A program made the translations under genes and the position numbers. A stretch of 64,000 nucleotides of DNA. It comes from Octopus sinensis. Its lineage: Eukaryota. The stretch spans positions 98,270,001 through 98,334,000 of the forward strand of contig NC_042999.1 of the NCBI RefSeq assembly GCF_006345805.1, given 5' to 3'. The notes under the pieces are model-generated. The model made no database searches. It saw only the letters and a program-made list of their open reading frames with translations, and was not told the origin of the DNA. Shown here in pieces: positions 1-64,000 of the stretch. Position 1 is the first letter of the stretch. Every line of letters starts with the position of its first letter.

Positions 1-994
1 TTTTATTTCCCCCCATGAAAAGGTTAGTATTTGAAATGCTAATAACTTGAAAATGAAGGGAGATAGAGCAATTGATAGTAGATTCTAACATACTGGATAC
101 AGATCACTCGGGGTAGCCAATTGTAGTCAGATACTATGATTACTTTTAAAGATATTCAGCACCAAAGTCTGTATAAATTGACATTCGCTCCCCACGAGGG
201 GCGTGGCTCTCAAATTTTGGCGGGGCATATCTTTGAAGCCCTTAAGAACTGGACCCTAAAATTATGCATGTGTTCCTTATGCATATAGAGGTATTGCCAA
301 AAGAAAATTGAGCTAAATCTGAGTTGGTCACATGTACAGCACTGGTTGAATTCATAAGCCTATTAGCATATATTTACTCTATTGCTGACATTTATGAATG
401 TTTTCTATCATTGTTTTGATGCGCCATTTTTTAATCATTAATAAAATTGTCAAGATTTTTGACGACACAGGTGTGCTAATATATGTATATCAAGTACATG
501 TATATGAATGTATACACGATGTGTCTATAAGAATGTATGCACCAACGTATGCACATGTATATGTGTGTATACATGCTTGTAAAGATGACAAACCGAAAGA
601 TAATCGACGTTCTTCTGCTTATATGGCTTTCTTAAAGATTGTCATTTTAATATAAAATATATATATATAAGGTATTTTTGAAGTAACAACTCTTGTTCGT
701 ATATGCTAAATTCAAGAGCCTAAAGGAACCAACATTAAAGAAAAATTTATTTTTCGTATTGGGAAACATATATCTATATCATAAGGAATCTGTGTAGTTT
801 TATATTTTGTTTAGTTAATGAAAATATGTTCACAATTAATCATCTGCTGGGGGTCATTTGAATAACTGAATAACTAAAATTAATTTTCGTTTGCTATCGG
901 GGTATATAACCTCTGTTCACTTTTAACCTTCGTAATTTAATGTTGCAATGGAATAAATAAATAAATCCACAAAACGTACGAAACGGATTGCATA

Positions 995-1145
995 CACTAG
1001 CGTAGCTGGGATAGGGCGGTAGGGGAGGTCCCCCCCCACCCGGGCACTTTTGGGTCCACTGTAGGCAATATGTGTTTTTTGTGGGGTCCGAGGGCGGCAA
1101 ATAGATGGGCCGCCCCGGGCGGCACACACTCTAGTTACGCTAGTG
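995..1145. mobile_element. MITE with CACTAGCGTAGCT termini (copy 1; inverted relative to the copy at 15716)
   Basis: TIRs CACTAGCGTAGCTGG ... CTAGTTACGCTAGTG; the interior is the reverse-complement homologue of 15716-15864; no TSD recognisable at this copy. Confidence 0.8.
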
Positions 1146-1829
1146 TGTAATTTCCACACATGGTGTGCAATTTGCACGCCATGAAAACCAATATTAACCG
1201 AAGATCCTCTTTCTATAATTAATTTGTAGCAGGTCATTTCTCTCTGGAATCGAACTTGAAACTCCTCATATCCAAATAGAGTGTTACCCGGCCAGCAATT
1301 CTACATTTGGACTGAGCTGCCTTCAAGCACTAAAGTACAGGCTCAAACACGCCTTCTACGTTCATTTTTAGCCAATGATATCGTGTCATTGTTTGATAGC
1401 CAACTGTCATTTAGATCAAAGCCCTAGCTGATATCTGTTTTACGCACGAAATTGCAATAAAACATTCTAAAAGCAATTTTTTTGCCAATTTAAAGCTTTT
1501 TTTTTTTTTAATAAATTCTTGGAACTTGATTTCTCTTTAGAAATCGTCTTACCTGCTATAAGACTCCATGTCCGTTGGCAACGCGGTTAAAAGACAATTC
1601 TCTCACTCACCTTCATCCTCAATTCTTTCTCTCTCACATGCTCACAAACGGAGCATGTGAGAGAAGAACAATCATGCTCTGTTGAGTCATTCTAACTAGA
1701 CTTTCCCATTTAGTACATTTTATCAGTACACTTATATTAAGTTTTATTAACGAGAATAAAGTTTATGGTGATTTAACATGCAGCCTTCAAACACTTGTTT
1801 CTCACAGCAATGCATCCTTCTATCAAGTT

Positions 1830-2650
1830 AAAAACTTTATGGAATAGCGTAGTCTTCAGAGGAAAAAAAACCCTTAAGTGTCGTTAATGTAACGTGCCTG
1901 CGAACTGGATGAACTGGACAAAACATAATGTATTAAAGTACATGTGAAGTAGGGAACTGTGTTAAATACAAACAGAATGAACGAATTCATGATGCCTTTT
2001 TTGTGCGCGGTCAAAAATTTCATTAGGGAAATGTATAGAAACCATTTATGTTTGTCAGTGCCAAGCAAGTGCTACTCATGTTGTTAGTTTTTCTGATAAA
2101 CAGTAGATATTTACAATTTTTGCCGTGTAGTATGTAAGAATTACTTTATAGATAAGCTGATAAATCTTGGTGAATCTAGAATCATTGTCTAAATCGATGA
2201 ATCGTGATTTCCACATAAACAAAACACTATAGGGGTGTACACCACACAAACATCTTTGATATTTTTGGTAGTGATATATCAACGTCGTCATCATTGGGAT
2301 ACATGGAAATGTTGAAACAACACAACGCTAACAGGCTGTTGCTAGCATTTATGCACCATAAAACTAACTGTGAATAATGATAAATGGCAGGCGTATGTAA
2401 ATGTTGGAAAACAGTTTCAGTTAACTCAAAAGACGGCAAATCATTCTTTGTGCTTGCTTAATAAAATATACAAGGGCGCATGCACAAACAATAGAAAGCT
2501 ATTGGAGTATAATAAAATCCTATATTAAAGGAGGGCACGGTTGCAAAAGTGGCTTTTTTATGCCCAGGGTTATATATATGGCATGAAAAGCATTGCTGTA
2601 TGTAATGTTCTTTGTAGTATTCATGTTCTTTGTAGTACAATTGTTGAACA
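1830..2650 (+). pseudogene. Degenerate Merlin (IS1016/IS1595-like DDE) transposase
   Basis: Manual + strand translation across stops and frameshifts gives CxxC near 1880, IDES at ~2193, LGYME, WQAY, NHSL and GAHAQTIESYW at ~2475-2505, in the order expected for ISXO2/Merlin transposases. Confidence 0.7.
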
Positions 2651-2899
2651 ATACACTTAATCTAAAATGTTATCAATGAGTCTTTTCAATGAGATTGTGC
2701 ATATATGCAAAGTCAAAAGTAAAAACAATGATACAAACAATAATAATGAAATATTGTTTTCGTTCCTAAATTATCTATTTTCTGTGTAATATCTTTTCAT
2801 AGTGTTTATACTTATAAGAGCTTTCTGCCGTTTGTTTTGTTGTTATCATCATAGGACATTATAAGTGGGGGTGGGGTGCTTGTCAACTTTATAAGCTTC

Positions 2900-3205
2900 T
2901 ATATCTGTATATAAGTATAACTTTCACCGATGTATATTTAAAAGTATATAAAGGTATATGTTCATGTAAAGATATATATATATATGAAAGATATATATTT
3001 TCAGTATGTGACCTCGTGAGTACCACCGGCGATTCTTTTTCCTCTGTCTTCCCTTCTCGGGATCTTTCCTTCTTCTGTGTTTCCGACGAAGAGCTCCGCT
3101 CGAAACGTTAAATCCTCCTTCTTCCCTTCTTTCCTGAGCGTCCAATAATACTTTATTTGTTCCACGTCCTTGCGTTGTTGTGTTTTTTTGTTTTCTTGTT
3201 TGGAT

Positions 3206-3210
<5 letters not shown>
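2900..3210 (+). mobile_element. Penelope-like terminal (pLTR) fragment ending in (TA)n
   Basis: Contains a minimal hammerhead-like motif at 3079-3113, followed by a T-rich tail abutting a (TA)n tract; left boundary approximate. Confidence 0.5.
3079..3113 (+). ncRNA. Minimal type I hammerhead ribozyme-like motif (core variant)
   Basis: ttt-CCGACGAA-gagc-tcc-gctc-GAAAC-GT-TA-aa: CUGANGA-like box with U>C, 4-bp stem II, GAAA, very short palindromic stem III. Confidence 0.5.
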
Positions 3211-3246
<36 letters not shown>

Positions 3247-3350
3247 ACTAAAATACTGATAAACTGGGACATTGGAGCGAACCTCCTTATGATATTTATT
3301 ACCCCTCAAACACTCGACCAAACACCCACACATCCACACCCACAAACATC

Positions 3351-3435
<85 letters not shown>
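3210..3435. repeat. (TA)n and (CA)n microsatellites
   Basis: Direct reading: (TA)n 3210-3244, (CA)n ~3351-3434. Confidence 0.95.
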
Positions 3436-3438
<3 letters not shown>

Positions 3439-4577
3439 ACAGTCAGACTTTTGTAACTCTTGCTATTGGAAATACGAAGAAATACGTGGTTTTGCTGTTG
3501 GAAAACTGATAACCAACGACATTGTTGTTCACAAAATGCATGGTGAAAAAGTAATTTTATAAAAATAAAGCTAAGTAAATATATAGATATTTCGTCGAAC
3601 ATGCATTAGAACATGCATGTTATAAAACTAATTAAAACGATAAAAGGGAGAAGATCGGATATTGATCCTCAGAGAGAGCTGATTTTCTGAGTAAAAGATA
3701 ATTGAATAAATATAAGAGAGGGCAGCTTTAATCTGCCAGTATCAGCTCAATATAATATTTGATCTTTGTACTTGTATGATATTTAATCCTCCACCGAACA
3801 CAATATTTAATATTGTGTCTCATGTACTTGTATTTTAGATTTTGCTGTCTAATTTTCAGAATGGAGACACGGCTCTTTGCTTTTAAAGAAATGGCGTGTC
3901 TTTAGAAAGTTTTTACAATCTTTTCTACACTTATTCCCGCAACTGACATAACTTGTATAGTTTTTCATGTATTTTTTCAAAAAATGAATCTTCCAATCGT
4001 TTTCTTTTTTTCTTTTTTACAGTATACAACTCAAATTGCAATTTCATGTTATGGGCAAGGTATAATATTTTAAGAGAATTTCTTTGTAAAGCATTATTTC
4101 TATCTTATCAAATTCTTAGACATCCTCTTCAATAGGATACACATTTGTAAAACATAAGCAAACAAGACGGTCTCTACGTGGCCTCCTTACCCGCTAGAAA
4201 TAAAAGCCAAATTTCATTCATATTGCACTTTATTATTGTAATATTCGATAGTGTTGTGGTAGATGCACTATGGCTGCATATAAAAGAGAGAGAGAGAGAG
4301 GGTGGGGAGAGATATCTTTATAGCTATTATAGCTCAGCTTCCTCAGAGCTATCCTGGGGTTAAAACTCGTTTAAACGATCCATTACAAGATTTTGACAAT
4401 TTACTATATACAAGATCAGAAAATGATACGAGACCTCTGCCAAAGGAGTACACGAGATTTTCCTCTTGCTTATAGTAGTTAACAAACCAACTAAAAGAAC
4501 AGCTAATGTCTAATACAGGTGGTCATTGACAGCGGCTGATGAAGACGTCTAGACTTTTGAATATATAGTGGTGTGTG

Positions 4578-5269
4578 CAGTGGCGGCTCCTGTATAGGCA
4601 CGGCGGAACTGCAGCACTCCCTATTTCCACTTGATATTATCGATAACATTCAATATAAAGAGTCCTTTTTACTTTAATTCTTTCTTTATACTTGTATATT
4701 ATATAATCCTTAAGCTTAATTTCAGTAGCCATCCCCTAGTTTATGAAAAAGATACAAAAATCCGTGTATAGAACTGTGTGCTTCAGTTCCAGTGACGCGG
4801 TGTTTGGCTGTTGTGTGCATGCTCATATGTCCAAGATATGAACCTGCACGCTAAGGAGAGAGAGCTCTGTCGTTCACGTAGTGCCGACCCTGGTGTGCTG
4901 GTGAAAAGTAGTGTCTCATTTTGACTCCGCGTGTGTTGTGTTTATATTCTTGAATGTGATAAAGTGTAGAATTAGCTTATTATCCTGCTTCCGACTAGTG
5001 CTAGTGCCAGGATTTGGAAAATAGGGCAGATTCCACCCCCAACCTTATTTTATGATTTAGGGGGATTTTTGAAAAACAAGGGGGAATTCGCGGTTGTGTT
5101 CAGTGAACAAATTAAACACACTACTCAGCAGTGGTTAAAACGCGAACCGATCAAGTTTATGTATAAATTTTCTTTTTATATGTATGTTTTCTTTTACACA
5201 ATATTAAAACAACGGCTAAAAAGTATCTGAAGCAGCACTCCAACTAATTTTATATACTAGCAGCCACTA
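4578..5269. mobile_element. Non-autonomous hAT element
   Basis: Termini CAGTGGCGGCT / AGCAGCCACTA; 8-bp TSD ggtgtgtg / ggtgtatg (7/8); GCAGCACTCC repeated near both ends. Confidence 0.75.
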
Positions 5270-5471
5270 GGTGTATGTAATACAGTAACGAGGTTAAATT
5301 CCAAAAGAATGGTCATTGCACTGATATCTGGATCGACGGCTTAGAAGTAACTAAAACGAGAAATAAAGGCTCAGATTTTCTGGAGTCATAAAATTATGAT
5401 TTTCCGTTGTTTGTCTTTTTAACTACTCAGAGGAAGAGACAGTGTTAAAGATCTTCAGCTTGATAATATTA

Positions 5472-5622
5472 GTTTCAAATATTGGCACAAGACCAGAAAT
5501 TTCGGGGGAGGAGGTAAGTCGATTATATATCGACCCAGTGCGTAACTGGTACTAATTTTATAGACTCGGAAAGGATGAAAGGCATTTTGCCCGGCGTGCT
5601 AATGATTCTGCTAGCTCGCTGC
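5472..5622 (-). mobile_element. tRNA-derived SINE (GCCTTTCATCCTTTC core family), internally deleted
   Basis: Family head and core present; 13-bp direct repeat cttgataatatta at 5459-5471 and 5623-5635. Confidence 0.85.
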
Positions 5623-5646
5623 CTTGATAATATTAAAACGGTAGAT

Positions 5647-6045
5647 AGGACGGTGAGCTGGCAGAATCGTTAATGCTTAGCGGCATTTCTTCCGACTTTA
5701 CGTGCTGAGTTCAAATACCGCAAAAATCGACTTTCCTTTTCACAACGTATTTAGTACGCGATGGAATTTTGGCAATGTGTGATCGCTATGAGACTTCTCC
5801 TCACATTGTTAAACCGACATCTTGTAGGTATTTATTCTTTTATTCGTTTACTTGTTTCAGTCGTTTGACTGCGGCCATGCTGGAGCACCGCCTTTAGTTG
5901 AACAAATCGACCCCAGAACTTATTCTTTGTAAGCCTAGTACTTATTCTATCGGTCTCTTTTGCCGAACCGCTAGGTTACGGAGACATAAACCCACCAGCA
6001 TCGGTTGTCAAGCGACGGTGAAGGGACAAACACAGACACAAACAG
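5647..6045. mobile_element. Two SINE fragments (+ head 5647-5745; - 3' part ~5830-6045)
   Basis: ggtgagctggcagaatcgtt head; cttgtttcagtc..tgactgcggccatgctggagcaccgcc segment shared with 17620-17760. Confidence 0.8.
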
Positions 6046-6399
6046 CATTCATCTTGATATGTGATAGTGATTATGTGCATGCAGTGGATGGAAAATAGGT
6101 TGTCATGTCACCATTAAATAATGTTTGCGGGGTGTCTGTATGAAGAAGGTTAAAAATGACGAGTGGTGCCATCTGCCAATGAACAATGTGAACAGGTACG
6201 CTGCAGATATTTTTTTTAAAAAGTGTAGAAGATGTAGCCAAACATAAAGTTCACCAGAATTGAATGGACTGAGTTCGTTAACGCATACTGTAATATATAA
6301 GTCTGTCATGGAACTCTCGATCCAAGAAATGTGATACTGATTGAACTCCTCTTGAACGGAATTGAACTCCTCTTAGACAGAAGTGAACTCCTCTTGGAC

Positions 6400-7130
6400 A
6401 AATTTTCTGTCTAAGAGAATTTATCCAGAAATATTTAATGAGGTTAAGGGAAGTAACGTTTCTTTTGCCCAATTTTAAAGGGAGAGATATATCAGATACG
6501 AAACATGATATCAAAACCGTTAGATTTAGCTCTACGGTAATTGTACTGCTAACCTCTCTAGAAAAGAAACAGATTGAAGGTCATACAATAAATAATTGCT
6601 TAAAACTGTTTCAATTGCTTTGAATTATTGGATGAAAATTCGATAGGATGGTAGTTGTTAGGGCCAAAGTTGTTTACAATCATGGAAACAAGTCACAGAG
6701 CAGCACGCTTTTGTGACTTGAAAAAGATATTTGTGGAGAGAAAAGAAATATTGAAAAATTTAGTCGGTACATTATCTGGTTTTAAAACACACATTTTGAA
6801 GACACCGTTGACAGCCATCGCCTTTTGGGATTGAAGTGAACAGAAATGCTTTCACTCAGATGTAGTTACATAGAGAAGGATTTTGCGAGAAGTGTTGTGT
6901 TTGCAATATGGATTTGGAGGCTAGATGGACAGTAAATGAAATGGATTTTTCATGAGCATTTTACCTAGAGTTGTCCAGAAGGATAGGTAGGAAAACTTTT
7001 CAAAATTAAGATAAAAAAGGGTCTACTTCCTTTTTGGTGCCGGGAGGGCTGGTAAGCTGTTCAATGCGCGAAAAGGTATCCATTATTTTCTTGAATGTTG
7101 TCGCAAGAAGAAGGTAAATGGATCCTAATA
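6400..7130 (+). mobile_element. Possible highly degenerate LINE C-terminal region
   Basis: Cys cluster HREGFCEKCCVCNMDLE at ~6870-6920 resembles the LINE ORF2 zinc motif; no other motif confirmed. Confidence 0.25.
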
Positions 7131-7533
7131 GGTGATGATCAGTGATTACCTCCATTGGTTATAAGCAGTATTCTTTGCTTGTATTATTGCAGAGCAGCTA
7201 CAAATAAAGCTCATGAGAGCTTTAGTTGTGAGAAATGTAGAAGGGCATCTCTATGTAGATGGTACTATGTCAACAGACTCTATCAAATGAATGAAAGTTA
7301 GCAGCATTGAAGCTGATTTGAGGGCTAAACATACACCCACACAACAATTCAAAATTAAAATATGATAAATAGCTGAAAGACAAATTTGAAACTAGATAAA
7401 AAAAATTCACTCTATTACTACACGAACCATACCTTTGGCTTAAATATTTGGAATAGATAAACGTCAAGTACAATTTCTACAAGATCAGATAGACTCGAAA
7501 TGGTGTTGTCTAACTGCTTTGATTACTGTGATA

Positions 7534-8108
7534 CATGATGGTGTACGAAAAAGTAGCAAGGGTTCCGTACCATAGGGTAAATACAGAAATAAATTTACAC
7601 ACACGTAAAAGCACCCAGACTTTCGTTTACAAGTGTCACTGTTATTTCGACCGCTTGTAACTATTGAATAAATATGGCGCATTAGTCGACTGTTTGATAT
7701 GTTATCCTTACCGCATCATCACCACAGTTGATTGTAAAATCCTAGCCTTTTCTGCGAGATGATGTACTCAATAGCGGATAGAGTGGCGATTGTGGAAGCA
7801 TATATGAGAACGGGTTGTGTTAAGCAAACAAGCGGAATTTTTGAAGTCAAGTTTCCGAATAGAAGCTTACCTGCAAAGAGATCGCTATAAATGTTGATTA
7901 AGAAGTGACGCGCTACGGGATCAGTGAACAACGCGCCAAGCCAGAGAGGCCTTATAGCAATCTCATATAAGTAGGAGGTCATGCCAACGGGTGTTGAAAA
8001 GATTTAAATTCAAGCCATATCATTTCACATTTGTACGGTACTTGTAAATTTATTTCAGTATTTACACTATGCTAAGGAACCCAAGCAACTTTTCCATGCG
8101 TCAATATG
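7534..8108 (+). mobile_element. Internally deleted Tc1/mariner element retaining the N-terminal HTH
   Basis: Imperfect ~70-bp TIRs (catagggtaaatacagaaataaatttaca vs tgtaaatttatttcagtatttacactatg); 7759-~7950 reads MMYSIADRVAIVEAYMRTGCVKQTSGIFEVKFPNRSLPAKRSL*MLIKK*RATGSV, a DUF4817-type HTH. Confidence 0.75.
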
Positions 8109-8287
8109 AAAATTTTCAGAGCATGCTATGTAGTATGAATATTTAAAGGAGTTTGCTTCGATTTAACACTAGTCATATGATCCGATGGGTGCCCGAACAG
8201 TGATAGTCGAAGGATTGGATTTAGAGACGAGAAACAAATCAAGTGTTTTTGAAGTGTCAGATGGAGACTCGGATATGTAAGGATATT

Positions 8288-8639
<352 letters not shown>

Positions 8640-8967
8640 CTACTTTTCTTGTTGCAGGATCAGTGACTGATTGTCGCTTGGTTTTCTATATATTGCGAGC
8701 TGGAGCGAATTCCCGCTATTTCTAGCGGCCAGGTGTTTACCATTGACGATGGGCACGCATAGTCTGAAAACGTGATCACATCGTCGGCTAGAGGAAAACA
8801 GCGGTTCGCTCCCCAGCTTGCAGTATATACTGGGTGCAGATTGCATCTATAACCAGCTGGAGGAGGTTCTTCCTGGGGTTAAAAATAGTTGTATCGTCGA
8901 ACAACCATATAGTTACTATTTTCATCTCTTATAGAGATTATCTAACTAGTTACTTTTCTTGCTATAC

Positions 8968-9029
<62 letters not shown>

Positions 9030-9030
<1 letters not shown>

Positions 9031-9440
9031 AAGTATCACTTGAAAAGGAAAGTGAGAGTAGAGAGGCAAGTTTTGTCTAGCGAATGTTTCAAAAAAAGAT
9101 GGGTGAATGTAGCAAGGATGGCACGTATGAATGACGAAGCCACCTTGAGCATAATCCTATGAACCTGGAAAAATTTTAAACAGAGGGTTACTTACTTGCA
9201 AATAAATGTGTTAACATGTGACATTATTGACTGAGGTTATCGTGGTCTTTTCCGTAGGCTTTTCTTTCCACGGATAAACCTTATCTTCTTCCCCCTTTAC
9301 ACTTTACATCATGACATTTCTGTGATATATGAACCCTATTGATCGAAAACCTACCCTATATTTTTTATCTCCAAAAAGTAAAAGCTCTACTTTGTAATTT
9401 GTCCCGTCTGTGTTCAGCCCTGTGTGGCTAATAAAGAAAC
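9030..9440 (+). mobile_element. 5'-truncated Tx1-clade (L1-like) LINE: ORF2 C-terminus plus 3' UTR
   Basis: KYHLKRKVRVERQVLSSECFKKRWVNVARM matches the C-terminus of the RT element at 35921-37900 (RKVRVER...RWVNV); ends in aataaagaaa; flanked by (TA)n on both sides. Confidence 0.75.
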
Positions 9441-9941
9441 ATATATATATATATATATATATATTATTTTTTTCCTTTTCATGTTTCAGTCCTAAGGCTA
9501 TGACCAACATTCCCATCACTCGCAGTCGAGGCATTCACTAACTGTACTCATGCGCTGACATAAACATCCTCTTGACGCTCTCACACAAGACTTAGAGGAA
9601 CATCCAGAATAAGATTAGAAGCAGAGCTCTGATGTACATACTTCCAGGATTCCGAAAATAGTAAAATAGTACACAATCGAAAGCAAAAAACAAATGGTGC
9701 GCATTAGAGTTGGTACTTCTGTTGGACCAGAATAGAGCTATTTATCCTCCTTTCTGTTCACTTTCTGACCTTAGTCAAGTTCTTCTCGTTCGAGAACAAA
9801 AGGATACTAGAGCTTGTCCGGCAAGTACTTCGACATGGTCACATGGTACTTACGGATGTTGCCAGACTCCAACTGCTCTCTCTCTCTCTCTCCTAATCAC
9901 GTTTTTTTTTTTGTTTGCACCTAATATGCTTATGTATCAGT

Positions 9942-10225
9942 GAACTCCGCTATACTGAGTTGGTCGTTGAAAGCTCTCATCTGTTTGCTGGTGTTACCGT
10001 TGATAACGTATTAGACCTCCTGAGTGAACTTGGCTATCCTGACGACGTTTGACCGTTCATAATGTTTCTTTGTCATTGCACAGATTACATGTCCGTGCAG
10101 TTCTTTCCTGGCTTTGAAATCTAAGCACGCAGCTTAGTTCAAGTAGTTGGCGATCTCCGAATTGCGAGAGCGACGAGCGCAGCATACCTTTTCTTCTCTT
10201 ATGTTAGACTGTAGTGGGCTTCCAT
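9942..10225 (-). pseudogene. Tc1/mariner (maT-like) transposase N-terminal fragment
   Basis: Manual translation MEAHYSLT*EKKRYAALVAL..SEIANYLN..KARKEL..KKHYERSNVVR..KFTQEV, a paired-like HTH region. Confidence 0.6.
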
Positions 10226-10289
10226 ATGTCTGAAAGAGAAGAGAAAAAGTTACAATTTGGTGCATGCCATTTAACATTGCATAAGAAGT

Positions 10290-10367
<78 letters not shown>

Positions 10368-11356
10368 GGTCTTTCATTAGAGAGCTTCAAGTATGTTAAA
10401 TACAGAGACCTCCATTTCATTGCTTGCTTAGAACACTAAGGACCCAGTTACGTTCAAGAGTTATTAGGACCACAAAAATAAAAATATAAATAAATAAATG
10501 AATAAATAAATAAGGGAGATTACCCTCAAATGTTTCACGGTTCATTAAACACTCGCTCAGAAGACAAGTACCTCCTCATTTTCCTATCCGCAAAGAGAAC
10601 TTATAGGAAACCGTCACTAAAATCAAACTCAAATCAGACCTTGAATGTAATGTCTAAACTAATTTGCATATCGTGCGTTTGCTAGTGACGTGTTGAAACA
10701 ATTAGAAATATATGTGCACAACCCATTTGGTTTGGGGGTGCCTTTAATGGAGTTCTCTCTGTTGGAAGTATTCAGAGCAGATGTCCAGTTTGAAGATAAC
10801 TTCCTTCCTTCCTTCTTTCCTTCCTTCCTTCCTGTCACAAGTATCAGAGACATGATAGAATAAAGAGTTGCCCTTCCCTCCCTGACTAAATGATATTTTA
10901 AAAATGTAGAGAATTAATTATTTAGTTCCGTGAGCCTCGCTCGGGGGCTCAGTAGAGGCTCTCTTGTAAGCTAAGGAGCAGCTTGATAGCAGCTTCCTCA
11001 TCGACCTTTTATTTTTAGTTGTGGTTATAAAAGTGATCTGTGATGTTTATTTGTCGGAATTAGACGTTTGCGCGCAGTTGTTTGGACGCTGAAGATTAGG
11101 TAAGGACTTCTGAACATTTAACCTATTTTAGCTGCGGTACTTTTCGGGGTAGGAGACAAACATGCATGCGCACGCAAGAATGTAGATATATGGAAAGAAT
11201 GAGTGAGAGAAAGATAGGAGAGATAGAAAGAGGGAGAGAGAGGGAGAAGAGGGCTGGAGACAGGGGAGAGAGGAAGAGAAGAGAGGGAAGGAAAGAGAGA
11301 GACATTACAGTTTATTAGTTGAACACATAAAGAAAAATATGCTCAAACACATAAAC

Positions 11357-11395
<39 letters not shown>

Positions 11396-11855
11396 CGGAG
11401 GAGGAGAATGAGAGAAAACATTAAAACGAATGTAACACTAAAATTTCTAATGTCAAATAAATCACCATCGAATCAGCGGCGCCAGGCGGCTGCGCCAAAA
11501 CGTCTCATACCCATTATCTGTATCTTCTTTTTTTTGTTTTTGTTTTTGCTAATGAAGTGAGAAAATTTAACCCTTATTATCTGACATATGTATAGAATAT
11601 TTTTTTCCTGAATTATCCATTTATATTCCTTAATGTTTTACGGTACAAAAGTTCATACGTGTTTACTTCCACTCTTTCTTGTATGTTAATTAACTCTATT
11701 GTACTTGAAAGGAGATCATCTACCTCAATGGTTCTCAACCGGGGTACATATGACCCTTGGGTATTTCATATAAGATTTTGTTGTCAAACTTTATGAGCAA
11801 TAAATTGGTTACACATCTACAATACACAAAATATTTTAACAATATTTTTATACAA

Positions 11856-12278
11856 GGTGCAGGAGTGGGTGTGTGATAAGTAGCTTGCTTACCAACCACA
11901 TGGTTTCGGGTTCATTCCTACTGCGTGGGACCTTGGGCAAGTATCTTCTACTATAACCTCGGGCCGACCAAAGCCTTGTGAGTGGATTTGGTAGACAGAA
12001 ACTGAAGAAGCCCGTCGTATATATGTATATATATATATATATATAATAAATATTAGGGAATGAATCCAAAATTACAGGGAAAAATCAGATTTAGGGTTAA
12101 ATCCAATTTTAAAGTAAAATATTATATAATATAATTCGAGACAAAACCACTATTTTAAAACCAAACAAGGAAAGACTTAATCAATACATAAAATTTTAAT
12201 ATAAATTAAATATTAAAATTTTATGTATTGATTAAGTCTTTCCTTGTTTGGTTTTAAAATAGTGGTTTTGTCTCGAAT

Positions 12279-12342
<64 letters not shown>

Positions 12343-12560
12343 GTGTGTGTATATGTTTGTGTGTCTGTGTTTGTCCCCCCAACATCGCTTGATAACCGAT
12401 GGTGGCGTGTTTACGTCCCCGTAACTTACCGGTTCGGCAAAAGAGACCGATAGAATAAGTACTCGGCTTCCAAAGAATAAGTCCCAGGTTCGATTTGCTC
12501 GACTAAAGGCGGAGCTCCAGCATGGCCACAGTCAAATGACTGAAACAAGTAAAAGAGTAT
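11856..12560 (+). mobile_element. CORE-type tRNA-derived SINE (octopus OR-like) with a palindromic insert in its internal (TA)n
   Basis: Head ggtgcaggagtgg..., CORE-like ccttgggcaagt, internal microsatellite, tail ...tgactgaaacaagtaaaagag; same family as 17600-18002 and 32743-33150. Confidence 0.85.
12123..12289. repeat. Perfect 80-bp inverted repeat with 7-nt loop
   Basis: 12123-12202 is the reverse complement of 12210-12289; loop aaattaa. Confidence 0.95.
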
Positions 12561-14163
12561 AGAATTCCTAATAATATTTACTTATAAAAATATAATAGGA
12601 TTTTCTTTAACATGAGGTTCCAGTAGACTAAAATAGGAATCAAAAGGATCCAAAAGCAAAAAATGTCTGATCTACTTAGTTATAAGTATGTACTGTGTAG
12701 AAGTGTAACCTATTGCCTTAAGCAGCAGTAGCATTTTTGATGTGATGAAGCAGCGTTTCAGAAGCAGTGTTCGATTCCACTTGTGGGAACAGCTACCTGC
12801 TGCAGACCGAAATCATATCCTAGAGAGATGGGTAGATTTATCTCTCCTTCACTAAATACTTGAAAACTACAGATAAGCGCTAAACTGTAACGTTTACATA
12901 AGTGCCTTACGGGGTTTTGTTTCTTTCCTCTATACTCCGAATTAAAATCCAAGCGGGTTTTCACTAAGCATTTCATACCTACTAAGTCGATAATATATAT
13001 ACGTGATCAGGAATCGACATTATCGACAGCACAGCTTTGCTGAAAAATTAGTATACTATGCCAATATAGAGTATACCGTGCCAATATAGATCAATAATAA
13101 TAGTGCCGACACCACCGTTTGGAATAAATGAACAAATTTCTAGATTCTATATCAAGCATATACATCTATCCGCTCTGCTATCAAGATGTGACAACCACAG
13201 CGTTCATGACCTAAGAAATGGGAGATAAAAAGAAAATAACAAGACCACCGTCCAAGGGAGGTAATATACATTTTTCTGCATTTTTAGGGGATAAATAGAA
13301 ATGAAATATTATTGTAAGCCCGACCATTCCCAAATGTAATAATAAATAAAATTTTAGGATATTGTTTATCTCCTTTAATAAATTAATAAATCAATAGTAT
13401 TTTTCTCGCTTTCCGTATATTATACAGTATGATAATATGTAATATATTCCTCGAAATTTGGTGAAAGAAATTGTACATTAAATCTCATTGCACAATAGCT
13501 ACACCACAGTAATTCAAAATATTAATTTTTGACTAATGTTATCCTTAGAACTAATATTATATCCTTAGACCAATATTATCCTTAGAATCCTTAGTTTGAT
13601 TTGTGCTGCATCGTACATCAACCCATCCTTGCCCACCATGTATGTCTCTTTACTGCAGAGGTTATCATGGGTTTATTAAGACGGATTTTGTAGCTAGCTC
13701 TTAATTTAGCCCTCTTTTAATTATTCGAACTTGGGACAGACTGCTATCCTCGTTTGAATGAAATTAACCGTGAGGAGATCAGCAGATTCTGAGTGGGAAA
13801 GAAGCTGGTAGCTAGATCAACATCAGTATTTGATTGGTGCTTTATTTACCGACCTTGGAAGTATGGAAGTCAAAGTTGGCTTTGGTGAGGTTTGAACTAA
13901 GAATGCAAAGAACTGAGAAAATACCTCAAAACATTTGTTCGATGCTGTATCGATTTTGTTCGCAAATCCGAGACTTCGATACTGCTACACATGCACGTGC
14001 ATCTTAAATGGCAAACAAAGAAAAACTAACCTGCTAATTAGCAAATCCTACCTCATCAACACATGACATCATCTAGTACACTAACATGGTGTGCATATAT
14101 ATATGTATATATCACTTCGATCTCTTGTACTGTTCTACAAAGCTTCCGGTTAAATAGTTCAAT

Positions 14164-14475
14164 GTGGAGGCGCAATGGCCCAGTGGTTAGGGCAGCGGAC
14201 TCACGGTCGGAGGATCGCGGTTTCGATTCCCAGACCAGGCGTCGTATGTGTTTATTGAGCATAAACACCTAAAAGCTCCACGAGGCTCCGGCAGGGGGTG
14301 GTGGTGACCCCTTTTGTACTCTTTTGCCACAACCTTCTCTCACTCTCCCTTCATGTTTCTTGAGTAACGCTGCGATGGACTGGCGTCCCGTCCAGCTGGA
14401 GGGAACACATACGCCACAGAAACCGGGAAACCGGGCCCATAAGCCTAACTAGGCTTGAGAAGGGCGACGTTTATC
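14164..14475 (+). mobile_element. Full-length tRNA-derived SINE with 15-bp TSD
   Basis: A box tggcccagtggttagg, B-box-like ggtttcgattccc; TSD gttaaatagttcaat at 14149-14163 and 14476-14490; 3' half shared with 20912-21162. Confidence 0.9.
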
Positions 14476-14784
14476 GTTAAATAGTTCAATACCACCCACC
14501 TCCCCTTCCATTCAACTTCACTGTACCTCACTATCCACAAACCGTGCAACAAACAATTCGTAAATCTCGGAATTGTATCTGCTGCAATATCCTTTTCTCC
14601 AGCAAATATATGACCAAAAATATTACACCTGTGACCAACTTGTTAATTTTTTTTTTTTTTTTAATAAAATGCGATTTACTTTGTACTGCATTATCTTGGA
14701 TACATGTATCATTTTTAAGATGGCAGGGTATGATTCGAAGGAAATTTAGCTGTTATTGCTAACAGATTTAGTGACTTCATAGAG

Positions 14785-15096
14785 CAGGCCTGGCCAACTC
14801 GAATTACATTGCGGGCCACTTTAATTACAGAAAGTTTTTGGGGGCGCTGCTTGTGTACTTTGTGCACTAATTCTTATGGTATTATTACAATAATGAATGA
14901 ATGATCATTGATTCAACATGAAATATCATCGTTGCATAAATAGTAGTATCTTTCATTTTTACATTTCATTACAATATTAAATTTTGATAAAATTTTTTAA
15001 ATGTTTGTTTAAATAAACCCATTTCAAGAAGGCATCAAGTGGACCGCAAGATAAAGTCTGCGGACCAAATACGACCAGCGGACAAAGTCAGCCCTA
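14785..15096. mobile_element. hAT (Charlie-like) MITE
   Basis: Starts CAGGCCTGGCCAACT; perfect 8-bp TSD tcatagag at 14777-14784 and 15097-15104. Confidence 0.85.
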
Positions 15097-15155
15097 TCAT
15101 AGAGGCTCTCGTTTTTCAGACAAGCTATGACAGAAGTCAATATTGAACATTAATT

Positions 15156-15595
15156 AAGGCAGCGAGCGGCTAGAATCGTCACCGCACCGGAAAAATTGCT
15201 TTGCAGCATTTCATTCGCCTTTACGTTCCGAGATTCCGGGGTCGACTTTGCCCTTCATCTTTTCAGGGTCGATAAAATAAATACCAGCTGGACACTGACA
15301 TCGATTTAATCGACTTACTCCTCTCCCAAAATTACTTGGCTTGTACCAAAATTTGAAACCAATATTAAACTCCAAGGCAGCGAGGAGGCAGAACCGTTAG
15401 CATGTCGGGCAAAATGGTTAGCGGCATTTTGTCAGTTTTTATGTTCTGAGTTCAAATTTCGCTGAGGTTGACTTGCCTTTCATCCTTTCGTGGTTCGATA
15501 AAATAAGTACCAGTTGAGCACTGGGTGTATTTAATCAATTTAGCCCCACCTCGCCCAAAAGACTGCGGGCCTTGTGCCAAAATTTAAAACCAATA
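15156..15595 (+). mobile_element. Two head-to-tail SINEs (GCCTTTCATCC core family)
   Basis: Each has an aaggcagcgag head, gtcgac..gcc(t/c)ttcatc core and ccaaaattt.aaacc tail. Confidence 0.85.
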
Positions 15596-15715
15596 CTATA
15601 TCGTATTGTATTATATTTTCAAAGTTCTTCAAGCGTGTTGAATACTTCTTTGGATTTACTGGCACCTTACCTGCATAAGTACATGTATGTGAGCTACTTC
15701 TATATTAATAGAAGG

Positions 15716-15864
15716 CACTAGCGTAGCTAGAGTGTGTGCCGCCTGGGGCGGCCCTTCTGTTTGTCGCCCCCGGACCCCACAAAAGACACATATTGCCTAC
15801 AGCAGACGCAAAGTGCCGCCCGGGGCGGATCGCCCCTACCGCTCCCACCCTAGCTGCACTAGTG
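15716..15864. mobile_element. MITE with CACTAG termini and 8-bp TSD (hAT-like), copy 2
   Basis: CACTAGCGTAGCTAG ... CTAGCTGCACTAGTG; TSD atagaagg / gtagaagg (7/8). Confidence 0.85.
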
Positions 15865-15927
15865 GTAGAAGGGAATTAAGAATGTGATATATATATATAT
15901 ATACATATACACACGCACACACATTTA

Positions 15928-16002
<75 letters not shown>

Positions 16003-16014
16003 GCAAACACGCCA

Positions 16015-17285
16015 CGTTGGTTATACCAAAAATAATGCAAAAGTTGGCCTTAACTGATAAAAGTCGTTCAAATTGCACGTGTTGGTAGAATAACTCTTTC
16101 TCTTAACTACTCAATGAAATCTCCGTCTCAAACAACGCTTTTGCTCCATTAGTGAACCCAAATCTGGAATCCTTTTTTAAAAAATTCAGATGTGCACTGT
16201 TGTGCCCACTACTCCACTGCCACTTTCACCTCATCGGTGTCATCAAATCATCGTTGTCACACCCCGTGAAACTGATCTACATCGCACAGAACATGTGGAA
16301 GTTGTGGGGTGTCAGATCAGGGCTGTACGGTACATGGAAGGACAAGACTAACCCAGTTTTTCGAATGTCCATTTTTTTTTTTGGAAAAAAATGTATATGG
16401 TCATGCACTGTAATGGTGAATAAAGATTGTTTTCAGATTCTTGTTCAGTTTTCTCCTCTCCCTCAAATGGCTCTTCTAAGCCATTTGAGTTCCTCGCCGT
16501 TTTACCGTTCACGGTATCGCCTGTTGCGTTCCAAACAATTTAGGAGAATGCTGCCCTTGTCATCCCCCAAAACAGTCACCATGATTTTCTGAGTCAACTC
16601 TTGAACTTCTTAGACTTTGAAGAAGTGTCATGCTATTCTACGAACAGAACCTTCACTTCCGGGTCATAATGATACACCAATGTTTCATTCCTCGTCATCA
16701 GATCAGAAAAATAAAATCCTTCATTGACTTCAAACGCTTCTAGCAGATCAGAGCACAATTCTACTCCTTTCTCATGCAAATCAAGTTTCAAATGCTGAGG
16801 CACCCACATTACACACACTTCTGGCATCCAAAGTCTTCACTCACATTCTGTTCTGTATAGTTACCACAGTCTACTCATGCAAAACCTCACAGATTCTGTC
16901 TCGTTCGTCCTAGCATATCAAGTCGCCCATTCGTTGACGATTCGTTTCTGTGGTCGCCGTTGCTGATATCCCTCTGCAATGTTTGATTTCAATGCTGATT
17001 TCCGCCTCAACCCACACATTTTCATCTTTCTTCTTCCATTTCTGTCACATTGCTTTTGTTAGTGATGTCATCTTCATAAACAACAAGGAGCCTTTTGTGG
17101 ATGTCGAACAACCAGCACACCCCTTTCGTCAAGAACTTATTGATAGCATATGGCTTTTGCCCAGACTCCATTGCCAACAATGAAGTACAGGAAGAAAATT
17201 TACTACTCGGAAAAAAGTACTCTGCCAACATGTGCCGTTTGTTAACAAAAATATTAATCTCACTTTTGCATTACATTTCGATACA
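16015..17285 (-). mobile_element. Degenerate mariner (DD34D-type) transposon, near full length
   Basis: WVPQHL, LMTRNETLVYHYDPE (=TGDETW..YDPE) and PYSPDL motifs on the minus strand; inverted aatgcaaaagt motifs at ~16034 and ~17262. Confidence 0.8.
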
Positions 17286-17399
17286 TATGTGTGTGTGTGT
17301 GCGCGCGCGCGTCTGTGTGCGTGTGCGTGAGTGTGTGTGTGTGCACGGGTATATATATATACATATATATATGTGTATGTATATATATATATATATATG

Positions 17400-17463
<64 letters not shown>

Positions 17464-17599
17464 TACAAATTGAGATAGGGGTTGTAAATGCAACCCTCCA
17501 TGGGATAACATATATCCAATATACTGCTAGTGAAGTACCCAACAAAGTTAATACATAAATGTTAATGATTACGATGTAATCAATTCATTTACTCCACTT

Positions 17600-18002
17600 T
17601 TCTCTTTTACTCTTTTACTTGTTTCAGTCATTTGACTGCGGCCATGCTGGAGCACCGCCTTAAATCGAGCAACTCGACCCCGGGACTTATTCTTTGTAAG
17701 CCCAGTACTTATTCTATCGGTCTCTTTTGCCGAACCGCTAAGTGACAGGGACATAAACACACCAGCATCGGTTGTCAAGCGATGCTAGGGGGACAAACAA
17801 AGACACACAAACACACACACATATATACATATATATACATATATACGACAGGCTTCTTTCAGTTTCCGTCTACCAAATCCACTCACAAGGCATTGGTCGG
17901 CCCGGGGCTATAGTATAAGACACTTGCCCAAGGTGCCACGCAGTGGGACTGAACCCGAAACCATGTGGTTGGTAAACAAGCTACTTACCACACAGCCACT
18001 CC
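17600..18002 (-). mobile_element. CORE-type tRNA-derived SINE (OR-like), full length
   Basis: Reverse complement of the 11856 family, including head, cacttgcccaagg CORE segment and tail. Confidence 0.9.
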
Positions 18003-18271
18003 AGGTAAAATGATTTACCACAAATTACTAATACAAGATAAGAAAATGGAGAAATACATCTAAATCAAATATCAATTACCAGATAATACTCAATCACATA
18101 CTTTATTAAACCACCACATAAGAGACTGTAGGGTTAGATATAAAAGCAGAACAAATCAGTGTACATAAATGAATGTACATAAAAAATGTACATAAAAAAG
18201 TAATGTTGTATAATAAGTAGAATATATATAAAAGAGAATATAAATATAAGTAAATATAGATATAAGTATAG

Positions 18272-18407
18272 ATTACATCTTACAGCTGTTTCGGCCATGT
18301 AGATAAGTATGTCTCATTTTACCAATATTAGCCCTTTATGGTAGGTCAATATATATATATATAAATGAGACATTTACAATAATATCATAAGGCCTCTTCG
18401 GAGATTA
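18272..18407 (-). ncRNA. Type I hammerhead ribozyme-like motif with long stem-II insertion
   Basis: Minus strand atct-CCGAAGA-ggcc-(~94 nt)-ggcc-GAAA-cagctg-TA-agat; stems I and II pair and stem III is the palindrome CAGCTG. Confidence 0.65.
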
Positions 18408-19534
18408 TGCAATATAAATCAGTCCACATATATACCCACATGGGTGTGGGTGCATACCCATAATTCAACATATACATATACATATGAGTGCATATACTCA
18501 CACTCTTATACATATAAAAATATACATATACATAATGATATAAGTAAATAATAATATAAATTAGTAAACATATATATGTGTTCCACATCCAATGTCTCAG
18601 TTTTTCGACTCAATATTGTGATAATAAACATACACAAATTAGTACCTAGATGCAAATATACATAGTCAATAGTACATTATATTGCTTCATACTAATTTCT
18701 AAAGTGTCATTAAAGTTATCATCATTATCGTTGTCGATATCATTAATGTTATCATTATTATCATTCATAATATTATTAATAACGCTTACATTAGGATCCA
18801 GAGCGGTATATATTTATGTCCGGGTTCCAGTTAGTAATTTTCCTTATGACATAAATACACTATTGGATTTGAATTTAAAATTATCATTATCTTCCGCACG
18901 GTTGGTCAATTGAGAGCAGCCCGACCTCCACCACACCGTACAAGCAAAACATCCACATCCACATCTAACCCTAAACCCACACATCTACACAGAGACTCAC
19001 ACACACATGCACACACACATGAATACACCCCTACACCTCTCTACACATTCGCTAAGTTGCAGAGTGCATGTCTGTCATCACATGTCTTATAGACAAATCA
19101 GTACAGGCAGCAGTGTCTAACACTAACACACACACTCACACGTACATCCGCCTATACGCGTAAATATTAATACACTTTCCTATACTGTGTCAGGGAACTT
19201 TCGCACACACATATATATATATATTTAAATATATATCTGCGCACTCATACGTACAAATAAAACCTATATTTATATCCACCCATGAATAAATATTCGCATA
19301 TACATTTATACACATCCAATTACGCACCTGCGTGCTCATATGTGTAATAAAAACGCACATCCGTACATCCACCCACTATCATACCTATATGAACAAAAAC
19401 ATATATACGTACACATACACATTTTCACACACCTACAGAAATTACTATTAACTTAGAATAAGTTTATTAATTATAAATCAAATTAATTATGGATTAGTAA
19501 TTGCCAAATAAACAAAAATAAATAATTAATAATA

Positions 19535-19596
<62 letters not shown>

Positions 19597-20223
19597 CCAT
19601 GTATAGATAAATAGATAAATAAAATGGAATACAAATTAAGGAGGGCACAGAGATAAACCTAATATAGTAAGGATAAGTGGATACCCCGGAATGCACCCAC
19701 ATGCACATACATGTGTATGCACGCCCCCGCACGGACACGTGAGCGCGCAACGTATGCGTGGATGCTCACGCGCACGTGTACGCTGACGCACAAACTCCGG
19801 TGCAGCGCCACCCGAGCCCACGCCTGTGCCGCAGAAATCGCATAACCCCCAACAAACCAACCGTAAAAAAAAATTTTTTTTTAAAGAGAAAAGAGGAACA
19901 CCCACCTTATATGCTCACCTAGATAAACAACTTATAGTAATTATAGACTCTCACATATTACATATTAGTATAGCAAAAGCTCAAGCTAGTGCCCTAAGAT
20001 AGGATGCGTATATACATCTTGCACCTATAAAAGACTCTGTGGGGTTCCGAATATCATGCATATATCAGAATAGCTATATATTTTTTGTATATTTTTCCAG
20101 TCGGGACAGAAACAATCAATGCAGAACACATATATGGAGACACAAAAGTTATAAATCATAAATTGTAAGGACCAATAGTACAGTCCTATATAGATGAATG
20201 CTAAAAGATTACTGGTAGAAGAA

Positions 20224-20763
20224 TTAGATGTTATTTAAATCTAGAGAAAGTGTACGCCAATTTGTGAAGGCAAAAAAAATTTCGCTGTTAATAATGGGTT
20301 GGCCGGCTTTGATGATGAAGAAAATTTCATTGATACATAAAGAGCATTTCTTATTTCTACTATTGTATACGGGTGCAGATGTTAGTATTTCCCAATCTAA
20401 TTTAAAATCTATGTTCTTACTCTTGAGTTCCCAGATATACCTACTTAAACCCGTAGAGTTCATCCTATTTTTATTTTTAAAAGTATATCTATGAAAGTTT
20501 AGCCGTTGTTTTATACTATTTTTAGTTGCACCAATGTACACCCTGCTATTATATTGTGTATTTACAGTGCATTGGTAAACCACCTCTCTCCTCAGGCATT
20601 TATTACCAAACACACATTGATTCTTGCTTCTGCAATTGCAGCCATTAACAGATTGAGATTTAACCCTTGCAGAAATCCCCGTAGCCCTATTTCTGTTGAT
20701 ATTATTACACTTATTTTCACTACTACCCATGTTTATCTTTCTATCATTATAGAAGCAATCCAA
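20224..20763 (-). pseudogene. Penelope-like GIY-YIG endonuclease domain (Neptune-like)
   Basis: CNCRSKNQC..NKCL..VVYQC..VYIGAT..KQRLNFH..STGLSRYIWELK..CSLCINE. Confidence 0.9.
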
Positions 20764-20788
20764 TTTCTTGTTGTTGAAGGAGGAGATG

Positions 20789-20879
<91 letters not shown>

Positions 20880-20911
20880 CGTATGTATGTATGTATGTAT
20901 GTATATGTATA

Positions 20912-21162
20912 TGTGGAGGCGTGTGGTTTAGTGGTTACAGTGTCAGCATCATGATCATAAGATTGTGGTTTCAATTCCTGGGCCGGGCGACGCGTTGTGT
21001 TCTTGAGCAAAACACTTCATTTCACGTTGCTCCAGTCCACTCAGCTGGCAAAAATGAGTAACGCTGCGATGGACTGGCGTCCCATCCAGCTGGGGAACAC
21101 ATACGCCATTGAAACCGGGAAACCGGGCCCATGAGCCTGGCTAGGCTTTAAAATGGCGCATT
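20912..21162 (+). mobile_element. tRNA-derived CORE-like SINE
   Basis: tggaggcgtgtggtttagtggtt head; ttcttgagcaaaacacttc core; 3' half near-identical to 14362-14465. Confidence 0.85.
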
Positions 21163-21217
<55 letters not shown>

Positions 21218-21254
21218 CTACAGAGAGAGAGTGAAATATGCTATATATCTTTTA

Positions 21255-21475
21255 TCTGTTCCTTATTTCACTCATTACACAGAATTTTTAGTCGAATGAA
21301 TCGTTTTTAAGCCTGATACTTATTCTATTGATGTCTTTGACCGAACCGCTGCGTTTCGAGGACGTAAACACACCAACACTGGTTGTCATGCGGTGGTAGG
21401 GGACAAACGAACACAAACATGCGCACACACACGCGCACACGCACGGCACGCATACACACATACATACTTACATAC

Positions 21476-21529
<54 letters not shown>

Positions 21530-22040
21530 TGTGTGTGTGTATGTATGTATGTATGTATAAGTGTATCAGCCCCACCGCGTGGCACCTTGAGCAAGTTCTT
21601 TTAATATAGTTCCGGGCCGACCAAAGCCTTGTGAGTAGATTTGGTGGATGGAAACTGAAAGAAGCCCATCATATGTGTGTGTGTCCATCACCGCTTAACA
21701 ACCGGTGTTAGTATGTTTACGTCTCCATAACTTAGCAGTTCGGTCTAAGAGACCGATAGAATAAGTACTAGGCTAGAAACAAACAAAAAAACTCTTCGGA
21801 TCGCTTTGTTCGACTAAAACCCTTTAAGGCGATGTTCCAGCAGGGCTTCAGTCAAATAACCGAAACAAGTAAAAGAATATATATACGACGGGCTTCTTTC
21901 AGTTTCCGTCTACCAAATCCATCCACAAAACTTTGGTCGACCCGAGGCTATAGAAGATACTTGCCCAAAGTACCACGCCGTGGGACTGAACCCAGAACCA
22001 TTTGGTTGGGAAGCAAGCTTCTTACCACACAGCCACGCCT
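21255..22040. mobile_element. Cluster of OR-like SINE fragments in both orientations
   Basis: Segments homologous to 11856-12560 and 17600-18002. Confidence 0.75.
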
Positions 22041-22217
22041 GCGCTTATGTTAAAAAATATGGAACGCTTCGCGAATTTACGTGCCGTGTGTGCGTGTGTA
22101 CGTTTGTGTGTGTGCATGCAGTGAGTGTGCGGGCATGCGTGTATACTTGCATGTATGTGCGTGCATCTATACATGCTTGCATGCATGCAAGCTTGACAGT
22201 GAGCGAGCGAGCGAGTG

Positions 22218-22261
<44 letters not shown>

Positions 22262-22959
22262 CGCGTTCATGCCTGGGTATATGCGTGTTCCTACTGTATT
22301 TGGATGTTTATTTTTATTCTTTAACATAGCAGAATGTTCAAGTTATCAAACGCATATAAAATACAGAAAACAAATGCATGAAATTCTCATATTTACACTT
22401 ATGCAACGATAGAATGAGATAACGATAAAACTGGTCCCACTTAGACAAAGAAGAACAAATATAACAAAACCGAGAACGAAATAGCCGGTCATGAGAACGT
22501 AATTAAATATATATGTATGACTTAGTCAGCAGTAAATATCTTTAAAAAACTTTCAATAAAAAGAAGAAAAAAAAGAAATAAAACGAAGCGAAAAGAATGA
22601 TTTCAAATGCTAACTAGGGTTCTTAATTGATAATGAAATTTTCTCTTGCAATGAGTACAGAAAAATTGCAAAAATTACAATTATTTTTTTATGGTTTGAA
22701 AAACCAAGTCACTAATGCGTCCGTAAAATCTACGGACGAGCAAAAGTGATATAATCGAAAATACTATCCTAGTTACAATCGTAAAAAATCTCCCGAATTC
22801 GGAAGAAAATGATAAAAAATGTATTTCAGTACGAATACAGTAAATGAACATTTTAAGCATTTTTAAAGAAATTTATAAATCATGAGAAGATAAGTTTTGG
22901 TATTAATTTAATTCTTTTTATTTTTCACTTCAGTTTAATCCACTTTAAACCATTTAAAG

Positions 22960-25690
22960 CAGTGGGTCTTAACCTGAGGGGCGCGCCCCCTAGGGAGGCG
23001 TCAGTAATTTCCAAGGGGGTTGCGATCCCTTGAGAAAAAGCAGGAATTTCTCTAATTATATTCATTATTCCCTTAACGAGAGCATGGTCAAATAATGGGA
23101 GGTTTATGAAAAAATGCAAATGTATCGCCAAATACCTTTAGTTTTCTCATTCTACTATCTTAGCGCTGCTTACCATTTTCTGTACTTATTGACACCCCTT
23201 CATATCCCTCAAAACCCTCACTAATTCTGAATTGTAGCTGTAACAGTTGCCTTTACTTCGTAATTTTGTTTGTTTTTGTTTGTTTGTTTTTTTTTTTTTG
23301 TTTTTTGTTACAACAAGACTCGGGTTAAGAACCAGCTTCGATATTAATATCATATAAAGACAAACATATTTTTTGATATATTTAAAATAAGAAATATAAC
23401 AAAAAGTAAGTAATAGGTTCTACTAAAACACAGATTGGGAAAATAGAGAATTTTAGCAATAAAACAAAAATTTTTAATATTAAATGTTTATGTTAAAAAT
23501 ATAGTACATTTTTTTGTAAGAAAAAAAATTATAATATTAAGTCAAATATTAAACTATAATTCAGATTTAAATATTACAGAACGTACGAGGTAAAACAAAA
23601 AGCTATGCAAATTTTTTGCCTTTCATCCTTTCGGGGTCGATAAATTAAGTACTAGTTGCGTACTGGGGTCGATCTAATTAACTGGCCATCTCCCCCAAAA
23701 TTTCGGGCCTTGTGCCTAGAGTAGAAACGAATATTTTATTGTACAAATTTTTTGTATAATTTTCTTTTAATTTAACTTTTATTCCAAATTTTTTTGTTTT
23801 AATTTTTTTTTCAGAACTTTTTATTCCAACCATTCTAACTCGGGTTAGTTTTCTAACTTGGGCCTTGACATTACCTTACACATGCCTTATCTTTTGTTCA
23901 CATCTTTGTGTTGTCCCTTGCACATCAAATAATTCGTAATGTGTACGAAGAAACGGAAGTATCTTGACGAATATATTCGATTTGGATTCATGTCCCTCCA
24001 AAAGGGTGATACAGCAGTCCCCCAGTGTGTGATATGTTGCAAAACTTTGAACAATGATGGAATGCGACTCTCACGCTTGGAATGCCACTTGAGGACAACA
24101 CATCCTGCCCTTGCAGATATGCCCAAGGCATTCTTTGAAACAAAAAAAAAAATCCTTGACGCAAGTTATCTTCGACGGTAGTGAGGCATTTCGGCAACAA
24201 ACTTCAATGGTCATTGATTGCAAAGAGCAAGTAGTGCCATAACATCGGAGAGTCTCTCATCAAACCAAGTCTACTCCGTGCAGCAGAACTCGTTCTGGAG
24301 AAAGATAGTGCAAACAAACTTTCCCCGATTTCACTATCAAACGATACAGTCAAGGGAAAGATCGACGACTTGTCTTAAAACATCAAAAGTCAAATTTTCG
24401 ACCAAATAAGGGATCCTCTTGTTTTTGCCATCCAGCGTGACGAAATGACTGACATCGTTCAGTGTTCTCAGCTACTGGTATATGCTCGTTTTGTGTCAGG
24501 CAACTGTGTAAAAGAGGAAATGTTGTGCTGTCACCCTATGGATAGCTGTACAACAGCAGCAGCTATTTTTCGTGATGTATCAAACTTCTTTCAGGAAAAC
24601 CAACTTTCCTAGGATTCGGTAGTTGGTGTGTGCACTGAGGGAGCTCCAACCATGCTTGCTCTACAGTCTGGATTCATTACTAGGGTGAAAGAAAACATAT
24701 ATCTGTTGTAGGTACACACTGCATACTTCATCGTGAAGCCTTAGCATCCAGAACTTTAACTTGCCTACTGAAATGAGAAATTCCTGAACTTTGTTAAAGG
24801 TGGATCCTTAAACAGTCGTCTTAAAGGTAGAGCCTTAAACTGTTTTGTAAAGATATGGAATCTGAACATGAAGCATTGCTTTTTCACACGAACGTACGAT
24901 GGCCATTAAAGGAGAACATGCTTGGACAACTTTATGAACTACGAGAAGAAGTAGCAATACTTCTAGATTTGCTGCAGAAAGCAGATCTCCATGACAAGTT
25001 CCAGTCTGAAGGCTTTCATCAATCTCTAGCTTACCTGGTGGACATCTTCGAAGCGTTGAATGCTCTCGACCTTAAACTACAAGGGGAAAACATCAACATT
25101 CTCACGTACCACGACACCATTCGAAACATCATGGCCAAACTCGACCTCTAGAAATATTGAATTCAGTAGGGAAATACAGCCAGTTTTAGCTACTTGGAGT
25201 CTGCTCTCATTCACAGTAACTTTGATTCTGAGTTAAAGGAACAAATAATCATTCATCTAACTGACTTGAAAAAAGAATTCATCAGATTCTTCCTGGATAT
25301 AGATGAAAAGCGTGAAGCTTGGAAATTCATCAGGAGCTCATTTCAGTGTGAAGTGACTGGTGTTTTGGATGAGGTGCAAGAGGAGTTTCTTGAGCTGAAG
25401 TTCAACTCCCCAGCTAAGGAAGACTTCCAAGAATTGGATCTTGAAACCTTCTGGATTAAGTACCTTCCTGTTTACGCTCTGATCTCACACCATACCTTCC
25501 ATTATTCGGATTTTCGCTATGTTTGGATCTACGTATCTTTGTGAAGTTGCATCATCCATGCTCGATGCTGTCAAGACCAAGTACAGAAACAGGCTGAATG
25601 CTGAAAGGGACATATTGTGCACTCTCTGGCTTTCATCTATGCATTCAAGATCTTGTAGCTAAGAAGCAGTGTCAAGTATCTCACTAATAA
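22960..25690 (+). mobile_element. hAT Buster/Charlie-type transposon (left TIR plus transposase; right TIR not found)
   Basis: CAGTGGGTCTTAACCTG terminus after atttaaag; transposase downstream; a SINE fragment is nested at ~23615-23735. Confidence 0.6.
23939..25687 (+). pseudogene. Buster/ZBED5-like hAT transposase with stops and frameshifts
   Basis: KRKYLDEYIRFGF..PQCVICCKTL (BED-like), FAIQRDE, CTEGAPTM, HCILHREAL, LLFHTNVRW, LAYLVDIF, terminal KKQCQVSH*. Confidence 0.92.
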
Positions 25691-27491
25691 TGTGACTAAT
25701 TCATATTCAATAAAAAAAAAACTTTTTTTTTTTGCTAAGAAGCAGTGTCAAGTATCTCACTTTTTGTATAATGTGATTATATATAAAATTATACATATTT
25801 TGTATAATGTGACTAATTCATATTCAATAAAAAAATTGAAAACATAAGTTCGAACGCCTTGAAGAGAGCGTGAATTCTGAGTTTTGGCAGGCCCTTTCAC
25901 ATGAAACTGTTCTATATCGGGAACTTTATTAATTGATTTTTGCCCATGCAAAAGATCTTTTTTTAAGCTTTATTATTTTTTTTTTTTAAGAATTAAAAAT
26001 TTTATTACTTCTCAAAATTTCAAATTAGCCAGCAGATAGACACGTTAGCACGCTGGACAAAACGCATAGCAACATTTCTTCGACTTTACCTTCGGGGTCG
26101 ATAAAGTAAAGATCAATCGAGCACTAGGATCGATGTTATCGACTGGCTTTCTTGGCCCAAAATTTCAAGTCCTGTTCTTATAGTAGAAAGAACAGTTTCT
26201 CAAAATTTATTTATGGTTTTCTAACTTTGTCTAAATGCAACAAACTTAGTGAGGAGCGATGTTGTCGTCGTTGTTCTTTAGCCCCAGGTCAGCTCTAACC
26301 AAGCAGACCTATGATCATACTTCGATATTTTATTTCCCACACAGTGTATCCAAGACAACATCATGCGATACATATGTGTTCTATTCTTAGATGATAGGAA
26401 ATGGTCCGAAAGATATCTTGGTCATTGTTCCTAGCAGCTTGATCGACTACATAGAGGTTATCAGGCTTTCTCGTTATGTTGATTGAATCACTGTCGGTAC
26501 TTTATTGGTACTTGCTTGATCGATCTTGCCCACATTAACTGAGAAAAATGAAAAGCTACTTTCAACATCTGTAGAATTTGAACGTTAAGTATCGTAATTA
26601 AATGTCATCAGATGCGTAATCTGTCACCGTAACATCTCTGCCTCTCAACTACCAAGGTGATAGGATTTCATGTTTTATCTTTGCTACTAAAGCATTTAGC
26701 TCTGAATAATTAAGTGCATATAGCTGTATAAGTCCTGCATTAGACACTCTCAACCATTGCAAGCAATGGCTTCAGTTTCCAGTTACACTGTATGTCATCC
26801 GCTATTAAGCAATTCCAGGTTTTTTTTCTTAATCTATAACAGGTTTTTTTTCTTACTTTTAGTTTCCTTTCTTTCTTTTTTCGTCGCTAGACCCTCGTCA
26901 GCTCTTCTCCATTCTCAGGGAAAGAGACAGACAAACTGACGTACACACACATACATGCGAGCGCGTACAGAGAGTATGTGCGTGTGTGTGTGAGAGAGAG
27001 AGGGGGGGGAGAGGGGGAGAGAGAGGGGAAGAGAGGGAGACAGACGGATAGAGAAAGAGAGTGAGACTCTCGCAACAGACTGATAGACAGAGACAAAGAA
27101 AGACAGACAAAAAAAGAAAGGGACAGTGAAATAGACACACGGAGAAAAGGAGAGAGAGAGAAAGAGAGAGAAAGACAACACACAGCGAAAGGGATAGTTA
27201 GTCAGACAAGCAGAGAAAGGTTGAAGTTTGTCTATTGTTCACTCACTGTTCAATTGCCTAAAAAAAAAAAGACATCGCATTTTACTCGAATAGCAACAAC
27301 TCTAGATTATTACTGATCCCCTCGCTTTTTTTTTCTTTCTGAGTTCAAATTCCGCCTAGGTCGATTTTGCCTGGGAGTCGATAAAATAAGTACCATTCAA
27401 GCACCGGGGATGATGGATTCGATGAATTCGATGAATTCGATTGATTCAGGCCCTGTGCCTATCCGAGAATTATTATTATTATCATTATTGA

Positions 27492-28030
27492 ATAAGAGAG
27501 CAGCACACACAATCAAAATGATGCTGGAGTACAAATATACACCCAATACACCCGTCATGACTACCGATCTGATGAAGATACATCAGGCACATGCATTACA
27601 ACATGTGCGCGATATGTTGACCTCATATCAAGATAAACAACGCATGAACATGAGGGTAAGGCTCAGTTTGCACTTTTTCTGGTCGAGTTGCCCAACCCAC
27701 TCAAAAGGTTCCTGAATACATGTTGTTTAAAGATGATGAATGAAGCACAAATGTTTCCAGGAGTGAATTATTCAAACTCCAAAGAAATCCACTCAACACA
27801 TGGCTATGATGCTCGCCCAGAACTTCAGCTCGTGAACAGTGGTGCACATATCGTCAGATACTAGGGGACATGGTCAAGGTCAAGCAAGTGTCAAGCAAAT
27901 TTGTAGTACTGAGCTGAATATTTGCTGTGGCCTATCTTTTACACCAAGTCAAAACATATACATGTTAATACGTCCAGTCAGTTAAGATCAGAAGCCATGG
28001 GAGCCACTGCCTGGCATTGCATCAAGTCAT
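27492..28030. repeat. Unclassified interspersed repeat fragment
   Basis: Balanced-composition segment following a SINE tail that resembles an abundant octopus repeat I recall; class not determined. Confidence 0.3.
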
Positions 28031-28579
28031 TTTTCATCTTCATCATTTTCGGTGAAAGGCAACAAATAATTAACTAAGTTAGAATTTGAATTCAGAATCT
28101 AGACAGACAAAACTAGAAATTATTAAACATTTTGTCCAATACCTTTATAGTTTCAGCCACTCCATTTTTGCTTGAGAGAAAACAATGTTTCCAACTGAGT
28201 TGAAAATGCTTCACTGGTGAGGTTTAATAAGACTGAAACAGGTGCATTCCTTTAAAGACCAGACCTACTCCAATTTGCATTGCTTGTGACGTTCAAAAAT
28301 TTCAATCGGCTAATCTTATGAAAGTTATCTACCTTGGCTGTTGTTTTGTTTATTTAAGGGGATACTGTCTGTTAAGTGCTTAAATAATCTCAATTGATCG
28401 AAGTTCTGTCTCACTCTATTGTATATATACGATTTTATCATATTTGTATTTATTATACAGAATGTTCCCCTGAAGTGTTATTTCTCAACTATATTGTGTA
28501 CAAGCATATAAAATAGGTTTTATTTTAATCAATGAGATTGAAAGTTGTACATTTTCAGCTCAGCCATTAATGAAGATAA

Positions 28580-29690
28580 TAACTCCAATTTTGATACAAA
28601 GCCAGCAATTTTGAGGTGAAGGAGCAAGTCGATTGCAGCAACCTCAATTCTTGACTGGTACCTTATTTTATCGACCCTCGAAATGTTAGCTGCAACAGAA
28701 TTAATACTCAGAACAAAAAGAGTCGGAAAAAATACCCCTAATCATTTTGACCGACGTGCTAACGATTCTGTTAGCTCATCGACTTTATGGCTTCAAATTC
28801 TAGCACAAGGCCAGCAATTTTAAGGATAACGGGGTAAGTAGATCACGTCGATCACATTGCTCAACTGGTCCTTATTTTATCGATATCAAGAGGATGAAAA
28901 GCAAAGTCGACCTCGGTAGAATTTGAATTCTGAACGCATTGAACCGGAAGAAATACCGTTAAGCATATTTTCCCGACTCTCCAACAATTCTGCCAGCTCG
29001 CCGCCTACTAGTGAAAATAATAACGGTTTCAAATTTTGGCACAAGGCTAGCAATTTTGGGGGAGGGGATAAGTCGATTACATCGACCCCAGTTCTCAACT
29101 GGTACTTGTGTTATTGATCCTGAAAGGATGAAACGCAAAGTCGGAATTTTGAACTCAGAAGACGCAGACGGACGAAATGCCGCTCAGCATTTTGTCCGGC
29201 GTGCCAATGGTTCTATCAGCTTGCTGCCTTATTAGTGAGAATGATAACAAAATGAAAGCATATATATTCGGATGTTTTGAAACGCCGTGAAATAATACTG
29301 TCCAGAAGATGCATGAAATTTCTATGGAAGACTGAAGCAACAAGGGCAGCGGAGTAGTAAAGTCGATAAAGAGATATGCGATATTCATTGCAGTATTGGC
29401 TACATCCATTTAGATTGTGTGTTCAAATCACTCCGAGATTTTACTTTCCATCATTCCTAAGTCGATAAAATTGTAGCACAGAATATTGATTTCACATTTT
29501 GATATAAGGCCAGCAGTTTTGGGAGAAGAGCCAAGTCGATTCAACTGGTACTTATTTTATCGACCGCGAAGGGATGAAAGGCAAAGTTAACCTCAGCGGA
29601 ATTTGAACTCAGAACGTAGAGACAGACAAAATGCCGTTAAGTATCTTACTCGGCCTGCTAACGATTCTGCCAGCTTGCTGCCTTCAGTAG
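28580..29690 (-). mobile_element. Head-to-tail array of at least 4 SINEs (GCCTTTCATCC core family)
   Basis: Repeated tttcaaattttggcacaaggc...ggatgaaa...ctgccagctcg units, all on the minus strand. Confidence 0.88.
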
Positions 29691-29779
29691 CAATGAATAC
29701 TGAGGATCGATGTACGTGACTTTTCCTTTCCCAAACGAAATGTTTGGCCATATATTTAAGTTAGAAATATTTTTGATTT

Positions 29780-32230
29780 ATCAATGGAAGGATATTGGGT
29801 CGATTGCCTAACAGTATTTAGTTAGGTAGTTTTTACGCTCTAATTTCAAGCCTCAAGGGGTCAACTTTACCATTCAGACTTCCAAACGTTGGGATTTTGG
29901 GTTCATTTAAGAAATCGTTGCTGTTGTTGTTGGTGGTGGTGATGATGTTGTTGTTGCTTCTATAAATGAAATGGTTGGGAAGTGGGGAGAGCATCATGAA
30001 CAGTAGAGTGCCAGATATAATGCCTTGTAGTATTTAATTAAGTGTCCATACGTTCTAAGTTCAAATCCCGATGGGGTCACGTTTGGCTTTTATCCCCATC
30101 AGAGTCGATAAAAAAAAAAGCCATGGAGTGGGGTCGATTCAATTGATTGTACTCCTTCTTTTCTTTTCACGTTAGAAGTCTGTGTTCATGTGCCGATGAA
30201 AGAAAACTTTGTATGGGAAAAAGAAACGAAAGCTTTACCAACCAATAATAATAATACGTTCCAATATTATCAGTGATGGGATGATTTTTCAGTGGTAATA
30301 AAAACCTGATGGTAAACTCAGTGGCCCGAAAGCAGAATACCGCATAATCTAATGTAAATAGAAAACACAATAAGTATACAAAGAAGATGCAACATACAAT
30401 ATTACTGCATCACAATAAGATGTTATGCCGTTTGTGTTTTTCTAAGTCCAAGAAGCAGCGAACATCAATGCATTCACTGATTAGTATTGATATAAGGGAG
30501 ATAACTCTTTGCTTCACACTTGAACCGCAGGTTTTAAATGTTTAATACCGTTGTTATTTTGATTAGTAATATTAGAAACAATTAAGCAATTAGCGACCAT
30601 TAAAATAAGAACACCAGACAAAATGCTTAGCTACGGGTGTTTACGTTCTCAGTTCAAATACTGCCAAGGTTGACTTAGCCTTTCATTTCTCCGAAGTCGG
30701 GAAATATACCTAAAATATAATACCTGTCAAATACTGAATCCCTTAAACCGACAATGCCCTTCAGTAGAGTGGATAGGAGAGAAGAGAGACATCTATATTG
30801 AGGACGGCACTTTTGGGTCTGCGGTTTAAGACTGTGTAGGTCGGCGGCCTATATAGGTTCAATAGCAGTATCGTCTTTAGACGTGAGCACACTGAGAAGT
30901 GACCCGGCGAGGGTGTCATACGGATCTAGGGAGCTCTTGGGTCTAGGAGCCCAATTCTGATTTCTGTATGCAGTAGTTTTATATTGATAAATAAATACTG
31001 TAGGGTGCAGTGCATTTTTCATGCTTTTGAGGTAAACAAAATAAGTTATAAGTCAAGTTTTGAAGTTGAAATGATCGACTATGTACATCCTCAAAAGAAT
31101 TGTAAATGAGGTAATGATCCTTCAGGCCTTGTGCCTATAGTTGAAAGGATTATTATTATTATTATTATTATTATTATCATTGTCGTCGTCGTTGGTGTTG
31201 TTGTGGTTGTTGTTAAGGTGGCGAGCTGGCAGAACCATTAGCACGCCGGGCAAAATGCTTAGCGGCATTTCGTCCGTCTTTACGTTCTGAGTTAAAATTC
31301 CACCTCCTTATCCCTTCCTTCACAATTTCAGACCTTGTGCCTATAGTAGAAAGGGTCATTATTATTATCACTGAGGCGGCGAGCTGGCTGAATGCTTAGC
31401 GGCATTTCGTCCGACTTCACGTTTTAAGTTCAAATTCCACTGAGGTCAACTTTGCCTTTCATCCTTTCGGGGTCGATGAAATAAGTACCAGTTGAACACT
31501 GGGGTCCATATAACCGACTTATCCCCTCCTTCAAAATTTCAGGCCTTATTATATTATAAATATTATAATTATTATTAAGGCTGCGGGCTGGAAGAATTGT
31601 TAGCACGCCGGGCAGAATGTTTAATAATAATGAAATTATTGTATAGTGCTCAGGTGCACCACAACTTGTCAAAAGTGCGTATAAAGCATATGTAGTAATG
31701 TACAAATGTCTGGAAAGTGAACAGTCTATGAGTCAGATATATGCGTGCGTGTGTATGGAGGGGAAAAAATCAGATGTAGTGTTGGCGAATCTCAGGAAAC
31801 ATGGAAGTTTTGAAGGATGCAGTGCTCTGACAACTAACAACTGATGCCAGCAGTTTGTTCCATACTTCAGCAACTCTTAGCGTGAAAAAATGTTTCCGAA
31901 AGTCATGGGAGCTGTGCTGTTTTCTGACTTTGTAAACATGTCCACGGGTGTTAGACAGGTGGAGTTTGAAAAGGTACTCAGAGTTATTGTTAGTAAGATG
32001 GTTAATAACTTTATGGGTGTCTGCCAAGTCAGCTGCCAGACGTCAGAAGCATTTCGTCCGGTTTTACGCTCTGAATTCAAATTCCGCCGAGGTCGACTTC
32101 GCCATTCATTCTTTCGGAGGCCGATAAAGTAAGTACCACTTGAGTACTGGGAACGATGTAATTGATTGACCCCCTCTTCCAAATTTCAGGTCTTGTGCTT
32201 ATATTAGAAGGGTTATTATTATTATTATTT
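29780..32230 (+). mobile_element. Series of plus-strand SINE copies of the same family
   Basis: Heads or cores at ~29800, 30000, 30600, 31215, 31375, 31578 and 32046; tails gccttgtgcctatagtagaaagg(att)n. Confidence 0.75.
31622..32040 (-). mobile_element. 5'-truncated CR1-clade LINE nested in a SINE
   Basis: NTRGHVYKVRKQHSSHDFRKHFFTLRVAEVWNKL..VVS..ASFK, a canonical CR1 C-terminus; the host SINE is split (head 31578-31621, remainder from ~32046). Confidence 0.9.
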
Positions 32231-32537
32231 AGTTAGAAGTTGAGGTGCAGCATCCCATGGACTTCCTTGATCCTTCTAGATTAGTTAAAACGGTTACTCA
32301 GTTTGCAAGGAAGAAATTCCAGTGAGAAGGATACTGGAGATGTGTGATTGTTTAGTACCTATTTCCAACCTCGCCCTACCACCACTACCACCACGCCCTG
32401 TCGTTGCGGATAGGAGGTGGGGAAATAGGGATGCTGAGCTATCGATTGCTAAATGCGTTATATTATATCGAGTTAGGGTGTAGAGGCTAGTAGAGCTATT
32501 TTCACCTGGTTGTGTGTGTGTGTGTGTGTGTATGTGT

Positions 32538-32613
<76 letters not shown>
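32538..32613. repeat. (GATA)n microsatellite
   Basis: Direct reading. Confidence 0.95.
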
Positions 32614-32614
<1 letters not shown>

Positions 32615-32742
32615 GTGGGTAGGTAGGTTTTGAGTACCTGGATGTGACATACATAGAAACAGAGCGTGTCGGGTCGCCTTGTAATTTGACCCATGTATAG
32701 GTATCTTTATTTGCTTTGTATTTTAATTAAATTTGTTATTAT

Positions 32743-33150
32743 AGGTGCAGACGTAGCTATGTGTTAGAAAGTTTTCTTCCCATACCTACGGTTTTAGGTT
32801 CAGTCCCACTGTGTAGCACTTCGGTGCTTCTACTGCCTGGTAGCAACCAAAATCTTGTGAGTGGATTTGATAGACGGAAACTAAAAGAAGCTCGGCGTAT
32901 ATATTATGTGTGTGTGTGTGTATGTGTGTGTGCTTGCGTGCATATGTATGTTTGTGTGTGTCTGTCTTTGTGTTTGTCCCTCACTATTGCTTGACAATAG
33001 CTGTTGGTCTGTTAACACCTCTGTAGGTTAGTGGTTTGGCATAAGAGACCGATAAGATAGATAAAGTAAGTACTAGTGTCGATTTGTTTGGCTAAACCCG
33101 TCAAGGCAGTGCCCCCACCATGGCCGCAGTCCGATGACTGAAACATGTAA
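32743..33150 (+). mobile_element. CORE-type (OR-like) SINE
   Basis: Homologous to 11856-12560. Confidence 0.8.
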
Positions 33151-33221
33151 AACGTCCTCTTCAGATAAAATATATCTGTGCGTTTATATTATGTAAAGAT
33201 TGTTTTTATTATTTTAATATA

Positions 33222-33697
33222 TCCCCGATGAAATCATAAAGCATGGCCTCGACGCTACAGGTTTCCGTCCCAGTTTGAGCCAGTAGAGCTAGACCGAGAG
33301 GAGGGTAAAAGGCCAGATGGCATGAACAACATTTTCATTCTGCGGCAGTAGGCCCCTCATCTGGGATGCCGTATGCTGTGACATCTCCAGCGGCAACCTG
33401 GTGTGTACAATTACTAATCCAGGTTTCGTTGCTTGTCAAGCCGAGAAAGGCATACTGTCTAAATATCGGCCGCTCTCTGACAGATTTGTGGTCGAGCTTG
33501 TGGTAGTGGAGAACTCCGGTGTTCTCGGCCGCCGGAACACATCTCTGGTATCAGGGCGGATATGACTATCCACACCAGTGACGCAGCTAATAGAGGAGCA
33601 AGTGGAGAGACCTCCCCCACGAGCATATTTTTCAAAACGTACGCCTTTTCAACAATTTTTTAAAACTCTTTAGTTCATTTGTGCGATCAAAGTCGAA

Positions 33698-33735
<38 letters not shown>

Positions 33736-34215
33736 GTTTTTTTTTGTTTTTTTTTTTTGTTAATCTTATGGTCACTGAAGAAGCTTCTGGAGTCATTATT
33801 TTATTTGACCAGCCTTCGGCGCTATTGAACTATTTGCTCACTCTCCTGTTGTGTAAAGAACTAAAACAAACTCTGATGTCATAGCATCTCGACACTGGAT
33901 GATCCTGTGGAGTTCCCTCTTTTTCACGTCACACCTATATCCGTTACTGAGGCGTGAAATTAATGAATGTAGAGTACAATTACGTAGATTATATCAAATT
34001 AAATATTTCGCATAATATGAGAGAAATGGGTTTAAACTTGTTTGGTATGTGTCAGGGTGCCATTTTTTTATGTGCTCACTCCCGCTAACTTTAGAACTTG
34101 GCTGCTCCTCTGATCCGCCGGTGCGCGTCCCAGAGCAGCTATTCCAGCGTGTCTCTCTTGCCATCTTCCAGGACAGCACCATTCTCATCATGTCCGCTGG
34201 TGAACCATGAGGCGG
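33222..34215 (+). mobile_element. CRE-clade non-LTR retrotransposon RLE-domain fragment (copy 1), split by a MITE
   Basis: EPVELDREEGKRPDGM..LIWDAVCCD..AEK..KY..VENSGVLG, then QLFQRVSLAIFQ at ~34135 after the insert. Confidence 0.8.
33576..34112. mobile_element. hAT-like MITE inserted in the CRE fragment
   Basis: Termini CAGTGACGCAGCT / GGCTGCTCCTCTG; flanks atccacac / atccgccg (degenerate 8-bp TSD); CRE reading resumes after it. Confidence 0.6.
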
Positions 34216-34312
34216 ACTGACAAATCCTGATATTACTTGTTACTTATTGCTTTATTTAATCTATGATAATTAGTATTGAGCTAAACCACTTACAAAAAGT
34301 ATCAAAAGTTAA

Positions 34313-34316
34313 GAGA

Positions 34317-34392
<76 letters not shown>
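34313..34392. repeat. (GA)n microsatellite
   Basis: Direct reading. Confidence 0.95.
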
Positions 34393-34395
<3 letters not shown>

Positions 34396-34904
34396 AGAGC
34401 CAATGAAGGGACTTTGGGATAGTGGATACAAGAGTTGATAAAGGGTTTAGTGTATAGTTCAGCTAATAGCCTCGAATTAAATTCCTGGGTGACTCAGTAT
34501 ATATTTTGGTAAAAGCCGAACGAACAAGCGATTTCTTAACTAGAGGAGCAACTAACAGGAGGAATTTTCTTGGCATGGATAACGAAATGAGAATAGTCTA
34601 CCCCCGTAGACTTAACGAAAATTTTGGAGACGTCAGTGTCTCATCTTCGCTTTCTTTTATATAAAACTGTATATGTACATCTTGATTCTCTCTTCGTATA
34701 TGAATGAGACCTGGTAACAGAAGGAGGTAGAATGGTAGAATCGTTGGAGCACCAGGAAACAATAGCATACGATATTTGTTCCGGTTCTTAACGTTTTGAG
34801 TTCAGATCCTTCTGAAATCAACTTTGTCTTTTATACTTTCTTTTGTCGATATAAGAAAGTATCAGTCAAGAACTAAGGTTGATATAATCGGCAAACCTCG
34901 CCCC

Positions 34905-35260
34905 GAAATTTTCAGAAGATCCTTCAGCTGCCAACATCCAATCAATTGTGGTCTCGGAATTCTGTTGCTGATGGGTGCACAGGCACACTCTAAGATTGAC
35001 AGATCTGCAGAAATATCTGGATTATGGCGACGGTGATGACGTTATTGAAAACGAAGGCGAACTGATGTGGGCGCTTTCAAGTAACAACTGAAGTGGATGT
35101 GTGGCATCTAGATTGTTATTGTAGCATCTAGACAACGCTTTCGGTGTGAAAACAACTCTCACATTCTTATAGAGAGTTTGTAAAAGGTAATAGCGACGAT
35201 GAAATGGTAACAAATCTGAATGTCCGGAATACTTCCAAAACTTCCTTGGTATAAATGAAC
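34905..35260 (+). mobile_element. Degenerate Tx1-clade LINE fragment
   Basis: CQHPINCGLG..HRHTLRLTDLQKYLD..YREFVKGNSDDEMVTNLNV parallels the 37050-37380 region of the larger element. Confidence 0.55.
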
Positions 35261-35459
35261 TACAAAGAGGCAATACTTGTTCAAGACAAGTTCTACAGGA
35301 AGTGTCAAGAATTGAATCTGTCAAAGATACGGGGTAGGGCGACAAAACTGTCCTGCACAGTATAAATTCAGTTGCTATGCATTACCGATTTTTAGGTTGT
35401 ATAGAACAACTGTTGTCGCGTGCAGGACGAATCCAGCTATTACATGTAAAAACATGCAA

Positions 35460-35921
35460 AACGTCCTCTTCAGATAAAATATATCTGTGCGTTTATATTA
35501 TGTAAAGTATTTGTATAAATTCTTTTTGTAGTTGTGCGTAAATTATTATTCTTGTTATTCTAATATATCCCCGATGAAATCGTAAAACATGGCCTCGACG
35601 CTACAGGTTTCCCGTTCCAGTTTGAGCCAGCAGAGCTAGACTGAGAGAAGGGTAAAAGGCCAGATGGCATGACAATTTTTTTCATCCTGCGGCAGTAGGC
35701 CCCTCATATGGGATGCCGTGTGCTGTGACATCTCCAGCGGCAACCTAGTGTGTACAGTTACTAATCCAGGTTTCGTTGCTTGTCAAGCCGAGAAAGGCAT
35801 ACTGTCTAAATATCGGCCGCTCTCTGACAGATTTGTGGTCGAGCCTGTGGTATTGGAGAACTCCGGTGTTCTCTGCCGCCGGAGCACATCTCTGGTATCG
35901 GGGCGGAGATGACTATCCGCA
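35460..35921 (+). mobile_element. Duplicate of 33150-33575 (flank plus CRE RLE fragment, copy 2)
   Basis: Long near-identical direct repeat; ORF 35718-35912 is the RLE region. Confidence 0.9.
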
Positions 35922-37900
35922 AAAGTGTTAGTAAAGAGGTTTTCCTTGTCCCTGATACTCTGGTAGGTGAACCATTCTTTATAGATCTATCCATGACAAT
36001 CACTACATCACGTGATATATCATAGATAGGGTTGGTAAAGAACCTAGAATAGATAGGGCCCTAATTAGTTTAGATCAATCAAAAGCTTTCGGTAGGGTTG
36101 GCCACCAATTTTTAGCGGCTGTCGTTACAATGGTTGTCTTCCTGACGGCTAGTTTCGGTCCCATCTTCAAAGGTTGAATCGATGTAATGTACAGTGACAT
36201 TTACTCAGTGCTCAGAGTAAATGATCATCTATCACAGTGGTTCCCAAACTTTTCCAGGCTGCCGCCCCCTTGGTTCTAAGGCCACATTCCTAGTGTCCCT
36301 TACCATCACTCACCATCACAGACATAGACCATTTTCTACGGCAAATTCAAAACAACAATATTTCACAAATTAAAACTTAACCTAATTAAGCCTTTTTTTA
36401 CATTCATCGCCCCGTTTTGGTCACCCCATTACTGTCCCATTTTTCTTTAATGCCCTCCTGGATCTTCCCCCCCCCCAGGGGGCGGTACTGCCCACTTAGG
36501 GAACCGTTTAGTATAATGAATTCGATCCGTTTAGGCTACCTCCTCTCTCCCCGCTGTATGTTTCAAGGGTCATTCTACATGAATTAGAACGTGGGTGAGC
36601 TGTGTCAGCATATACGGTGACGTTACCTTAATAGTGTCGGATAACAAACGCATCGAGGTGATCGACACTACTTTGAAGGAACACGAAGCGGTGACAAGAG
36701 CAAAGATTAACCAGAGCTTTGTGGTGGGGAGGCAGCTTGGTACCTGGAGAGGCAGATCCATACTACCCGACAGCGTTGTGTGATGCTGGATAGACGGACC
36801 AATTAAACTGCTCGGAGTCTGGTTTGGTCCAGACTTCCACGTGAACTGAAACTGGAAACTGGTGTGATATGACTAGTAATCTTACTATTCTCACCCAAAA
36901 TGATCTCAGTTTCCGAATGCCTACATCACATCTGTCATCTATTACCACTCGACCATCATTCCTTACCCCCGTTTCATTGCTGACAAAAATGGAGCGCTTG
37001 CTCTTCCACTTTCTGTGGAGGAGACGAGTTTCACTGTTCAGCCAGGTCATTTACTGTCAACATCCACAGCGTAGAATCTGTGCATACCAAGGCTAATAAT
37101 AGACAGACATGCACTAAGGCTACTTCATCTGCAATGTTTCCTTGGCGACTAGCAGGTATAGTCGCCGTTTGTCAGACTCGCTTTTCCACGACTCATCTCT
37201 TTAATTGAGCTGCAGTCCTGGATCAAGCTTAGACCGAGGAAGGGTATTTAGCATCCAGACTGTTGTTTGCCAGTCGGGCATTACAGTCGGTGGAAACATT
37301 ACTATAGCGTTTAATAAGGGATTAGTGTCGGACAAGATCGAGATATGCTCGCGGAGACTCTGGACGTCAACGAAAATCAGCTGGCTGATCTGTTCCGGGG
37401 GACTTTCGGTTCAAGGTCAATGGATAATTTACTGAGATCCTTCTGCTGGGATGGGTATTGCTGATAAAATGAACCTGCCTAAAATGCACGTAGATCGAGG
37501 AAACTGTCATGCACGCACTTGTAATGAGCCCGAGAAATGCTTACTTTTGGAGTTATGTTGAACAAGTGCTATCGCATGTAGGATGGAACCGGTTATCGGC
37601 CGGCTCCAGTGTGAAGATTACATCGCCGCCTTCTGTGACTGGGAACGATAGGCAGTTTTCCCCTGCCTGGGGACTAAATGTTAAAGAGGTTGTGAGGTGG
37701 ACGAAAGTAAAAATACTAGAAACAGACACCTTCGTCATCGGTCAGACACTCATCGACTTTTTAAAGTTTCAGTTGTATAGGAAAGTGAGGGTAGAGAGAG
37801 AGAGGTGCTGCCACCTCAGAAAATTTGTTCAAAGGTGGGTGAATGTAACGAGAAGGACCCAAGTGAGTGGACCTTTTCTAAAATGGTGCCTGTATAACGG
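35921..37900 (+). mobile_element. Tx1-clade LINE ORF2 (RT plus C-terminal region), degenerate
   Basis: RSIHDN..ALISLDQSKAFGRVGHQFL, SIRLGYLLSPL (=SVRQGCPLSP), SIYGDVT (=YADD), LLGVWFGPD, RKVRVER..RWVNV. Confidence 0.88.
36235..36505. mobile_element. hAT Charlie-like MITE nested in the Tx1 RT
   Basis: CAGTGGTTCCCAAAC ... GGGAACC; RT reading VNDHLS|EPFSI is rejoined when the insert is removed. Confidence 0.8.
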
Positions 37901-38112
37901 AAGGGATAGGAGAAGGGTACCAGCCAGTGGTGTCTTTTGCAGTTGTTGATCTAAGATCTGTGGTGGTGGTGGTGATGGTGGTAGTGGAGGTGGTAGTGTT
38001 GTTGTTGGTGGTGGTGGTAGTAGTAGTAGCAGCAGCAGCCGTAGTAGTAGTAAAAACAAGGTAGTACTACTCATCATTAAAATGGCCCTCAAAATGAATA
38101 TATATTTGTACG

Positions 38113-38157
<45 letters not shown>

Positions 38158-38164
38158 ATGTGTG

Positions 38165-38219
<55 letters not shown>

Positions 38220-38819
38220 GTTTGGTTTCTGAGGACGGAGGTTGTGTCTGTGGCTCTCACAAAACCCTCACTGGACTTCGTAGATCGTTGAGATCGATAC
38301 AGTTAAACCTTTGATTAATTGATTCCTTTTACTAAAGAAGTCTTACGTCAGTCGAGCCATCGAAGTGACTGCAGTATAGTATTGTTACCGAAATCGACTC
38401 GAAATAGTGCCGTGATAGTTTTTAACATAAAGTAATATTAGCATTAGCAGTATTATCATAAAGTAGAATTAATTTGGCTGGCAAACCTAATCCCTCACTC
38501 GGTTTAATACAACCATCTGGGTCTTGAGTGCTTGTTGTAGAATCCATTATATCCATGCAATCAAACTAAATTATCCGTCTGAGTCTATCTCGATAGCTTA
38601 ATGTGTTGCTTCTTATTACATCTACCGTTGAGGTTTTGCCACTGATTGTTACTGTGTACAGGTGGGAGTGATTCTCGAGTCACAAAAAAAAAAATTCCCA
38701 TACATACATACATACATACATACATACATGCATACATGCATACATACATGCATACATGCATACATGCATACATGCATACATACATACATACATACATACA
38801 TACATACATACATACATAC

Positions 38820-39137
38820 TGTTATGACATGGGTATACACGTCTTGTGTAAAATGGTATTACACAAATAAATAGTCGGTTGTGGTTATCTAAAAAATAAC
38901 CTATCGCAGAAATATATGTTAAGACGGAACGCATTCCGTAATACTCGAACGTAGATGCGGCGTTCAGTATTGACTGTTCGACTGCCGACTGTTAAACTAA
39001 CACACGTCGAACTAACACGGTTAACCAACACGGTCGAACTAACACCATCAACTATGCTCCTGACAGTTCACTCGGTTCTTATTATTTATTGTAATCGGTT
39101 AGTCACGTGGGGGTGTTCAGGATTCTCCCATAAGACA
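38820..39137 (-). mobile_element. Possible solo LTR within a (TACA)n tract
   Basis: Imperfect inverted termini TGTTATG / CATAAGA(CA), ~315 bp, AATAAA on the minus strand near 39085; no clear TSD. Confidence 0.35.
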
Positions 39138-39217
39138 CACACACATACACCCCGCCACACACACATGCATACATACATACATACATACATACATACATAC
39201 ATACATACATACATACA

Positions 39218-39249
<32 letters not shown>

Positions 39250-39252
39250 CAT

Positions 39253-39505
39253 GGAGGACTTGGGTTTATAAGTAAATGCCTAAATGTCAGTCTTGATAAG
39301 CTTGGGTTTTCAGAAAAAGAAATCAACCAACTGATTCGCACATTACAAATACAAGCTGTAAGCGGAACAGTAAAACTATGCAAGTCTTTACTTAGGTTGA
39401 AATGTGACATTTTCGTTATCTACATTCCAAAGATGGAGCTTTGTATCTTTGATAGAAACCAGCTTCTTCTTCAGAGGAAGAATTTAAATGATTAAATACA
39501 GAAGA
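39253..39505 (+). mobile_element. R4/Dong-clade RLE retrotransposon 3' fragment A
   Basis: GGLGFISKCL..LDKLGFSEKEINQLIRTLQIQAVSGTVKLCK plus 3' UTR. Confidence 0.8.
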
Positions 39506-39527
39506 TACACACACACACACACACACA

Positions 39528-39570
<43 letters not shown>

Positions 39571-39581
39571 GACAGACATAC

Positions 39582-39874
39582 ATGTTCAGGTTTATACCTG
39601 TAATTATGGGGCCCTGGGAGATGTAATATACTGCCTAAATGCCAATTTTGAGAAATTAAGCTTCTCAAAACCAGAAAGAAGAAAGCTAATTCGAGGGTTA
39701 CAGATCCAATCCATCACTGGAACTGTAAAAATCTGTAAAACTTTCCAGATTTAAATCTATATGAGCATGTCTAGATATGCAACTATATGCATGAGATTAC
39801 GTACATAAAACATACAAATCTGCACATTCATACACACATACATACATACATACAACATACATACATACATACAT

Positions 39875-39935
<61 letters not shown>

Positions 39936-40067
39936 CATACATACATACATACATACATACATGCATACCTTGTTGTTGGTGTTGAAATTCCAATGAAGGA
40001 GCCTTGGATCTAGGTTAGAAACCGGTTTTTCTTTATTGGCAAGAAATCTTGAAATAACTGGATAATG
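39582..40067 (+). mobile_element. R4/Dong-clade 3' fragment B
   Basis: FRFIPVIMGALG..FSKPERRKLIRGLQIQSITGTVKICKTFQ plus a 3' UTR containing a microsatellite. Confidence 0.8.
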
Positions 40068-40158
40068 ACATACATACATGCATGCATGCATGCATACATA
40101 CATACATACATACATACATACATACATACATACATACATACATACATACATACATACA

Positions 40159-40191
<33 letters not shown>

Positions 40192-40202
40192 GCATGCATA
40201 AA

Positions 40203-41000
40203 AATACATCGACGGACGACAAATATAAGTTGTGCAACATTAAAACTGAAGACATCAATCACGTTATGGCCAACTGCGAGAAAATGTCTTCTACAATAGA
40301 TATTTATCTTCTTATGAGGCACGATACAGTAGCCCGAACAATCTGAAAGAGAATTAGAAAAAAAGAAATTACCTTCTGGACACTAATGTGGTTAGGAAAA
40401 TACAAGGGAAAGAAAAAATATGTGGGCTCTTGATAAGTAGGTTGCAAATGCGCTACCCAAGGTAGATTTATGTCTATTATTATTGAGCAGCATGAGACGT
40501 ACCAACCCACCTGGAGCAAATTATGACTAATCTTGAATTCTTGGGGAGAGAATGCAATTCATTAATTTATACGCGACAAATGATCCCGATATCTGGGACA
40601 ATACAAAATCTGCAAAACTTTCTAAAGATTTAAAGGATTTTTAAGGCCAGATGCTTTCTTTCAGATATTTGCTACCAAGTAGGTAGCCAGTTAAAATTTA
40701 CTCTAAATTAAAAAGAGGAAAAGAACACACACACACACACATACACTCACACGTACGCACGCGTGCACAAGCACGCATATACACACATACATACATACAT
40801 ACATACATACATACATACATACATAGCTAGAGTATTATATAATGAAATCTATAGACAGGATAATCCTATGGAAAGAAGTATTAGAAGTTATAATGACGTG
40901 CAGGGCTTAAGCACACATAATAGGAAAGAATCCTGATGGAATGTCCTTGTCAGATCATGACTTCAATAAAATACAAGCATCATAGCCGAGACGTAACGAT
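40203..41000 (+). mobile_element. R4/Dong-clade fragments C (40203-~40725) and D (40826-~41000)
   Basis: KLCNIKTEDINHVMANCEKMS..LMRHDTVARTI (CCHC region), SGTIQNLQNF end; ARVLYNEIYRQDNP..*WNV. Confidence 0.7.
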
Positions 41001-41374
41001 TTAAACAGAAGAAAAACTCTGTGTATAATAGTTAAATCAGTTACCCTGCAGTTTTCAGCATAACGTCATAGATTAGTGGAAAAGATACCATTATAGCGAA
41101 TTGATGAGAAATATGCAGTTACCCAGTCTAGACTGTAGATTGAGATTTTTACCAATTATTATTAACACACTTGGTTACGTGAGTAGCTACGTCAGAACCA
41201 ATCTTGAGTAGCCGGGATTCGCAAAACTGGACAAAATATGTCAATGCGAAAGATTATAGCTGCAAGCTAGCAAAGGTACCATTATACATACATACATACA
41301 TACATACATACATACATACATACATACATACATACATACATACATACATACATACATACATACATACATACATA

Positions 41375-41810
41375 CTGGTGGAATATTCAGGCTGGATATT
41401 GTTGTTTTGGACAGAGGGGCAAAGGTATGTACCATCATAGAGGTCAGCTGCCCTGCAGATATAAATATCTCTTTGAAAATCGAAGGAAAAGAGGATATCC
41501 GTGGACAATTGCTTCGAAACCTCCAGCTTCTATATCCAGACTATGAATTTATATTCATACCGATAATAATTGGAGCACTGGGTTTTGTCAGTAAATGCTT
41601 TAAGTAGAAACTAGATAAACTGGGATTTCCAGAAAGAGAAATCGAGCACCTAATTCGTACATTACAAGTGCAATATGTGAGTGGAACAATAAAAATATGC
41701 AAGACTTTTCTCAAGTTCCAAATGTGAATTTGTCTGTGAGCCTTGTATATTTGTTGGAAGCCGACTCCCTCTTCAGTGGAAGATTTATAATAATTAAAAT
41801 ATAGAAGAGA
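41375..41810 (+). mobile_element. R4/Dong-clade 3' fragment E (RLE domain plus 3' UTR)
   Basis: [54 protein letters not shown]. Confidence 0.88.
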
Positions 41811-42399
41811 TATACATACAAGACAGCCGATGTGAGCTGCTGCATACTTGGTGTGAGAGACTATTTATCGAATAGTCTCCCAAGTTAAATATGCGACTGC
41901 TTCCGCGTTAATATCGCAATTACCCGCCTTGTTAATAATTGGTTATTCGTTTAATTACATTCATTGAGGGGACTATTATCTCAAGAATGTGGTGGTGTTT
42001 GTCAAGATCTGGTATTCACCTTGCGCTGAGCTGCTGCAGACGGCATGGTTGTACACAACAGCATCAACCGAACCGGACTTCCAGAAGTTTAACATCTGAT
42101 AAAATTGCATAAACATTCGTGTCGATATGAAAACTTGTATGTGTTCTTATTAAGCTCTACACAAGCAATAACATTTATACTTGCATGCATGTGCACATAC
42201 ATACGTACAAACATAAATGCTTATGTGCCTACATACGTACATGCATACATACATACATACATACATACACGCATGCATACATCTGTGTATACCTGCTTAC
42301 ATGTGTGCATATATGCAAAACATGTTGTCTAAATTTTGATGAAAGCGCCTAGTTTCTGGGTTAGACATCGGCTTTTCCTACATTGGTGAGAGATTCGAA

Positions 42400-43775
42400 A
42401 AATAAATCTAGAAGAAAATATATATTCACAGATCTTGTCAGTGTCAACAGTGACGCTGGTATAATCTGTTACGTGAAGAGATTGAAAAAGAAGCATAAAG
42501 CCTGTCCAGACGGCTTTTGTGTGCCATACCATGTCATTCAAACAAGACTTAATGAATCTACTGGAAATATTAACATATCACGCCTATGCTCGTCAACAAT
42601 AATAATGATTTCAAATTTTGGCACTAGGCCAGCAATTGCTGGGAGGAGACAAGTCGATTACATCGACCCCAGTGCTCAACTAGTACTTATTTTATCGATT
42701 TTAAAAGGATGAAAGGCAAAGTCAACCTCAGCAGAATTTGAACTCAGAACATAAAGACAGGCGAAATACCTATTTCTTTACTACCCACAAGGGGCTAAAC
42801 ACGGAGAGGACAAACAAGGACAGACAAACGAATTAAGTCGATGATTATATCGACCCAGTGCGTAACTGGTACTTAATTTATCGACCCTGAAAGGATAAAA
42901 GGCAAAGTCGACCTCGGCGGAATTTGGACTCAGAAGGTAGCGACAGGCGAAATACCGCTAACGTCTCTGCCAACTGGTCACCTGGTCAACAGTGCTAATA
43001 ATGCCATCATGGAATTATAGGAAGAACTCTGAGTGTTACAACTATTACACACAAATCAAGGAAAGCTGAAATAGTCTACATAATAGAAATTTGAAAGAGA
43101 AACTGTCAGCAGAAAGTTATGCATGGGTATACATCCCGCAACCCATCCCGTCTCACTGAGAAAAATACGCTTTTGATACTCAAGAGCATCAAATAACTAC
43201 TAAATATATGACCAGCAAGAGAGATAAGGAACTCCTCTAAACTTTCACGTTGCGATAGAACATGTCGACTGTACTTTACTGGGGTGGGAAATAGCCCCAC
43301 ATCATCAGCAGTTGTCCAAAAAACGTCTGTAAGTTACTACTTACACATAAGACATGACATTGTTGCTAAAACCATTTACAATACTATTTGCAAGAAAGCT
43401 TTTTTCTGACGGAAAAACAAAAGCATACCAGACCCAGAATATATTCAAGTCTTTAAAAATAAGAATTACTGGGAGAATATTCCAATAAAGATAGGTTGCA
43501 AAAAATGCTGATTATTACAGAGGCTGGCTACCCGGCAGATATAAAACTGAGGGAAAAGAGAACTATAATGAGAAAATGTTAATCTTATAGCCAAGCTGTG
43601 TACTTTCATTTGTATTTATTTTCAGTTGTGCATATAGCTGTATAATATGAGATTTGCATAAAAACTTAGAAAAGATGGGATTCTCAAAGAAAGAATAAAG
43701 CTTGCTAATTCGCGTCCTTCTCCAAATAAAAGTGATTAGTGGTACAGTGAAGACTTATAAAACATTCCAAGAATT
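42400..43775 (+). mobile_element. R4/Dong-clade fragment F, interrupted by SINEs
   Basis: QKVMHGY, QEHQITTKY, CDRTCRL..HIISSCPK..IRHDIVAKTIY, SGTVK. Confidence 0.75.
42600..42985 (-). mobile_element. SINE nested within a SINE of the same family
   Basis: 15-bp direct repeat gacaggcgaaatacc at 42756-42770 and 42942-42956 brackets a copy carrying the Tx1-like tail. Confidence 0.8.
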
Positions 43776-44064
43776 CTTCGTTTTGTTCACTGGAATGAAT
43801 ATATGCACACAACCGTATGTGCATATGTTCATTCCATATGCACGTTTATAAAAATGTAAAGATTCGCGTACATTTATGTACATGCACATCCACTGCATGA
43901 GTGTAAGTTTATCCCCATCCCATGCACCTACATGAATGCACACATTAACTCGTTGACATATTTTCAAATCCCGCGAACTGTTTCGACTCAAACAAAAGAG
44001 CCTGGTCACGTTGTTAGTCATTAACTGGAATTATACAGAGGGGGAAAAAAAGTACAAAAACACG

Positions 44065-44178
44065 CATGCATGCATGTATCCATCCGTCCGTCCGTCCATC
44101 CATCCATCCATCCATCCATCCATACATACATACATACACACATACATACATACATATACACACATATACATACATACA

Positions 44179-44212
<34 letters not shown>

Positions 44213-44282
44213 CATACATACATACATACATACATACACACATACATATAAACATATACACGTACGCTCAAGCACACACACG

Positions 44283-44348
<66 letters not shown>

Positions 44349-44476
44349 AGTATACATATGTATATGTGTGTTTATATACATGTGTGCAGATATGTATGCG
44401 TGTGTATGTGTGTGCGTATGTGTGTGTGTGTGTGTGTGTGTATGTGTGTGTATGTATGTATGTATGTATGTATGTA
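44065..44476. repeat. Compound microsatellite (CATC)n/(TACA)n/(TA)n/(TG)n
   Basis: Direct reading. Confidence 0.95.
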
Positions 44477-45919
44477 CATTAGCCAGCTAGCCTGTCCAGC
44501 GGGGTGGCGACATTCGAAAGCTAAAACAATGCTAAGCGCATTGTGATCAGCGATGTATAACAACATCCGATAGCCTGGTCGATACCGTGATGCATACATT
44601 CGTACATGTATGTATGTATGCATCTATGCATGTATGTATGTATGAGTGAATAAAGAACTCGAATATCTGTAGTGCACACACATACATGTTCCAAGAATCG
44701 AATTTCGAATGTAAAAACTGTCTTATTCTACACATACACACGCACACAAACATACCCACACGCGCGCACACATACTTTCTCCCTCTCTCTTTTTAAAATT
44801 CTCTCGCCGTCTGTCTCTCTCTTTTTCTCCTGCCTTTATGTACGTGTTCGTTTGTGTATGCGTGTGTGTATGCGTGCGTGCGTGCGTGTGCGTGCGTACG
44901 TAAATATATATTTACATAAATACACTTACACGTATACATATATGTGTTTTGAAACAGTTTTATTGTGTCTGTGACGAGAAACTCAGCCACAGGTGGGATG
45001 CGTAATTTGTAAATTCTGTTCCTTAGAGGTTTCCATAGCTGTAATGAAGCCCAAACACTTGCTCTCTCAGACATTCACATAGAGAAAGAAGGAAAAGAAG
45101 AAAAAAACAGAGAGAGAAGGGGAGGATCCGTTATCGCTCCCCTGTCACAACAGCCAGCACTCTCGGCAATATCTTATCTGGGATTCCGTTCTCTGGTTTA
45201 CTGCTGAATACCAATTTAGCGAACGGAAACTGTTTGACCAATTGGCAGAATATTTGGGTGAGTAGAGTAATATTTTTTGGTGTTTCAATAAACAACTGTC
45301 TTGTTTCTTTTTTCACTTATGTTACCCTGGTTAGTACTAATTGCTTCACTAGTAGCATTATCATTATATCCCTTCGTCCAGCACGACATTAGACCGTATC
45401 GCACACCATCACAAAAATTCCATTACATTACTGTCACACCACACACGAGCCACAGTAACACACTTCTTCATATTGTTATTAACTATTAACACATCCTCCA
45501 GCACACTTTACACACCACAAACACGCCACGCTACGCTTCATTTCATTACCACAATCACCACAAACACAAACACATCATCATTCCGTTTCGTCGTTACATC
45601 ACACTTCACTATATCAGATCGCTCCGTTTCACTGCATAACTACACCGCATCACATGCATATATATACCATTCTACTTATCCAGAAATCCAGGTGGAAAAA
45701 AAAAAAGAGAAAAGAAAAAAAAACAACATTGGAAAAAAAAGTCATACAGATAAAACATAAGAGTAAAAGAAAAATGAAGGAATCGCAGGGAAATTTCAAG
45801 ATATGATTGATTTAATGCAGTTTTTTGTTGCTGGTTTATTGTTCTATGTAAGATTTTGTATGAATCGTATTTTTTTCACATACGTGTAATACAATTATAT
45901 TATGTTGTCATTGCGTATA

Positions 45920-46330
45920 AGTCATGTAGTGTCAGTTTATTAACTCAAAATATTATTTGTTTAATTACATCAACTATTATTTTTTGCTATGCTAATATGA
46001 AAAATTTAACATCTATCAGGTGACTTTTTTCCTACCCAAAAGTGTGACATTTTTTTTTTCTATGACTTTATTTCCGTTCACCTTATGCGGCACACACTAC
46101 ATGATGTCTCTATTAAACTGCACCGCATTCAAAGGAGACTACATCGACCTGCCTTATTGGTCGGGACGTCTCGACAGAATTACATTGAAGGGAGACAACG
46201 GCGTACTTTGTCAATTAGTTTTTGCAATTAAGCAATAATGTTTTCTTTTTCTTTTCTTTTATTTGTTTTTTTGTTTGCATCTCTAAAAGACTAGTATCTT
46301 AGTTCTAATGTGTGTGATAATGTTGATGGT
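45920..46330 (+). promoter_or_regulatory. Candidate promoter / first non-coding exon of the ZNF gene
   Basis: Local CpG-retaining patch at ~46085-46205, three ACTACAT motifs, reverse CCAAT at 46156-46160, possible donor GTAAGA at 46329; upstream of the acceptor at 47174. Confidence 0.3.
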
Positions 46331-47160
46331 AAGAAAGAGAATAAGAAAAATTTTCAAAATTAATCTAAACGCCACAATTTTTTAGGGGGTGTGATGTAGA
46401 CTCCAGTATATCGACTCCAGTAATGAGTATTTTATTTTATTGATTTTGATGATTTCTAAATAGGCATAAAGCCATACATTTAAGGAGAAGATTACAATCG
46501 ATTCAGTTAAAACAAGAACCTGACTATGGGGGTTTTTCCTGTATTTTTTTATCGATCCCAAAAGGGAGAAGAACGAAGTTGACCCCATCGTAAAGGGACG
46601 TAATTAAATCAATTCCACCAAAATAATTTTATCATGTCTGCCTCAAAGGTCCGAATTTATAATAGGGCGGTATATTCAGTTGATTGCTTATATTTATTTT
46701 ATCACCTTTAAAAAGGGCGATAGATTAGGAGCTTGAAATAGGTTTTTTCTTTGTCCATTAAATGTATATAACTATTGTGAAATTAAGGGGGTTGCATTAT
46801 AAAACACATGGCCGAATGTTTAAGTCTTATTACAGGTTGTGCCTGGGAGCAAGGTGTATAACTCTACTTGATAAATTAATGAAATTAAAAATTGTCGGTC
46901 TCCCTCTTCTCTCTGTTTCCCTTCCTTTGCCTCTCTCTCTCTTCTTCCCTCCTATTCTGTCTCTTTCTATCCTCCCTTTGTCACTCTCCCTCCTCTCTTT
47001 GTCTCTTTCTCTCTCCTCCTCCCTTCCCTCTCTAAATTCCACGATGCTAACCCGTAGAGTTGACTACAAAAGTAAAAAGGAAATAGAAAAATTCAATTTC
47101 ATTTGTATTTGTTGAATGAAGCTCAAATTAAACATGGATAAAATAAATCTCGTTTTTAAT

Positions 47161-47174
47161 ATTTTCCATTTCAG
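47161..47174 (+). promoter_or_regulatory. Splice acceptor of the ZNF coding exon
   Basis: attttccatttcAG, 100 nt upstream of the ATG. Confidence 0.6.
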
Positions 47175-47274
47175 AAATTCTCCTTCTGGTGTTGTGACCA
47201 AATTAATTATTGTGTGTGAAAGCCAAATCTTCAAGTGAAAGGGCAATTGATTGAAAAAGTTTCTTAAAGAAATC

Positions 47275-48552
47275 ATGAAGACGAATATCAACATTGATGT
47301 TTTCCAGTGTGGAATATGCCAAAAATACTTTTCCGACAGCAATAGCTTAAAGGTTCACATGGAAGTGCACCCGGTCAAGAAACTGTACTTTTGTGATGTA
47401 TGTGGCATATCCTGTGTTGAAGAATATCTCTTGAATAACCACATGAAAATTCACACAGGAGAAAGACCGTATATTTGTGATATATGTGGTAAAGATTTTG
47501 TGAAAAAATCTCAGTTGAAGAAACATTCAGAAATACACAGCAGTGACAGCCTCTTTCACTGTGATATTTGTGGCAAGAATTTTGTCCATGCATCTTCTTT
47601 AAAGAAGCACATACGAGTGCATACTGGAGAAAAACCGTTCCAGTGTAATGAGTGTGGGAAAGAATTTGTGCAGAATTGTCATTTGAAACAGCACCAGAGA
47701 CTTCATACTGGTGAGAAACCATTTCATTGTGAATTTTGTGGCAAAGACTTTGTACGAGGTTCTGATTTTAAGATCCATACTCGAAGACATACTGGAGAAA
47801 AACCATTCATTTGTAATATATGTGGGAAAGATTTTGTTGATGGATCTTCATTGAGAAGTCACATACGAATTCACACTGGGGAGCGACCATATCATTGTGA
47901 GATATGTGGTAAGGATTTTGTAATTTCCTCTTCGTTAAAGAAACATATAAAAACTCATACTGGAGAGAAATTTCACTATTGTAAAATATGCAGAAAGAAA
48001 TTTGTTCAAGCGTATTCTTTGAAAATCCACATGAAAGTTCACACTGGCGAAAGTGCATTTAAATGTGAAGTGTGTGGGAAAGATTTTCAGGAAAGTTATG
48101 ATCTGAAAATGCATATGAAAATTCACACTGGTGAGAAAACTTTCCACTGCGATACTTGTGCTAAGGACTTCTTGCACGAGTTCTCGTTTAAGAGCCACAT
48201 GAAAAAACACGAAGGAGAAAAACCAGTTGAAAGTGAGATGCGTGTAAGTGATTTTTACCAAATGTCCAACTTAGCGAATCATATGAGTAAATATACGAAG
48301 ACTAAGATTTTCCATTGTGAAATATGTAGGGACGATTTTATGGAAGAATCTAGCTTGGCAAAGCACATAAAGATCCATACAGATGAAAAGCCATTTCAAT
48401 GTAATTTATGTGGAAATGACTGTGTTGAAGCATCTATTTTGAAAATTCATATCCAAGGCCACTTGGAAGATAAACCTCTCATTTGTAAAACCTGTGGAGA
48501 TGAGTTCCTCTTTGAATGTGACTTAGAAAAACATGTTGAAATGCATGTATGA
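47275..48552 (+). CDS. Tandem C2H2 zinc-finger protein (425 aa; 15 repeats, 14 intact), no effector domain
   Basis: Uninterrupted ORF of CxxC-x12-HxxxH repeats with TGEKP-type linkers; first ATG at 47275 (the track start at 47251 is TTG), with an in-frame TGA immediately upstream of 47251. Confidence 0.93.
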   Translation: MKTNINIDVFQCGICQKYFSDSNSLKVHMEVHPVKKLYFCDVCGISCVEEYLLNNHMKIHTGERPYICDICGKDFVKKSQLKKHSEIHSSDSLFHCDICGKNFVHASSLKKHIRVHTGEKPFQCNECGKEFVQNCHLKQHQRLHTGEKPFHCEFCGKDFVRGSDFKIHTRRHTGEKPFICNICGKDFVDGSSLRSHIRIHTGERPYHCEICGKDFVISSSLKKHIKTHTGEKFHYCKICRKKFVQAYSLKIHMKVHTGESAFKCEVCGKDFQESYDLKMHMKIHTGEKTFHCDTCAKDFLHEFSFKSHMKKHEGEKPVESEMRVSDFYQMSNLANHMSKYTKTKIFHCEICRDDFMEESSLAKHIKIHTDEKPFQCNLCGNDCVEASILKIHIQGHLEDKPLICKTCGDEFLFECDLEKHVEMHV

Positions 48553-49290
48553 GCCTCAAAAGTATCATTCTGGAGTGTTATGTAAAGTTATCTTTCAGAA
48601 TCAGTCTTTTTTATGTTAAAATCTTTGGAACTTTTGGAGACTCAACACCACCAGACACTGGACCAGCAAGAAACACTTTCAGTGCACTTAACCAACATAA
48701 CTAAGTGATGTTGGCTTTGAAGATGACAAAAAGCAAAATGCTGAGAGATATTTATTGTTGGTATCAAGAACATGTTGGGGATCAAATTCCCTCTTTTATT
48801 AATTTCATATAGCATGTCACTTTATCAGAGTTGTTTCATTCTGGGCATTATTGTCATGGGAAAATTAAACAGAAATGTAGGTTGTGATGATGATCATGAT
48901 GATAAGTGGGAAGGTGTTAAAGGGTTGATAATTGTCATTATTTGGTCCCAGGATGAACCTGATTAAGCAGATTTATGAGACATTCAAGTTGTTACCTTCC
49001 TGTATTTTTTCTAGGCACAGTACACTTAGTCACACATTATCTAATGTGCCCTTCTATTCTAAGATTGTAAGGCATGATTTAAGAAAGATATGGTTGCTAA
49101 TTTTGGCAAGTCAAATTACTGCATAGATTTTCCCTTGTTTTTATAAGACATATATATCTAGATGCAGGTATACACACACACAAACATTATCAGCATCATC
49201 ATGATGTTTGTATGTGTATATTTTTATATATACATAAATATACACATACACACACACACACACATTATTTCCCGTTATATATTTATATAA

Positions 49291-49396
<106 letters not shown>

Positions 49397-50444
49397 CATA
49401 CACAGATATATATATATACATGCATGTATATGGTAATTGATTCATCTTCTCTGGTGATTGCTGCCCCCTTGCGCTTCCTTGTTTTCAAAGGCATTTCTGA
49501 CTTTCCGTCCATGACCTCATGGATGGCTTCAGTCCTGCTGCAGATTTGCATTGTTTGAAGCTTAGGTGACAGGAACAAAAGTTGTAACACACTGTGTGCT
49601 TCCAGCTGGTTAGGTCTGCACATGTTACCACTCTTCAATTACGATAGGACTCTCAGTAGATGGAATGACAAATGAGGTCACCATAAAGACACATCTGTAT
49701 GTCATTGGATTATAGCGATAAATGTTTATACAACATGAGTACCACTCACTGAGTCTCTGTGATTAGTAACTGGTGATAAGCCAAAGGGAAATGACTAATA
49801 ATCACATGAAACTGCAGGTTTTATATCTCTCTCACTCCTAGAAGGATGCTGTAATAACAGCTAGGGGTCTCTCACTCCCAGTGGTTTTACTGTGAACTCT
49901 TAATCCAAACATAGCCACTTCTGTGTCCCTGTGTTTAGATAGATTGTCATCACAAATGCTAGTTATTGCATAGCTGGGATCCTGACAGTTGCTACACTCA
50001 GGGTCAGAGTGGACCTGGAAACATTTGTGGCTAACTCCCAAATTAGAGCAACATTACTGGGTGCAATTTAAAAACATATCTCCAGGACATGCATTTATAT
50101 ATAGATACACACACATACACAAATGTGTGTATGTGTATAGAATACTTGAATATACAGATAATGTATATGAGAAAAAGGAGGCAGTTAGTATTTTGGATAA
50201 TTCTTTATTAACACTTTTGTTTGTTAACCAAAATCTTCAAGACAATAATTAATACCAAAATTATTTTTGGTTTTAATTTTTTCTCAATATATATATATAT
50301 ATTTTCTCAGTATATATGCAAACATACATCTATGCAAGTATGGAAAATTGGATGTTAAAATGATGATGGTGATACAAAAAACACCAAGTGCGAGTGGTTT
50401 CTAAGTTGTTGAAGGAGTGAATGCTCTTTAGTCTTATTGAGAGC

Positions 50445-50634
50445 AAGGCAGCCTCTATAGTGCTGGTGCCATAAAAAAATTACACCCAGTACACTCTGTA
50501 AAGGGGTTCGTGTTAGGAATGGCATCCACTCATAGAAACTGTGCTGCAAATGAGGCATTGAAGCAAGAAATAGTTTTCCATCCTGTTGAAACATCCAACT
50601 GATGCTGGCATGTAAACTGACGATGATGATGATG
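50445..50634 (+). mobile_element. RTE LINE 3' tail fragment
   Basis: gttaggaatggcatcc...(gat)n, shared with the other RTE copies. Confidence 0.65.
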
Positions 50635-51090
50635 TCAAATATATATCAATGTCAGCATATCTATCTATCTATCTATCTATCTATTTATCTATGTGTATAT
50701 GTGTGTGGACTCTCCTGCTGTAAACAACAGGTGAGGGTTCCATGATTTCTTGCTGAGCAACCTGCTGAGAGGATTTGTTTGTAGTGATCAAATGTTTATG
50801 CTGTACCTTAGCTCACTACTCTTATCAAATTGAAATTGCTTGTATAGGTGCATGATGTGCCATATTTGAGATGTGGAAGTGATATGTATGTATATGAAAG
50901 AGCACATGAGAGGCATGACTTCTCTGTTACAATAAATAGCTTCACCCGCAGCAGATGTTATCACTGCTGCAGATAAAAGCAGGTCTTGTTGTTCACATGC
51001 AAGCCTGCCAGAAATTATTACTGAACAAGAACAGTCAATATTGACAGCTGATGACAATGTATGTATGCATGCATGTATATGTATGTGTGC

Positions 51091-51121
<31 letters not shown>

Positions 51122-51502
51122 GGTGTATATGTATGTGTGTGTATATGCGATTTAAGGACTGTCAAGTCCTCATTAAAGGCCTGTGATATGCAGGAGACCG
51201 ACCGGAAGAGCAATGCATGTCATCGCCACAGATGGAGGAAACAGGTTAAGGAGGAGTCAACACCTTTGGAAAAGCATGTAGTCTTCATGCTAGTGTTGTG
51301 AATGGGGTAAGCTTGTTTTGCAATGTTTGCAGTTGTGTATGCTTGTCAAAAGCAGAGGTCTTTATCAACCAACAGAGCTTCAAATGCGAAATATAAGTTA
51401 GTCCTAGAGTGCACAATGTTCTTAAAGGTCAGCAGTGGTGTTTCTTGGTCACGAGTGGATGGCCATCATGTGTGTATATACATATATATATGTATGTATG
51501 TC

Positions 51503-52262
51503 ATCATCATCATCGTTTAATGTCTGTTTTCCATGCTGGCATGGTTTGACTGGGGTCTGGAAAACCAGGAGGCTGCACCAAGCTCCAGTCTGATCTGGCA
51601 GTGTTACTACAGCTGGATACCCTTCCTAACACTGACCACTCCGAGGGTGTAATGGGTGTGTTTTATGTGCCACCGGCACAGGGGCCAGGAGAGCTAGCAT
51701 TGACCACAATCGGATGGTGCTTTTTATGTGCCACCAGCAACATTGGCCATGTTCAGATGGTGCTTTTTACATGCCACCGACACAGGGGTCAGAGCTACAA
51801 TTTCAATTTGATTGTAATTTGATTTGATTTTGATACTGATGTTAATGTTGATGTACTTGACTCATTAGGTCTCATCACGCACAGTATGTCGCCCTATGAT
51901 CCAAGGTATTTTTGAGTGGGTTGATTATGCAACACTGGCATAGGTTACAGCTGTGAACTCACTTTATTTGCCGTGTCTTCTCAGTCACAACATACTTCCA
52001 GAGGTCTCAGTCTTTTGTCATTGCCTCTGTGAGGCCCATCATTCAAAGGTCATGCTTCACCATCTCATCCCATGTCTTCCTGGGTCTCCCTCTACCCCGG
52101 GTTCCTTCCACTGTTTGGGAGTGGCACTTCACACAGCTTTCCTTGTCCATCTGCAGTACATAACCATACCAACACAAACATCTCTCTTGCACACCACATC
52201 TAATGCTTCTTATGTCTAACATTTCTCTCAGGGCACTTACTCTCAGTCGTGTGTGTACACTG
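51503..52262 (-). mobile_element. 5'-truncated RTE-clade LINE
   Basis: VQERCLCWYGYVLQMDKESCVK..VEGTRGRGRPRKTWDEMVKHDL plus 3' UTR ending in (GAT)n. Confidence 0.9.
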
Positions 52263-52266
52263 ACAA

Positions 52267-52308
<42 letters not shown>

Positions 52309-52378
52309 TCATCATCGTTTAATGTTCATTTTCCATGCTAGCATGATATGTATATATATCTGCATATACATCTATGTA

Positions 52379-53130
52379 CAGTGTGGACAGTATTCATTGC
52401 CATGATGACTGTCAGGAAAAAGGAAAATTTTCTGAGATATATTTGTCAAATTTGGATCAGTTTATCTTCATGAGATTTTCTGTAGATCTCACTCAATGAA
52501 CCCACCTTTGGCATCGATGAAAGCCTCCATGTGACCACTGAACTGGTCACTAGCCTTTGTCACTATCTCCTGTTTTATGCCCCCGAAGGCCCTGGTAATC
52601 CTGGCCCTCAGTTCATCCTTCATTTTGCAGACGGATTTGTTGGTCTCTCATTCCACGACACCCTACACAAAAAAGTTAAGTGGGTTGCAGTCAGGCGAGT
52701 TGGGAGGCTAAATGTCAGGTGCTGTATGTTTGAAAAAATTCTTCAACAGCCAGGGTTTTTTGGCTGCTGTGGCAAATTGTAGATTCTTACTGCCACATGT
52801 ACAGCTGCCGGTCCGATACAGAGCTTCACAACTTTGCTCAGAATGTGGATATAGCCATTAGTGTTCAGCCAGAGGCTCTTAGGGAAGAAGTTGGGTGGCA
52901 TAATGTTACCTTCACTGCTGACAACACTGAAGATAATGATTGTCGCTGGAAATTTCATCTGCATGACGCTGGGCATGTCCTGGGATGAGACAGTAAGCCA
53001 CCTGTTGTTCTGGAAGTTGATATTCTGGTTTTGGTAGAAACTCTTCTCATTGGAGAAGAACCACACCATACTTGGTTCCAGCAGGTGTTTTGACTTGTTG
53101 AACAGCTTTTTGATGTGCTCAGAAATGATC
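52379..53130 (-). mobile_element. Tc1/mariner (maT/DD37D-like) transposon 3' portion
   Basis: WFFSNEKSF..NFQNNRWL..KFPATIIIFSVVSSEGNIMPP..YIHILSKVV and SPDCNPL; TA|CAGTGTG terminus at 52377-52385. Confidence 0.85.
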
Positions 53131-53575
53131 AGAGAAACTCGAGAGAAGGGCTGCAAGGAAAAACAAGAATCCTACCGGGTCCGGATTGTGCCCCCTATAA
53201 CCATGGCTTTTATGCCCTTAGTAGCCTAATAAACTACTAAATGACCCAAAAAGAGCTAAGCTGCTAATATGGTCATCTTCAGAGACATGAAGGATGCATG
53301 TCGTATGTATATTGTTTGGGTTTTTTTAACTCAATATAACAGACACATCACAAATCCTTTCAGGGAGATGATCCTACTCAATACATAGAAAAAGTGTAGG
53401 TAGAAACTCCATAAGGCTTACCTGGTGCAATCTATGGACACATAAAGGTGAAGCAGTATCAGAAGAAGGTTATTAGGGAAAGTAGTCTTTGTGTGTGGCA
53501 GATGTATATGTACAATAAACACCAGAAACGTAAGAAGTAACAGATAGCTTCCATTACCTAGGTGACCAAGTCAGC

Positions 53576-54260
53576 AGTGGAGGTGGATGTTCTGAGAGGG
53601 TAGTTGCTAGAATAAGAATAGGATAGGCAAAGTTCAGAGAGCTTTTACTTCTGTTGGTAACAAAGGGCTTCTCTCTTAGAGTGAAAGGCAGATTGTATGA
53701 TGCCTGTGTGTAAACAACTATGCTACATGGCCATGGAACATTGCCTGTGAGTGCAGGGGACATGCGAAAGTTTGAAAGAATGAAGCTAGTGTGCTTCACT
53801 GGATGTGCAATATGACAGAGTGTCTTGAGAGAAAAATTAGATATAAGCAGCATCAGATATAGTGTGAAAGAGAGAAGACCTTGCTGGGATGGTCATGTGA
53901 TGCATATAGGCAAGTACAGATATGTAAAGAAGTGCCAAAGCCAAGAAGACATGGGATGAGGTGGTGAAGTATGATCTTTGGATGTTGATTCTCATCCAAT
54001 GACAAGTGACTGAGACCTTTGGTGCTTTGCTGTGCTTTAGAAGACATGTCAAGCCAAGTGAGATTGTAGTTGTGGCCAGTGCTGGTTGCACATAAAAGGT
54101 ACCTACTACACTCTGTGGAGTGGTTGGCATTAGGAAGGGCATTGAGCCATAGAAACTAATCTGACACAAACTGGAGCCTGGTGCAGCTCTCTGGCTTATC
54201 AGTTCCAGTCAAACTGTCTAACCCATGCCAGCTTGGAGAACAGATGCTAAATGACAATGA
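53576..54260 (+). mobile_element. 5'-truncated RTE-clade LINE
   Basis: YLGDQVSSGGGCSERVVARIRIG*AKFRELL..KGFSLRVKGRLYDAC plus the shared 3' tail. Confidence 0.88.
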
Positions 54261-54338
54261 AGCAGGTAGTTCAGTTGATTGTATCATATAATCCTCATAA
54301 TAGAATGATGATGGAGATCCATCACTACCATATACATT

Positions 54339-54375
<37 letters not shown>

Positions 54376-54380
54376 ATGTT

Positions 54381-54428
<48 letters not shown>

Positions 54429-57294
54429 TACACACACTTACATTATGTTATGCTAAAAAGCAGTGCACACGATACCAGAATTTTTGACTCGGTCAAATAT
54501 ACAGACTACTTGCAATTGTTGTTAGAGTATCCGTATTGCAGTCTGTACTGGCATTGAGTCATATGAATTGTAATCATGGAGTGAAACCAAATAGTGATAT
54601 TCAAAATATTTGGTTTGACTTCATTATTACAACTGTGTGTATATATATATATATATCATCAGTAGTTCATGTATCCAATTAAGGCTTTTTTGCCAGTACA
54701 TGGTGATCACTTATAAGTTTATAATTATTATCATTTACAGAATATATAATATGTGTGTGTGTGTGTGTGTGTAACAATTGAAGAGGTAGAACTCTTAAAT
54801 TTCTTGCAGGAGGTCACAGTGTTAGAGAAGATGAATAAATTATCATTATATACACATCAGTGAGCAGACATTTGATATAAATATAAGGTGTAAATTAGGA
54901 ATAATAGCTGGTGAATATATAAATAAACAGGGTTGAAATTATTCATTTTCTAGAGGTAATTGAATAGGTAGTTGTATTTTAGGGTAATGATTATAAATTG
55001 ATAATAATTCAAAATTTTTTACAATATTTGAAAAAATATTGTAAGGGGAATTTTGCAAGGGAAAATATATGCAGTAGTTTAAAATTTATGTGTAAATATG
55101 TAGATAAAAAAAAAAAAACAGGATCCAAGGGAATTGGTGGTGGATTGCATTTGTAAGAATTGTATTTATTGGTGTAAAGTTAGTATGGTGTTGTGAGAAG
55201 AGGTTTCATACATTTCAGGCAAAGTACTTTTTTCAAGATGGAGTAAAGTCTGGTATGTTCTTTCTGACTTTGGCTTGGCTCTCATTCAGAACTGAAAAAC
55301 ACATGTACCATATGTTTCTCTTCTCTTTAGAAGAACTTTCTGTCTGAAATACTAGAAATTTTCCTTCCCAGTGATATACTAACATAAGTAATTTTATTTT
55401 ATAACAATGTATAAACTTATATATATAAAACATAACAACATATATGGTATATTATATATATATAATATAACATTAGATGTATATATAACATGATATATAT
55501 GTGTGTGTATATATATAACATATCATATATGGTATATTATATAATTATATATATATATATAAATTATATAATATACCATATATACATACATACATAAATA
55601 CACACATACATGTATATATAATGGATAAGGTTATTGAATTACTCAATTTTTTAAAAATCTTTACTCAATCTGTGTTGAGATGTAATGTATATAAATATAT
55701 ATATAAGCATTAAAAAACATTACATCAGTATACTGAAAATGAAAAAAAATAAACATTTCCAAATATTTGTATATGCTTGTTTATAGTGAATGTCCACTGA
55801 ACTACCTTCAAAGTTTGAATATTGTTGCCATGAACTTTGCAGCAGTCACTTAAACTTCTTGACAAAAGTTTACAACAAATTTAAGAAAATAATAATCTTG
55901 CATTAATAAGAACAATATTAACATTGTTGGTTTAAAATTAATGTTGGACAGAATTAGTAATAAAATAATGTTAAACTGAAAGGCTTTTCATTTTATTTGA
56001 CTTTGTTTGAAATATCTTCTGTTTAAGCTTAATGTTTCAATACATTAGTTCTTGAACAGTTCTTGTTATAATTAGGACTGTATTATGTAAATGGGTCCTT
56101 CTTAATAATTTGAAGATTTTGGTTCTGTTATTTGCAGGTTAAGTGATCCCATAGAGCTTCCTTGCTCTGTGAAAAGTATTTAGACTGGATGGTCACAAGA
56201 GCTTTTGTAAGCTGATAGATATTCATTTCCACATTTCCATCAGAATCTGTTGAAGAACTGCAGGTGTTTGGTACTCTGAGTAAATGCACTACAAAAAATA
56301 AATAAATAAATAAAACAAACCTTGAACATGATCCAAACCAAACTAAAGTATACAGTAGCATCATGAATTAAAGGCTTTGTTACTTTCAAAGAAAAAAGGA
56401 TGCTGCTATGAAGTTGGTGAAAACAATGGAATCTGTGACAGGTTGACAAGAAACAATGGTTGTTGTATCAGCTGATCAACTGAAATGATGGAAATGTTTG
56501 GATGCCTTTCAAAACTAAGACTTGTTGTTTTGTATCAAACTTGTCCTGTTAATGTGAATATGTGATCAAAAGCATTCATGCTATAATCATCTTGTTTTGT
56601 TTTCAAAGTGTATAATGGAATATATCATCCAATGTATCCTTTCTTTAACATGTCAAAGTATAATTAACATCATTTTTCAGCATACATGTTGAATTTTTCA
56701 GACCAAAATTTACACCAAAAGAGTATAGCAAGACAATTTTGGAGAGCTAAAAATTCCATGTGAAATACAGCAGGATTTGGAAAGATTGATATGATATTTG
56801 AATGTTTATTCTATATGTTTTACACTATATACTACATTGTGTTGTATGCTGGAAAATATAGTTCTTGGCTGCTATTTCTAACAGATCAAGAGTCAGCAAA
56901 GAGACTTTCTTCACCATTGGTTTGTCATAGATCTGTTAACTGGGTGAAATTGTAGAACTTGTGGGATTGGCACTAGGCAAAGTGTCATGAAGTTAAACAA
57001 GGCTGCATTTTGAAAAAGAAAATTTTTTCTTTTTTCATGAAAGGCATCCATTTTTACCTAATTTTCGGTATTTATTTCAAATCTATTCTTAGAACTTACA
57101 CATCATGTCAATTGATTACAGTAACATATTTTAAAATTTTAGCAATAAAGTGCATATGACATTTATACATTAGTCAAAGAAAAGTTGCAATAATATGGTA
57201 TTCCTGTTTTATAGGAAGAGCTGACACTTTTCACTTATATTTACTACATCAAGTTTATAGTTACGAAAATCAGATACATTTTGTGAAAAAATAA

Positions 57295-57478
57295 TTGGTT
57301 TCAAAATTTTGGCACAAGGCCAGCAATTTTATGAGAGGAGGTAAGTCATTTTATTGACCCCTAAAGGATGAAAGGCAAAGCTGACCTTAGCAGAAATTGA
57401 TCTCAGAACACAAAAATGGACAAAGTGCCACAAAGCATTTTGTCTGGTGTGCTACTGATTCTGCCAGCTCACTGCCTT
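57295..57478 (-). mobile_element. SINE (GCCTTTCATCC core family), CpG-decayed
   Basis: Family head, core and tail recognisable, with CpGs replaced. Confidence 0.85.
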
Positions 57479-57545
57479 CATTTTGTAAAAAACATTATTA
57501 AAAGAGTGGAATATTTTGTTATGAACATGTAATCATTCTTACATT

Positions 57546-57885
57546 CATCATCATCATCATCATCATCATCGTTTAATGTCCGTTCTCCATGGGTTGGACG
57601 GTTCGACCGGGGATCTGGGAAGCCAGAAGGCTGCACCAGGCACCAGTCTTATCTGGCAATGTTTCTACAACTGGATGCCCTTCCTAACGCCAACCACTCT
57701 GTGAGTGTAGTGGGTGCTTTTTACGTGCCACCCGCACAGGTGCCAGGCGAGGCTGGCAACGGCCATGGTTGGATTGGTGCATTTTATGTGCCACCGGTAC
57801 GGAAGCCAGTTGAGGCAGCACTGGCTTCGGACACGATTCGGATGGTGCTTTTATGTGCCACTGGCACGGAAGCCAGCCGAGGCTA
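57546..57885 (-). mobile_element. RTE 3' UTR fragment
   Basis: (CAT)n-cgtttaatgtcc...ggatgcccttcctaacgcc and internal gtgccacc repeats. Confidence 0.85.
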
Positions 57886-58140
57886 AAATGAGTAAAATAC
57901 ATCACATTCCTCTTAAGTAACATATGTAAAAATAAATAGCATGACATTTAGAAGAGGATTTGCATTATCCAGCCTACAAAGTCTGTCTTGAACCTTTAAA
58001 GATGCTGAGTATGTGTGAAAACAAGAATGGTTTAGACTGCACACTGTTTAAGAGAACAGCTTTCTCTTCTTTGACAGTGAAGCATGATCAGCACATATGC
58101 TCTGTACTGAGCATTTCCATTACTCAACAAAACAGTTTAA

Positions 58141-58355
58141 CCCTTTAGCTTTCATATTACTCTGTCAAATGTAATGCTTATTTCTTTCACTTTGTTTTGA
58201 ATTAATCATGCATTATCTAGTAGCTGCAGGATTTTGATGATGTGATTGCTTATTTTTAAAATGATGTAGGGGAGGTATGAGGGGTTGGATTTGTCAAGTT
58301 TAACATAAAACAGCTTTTTTGGGGCTAAATATGACTGGTATATATGCTAAATGCC
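58141..58355. mobile_element. piggyBac MITE (copy inverted relative to 60856)
   Basis: TTAA|CCCTTTAG; interior is the reverse-complement homologue of 60856-61075; right end degenerate. Confidence 0.7.
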
Positions 58356-58689
58356 TAAACTATCCTTTGAACTGTCAAAGAAGTCACTGTTTGTCTGACT
58401 CATACTGACATGTTATTTTTCACACTGAAGAACAGCAACAGATCATTTTTCTTTCTCTGAACAAAAATTAAATGTTGTTCTTAGGACCAGCTCCAAAGTT
58501 TCTGCCAAGATCACTGAAAGATTTAAATTGAACATTGTCTTTTAATTCAAACTGATTAGAGGATTTAGGTACCCTGGTATTAGCAGACTGCATATAAGTT
58601 TCATCCTCAGTACTTCCCTCAACCATGCAGCACTTAAGTTCATTAATAACAACCAAGTTACTAAGTACAAGAATAAGAATTTTGAGGCA

Positions 58690-59058
58690 CGTAAAAAGCA
58701 TCATTCAAGCGTGATCATTACCAGCGTTGCCTTACTGACACTTGTGCCAGTGACATGTGAAAAAACATTTGAGCAAGGTTGTTGCCAGTGCTGCTGGACT
58801 GGCTCCTGTGCAGGTGACATGTAAAAAACACCAATTGAGCATGGCCATTGCCAGTACCGCCTGACTGGCCCTCATGCCGGTGGCACATAAAAGCACCCAC
58901 TACACTCTCGGAGTGGTTGGTGCTAGGAAGGGCATCCAGCTGTAGAAACTCTGCCAGATCAAAATTGGAGCCTGGTGCAGCCATCTGGTTCACCAGTCCT
59001 CAGTCAAATCGTCCAACCCATGCTAGCATGGAAAGTGAACGTTAAACGATGATGATGA
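58690..59058 (+). mobile_element. RTE 3' UTR fragment
   Basis: Ends catgctagcatggaaagtgaacgttaaacgatgatgat. Confidence 0.85.
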
Positions 59059-59074
59059 TACAATGTAATCCCAA

Positions 59075-59380
59075 TCTTATGGATGAAAGCAGGTTTATGT
59101 AATCTTTTAGATTTGGTCTTGAAGTTATGTTCAGAAATCACCATACAGAAACAACAATTTTCCAGATAATGTGTCTGCTCTTTGTAGACCATTGACACAC
59201 TATATTAATGTTTGATCAGGTGATTTAAATTTACAAAACATGATCTGGAGATAGAGTGAGGAGTCCATGGCTTGATTTGATTCCCCATTTTTTACTCCTA
59301 AATGTGTGCTTTTAACAAAATGTGTGACAAGTTGCCACTGCTTTGCTGTTGCAAAAGCTTCACAGCTTTTACAGGCCTTA
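59075..59380 (-). pseudogene. Cys-rich N-terminal fragment of an IS630-Tc1-mariner (m44-like) transposase
   Basis: With one frameshift: VTHFVKST..GVKMGNQIKPWTPHSISRSC..SMVYKEQTHYLENCCFCMV, matching the recalled motif GVKLGDQDKxWAPH..PMVWRE..DCYFC. Confidence 0.55.
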
Positions 59381-60069
59381 ATTGCTTTTCCTATACTCAC
59401 TAGTAGTAAGTAGCCATATCAAATTACATCTTTAACTCAGTAATTACTGACAACTTTAAAAAATACAACATAAAATGTATGCTGGAGTCCCTGAAGCTTC
59501 AACCAACTAATGCTAAAAATATACAAGGAAGCATATATCAGTATTGTAATACAACTATCCTGTGGAAACATACATTTCAAACTGTTCTCATACTTCCATA
59601 ACATTTCAAAGTTTACAGCCTTATTCTTTATGAGATGAAATTTATCTGTTTAAGAACCTTTTTCTATCTTAACCCTCTGAGGCCTGAGCTCCTGTCTCTA
59701 ACTTTACCCTCCACTTGGGCTCCTGAACAAGAAAAAAGAAAAAAGTTGCATACACAGCTCAATAGTAACGATTGCTGGCAAATAATGGACAGAATTGACT
59801 GCATCTTTTTTTTTTTTTTTTTTACATATGTTGTCCATTACTGCTTTATTGGGAGTATAGCAGAAATAATGTTTAACCCCTTCCCGTTGTAGCGGAAATA
59901 CGGAGCAACAGGGTTAAGAATGTATGTCAGTAACTGTCTCTTTTTAGGGAGTTAATGTGGAAAAGGTTTCCTTATATTATGACTGAACCATATGTTTTAT
60001 AGTGGGGGTAGTTATCTGTCTTTATCGTTAGCCTTACTGAAGGGCAATGGATACCAGTTAGTAGAATCA

Positions 60070-60306
60070 AAAGGCGGCGAGCTGGCAGAAACGTTAGCAT
60101 GCCGGGCGAAATGCTTAGCGGTATTTCGTCTGCCATTACGTTCTGAGTTCAAATTCTTCCGAGGTCGACTTTGCCTTTCATCCTTTCAGGGTCGATAAAT
60201 TAAGTACCAGTGTTTCACTGGGGTCGATGTAATCGACTTAATCCCTTTGTCTGTCCTTGTTTGTCCCTTCTGTGTGTGGCCCCTTGTGGGCAGTAAAGAA
60301 ATAAGA
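60070..60306 (+). mobile_element. Young full-length SINE with Tx1-like tail, nested in an older SINE head
   Basis: CpG-rich; 14-bp TSD agttagtagaatca (60056-60069) / agttagcagaatca (60307-60320); the host SINE continues to ~60530. Confidence 0.9.
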
Positions 60307-60769
60307 AGTTAGCAGAATCATTAGAGCATTGGACAAAATACCTTATAGAAATTAATCCAGCTCCTTACATTCTAGGTTCCAATCCAACTGAGGTCAACTT
60401 TGCCTTTCATCTTTTCAGGTCTGATAAAATAAAGTACCAGTACTAGTAGAAAATACAGGGTATGATATAATTGAATTACCCTCTTCTCAAAATATCTGGC
60501 TTTGTGCTAAAATTAGAAAGCAAGAATTATTAGGCATACTGAAGGCTAATGGATGGCAGAATCATTAGAGAATTGGACTAAACACATAACAGAATTTGTC
60601 CAAGTTCAATACATACTAAGTTCAAATCCTGCTATGGTTGATCAAAAGTATTGGGGTCGATGTAATCATTTTTTCCCTCCTCCATTCTCTTATTCTGTCA
60701 TTATCTCTAGGAGTTACAAGAGTTTATCTCAGTTTTCAGAAAAAACTTTTGTAGATATGTTTTGTGTTG

Positions 60770-61400
60770 CTTGTTTCAATCTTTGGATTATGGCCATGCT
60801 GGAGCACCACCTTGAAGAGTTTTGTTGAACAAATCGACCCTAGTACTTCTTTTAACCCTTTAGTGTTTAAACCATCCATATCTGGCTCAAATATTTTACC
60901 TGTTTTATGTTCAAATCAGCCAGATCCAGCCTTTCACACATACCCTGTGATGTCATTCTAAAAACAAACAATCACATCTTTGAAATCTCAAAGCTACAAA
61001 ATAATCCAGGATTAATTTTCAAAAATGCAAATAAATAAGCATTACATTTGACAAAGTAATCTGAATGCTAAAGGGTTAAGTTTGATGCCTATTCTCTCAA
61101 TCTCTTTTTGCTAAACGGCTAAGTTAGGGGATGTAAACAAACCAACAATGGTTGTCGAGTGGGGTTGCGGAACAAACACAAGCGCACTCCCCACACACAC
61201 ACACAGTTACATACATGTATGTATGTATGTATACAGCAGGATCCTTTCAGTTTCCTTCTACCAAATCCATTCACAAGGTTTTGGTCAGCCTGGGACTATG
61301 GTAGAAGACACTTGTTGATAGTGCCATGCGGTGGGACTGAACCCAAGACCACATGGTTTGGTTGGAAGTAAGCTTCTTACCACACAGATATGCCAGTGCC
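60770..61400 (-). mobile_element. OR-like CORE SINE interrupted by a piggyBac MITE
   Basis: Homologous to 17600-18002 on either side of the insert. Confidence 0.8.
60856..61075. mobile_element. piggyBac MITE
   Basis: TTAA|CCCTTTAG ... CTAAAGGG|TTAA. Confidence 0.92.
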
Positions 61401-63262
61401 TATGTTGAATTTAAATTAATAGAATGATTTCAAATCAGAAATTAAAACCATCAGATACAAAAAAAATTCTTACTTTTTCCAAAATTGTCAAAAGTAAGAA
61501 TTTTTTGTATCTCTGGTTTATGATGTTTAGTAGATAAAGTTGACTTGTGAGATAAAAACTGAGGTCAAATTTGGAATCAGTGTGCCAAGATTAGACTGAA
61601 GCTGCCTTCACCTTCAAAATAGCAAACTTGTTGTAGACCAGTGTTATTTATGTTGATAACAAGGGCACTCTTTATCTCTTTCTGCAGGCAAGACAGATTA
61701 CATGAAGTAGGAAGTATAGACTGTGACACTATGACAGTAAAATATAGACATGTTTGCAGAAAAGATGCAGAATGGAAAAGAGGAAAATAGAATAACGTCT
61801 GTAGGATTTGGATCATTAACTTAGGAGAAATATAAAAGTACTACAAAGCATTTAGTGTCATCTTTCATTTCAACAGACCGACTTCTGTTATGAATGTACA
61901 TGCATACACATATGTGTGTGTGTGTGTGTGTAATTTTGTTGATGAATGCATGCCTTAGATATAAAAATGAATGCCAAGAACAACAGCAAAGGAAACAAAT
62001 AAAGACGATTTAATATGAATACTTCATTTTTATATGAGGCAATTTGGACAAGGGTATCTGCATGATGTGTATGCCCTACTTCAATTGCATGATTTTGATT
62101 CTCAAAATTGTACTCCCTGGCTAATATATACCAGGAGTCTCTACTAACACACACACACACACATACATCAATCTGTCTGCATGTCTGACTAATGATGCTC
62201 TTGTAGTTTTACCAATCTTTCACTCTGACTGGCTCATTTCCTTTTTTCAACCCCGAAAGGACAAAAGGCAAAGTACACCTCATTAAGTTTGAAATCAGTG
62301 CATAGAGAATCAAAGCAATTAGAATGTGCAGCATTCTATCTGACCTTCAGGTGACTCTGCCAAATCAGGCAATCAGCAAATTGGGCTGCTCATTGGTTCC
62401 CCCATCAATTGCACAACCTGAATTTGGTATGCTCTGATCTTCACCTGGTTAGTCCACTATAGGACAGTTTTCAAGAACAACAATATTGTGACATAGACAA
62501 GCTGAAAGCAGTTGTGCACAACAGTACACATCTGAAATGTTTTCAAGGAGAAGTTTAGAATTGGGTTCAATGATGAAAAGGGTATCATTTATGATGGAGA
62601 TTATGTTGAGTAGAACCTTTTCATAGAGGATGAGTCACTCTACCAAAGAATGCAATTTGAATTACCTTCAGTTAATAAAACAGTTATACCCAGTTTAGCA
62701 TTGCTTTTGGTATCACCCTTATATATGTCATGATTTTTGAGATTATCTCACCTTTTCATATGAAGCTGGTCTTAATTGCCATTTGGTGATTGTGGCACTC
62801 TATAGGGGCAGAGATAATTGTAATAAATCAAGATTTTGTGTTACATGGTATTTAGTAGATGTGTAGTAATCTCTGTTGTTCATATACATACCACTAGTTA
62901 CTCTCAGTTATTTCTTTTAGCTCATTTTTGTTAAATTTATGCAAATTACCTAAACCATAAATGTATTCTACTTTTCCAAATGTATCTAAATATTTTGGTG
63001 ACTAGACTCAGGGTAGAAGAATTGTTGTGCTAATGACACTTATTGAAGCAGAAACACGTGTCCATGCCTGTCCTCTTCTTCTCCAGACAATAAGCTGGCC
63101 TTTTATCTTTATGGCATATCATCTTTGGAGAATTTTTAAGTCTTTAGATTATCTCCCTTTCTCGTGTAGAAGGGGTTTCAATTGCCATTTGGTAATTGTA
63201 CAAATCCTCTAGAAGTGAGACATATTTTAAGTGATCAGAAATTTATGTCATATGATATTTAA

Positions 63263-64000
63263 CCCCTTAATGAATTATCCCAAGTTTACTCGTGCATCGC
63301 AAATGTATCTTTCTAGAACCAGACGAGTATACTCGGGTAAATTAACTTGTAATTTTAGCACTCAAACGAGTTTATTTGTTTTGTGTCGTTTCATTTTTGA
63401 GCAATCATGAATTTACTCATGTTGTTTAAAAAAAATTTGTATTTTTTCATTTGATGGATTTGGCTATCTGGAATGCTTATGTTTTGTATAAAGCATCTTT
63501 GGAAACTTCAGCTTCTGCTATGAAACCATTGAAATTTAGAATGCAAATAATCACCAAGATTATTGAAAAATATAGGCCCTTATTGCCTCCCACAAAACCA
63601 GGAAGACCATCATTGACCCTACATCCAACAAGATTTGCCCCAGCTGGTCACTTTCCCATGGAAATACCACAATGTGATAAGAAAAAGAACCATGCAAGAC
63701 AGTGTGCAAAATGCACAGAGAAGAGAGATGCTAAAGGAAAGAAGATTCGAAGATACATGTGTGATGTCTGCAAAATAACTTTGTGTGTAACTTGTTGTTT
63801 TAAAAATTATCCTTCTAAATAAACTATCTCATTTTTAAAAACTTTTCCTTTGATTTAAAAGCAATACATCTTATAAAAAATCGAAGATAGTTAAGCTATA
63901 TGTATTTTTTCAATGTCCAAATTAATTCGATTAAATCCAAATGAGTAAAAATACATTTTAATTTCTATAATAAAAAATAAAGGAAACAAAATTAAAAAAA
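63263..64000 (+). mobile_element. Internally deleted piggyBac element (left end joined to transposase C-terminus); runs off the window
   Basis: TTAA|CCCCTT terminus with gagtatactc subterminal palindrome; ORF 63451-63822 DLAIWNAYVLY..FRMQII..HFP..RQCAKC..YMCDVC..LCVTCCFK (piggyBac cysteine-rich domain). Confidence 0.85.

Follow-up and report, generated by a model that had tools for sequence, protein, structure and literature searches.

An abundant octopus SINE shares its 3' tail with a clan of Tx1 LINEs, one family of which inserts at a fixed position within the SINE

Background

In animals, L1-group LINEs are the standard example of relaxed transcript recognition, which relies on poly(A). 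SINEs with tails derived from the L1 clade are few: a 2012 survey recorded three among 58 SINE/LINE pairs, from maize and Chlamydomonas (Ohshima 2012, PMC3472496), and Table 1 of Ohshima 2013 (PMC3747384), in the part available to us, lists neither a Tx1 partner nor an animal L1-group pair with a common tail. Target preference is frequent, though not general, among Tx1 elements, and several target-specific families have been characterized, namely Kibi, Koshi, Tx1L (which resides in Tx1D) and Keno (as described in the available part of PMC4494074). In molluscs, the partners named for bivalve SINEs in the accessible sections of PMC11481361 are CR1, CR1-Zenon, L2 and Nimb, and the octopus repeat papers, in the sections at hand, list L1-Tx1 elements and SINEs without pairing them (PMC13282606, PMC8967140, PMC10294476). 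Across the open literature, with Repbase and Dfam outside the scope and sources available in part, we found no description of an animal Tx1/SINE pair sharing a tail or of a Tx1 element targeting such a SINE. The accessible portions of PMC5381506, PMC8869645, PMC8967140 and PMC3531059 hold nothing on a Tx1/SINE pairing, and the tail motifs reported below are absent from one supplement of PMC13282606 and from the first 12 files of PMC10294476.

Here we analyze a stretch of 64,000 nucleotides from Octopus sinensis (contig NC_042999.1, positions 98,270,001 to 98,334,000), hereafter the window. A preceding sequence-only reading had proposed that the last 42 nucleotides of a LINE in the window match the tails of two SINE copies, and that this SINE subfamily is mobilized by a stringent-type Tx1 element, an uncommon pairing; the absence of a Tx1 partner from the published table mentioned above bears out the last point. 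Using genome-wide searches, we show that the tail homology is a property of whole families, and that it extends to a clan of Tx1 LINEs, one family of which uses the SINE itself as its target.

Findings

The LINE in question, which we term family A, is represented in the window by a 5'-truncated copy on the plus strand (9030..9441), a 410-nt 3' end comprising the last 43 codons of ORF2 with the stop (9031-9162) followed by the 3' UTR. It lies inside a (TA)n tract (~8979-9028 and 9441-9464), its C-terminus is 97.7% identical over 43 amino acids to that of a young family A copy, and no Tx1 protein matches were found in the window upstream of 9031. The terminal 42 nt (9398..9439, +) contain a predicted hairpin of 4 bp with a 6-nt loop (9416..9429, +), directly followed by an AATAAA-like motif. 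An ungapped scan of both strands of the window with this 42-mer reproduced the gapless alignments claimed earlier, to 42773-42814 on the minus strand (34/42 identical) and to 60260-60301 on the plus strand (33/42); apart from the query itself, these two SINE tails are the only places in the window that reach at least 24/42. The best matches of 500 shuffled 42-mers ranged from 22 to 28 of 42, with 28 reached once, which rules out a chance origin.

Both SINE copies also have the 14-15-bp target-site duplications (TSDs) attributed to them. The minus-strand copy (42771..42941) is joined to site 50 of an older SINE and is flanked by a 15-bp exact repeat (42942..42956 and 42756..42770); its host SINE runs on from the latter repeat to ~42599, where it ends in a sister tail of the ATT type described below. 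The plus-strand copy (60071..60303), a full-length element of ~230 nt, sits inside the head of an older SINE-like copy between 14-bp repeats with one mismatch (60056..60069 and 60307..60320, 13/14 identical). Since both tailed copies are thus nested in older SINEs, their TSDs are themselves SINE sequence.

To see whether the 42-nt segment is the true end of a LINE family, we searched the genome (G000, 2.72 Gb) with family A and obtained 4416 candidates, 40 of which were scored and gave 47 matches. The 42-mer was present at 36/42 or better in 26 of 29 further copies selected with a query lacking the tail (range over all 29, 27-41), and it was also present in 14/14 loci chosen by their endonuclease region (28-39/42). 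Reciprocally, the tail was found in 29/29 other SINE copies selected by the SINE body alone (32-38/42). When tails were sorted by BLAST, SINE-type tails followed a SINE body in 29 of 30 cases and A-type tails followed LINE A in 29 of 30, with the remaining two settled by eye. The tail-blind copies, the endonuclease-chosen loci and the tail sorting together rule out a SINE fragment fused to a single LINE copy, and the segment stands as a genuine family end. The exact 24-nt tail pattern of family A occurs 7,541 times in the genome, that of the SINE 94,983 times, and the window LINE tail matches the SINE majority tail at 37/42.

Full-length family A elements are ~6.3 kb long and encode an ORF1 with a weak zinc knuckle (zf-CCHC below the Pfam cut-off, E 0.006) and an ORF2 with endonuclease, reverse transcriptase (RT) and zf-RVT domains; Exo_endo_phos, RVT_1 and zf-RVT exceeded the Pfam cut-off in three loci (L123, L115 and L117). 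Among solved structures, human L1 ORF2p comes closest (E 9e-24, versus 3e-11 for R2). Searches with the LINE proteins returned no protein named Tx1 and no homologue of ORF1, and among named relatives the one closest to the LINE protein comes from Argonauta hians; our own trees were built without named Tx1 references. The assignment of the window LINE to the Tx1 clade is supported by another route: compared by eye, the RT of a young family A copy (L117) is letter for letter that of O.sinensis_4_LINE in the alignment of PMC10294476, an element that the available part of that study classed as L1/Tx1 by RTClass1. The clade named by the sequence-only reading is thereby upheld.

As to its insertion sites, family A has (TATC)-type repeats at 22 of 30 3' flanks (copies taken in genome order) and, in a count by eye, (TATC)n at ~18 of the 46 5' flanks that could be read. 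Several copies form head-to-tail stacks at intervals of ~4-6 kb, inserted in the microsatellite tails of their predecessors (L110, L111, L114, L117 and L120). In the two cases with clear unique TSDs, a TAT start lies within ~2 bases of the shared end. Divergence, in a small sample with subfamilies mixed, is 6-33% over 21 of 30 alignable copies. Family B, at 72% amino acid identity to A and with intact ORF2s, occupies (ATT)n, and its 3' end consists of a related hairpin followed by AATAAA; its copies also stack head to tail in microsatellite tails with ~4-6 kb spacing (L154, L155 and L161). The 5' UTR of family A contains a perfect 11-bp stem with a 13-nt core that is the same as in the SINE tail hairpin (L123, ~1095-1125), and a hairpin similar to it is found in the family B 5' UTRs examined (L154 and L157). 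The window additionally contains an older, broken Tx1-type ORF2 fragment (35983..37892, +) with ~40-55% amino acid identity to families A and B and no recognizable tail downstream.

The SINE is a short (~230 nt), high-copy, non-coding and TSD-flanked element. Unique TSD-like repeats of 8-18 bp were found in 12 of 30 copies, with low-complexity repeats in nine and none in the other nine, and its classes are on average 6-8% diverged from the majority in a small sample. ARAGORN detected no tRNA in five SINE loci, and Rfam gave no SINE match at E up to 10; the SINE has what we take to be A-box-like and B-box-like motifs, and from these promoter motifs a tRNA origin is likely. Its body presumably resembles a Meta/Deu-type domain. 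Most SINE copies in the window have the same body and a different tail, with a 3-bp hairpin, the same loop and then ATT repeats (among others 15560-15600 on the plus strand, and 29020-29065, 42599-42650 and 57290-57340 on the minus strand); this ATT-type tail resembles the terminus of family B, which targets (ATT)n. A further SINE subfamily is extended at its end by GGTA, the four bases with which the site-50 target begins, and is followed by unrelated DNA (L165, L179, L180, L189 and L307), as if it had arisen by read-through of a nested copy.

To determine how widely the tail is distributed among LINEs, we searched with a divergent RT-type pattern, which yielded 683 matches, and examined ~60 stretches. 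These loci comprise further families that form one clade at 100% bootstrap. Most of them end in a hairpin of 3-5 bp with a loop of ~5 bases, followed by an AATAAA-like motif; a 3-5-bp hairpin was present in 22/22 ends examined, a count for which the script took the best hairpin per end with no control. The stem sequence varies between families with the pairing kept (GCC/GGC, GCCC/GGGY, ACC/GGT and GTCC/GGAT), and in 52 SINE tails the hairpin and following motif are nearly invariant. Older family C copies and family E have exactly the SINE hairpin. That of family A differs from it in stem register and loop, and in family D the hairpin is different, but the 26 nt upstream of the hairpin in the SINE are matched exactly. 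Local scores over the 62-nt SINE tail were 71 for one family E copy, 70 for old family C, 64 for the window copy of family A, 52-54 for family D and, for the commonest C subfamily, which is young, 46 (29/42), against a 99th percentile of 27 in a shuffled null; a score of 116 at L276 was set aside as a separate SINE copy after the E element. No sampled family is the best over the whole SINE tail: ungapped, A leads at 37/42, with the old C tail at 35/42 to the SINE majority tail. In RNA folding, the LINE 42-mer reached -7.9 kcal/mol (z -2.7) and a 66-nt LINE stretch was non-significant (z -0.3), and the two window SINE tails fold no better than shuffles (z -0.2 and -0.4).

A matching end of their own was found in none of the 36 non-Tx1 RT loci examined (best 18-23/42, local score at most 24 versus the null 99th percentile of 27); two high-scoring ends proved to be separate downstream SINE copies. 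This control was made up of CR1-like and RTE-like elements, a single Penelope-like one and some from unplaced contigs, several of them short of their own 3' end; the clade labels are tentative ones based on motifs. The CR1-like and RTE-like ends sampled do not match the tail, in support of the sequence-only reading. A pattern joining the A-type upstream sequence to the SINE hairpin had no match in the genome, and one for the D-type upstream sequence had 91, with the SINE hairpin in none of the 30 examined. On this comparison of ends, with an incomplete catalogue of Tx1 families, the tail is common to the octopus Tx1 radiation and not to one partner LINE.

Family C bears on the SINE in a different manner, as it is inserted into it. 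Its full-length copies (~5.35 kb, 98-99% identical) are found between SINE positions 1-66 and SINE positions 50-230. The family C tail pattern has 177 matches in the genome, and 28 of the 30 examined were LINE C, the remaining two being SINEs joined to site 50. A strict rule places 26 of the 28 LINEs at SINE position 50; for the two left over, inspection by eye shows the sequence running on into SINE body. The target duplication is ~16 bp, and in 9 of 14 loci it is exact over 13-16 bp. The first duplicated base is a G/C variant, and its two copies agree in 14/14 loci (3 G and 11 C; chance 1/364), one further locus with no readable 5' end having been left out. At these loci the host SINE heads are 82% and the host remainders 90% alike in pairwise comparison, versus 99% for the LINE 3' ends, and together with the agreement of the flanking variant this indicates that the insertions are independent. 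The possibility that SINE 1-66 is merely a fixed head of LINE C is likewise ruled out, as the heads vary and the variant base agrees across each insertion. The SINE hairpin and the same target are also found in older C copies (~86% identity to young C), so that a C lineage of suitable age existed; in this small sample the family spans 86-99% identity. In Pfam, zf-CCHC, RVT_1 and zf-RVT exceed the cut-off in family C. Its RT shows one visible residue difference from O.sinensis_31_LINE, which stands in an octopus block with three RTClass1 Tx1 elements in the published L1-superfamily subtree (a matter of list order, not topology), and family C groups with families D-O at 100% bootstrap. It is a rare element, with 177 pattern matches versus ~95,000 SINE tails.

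Three other families have contexts of their own. Family D, a Tx1 element of ~5.4 kb, has a fixed insertion site within the head of a different SINE, in 26 of 30 loci by rule and in more by eye (L365-L394 and L395-L414). Within the 3' UTR of this LINE, 9 consecutive nucleotides are complementary to the target site, and over 30 loci the UTR base and the junction base co-vary (24 A/T, 5 T/A and 1 G/A), with few lineages represented and a duplication on both sides in only one A-variant locus; as a lead, complementarity between RNA and target might choose the family D site. Downstream of the family E copies lies an unknown repeat that they have in common (L241, L249, L278, L280, L281, L283 and L284), one family F copy lies in (TC)n (L250), and TAACCC repeats follow one further copy (L294).

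We then classified where the SINE itself lands, using 77 distinct tail sites in genome order on one contig (C1). The largest class, with 26 sites, is joined to site 50; 17 sites are of the TAT type, 12 have GGTA followed by other DNA, 8 have TAAGAA, with several of these junctions lying in a SINE head, and 14 have something else. The minus-strand SINE of the window belongs to the site-50 class and the plus-strand one to the TAAGAA class. The SINE therefore has site 50 in common with family C, and it shares the TAT core loosely with family A: in TAT-class copies, unique TSDs start within ~2 bases of the shared end (~9 of 30 cases), though the (TATC)n flank usual for family A is absent from the listed TAT-class sites. 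At 32 chain junctions, neighboring SINE units share rare variants both in positions 50-66 (16 versus 7.0 expected) and in positions 67-134 (26 versus 10.3 expected). Because this sharing extends past the duplicated 50-66 stretch, 26/77 overcounts independent insertions, and some SINE chains stem from duplication or read-through dimers; the shared-variant result itself fits fresh insertion and duplication alike. A link between SINE subfamily and landing class seen in a first sample did not clearly hold in the genome-order sample.

Among the other features of the window, a 433-amino acid open frame with a C2H2 zinc-finger array (47251-48552, +) is likely an exon of a host gene. Fragments of other retroelements occur at 20224-20820 (-), 31776-32042 (-) and 52022-53797, and include a CR1-like 3' part (80% identity) and weak RTE-like pieces. 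One frame among them contains what we take to be a GIY-YIG-like motif and had no Pfam match. A local duplication of ~450 bp at 86% identity links 33153-33580 and 35462-35927. Elsewhere in the genome, the best RVT_1 matches are near-identical LINEs confined to unplaced contigs (such as C1794, C2292, C8702 and C12597; L415-L444). The sequence after one of them resembles rDNA, and these contigs may come from another organism.

Proposed mechanism and alternative explanations

We propose, with a probability of roughly two in three, that several Tx1 families, which have a small predicted hairpin at their ends in common, copy the SINE in trans. The largest class of copies would likely be the work of family C, and those at TAT sites likely that of family A or of a relative outside the sample. 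The firm parts of this reading are the family-level tail homology, the Tx1 identity of the LINEs, the fixed target of family C in the SINE and the presence of SINE tails at the same site. By analogy with target-primed reverse transcription and known stringent pairs, ORF2p would bind the hairpin and AATAAA-like end of the SINE RNA, a family-specific endonuclease would nick the DNA and thereby fix the site, and reverse transcription primed at the nick would generate the 12-18-bp duplications. As the ends of the families are homologous, several of them could serve one SINE. As family C cuts inside the SINE, every new full SINE copy would also be a new landing site, and nested insertions could build chains with a 184-bp period. 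The term stringent is here deduced from conservation of the tail. More tentatively, and at somewhat less than even odds, these elements might constitute a self-feeding circuit, in which a ~100,000-copy SINE depends on stringent, hairpin-dependent recognition by a Tx1 clan, one LINE of that clan cuts the same SINE and the RNA of family D helps to choose its site; passenger and driver would then share one landing site that is multiplied by the passenger.

The earlier claim that a Tx1 element mobilizes the SINE thus fares well at the level of the clade, but its one-to-one pairing with the LINE of the window does not, given that the tail is clan-wide, that C and E have the SINE hairpin, that D matches the 26 nt upstream of it and that C shares the commonest landing site. 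If family A were nevertheless both tail donor and main mobilizer, its leading ungapped match to the SINE majority tail, its abundance, the position of the window copy in (TA)n and the TAT starts near the shared end, seen in its two clear unique TSDs and in ~9 of 30 SINE cases, would all be accounted for; the difference in stem register and loop, the preference of A for (TATC)n and the fact that TAT sites make up only 17 of 77, the largest class being the family C site, make this distinctly unlikely. An extinct or unsampled Tx1 family, of which A, C, D and E are relatives, could instead have donated the tail and driven the SINE. Measured against the living families, the SINE tail looks like a mosaic, sharing its upstream 26 nt with D, its register with A and its hairpin with C and E; this is consistent with such a source, as are the 6-8% divergence of SINE copies versus the 98-99% identity of the commonest C subfamily, which has drifted from the SINE tail, and the limited coverage of ~60 of 683 divergent RT-type loci. 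Against it, the older C copies already combine the SINE hairpin with the same target, and none of the 30 examined D-type upstream matches led to the SINE hairpin, so that we regard this source as unlikely.

A third possibility is that the tail is only a Tx1-derived relic, the SINE being copied by any active LINE under relaxed recognition and its chains arising mostly by tandem duplication or read-through dimers. The weak fold signal of the SINE tails, the variants common to neighbors beyond the duplication and the subfamily with extra GGTA, as read-through would yield, all accord with this, and a hotspot for insertion into itself is described for Alu, which depends on relaxed recognition by L1 (in the available part of PMC2836564). 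It is nonetheless very improbable, as the hairpin and motif are nearly invariant in the 52 SINE tails and are kept across Tx1 families with otherwise different UTRs, and the chain junction is the same base as the family C target. Copying in trans by several Tx1 families remains our preferred reading. If a radiation of Tx1 elements does combine a conserved 3' hairpin with an abundant passenger, this would bear directly on the question of whether the L1 group was ancestrally stringent in its recognition, and would point to what likely drove much of the expansion of SINEs in octopus. The related families, some of them intact in part and each with its own target (microsatellites or one of two SINEs), also offer a natural series for studying target choice by the endonuclease and the RNA tail.

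Comparison with known systems

The described systems resemble the octopus one in separate respects. Crocodilian SINEU was likewise inferred to be moved by Tx1, from the target preference it shares with Tx1-Mar; there too the target is another mobile element, and different Tx1 families were proposed for different SINE sites (Kojima 2015, PMC4494074, in the sections available). In those sections, SINEU differs in its U1/U2-derived heads and poly(A) tails, with no LINE tail reported in common, and in targeting a Mariner DNA transposon; the octopus SINE, in contrast, has a hairpin tail in common with the LINEs and is itself targeted by one family. Like the target-specific Tx1 families, the octopus families A, B and F are found in (TATC)n, (ATT)n and (TC)n, respectively, and C and D at fixed repeat sites; unlike Kibi, Koshi, Tx1L and Keno, the repeat targets are SINEs, one of them with the LINEs' own tail.

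With respect to the tail, the closest parallels are in the L1 group: ZmSINE2 and ZmSINE3 with LINE1-1_ZM in maize, and SINEX-3_CR with L1-1_CR in Chlamydomonas, each share a 3' end of ~45-50 nt with a hairpin, which is conserved within a LINE lineage of that group (PMC3472496 and PMC3747384, available parts). These stringent pairs differ in being from plants and algae, and no targeting of the SINE is described for them in the accessible text (Ohshima 2012, 2013). The mollusc SINE-LINE pairs show LINE-derived tails on tRNA-type SINEs and tail swapping (PMC11481361, PMC4824008 and PMC4758252, in part), but in the portions available Tx1 is not named as a SINE partner, with 0 occurrences in PMC11481361 and PMC4824008. 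Finally, Alu likewise has a single-position hotspot for its own copies; that hotspot is statistical and operates under relaxed L1 recognition, and the accessible part of PMC2836564 describes no LINE that inserts only there, whereas the octopus SINE is entered by family C at the very position where its own tailed copies most often land.

Follow-up and report, generated by a model that had tools for sequence, protein, structure and literature searches.

Co-oriented R4/Dong-like retrotransposon ends beside (CATA)n tracts in an octopus genome

As several retrotransposon fragments follow one another on one strand of this octopus DNA, with a (CATA)n-type microsatellite beside nearly every one, we wondered whether the elements seek out the repeat or merely share a neighbourhood with it. 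An earlier note on these 64 kb (hereafter the window) had proposed that several families share strand-specific targeting of (TACA)n, a proposal now supported by orientation at both junctions and by co-oriented stacking.

A stack of 3' ends in the window

Six R4/Dong-like retrotransposon 3' ends in one shared orientation (A, B, C, D, E and G) lie in the window together with H, a probable 5'UTR piece, arranged as follows.

38699..38819, +: (CATA)n tract, ~30 units
38820..39133, no strand given: passenger, a repeat of fixed length bounded by TG...CA, with 7-bp inverted termini and an apparent 5-bp target duplication
39135..39250, +: (CA)n/(CATA)n tract 5' of A
39251..39506, +: copy A, last 50 codons and 3'UTR, from a family related to E
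39507..39581, +: (CA)n tract with cagacatac at its end, between A and B
39582..40068, +: copy B, ORF end and 3'UTR including an internal (ACAT)n (39824-39967) and a 101-nt terminal piece, T (39968-40068)
40069..40200, +: (CATA)n tract separating B from C
40201..40726, +: copy C, from an older family, with zinc knuckle, restriction-like endonuclease (RLE) end and 3'UTR and an internal deletion near 40373
40727..40824, +: (CA)n/(CATA)n tract separating C from D
40825..41281, +: copy D, degenerate RLE region, ~67% identical to B
41285..41372, +: (TACA)22 separating D from E
41375..41812, +: copy E, RLE core, ORF end and 3'UTR, then a two-unit ATAC repeat
41821..about 42080, +: piece H, probable B-related 5'UTR (67% to that of B), directly 3' of the repeat of E
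42180..42310, +: degenerate (CATA)n tract 5' of F
42345..42590, +: piece F, weak RT-thumb remnant (pairwise E-values 0.04-0.075 for protein, 0.012 for DNA)
42590..42990, no strand given: high-copy SINE-like repeat between F and G
about 43100..43790, +: copy G, from an old family, with linker, zinc knuckle and RLE end (profile E-values 3e-14 to 7e-8)

A protein profile search identified A, B, C, D and E as 3' fragments of RLE-type non-LTR elements, all on the + strand, and each is immediately preceded by (CATA)n or by (CA)n-catac, as had been described. The sixth fragment of the original set, F, fared less well, with no match in the profile search and weak pairwise matches, whereas G had been overlooked. 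As F maps to the RT-thumb region and is collinear with G across the SINE-like repeat, the two are likely one copy, of which F is the upstream half. Apart from the missed G, the statement that nothing comparable lies elsewhere in the window was borne out, since the profile, applied to both strands of all 64 kb, found no further RLE-type fragment with an E-value below 1. The six fragments called mutually divergent represent nearer five families, as A and E have homologous 3'UTRs.

The 3' ends of A, B, C and E run into repeat as reported, with CATAC found at the ends of these families; D is without its last codons and 3'UTR, and no clean repeat was found at the 3' end of G in the window. The end of B had been misplaced at about 39830: the (ACAT)n beyond that point belongs to its 3'UTR. 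Identity to the nearest relative was 84-92% for A, E and B and 67-76% for C, D and G. A Pfam scan of five window peptides gave a weak zf-RVT match for C and nothing else. Relatives of the C knuckle were sought with DNA because a strict protein search gave only the self-match, and one contig of run X20 had ~143 extra bases at the C deletion site. Piece H matched the B 5'UTR (67%, E-value 5e-11) under permissive scoring only; it had no match with default scoring and none at the protein level, and an N-terminal ORF was not detected in it.

The unrelated 314-bp passenger separates the first two tracts. We regard it as putatively solo-LTR-like, and it showed no tRNA or Rfam identity. Its 5' flanks in genome copies carried sense repeat in 1/19 and antisense repeat in 1/19, that is, no repeat targeting; without repeat bias or any match to the R4 library, it was rejected as a non-autonomous partner. 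Altogether, at least six dead retrotransposon ends are stacked in the island.

Repeats at both junctions across the genome

Genome-wide, among loci taken as best-scoring matches rather than as a random draw, sense (ACAT)n/(YA)n adjoined 58 of 94 resolved 5' truncation points (family E 21/32, A 12/21, B 13/19, C 9/17 and G 3/5) and antisense repeat adjoined four, contradicting random orientation relative to the repeat. Repeats were masked before alignment, which may favour junction calls at repeats; control LINEs passed through the identical pipeline had sense repeat at 2/43 and antisense repeat at 3/43 (Fisher p 4e-11 versus the families), and distal windows gave 22/266 and 11/266. Sense repeat was absent from the other 36 junctions, some of which are accounted for, as judged by eye, by later deletion or SINE insertion. 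The upstream repeat ended in CATA at 20/42 junctions (p 0.008). As the repeat stands 5' of many different truncation points, out of reach of any tail, it is not merely a tail made by the reverse transcriptase. Neighbouring elements lay on the same strand in 25 cases versus 4 on opposite strands (119 loci), compared with 0 and 1 for control LINEs (57 loci). The target is better written as (CATA)n tolerant of ACAY/(YA)n.

At 3' ends, sense repeat was present in 97/118 and antisense repeat in 11/118, and the next five bases were exactly CATAC at 20/42 ends of family E and 13/23 of family B. A comparison of whether the downstream repeat follows the upstream type gave only rho 0.26 (p 0.07, n=51). 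The phases at the junctions fit a predicted cut that falls between CATA units and is staggered by zero or by some multiple of four. No intact ORF of a (CATA)n family was found among 20 long-flank E loci or 38 matches to a full-length query (40 candidates scored); neither intact nor young copies of these families turned up, so that any target duplications stayed hidden by the repeat. That empty sites hold the repeat is thinly supported: 82 two-sided copies tried gave one clean empty site. Unoccupied copies of the repeat that hosts insertion L006 contain a (YA)n tract, and the internal tract of B serves as a further empty reference. In four public runs no empty alleles were seen, with contigs breaking at repeats and paralogues flooding the output.

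Family B carries the repeat within itself. A pure internal tract of 8-205 nt precedes T in 22/32 copies, and three copies have a foreign insert in that tract. Matches to T were joined to a B body in 15/29 cases and solo in 14/29; T was considered as an independent SINE and rejected, being the terminus of B. As the repeat sits inside the B 3'UTR, each B copy seeds a new target. The suggestion that each insertion regenerates the target thus holds, and family B goes further, with the target carried in its RNA.

Protein domains, clade and known systems

Window copies keep only 3' parts of the ORF. Intact clade members have one ORF of 1149-1165 aa with RVT_1 and zf-RVT (Pfam), a CCHC knuckle and C-terminal RLE motifs. 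Their N-terminal profile matched a B copy (L117, E-value 1e-12) and a Bombyx protein (P0107, 4e-12), and the C2H2 pattern was absent in 9/9 ORFs. A three-helix N-terminal model had its best matches among SANT/SLIDE/Myb folds (Z <=7.0), which is no more than suggestive of a Myb/SANT-like fold; Foldseek gave no match to the model at E<=0.001. The overall fold was R2-like (Foldseek E-value 2e-33, TM 0.58). No apurinic-type endonuclease domain was found by Pfam in 5/5 full-length proteins, and the RLE region had no meaningful match when its sequence was searched against the PDB.

In a tree built without named R4-clade, NeSL or HERO references, families E, B and G formed a clade (support 99/97) inside a larger clade (100/100) without (TAA)n families, and the clade grouped with insect RT proteins P0107 and P0119 (95/87) and (TAA)n-flanked elements; C was placed by one long-branch row. 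The RT of the elements here is ~35% identical to that of (TAA)n families of the same genome and falls in a clade apart from them, and young Dong families of this genome ended in (TAA)n in 21/21 cases and in ACAT in 0/21. Full-length relatives in metagenome contigs adjoin (CTTA)n rather than (CATA)n: L234, L236 and L237 begin at (TTAC)n, and (CTTA)n stands at the end of L235 and of L236. These four contigs, from two record series with similar names, may come from one host.

Like Bombyx Dong, DongAg, the snail DongBg and the ostracod Dong1/2 (PMC3812793, PMC7998251), and in keeping with the divergent N-terminal Myb/SANT-like domain without zinc fingers given for the R4/Dong clade (PMC7998251), our elements combine a single ORF, a Myb/SANT-like N-terminus lacking a zinc finger, RT, CCHC knuckle and RLE with co-oriented microsatellite insertion. 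They differ from Dong, as described there, in that the target is a tetranucleotide, (CATA)n here and (CTTA)n in relatives, rather than (TAA)n, and in that family B carries its target in its own 3'UTR. The ends of A, B, C and E show R4/Dong-type insertion into a microsatellite but not the strict Dong target (TAA)n. Waldo and MinoAg1, of the R1 clade, are described as targeting ACAY and AC microsatellites (PMC3812793), essentially the same target (ACAT/ACAC); those elements are unrelated and use an apurinic-type endonuclease, whereas the elements here have a C-terminal RLE, and the shared ACAY-type target is convergence. By sequence (phmmer E-value 2e-25) as well as by fold, clade members were closest to R2, with its solved structures of R2Bm and R2Tg, and TPRT chemistry is likely common to both. 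Identity is 16-18%, and R2, with zinc fingers at its N-terminus and 28S rDNA as its target, differs from clade members, which lack zinc fingers and have a microsatellite target. 'Dong-R4' elements are described as abundant in octopus genomes, with five recently active families in O. vulgaris; in their available text these annotations give no target sites and leave TAA and CATA families undivided (PMC13282606, PMC8967140, PMC9115989). The elements would thus be a separate, tetranucleotide-repeat-seeking branch of a known class. New here are the (CWTA)n clade and the internal target of family B, of which no report was found in a literature search with Repbase, the 2004 survey and paper supplements outside its scope.

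Target choice and its alternatives

Overall, the island stacks dead, 5'-truncated copies from at least five R4/Dong-like families, which lie genome-wide in (CATA)n, in one orientation, probably because a Myb-like domain and RLE recognised and nicked the repeat; endonuclease cleavage is what we infer from sequence. These domains would recognise the repeat, nick its TATG strand between CATA units and prime reverse transcription. Every insertion would leave repeat at both sides, to be lengthened by slippage; each copy of B would add a third target, and reverse transcription of B may often halt in the internal tract, yielding solo 3' tips. Growth of the stack would have been slow, with C, D and G earlier and A, B and E later. 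The clade would prefer (CWTA)n, CTTA and CATA being one base apart.

An unlikely alternative is that one or two CATA units suffice as the target and that slippage of the duplicated target then grew the tracts, so that elements build microsatellites instead of seeking them. The length range of the B internal tract indicates that post-insertion expansion is real, and several 3' junctions retain GACATAC alone, but inserts into pre-existing tracts were seen, in a SINE internal tract (L006) and in B's own (L033, L042). This alternative alters the minimal target and leaves the strand-specific preference intact. Somewhat less likely again is a loose endonuclease with choice by pairing, in which RNA ending in CAUAC repeats primes where a nick bares the complementary TATG strand. 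The fixed CATAC phase past the ends of E and B could be an RNA-encoded tail, and the T matches truncated inside the B internal tract (14/29) suggest that repeat pairing matters; against this, some 3' ends pass straight into (CA)n and a Myb-like domain is conserved within the clade. Such pairing is compatible with recognition by the Myb-like domain and RLE. Passive pile-up of random insertions that survived, or were bared by deletions, in repeat-rich neutral DNA is most improbable: microsatellites are plentiful in the genome and the island also contains the non-targeted passenger and SINE, but the 58:4 strand bias, the fixed phase, the 2/43 in control LINEs and the unbiased passenger are left without account.

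Beyond the probable recognition of (CATA)n by these families, we more tentatively raise the possibility of an undescribed, widespread R4 sub-clade specialised on (CWTA)n, with a one-base CTTA/CATA switch, intact assayable members and, in this host, a family whose 3'UTR brings the target along, so that thousands of oriented landing pads and a sizeable part of the (CATA)n microsatellites of the genome would have been seeded by it. Site-specific RLE retrotransposons are models for the evolution of target choice and are in use for gene insertion. Three targets in one group (TAA, CTTA and CATA), two of which differ by one base and two of which occur in the same genome, form a natural series for mapping the specificity domain, and an element with the target inside its own sequence offers a concrete way in which microsatellites can be born and the co-oriented element islands of this genome can form.

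R4/Dong-like copies stacked in the window

The earlier note described six R4/Dong-like fragments (A to F), all on the + strand and none elsewhere in the window (G000:C3:98270001-98334000; 2.72-Gb host genome, probably that of an octopus). Translation and searches identified A, B, C, D, E and an additional copy, G, as 3' ends of retrotransposons with a restriction-like endonuclease (RLE). Across the 64 kb, a profile made from seven relatives in databases matched at these six places only, every one on the + strand. Thus, A to E and the confinement to one cluster were borne out, whereas F gave no profile match in the 64 kb. F does match the RT-thumb region weakly (E value 0.04-0.075); as this match and G are collinear, with a SINE between them, F and G are likely a single copy. 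Directly 3' of E, a further piece (H) matched under permissive DNA scoring only, with no match at the protein level, and is probably part of a 5'UTR. Copy D lacks its last codons and 3'UTR. Further features of the window are:

20227-20820, 24831-25541, 52746-53171 and 63430-63819, open frames that, by their motifs, resemble remnants of GIY-YIG (Penelope), hAT, mariner and piggyBac elements
38820-39133, repeat of fixed length that has TG...CA ends and shows an apparent 5-bp duplication (40/40 scored hits, most near full length)
about 42590-42990, SINE between F and G
47251-48549, tandem C2H2 zinc fingers in a 433-aa open frame

The nearest genomic relatives of A, B and E are 84-92% identical, those of C, D and G 67-76%, and the stack therefore likely accumulated over a long time. 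As D, the 3' flank of E, and G are covered by contigs of a more distant organism (runs X9 and X15), these insertions are old. A deletion in copy C (window 40373) is absent from a run X20 contig and is thus recent or polymorphic.

We counted additional R4 ends in 119 R4 loci (about 3.2 kb each): 25 shared the strand of the first copy and four were on the other strand; 23 loci had a co-oriented neighbour, and 2 had two. The same count in 57 control loci gave 0 and 1, respectively. Stacking is common, with the window as an extreme case. Elsewhere, four A/E-type 3' ends (71% each) follow one another at about 340-bp spacing (G000:C7:63458032-63459200), possibly a tandem array.

Repeat orientation at insertion junctions

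First-look candidates numbered 34,816 for family E, 14,391 for B and 14,597 for A, in overlapping sets that are not copy numbers. For the junctions we used the best-scoring loci per R4 family and two control LINE families occurring in the window, which we label CR1-like and RTE-like by their motifs. Removal of window-derived and duplicated loci left 136 R4 loci, comprising 94 with a resolved 5' junction, 31 unresolved, and 11 excluded for near-identical flanks, a conservative step as some of these are merely pure repeats. A sense (ACAT)n or C-containing (YA)n repeat lay ≤30 nt upstream in 58 of the 94 junctions, against four with an antisense repeat (51 versus 2 by the strict 12-mer criterion alone). 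The corresponding counts were 2 and 3 of 43 resolved junctions in control LINEs (57 loci), and 22 and 11 of 266 in distal windows 300-700 nt further out. Orientation relative to the (TACA)n-type repeat is thus not random, as the earlier note had anticipated. Since 5' truncation points vary from copy to copy, the upstream repeat is outside the element. In the RTE-like control family (L204-L233), 5' junctions often adjoin (TA)n (about 7/19 by eye).

At 3' ends, the repeat was sense in 97 and antisense in 11 of 118 located ends, a count that leaves out seven more copies without a locatable end. CATAC followed exactly in 20/42 E ends and 13/23 B ends, the remainder being mostly one or two changes away. 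The 5' repeat most often ended after CATA (20/42, p 0.008). Together, the single starting phase of the 3' repeat and the CATA ending of the 5' repeat fit an insertion point between CATA units. Downstream repeat type, which may reflect target or tail, was compared with upstream type (rho 0.26, p 0.07, n=51). Paired flank hits were obtained for 5 of 82 copies with both junctions. The one clean empty site is that of L006, where empty copies of the host repeat carry a (YA)n tract at the insertion position, thin support for a pre-existing repeat; another (L020) is partial, and a third (L023) is located at a B 3' junction.

An internal repeat in family B

In 22 of 32 B copies, a conserved stretch lies between the ORF end and a pure (ACAT)n tract (8-205 nt), after which comes a terminal 3'UTR piece, T, homologous to the A/E 3'UTR. 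The other ten comprise four without T, two 3'-truncated, and four flagged as interrupted, of which L033, L042 and L119 contain other elements and L032 is merely a repeat variant. Among the best 29 T hits, 15 were attached to a B body and 14 were solo, with a sense repeat upstream in 26 and an antisense repeat in none. Each B copy would bring one further target, and B may often truncate inside its own internal tract. Another element, of reverse polarity, occurs in the same (ACAT)n tracts (L119:3469-3960 (oriented), L009, L043, L115, L136, L157, L357); read on its own strand, it ends in (TATG)n (8/8 hits), and its C-terminus, judging by motif, may be RTE-like.

Relatives and their probable targets

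Young families in the same genome, with open frames up to about 1200-1340 aa, had (TAA)n at 21/21 and ACAT at 0/21 3' ends; three such Dong-like families (open frames up to 1344 aa) were seen at L122-L130 and L364-L375. An RT tree of 43 rows placed E, B and G together (99/97) within a 27-row clade (100/100) that also takes in unnamed proteins and one from Argonauta. The TAA families fell outside it (about 35% identity), and C formed one long-branch row. Of 80 loci from a metagenome scan, 38 included an ORF end. Thirty-one of these 38 were closer to the TAA families or a Bombyx protein (AAT repeats after the ORF in 20/31) and seven to the E/B/G clade; all six tested of these seven fell within it in a second, quicker tree (SH-aLRT 100). 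(TTAC)n stands at the start of L234, L236 and L237 (ORFs of 1153-1165 aa) and (CTTA)n, which shares the phase of CATA, at the end of L235 and L236; L238 and L285 have no such repeat, and their contigs appear to stop short of the element ends. The (CTTA)n contigs may come from a single host. As CTTA is present in two sub-branches, it may be the older state.

RT, knuckle and RLE motifs are present in clade members, whose predicted fold is, in structure comparison of models, closest to R2. A conserved N-terminus, common to the clade, a B copy (L117) and a Bombyx protein, was modelled as three helices, with SANT/Myb-type best matches (Z up to 7.0).

Passages of published work report target specificity in most RLE clades (PMC4640811), TAA as target of Dong, ACAY of Waldo and AC of Mino (PMC3812793), and for R4/Dong an N-terminal Myb/SANT domain and use of (TAA)n in most insects, molluscs and cnidarians (PMC7998251). 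Passages of PMC13282606, PMC8967140 and PMC9115989 record Dong-R4 in octopus and give no target there, and those of PMC5678591 and PMC5389967 contain nothing on targets. Our literature search found no CATA- or CTTA-targeting R4 element; as Repbase, Kojima and Fujiwara 2004 and supplements were outside it, a prior description is possible. Overall, the sequences give good support to the proposal of the earlier note that several R4/Dong-like families target (CATA)n in a strand-specific manner; the enzymatic basis is inferred. (CATA)n is a new target within a known kind of element, R4/Dong, and the (CTTA)n relatives and the internal target of B add interest to this targeting.
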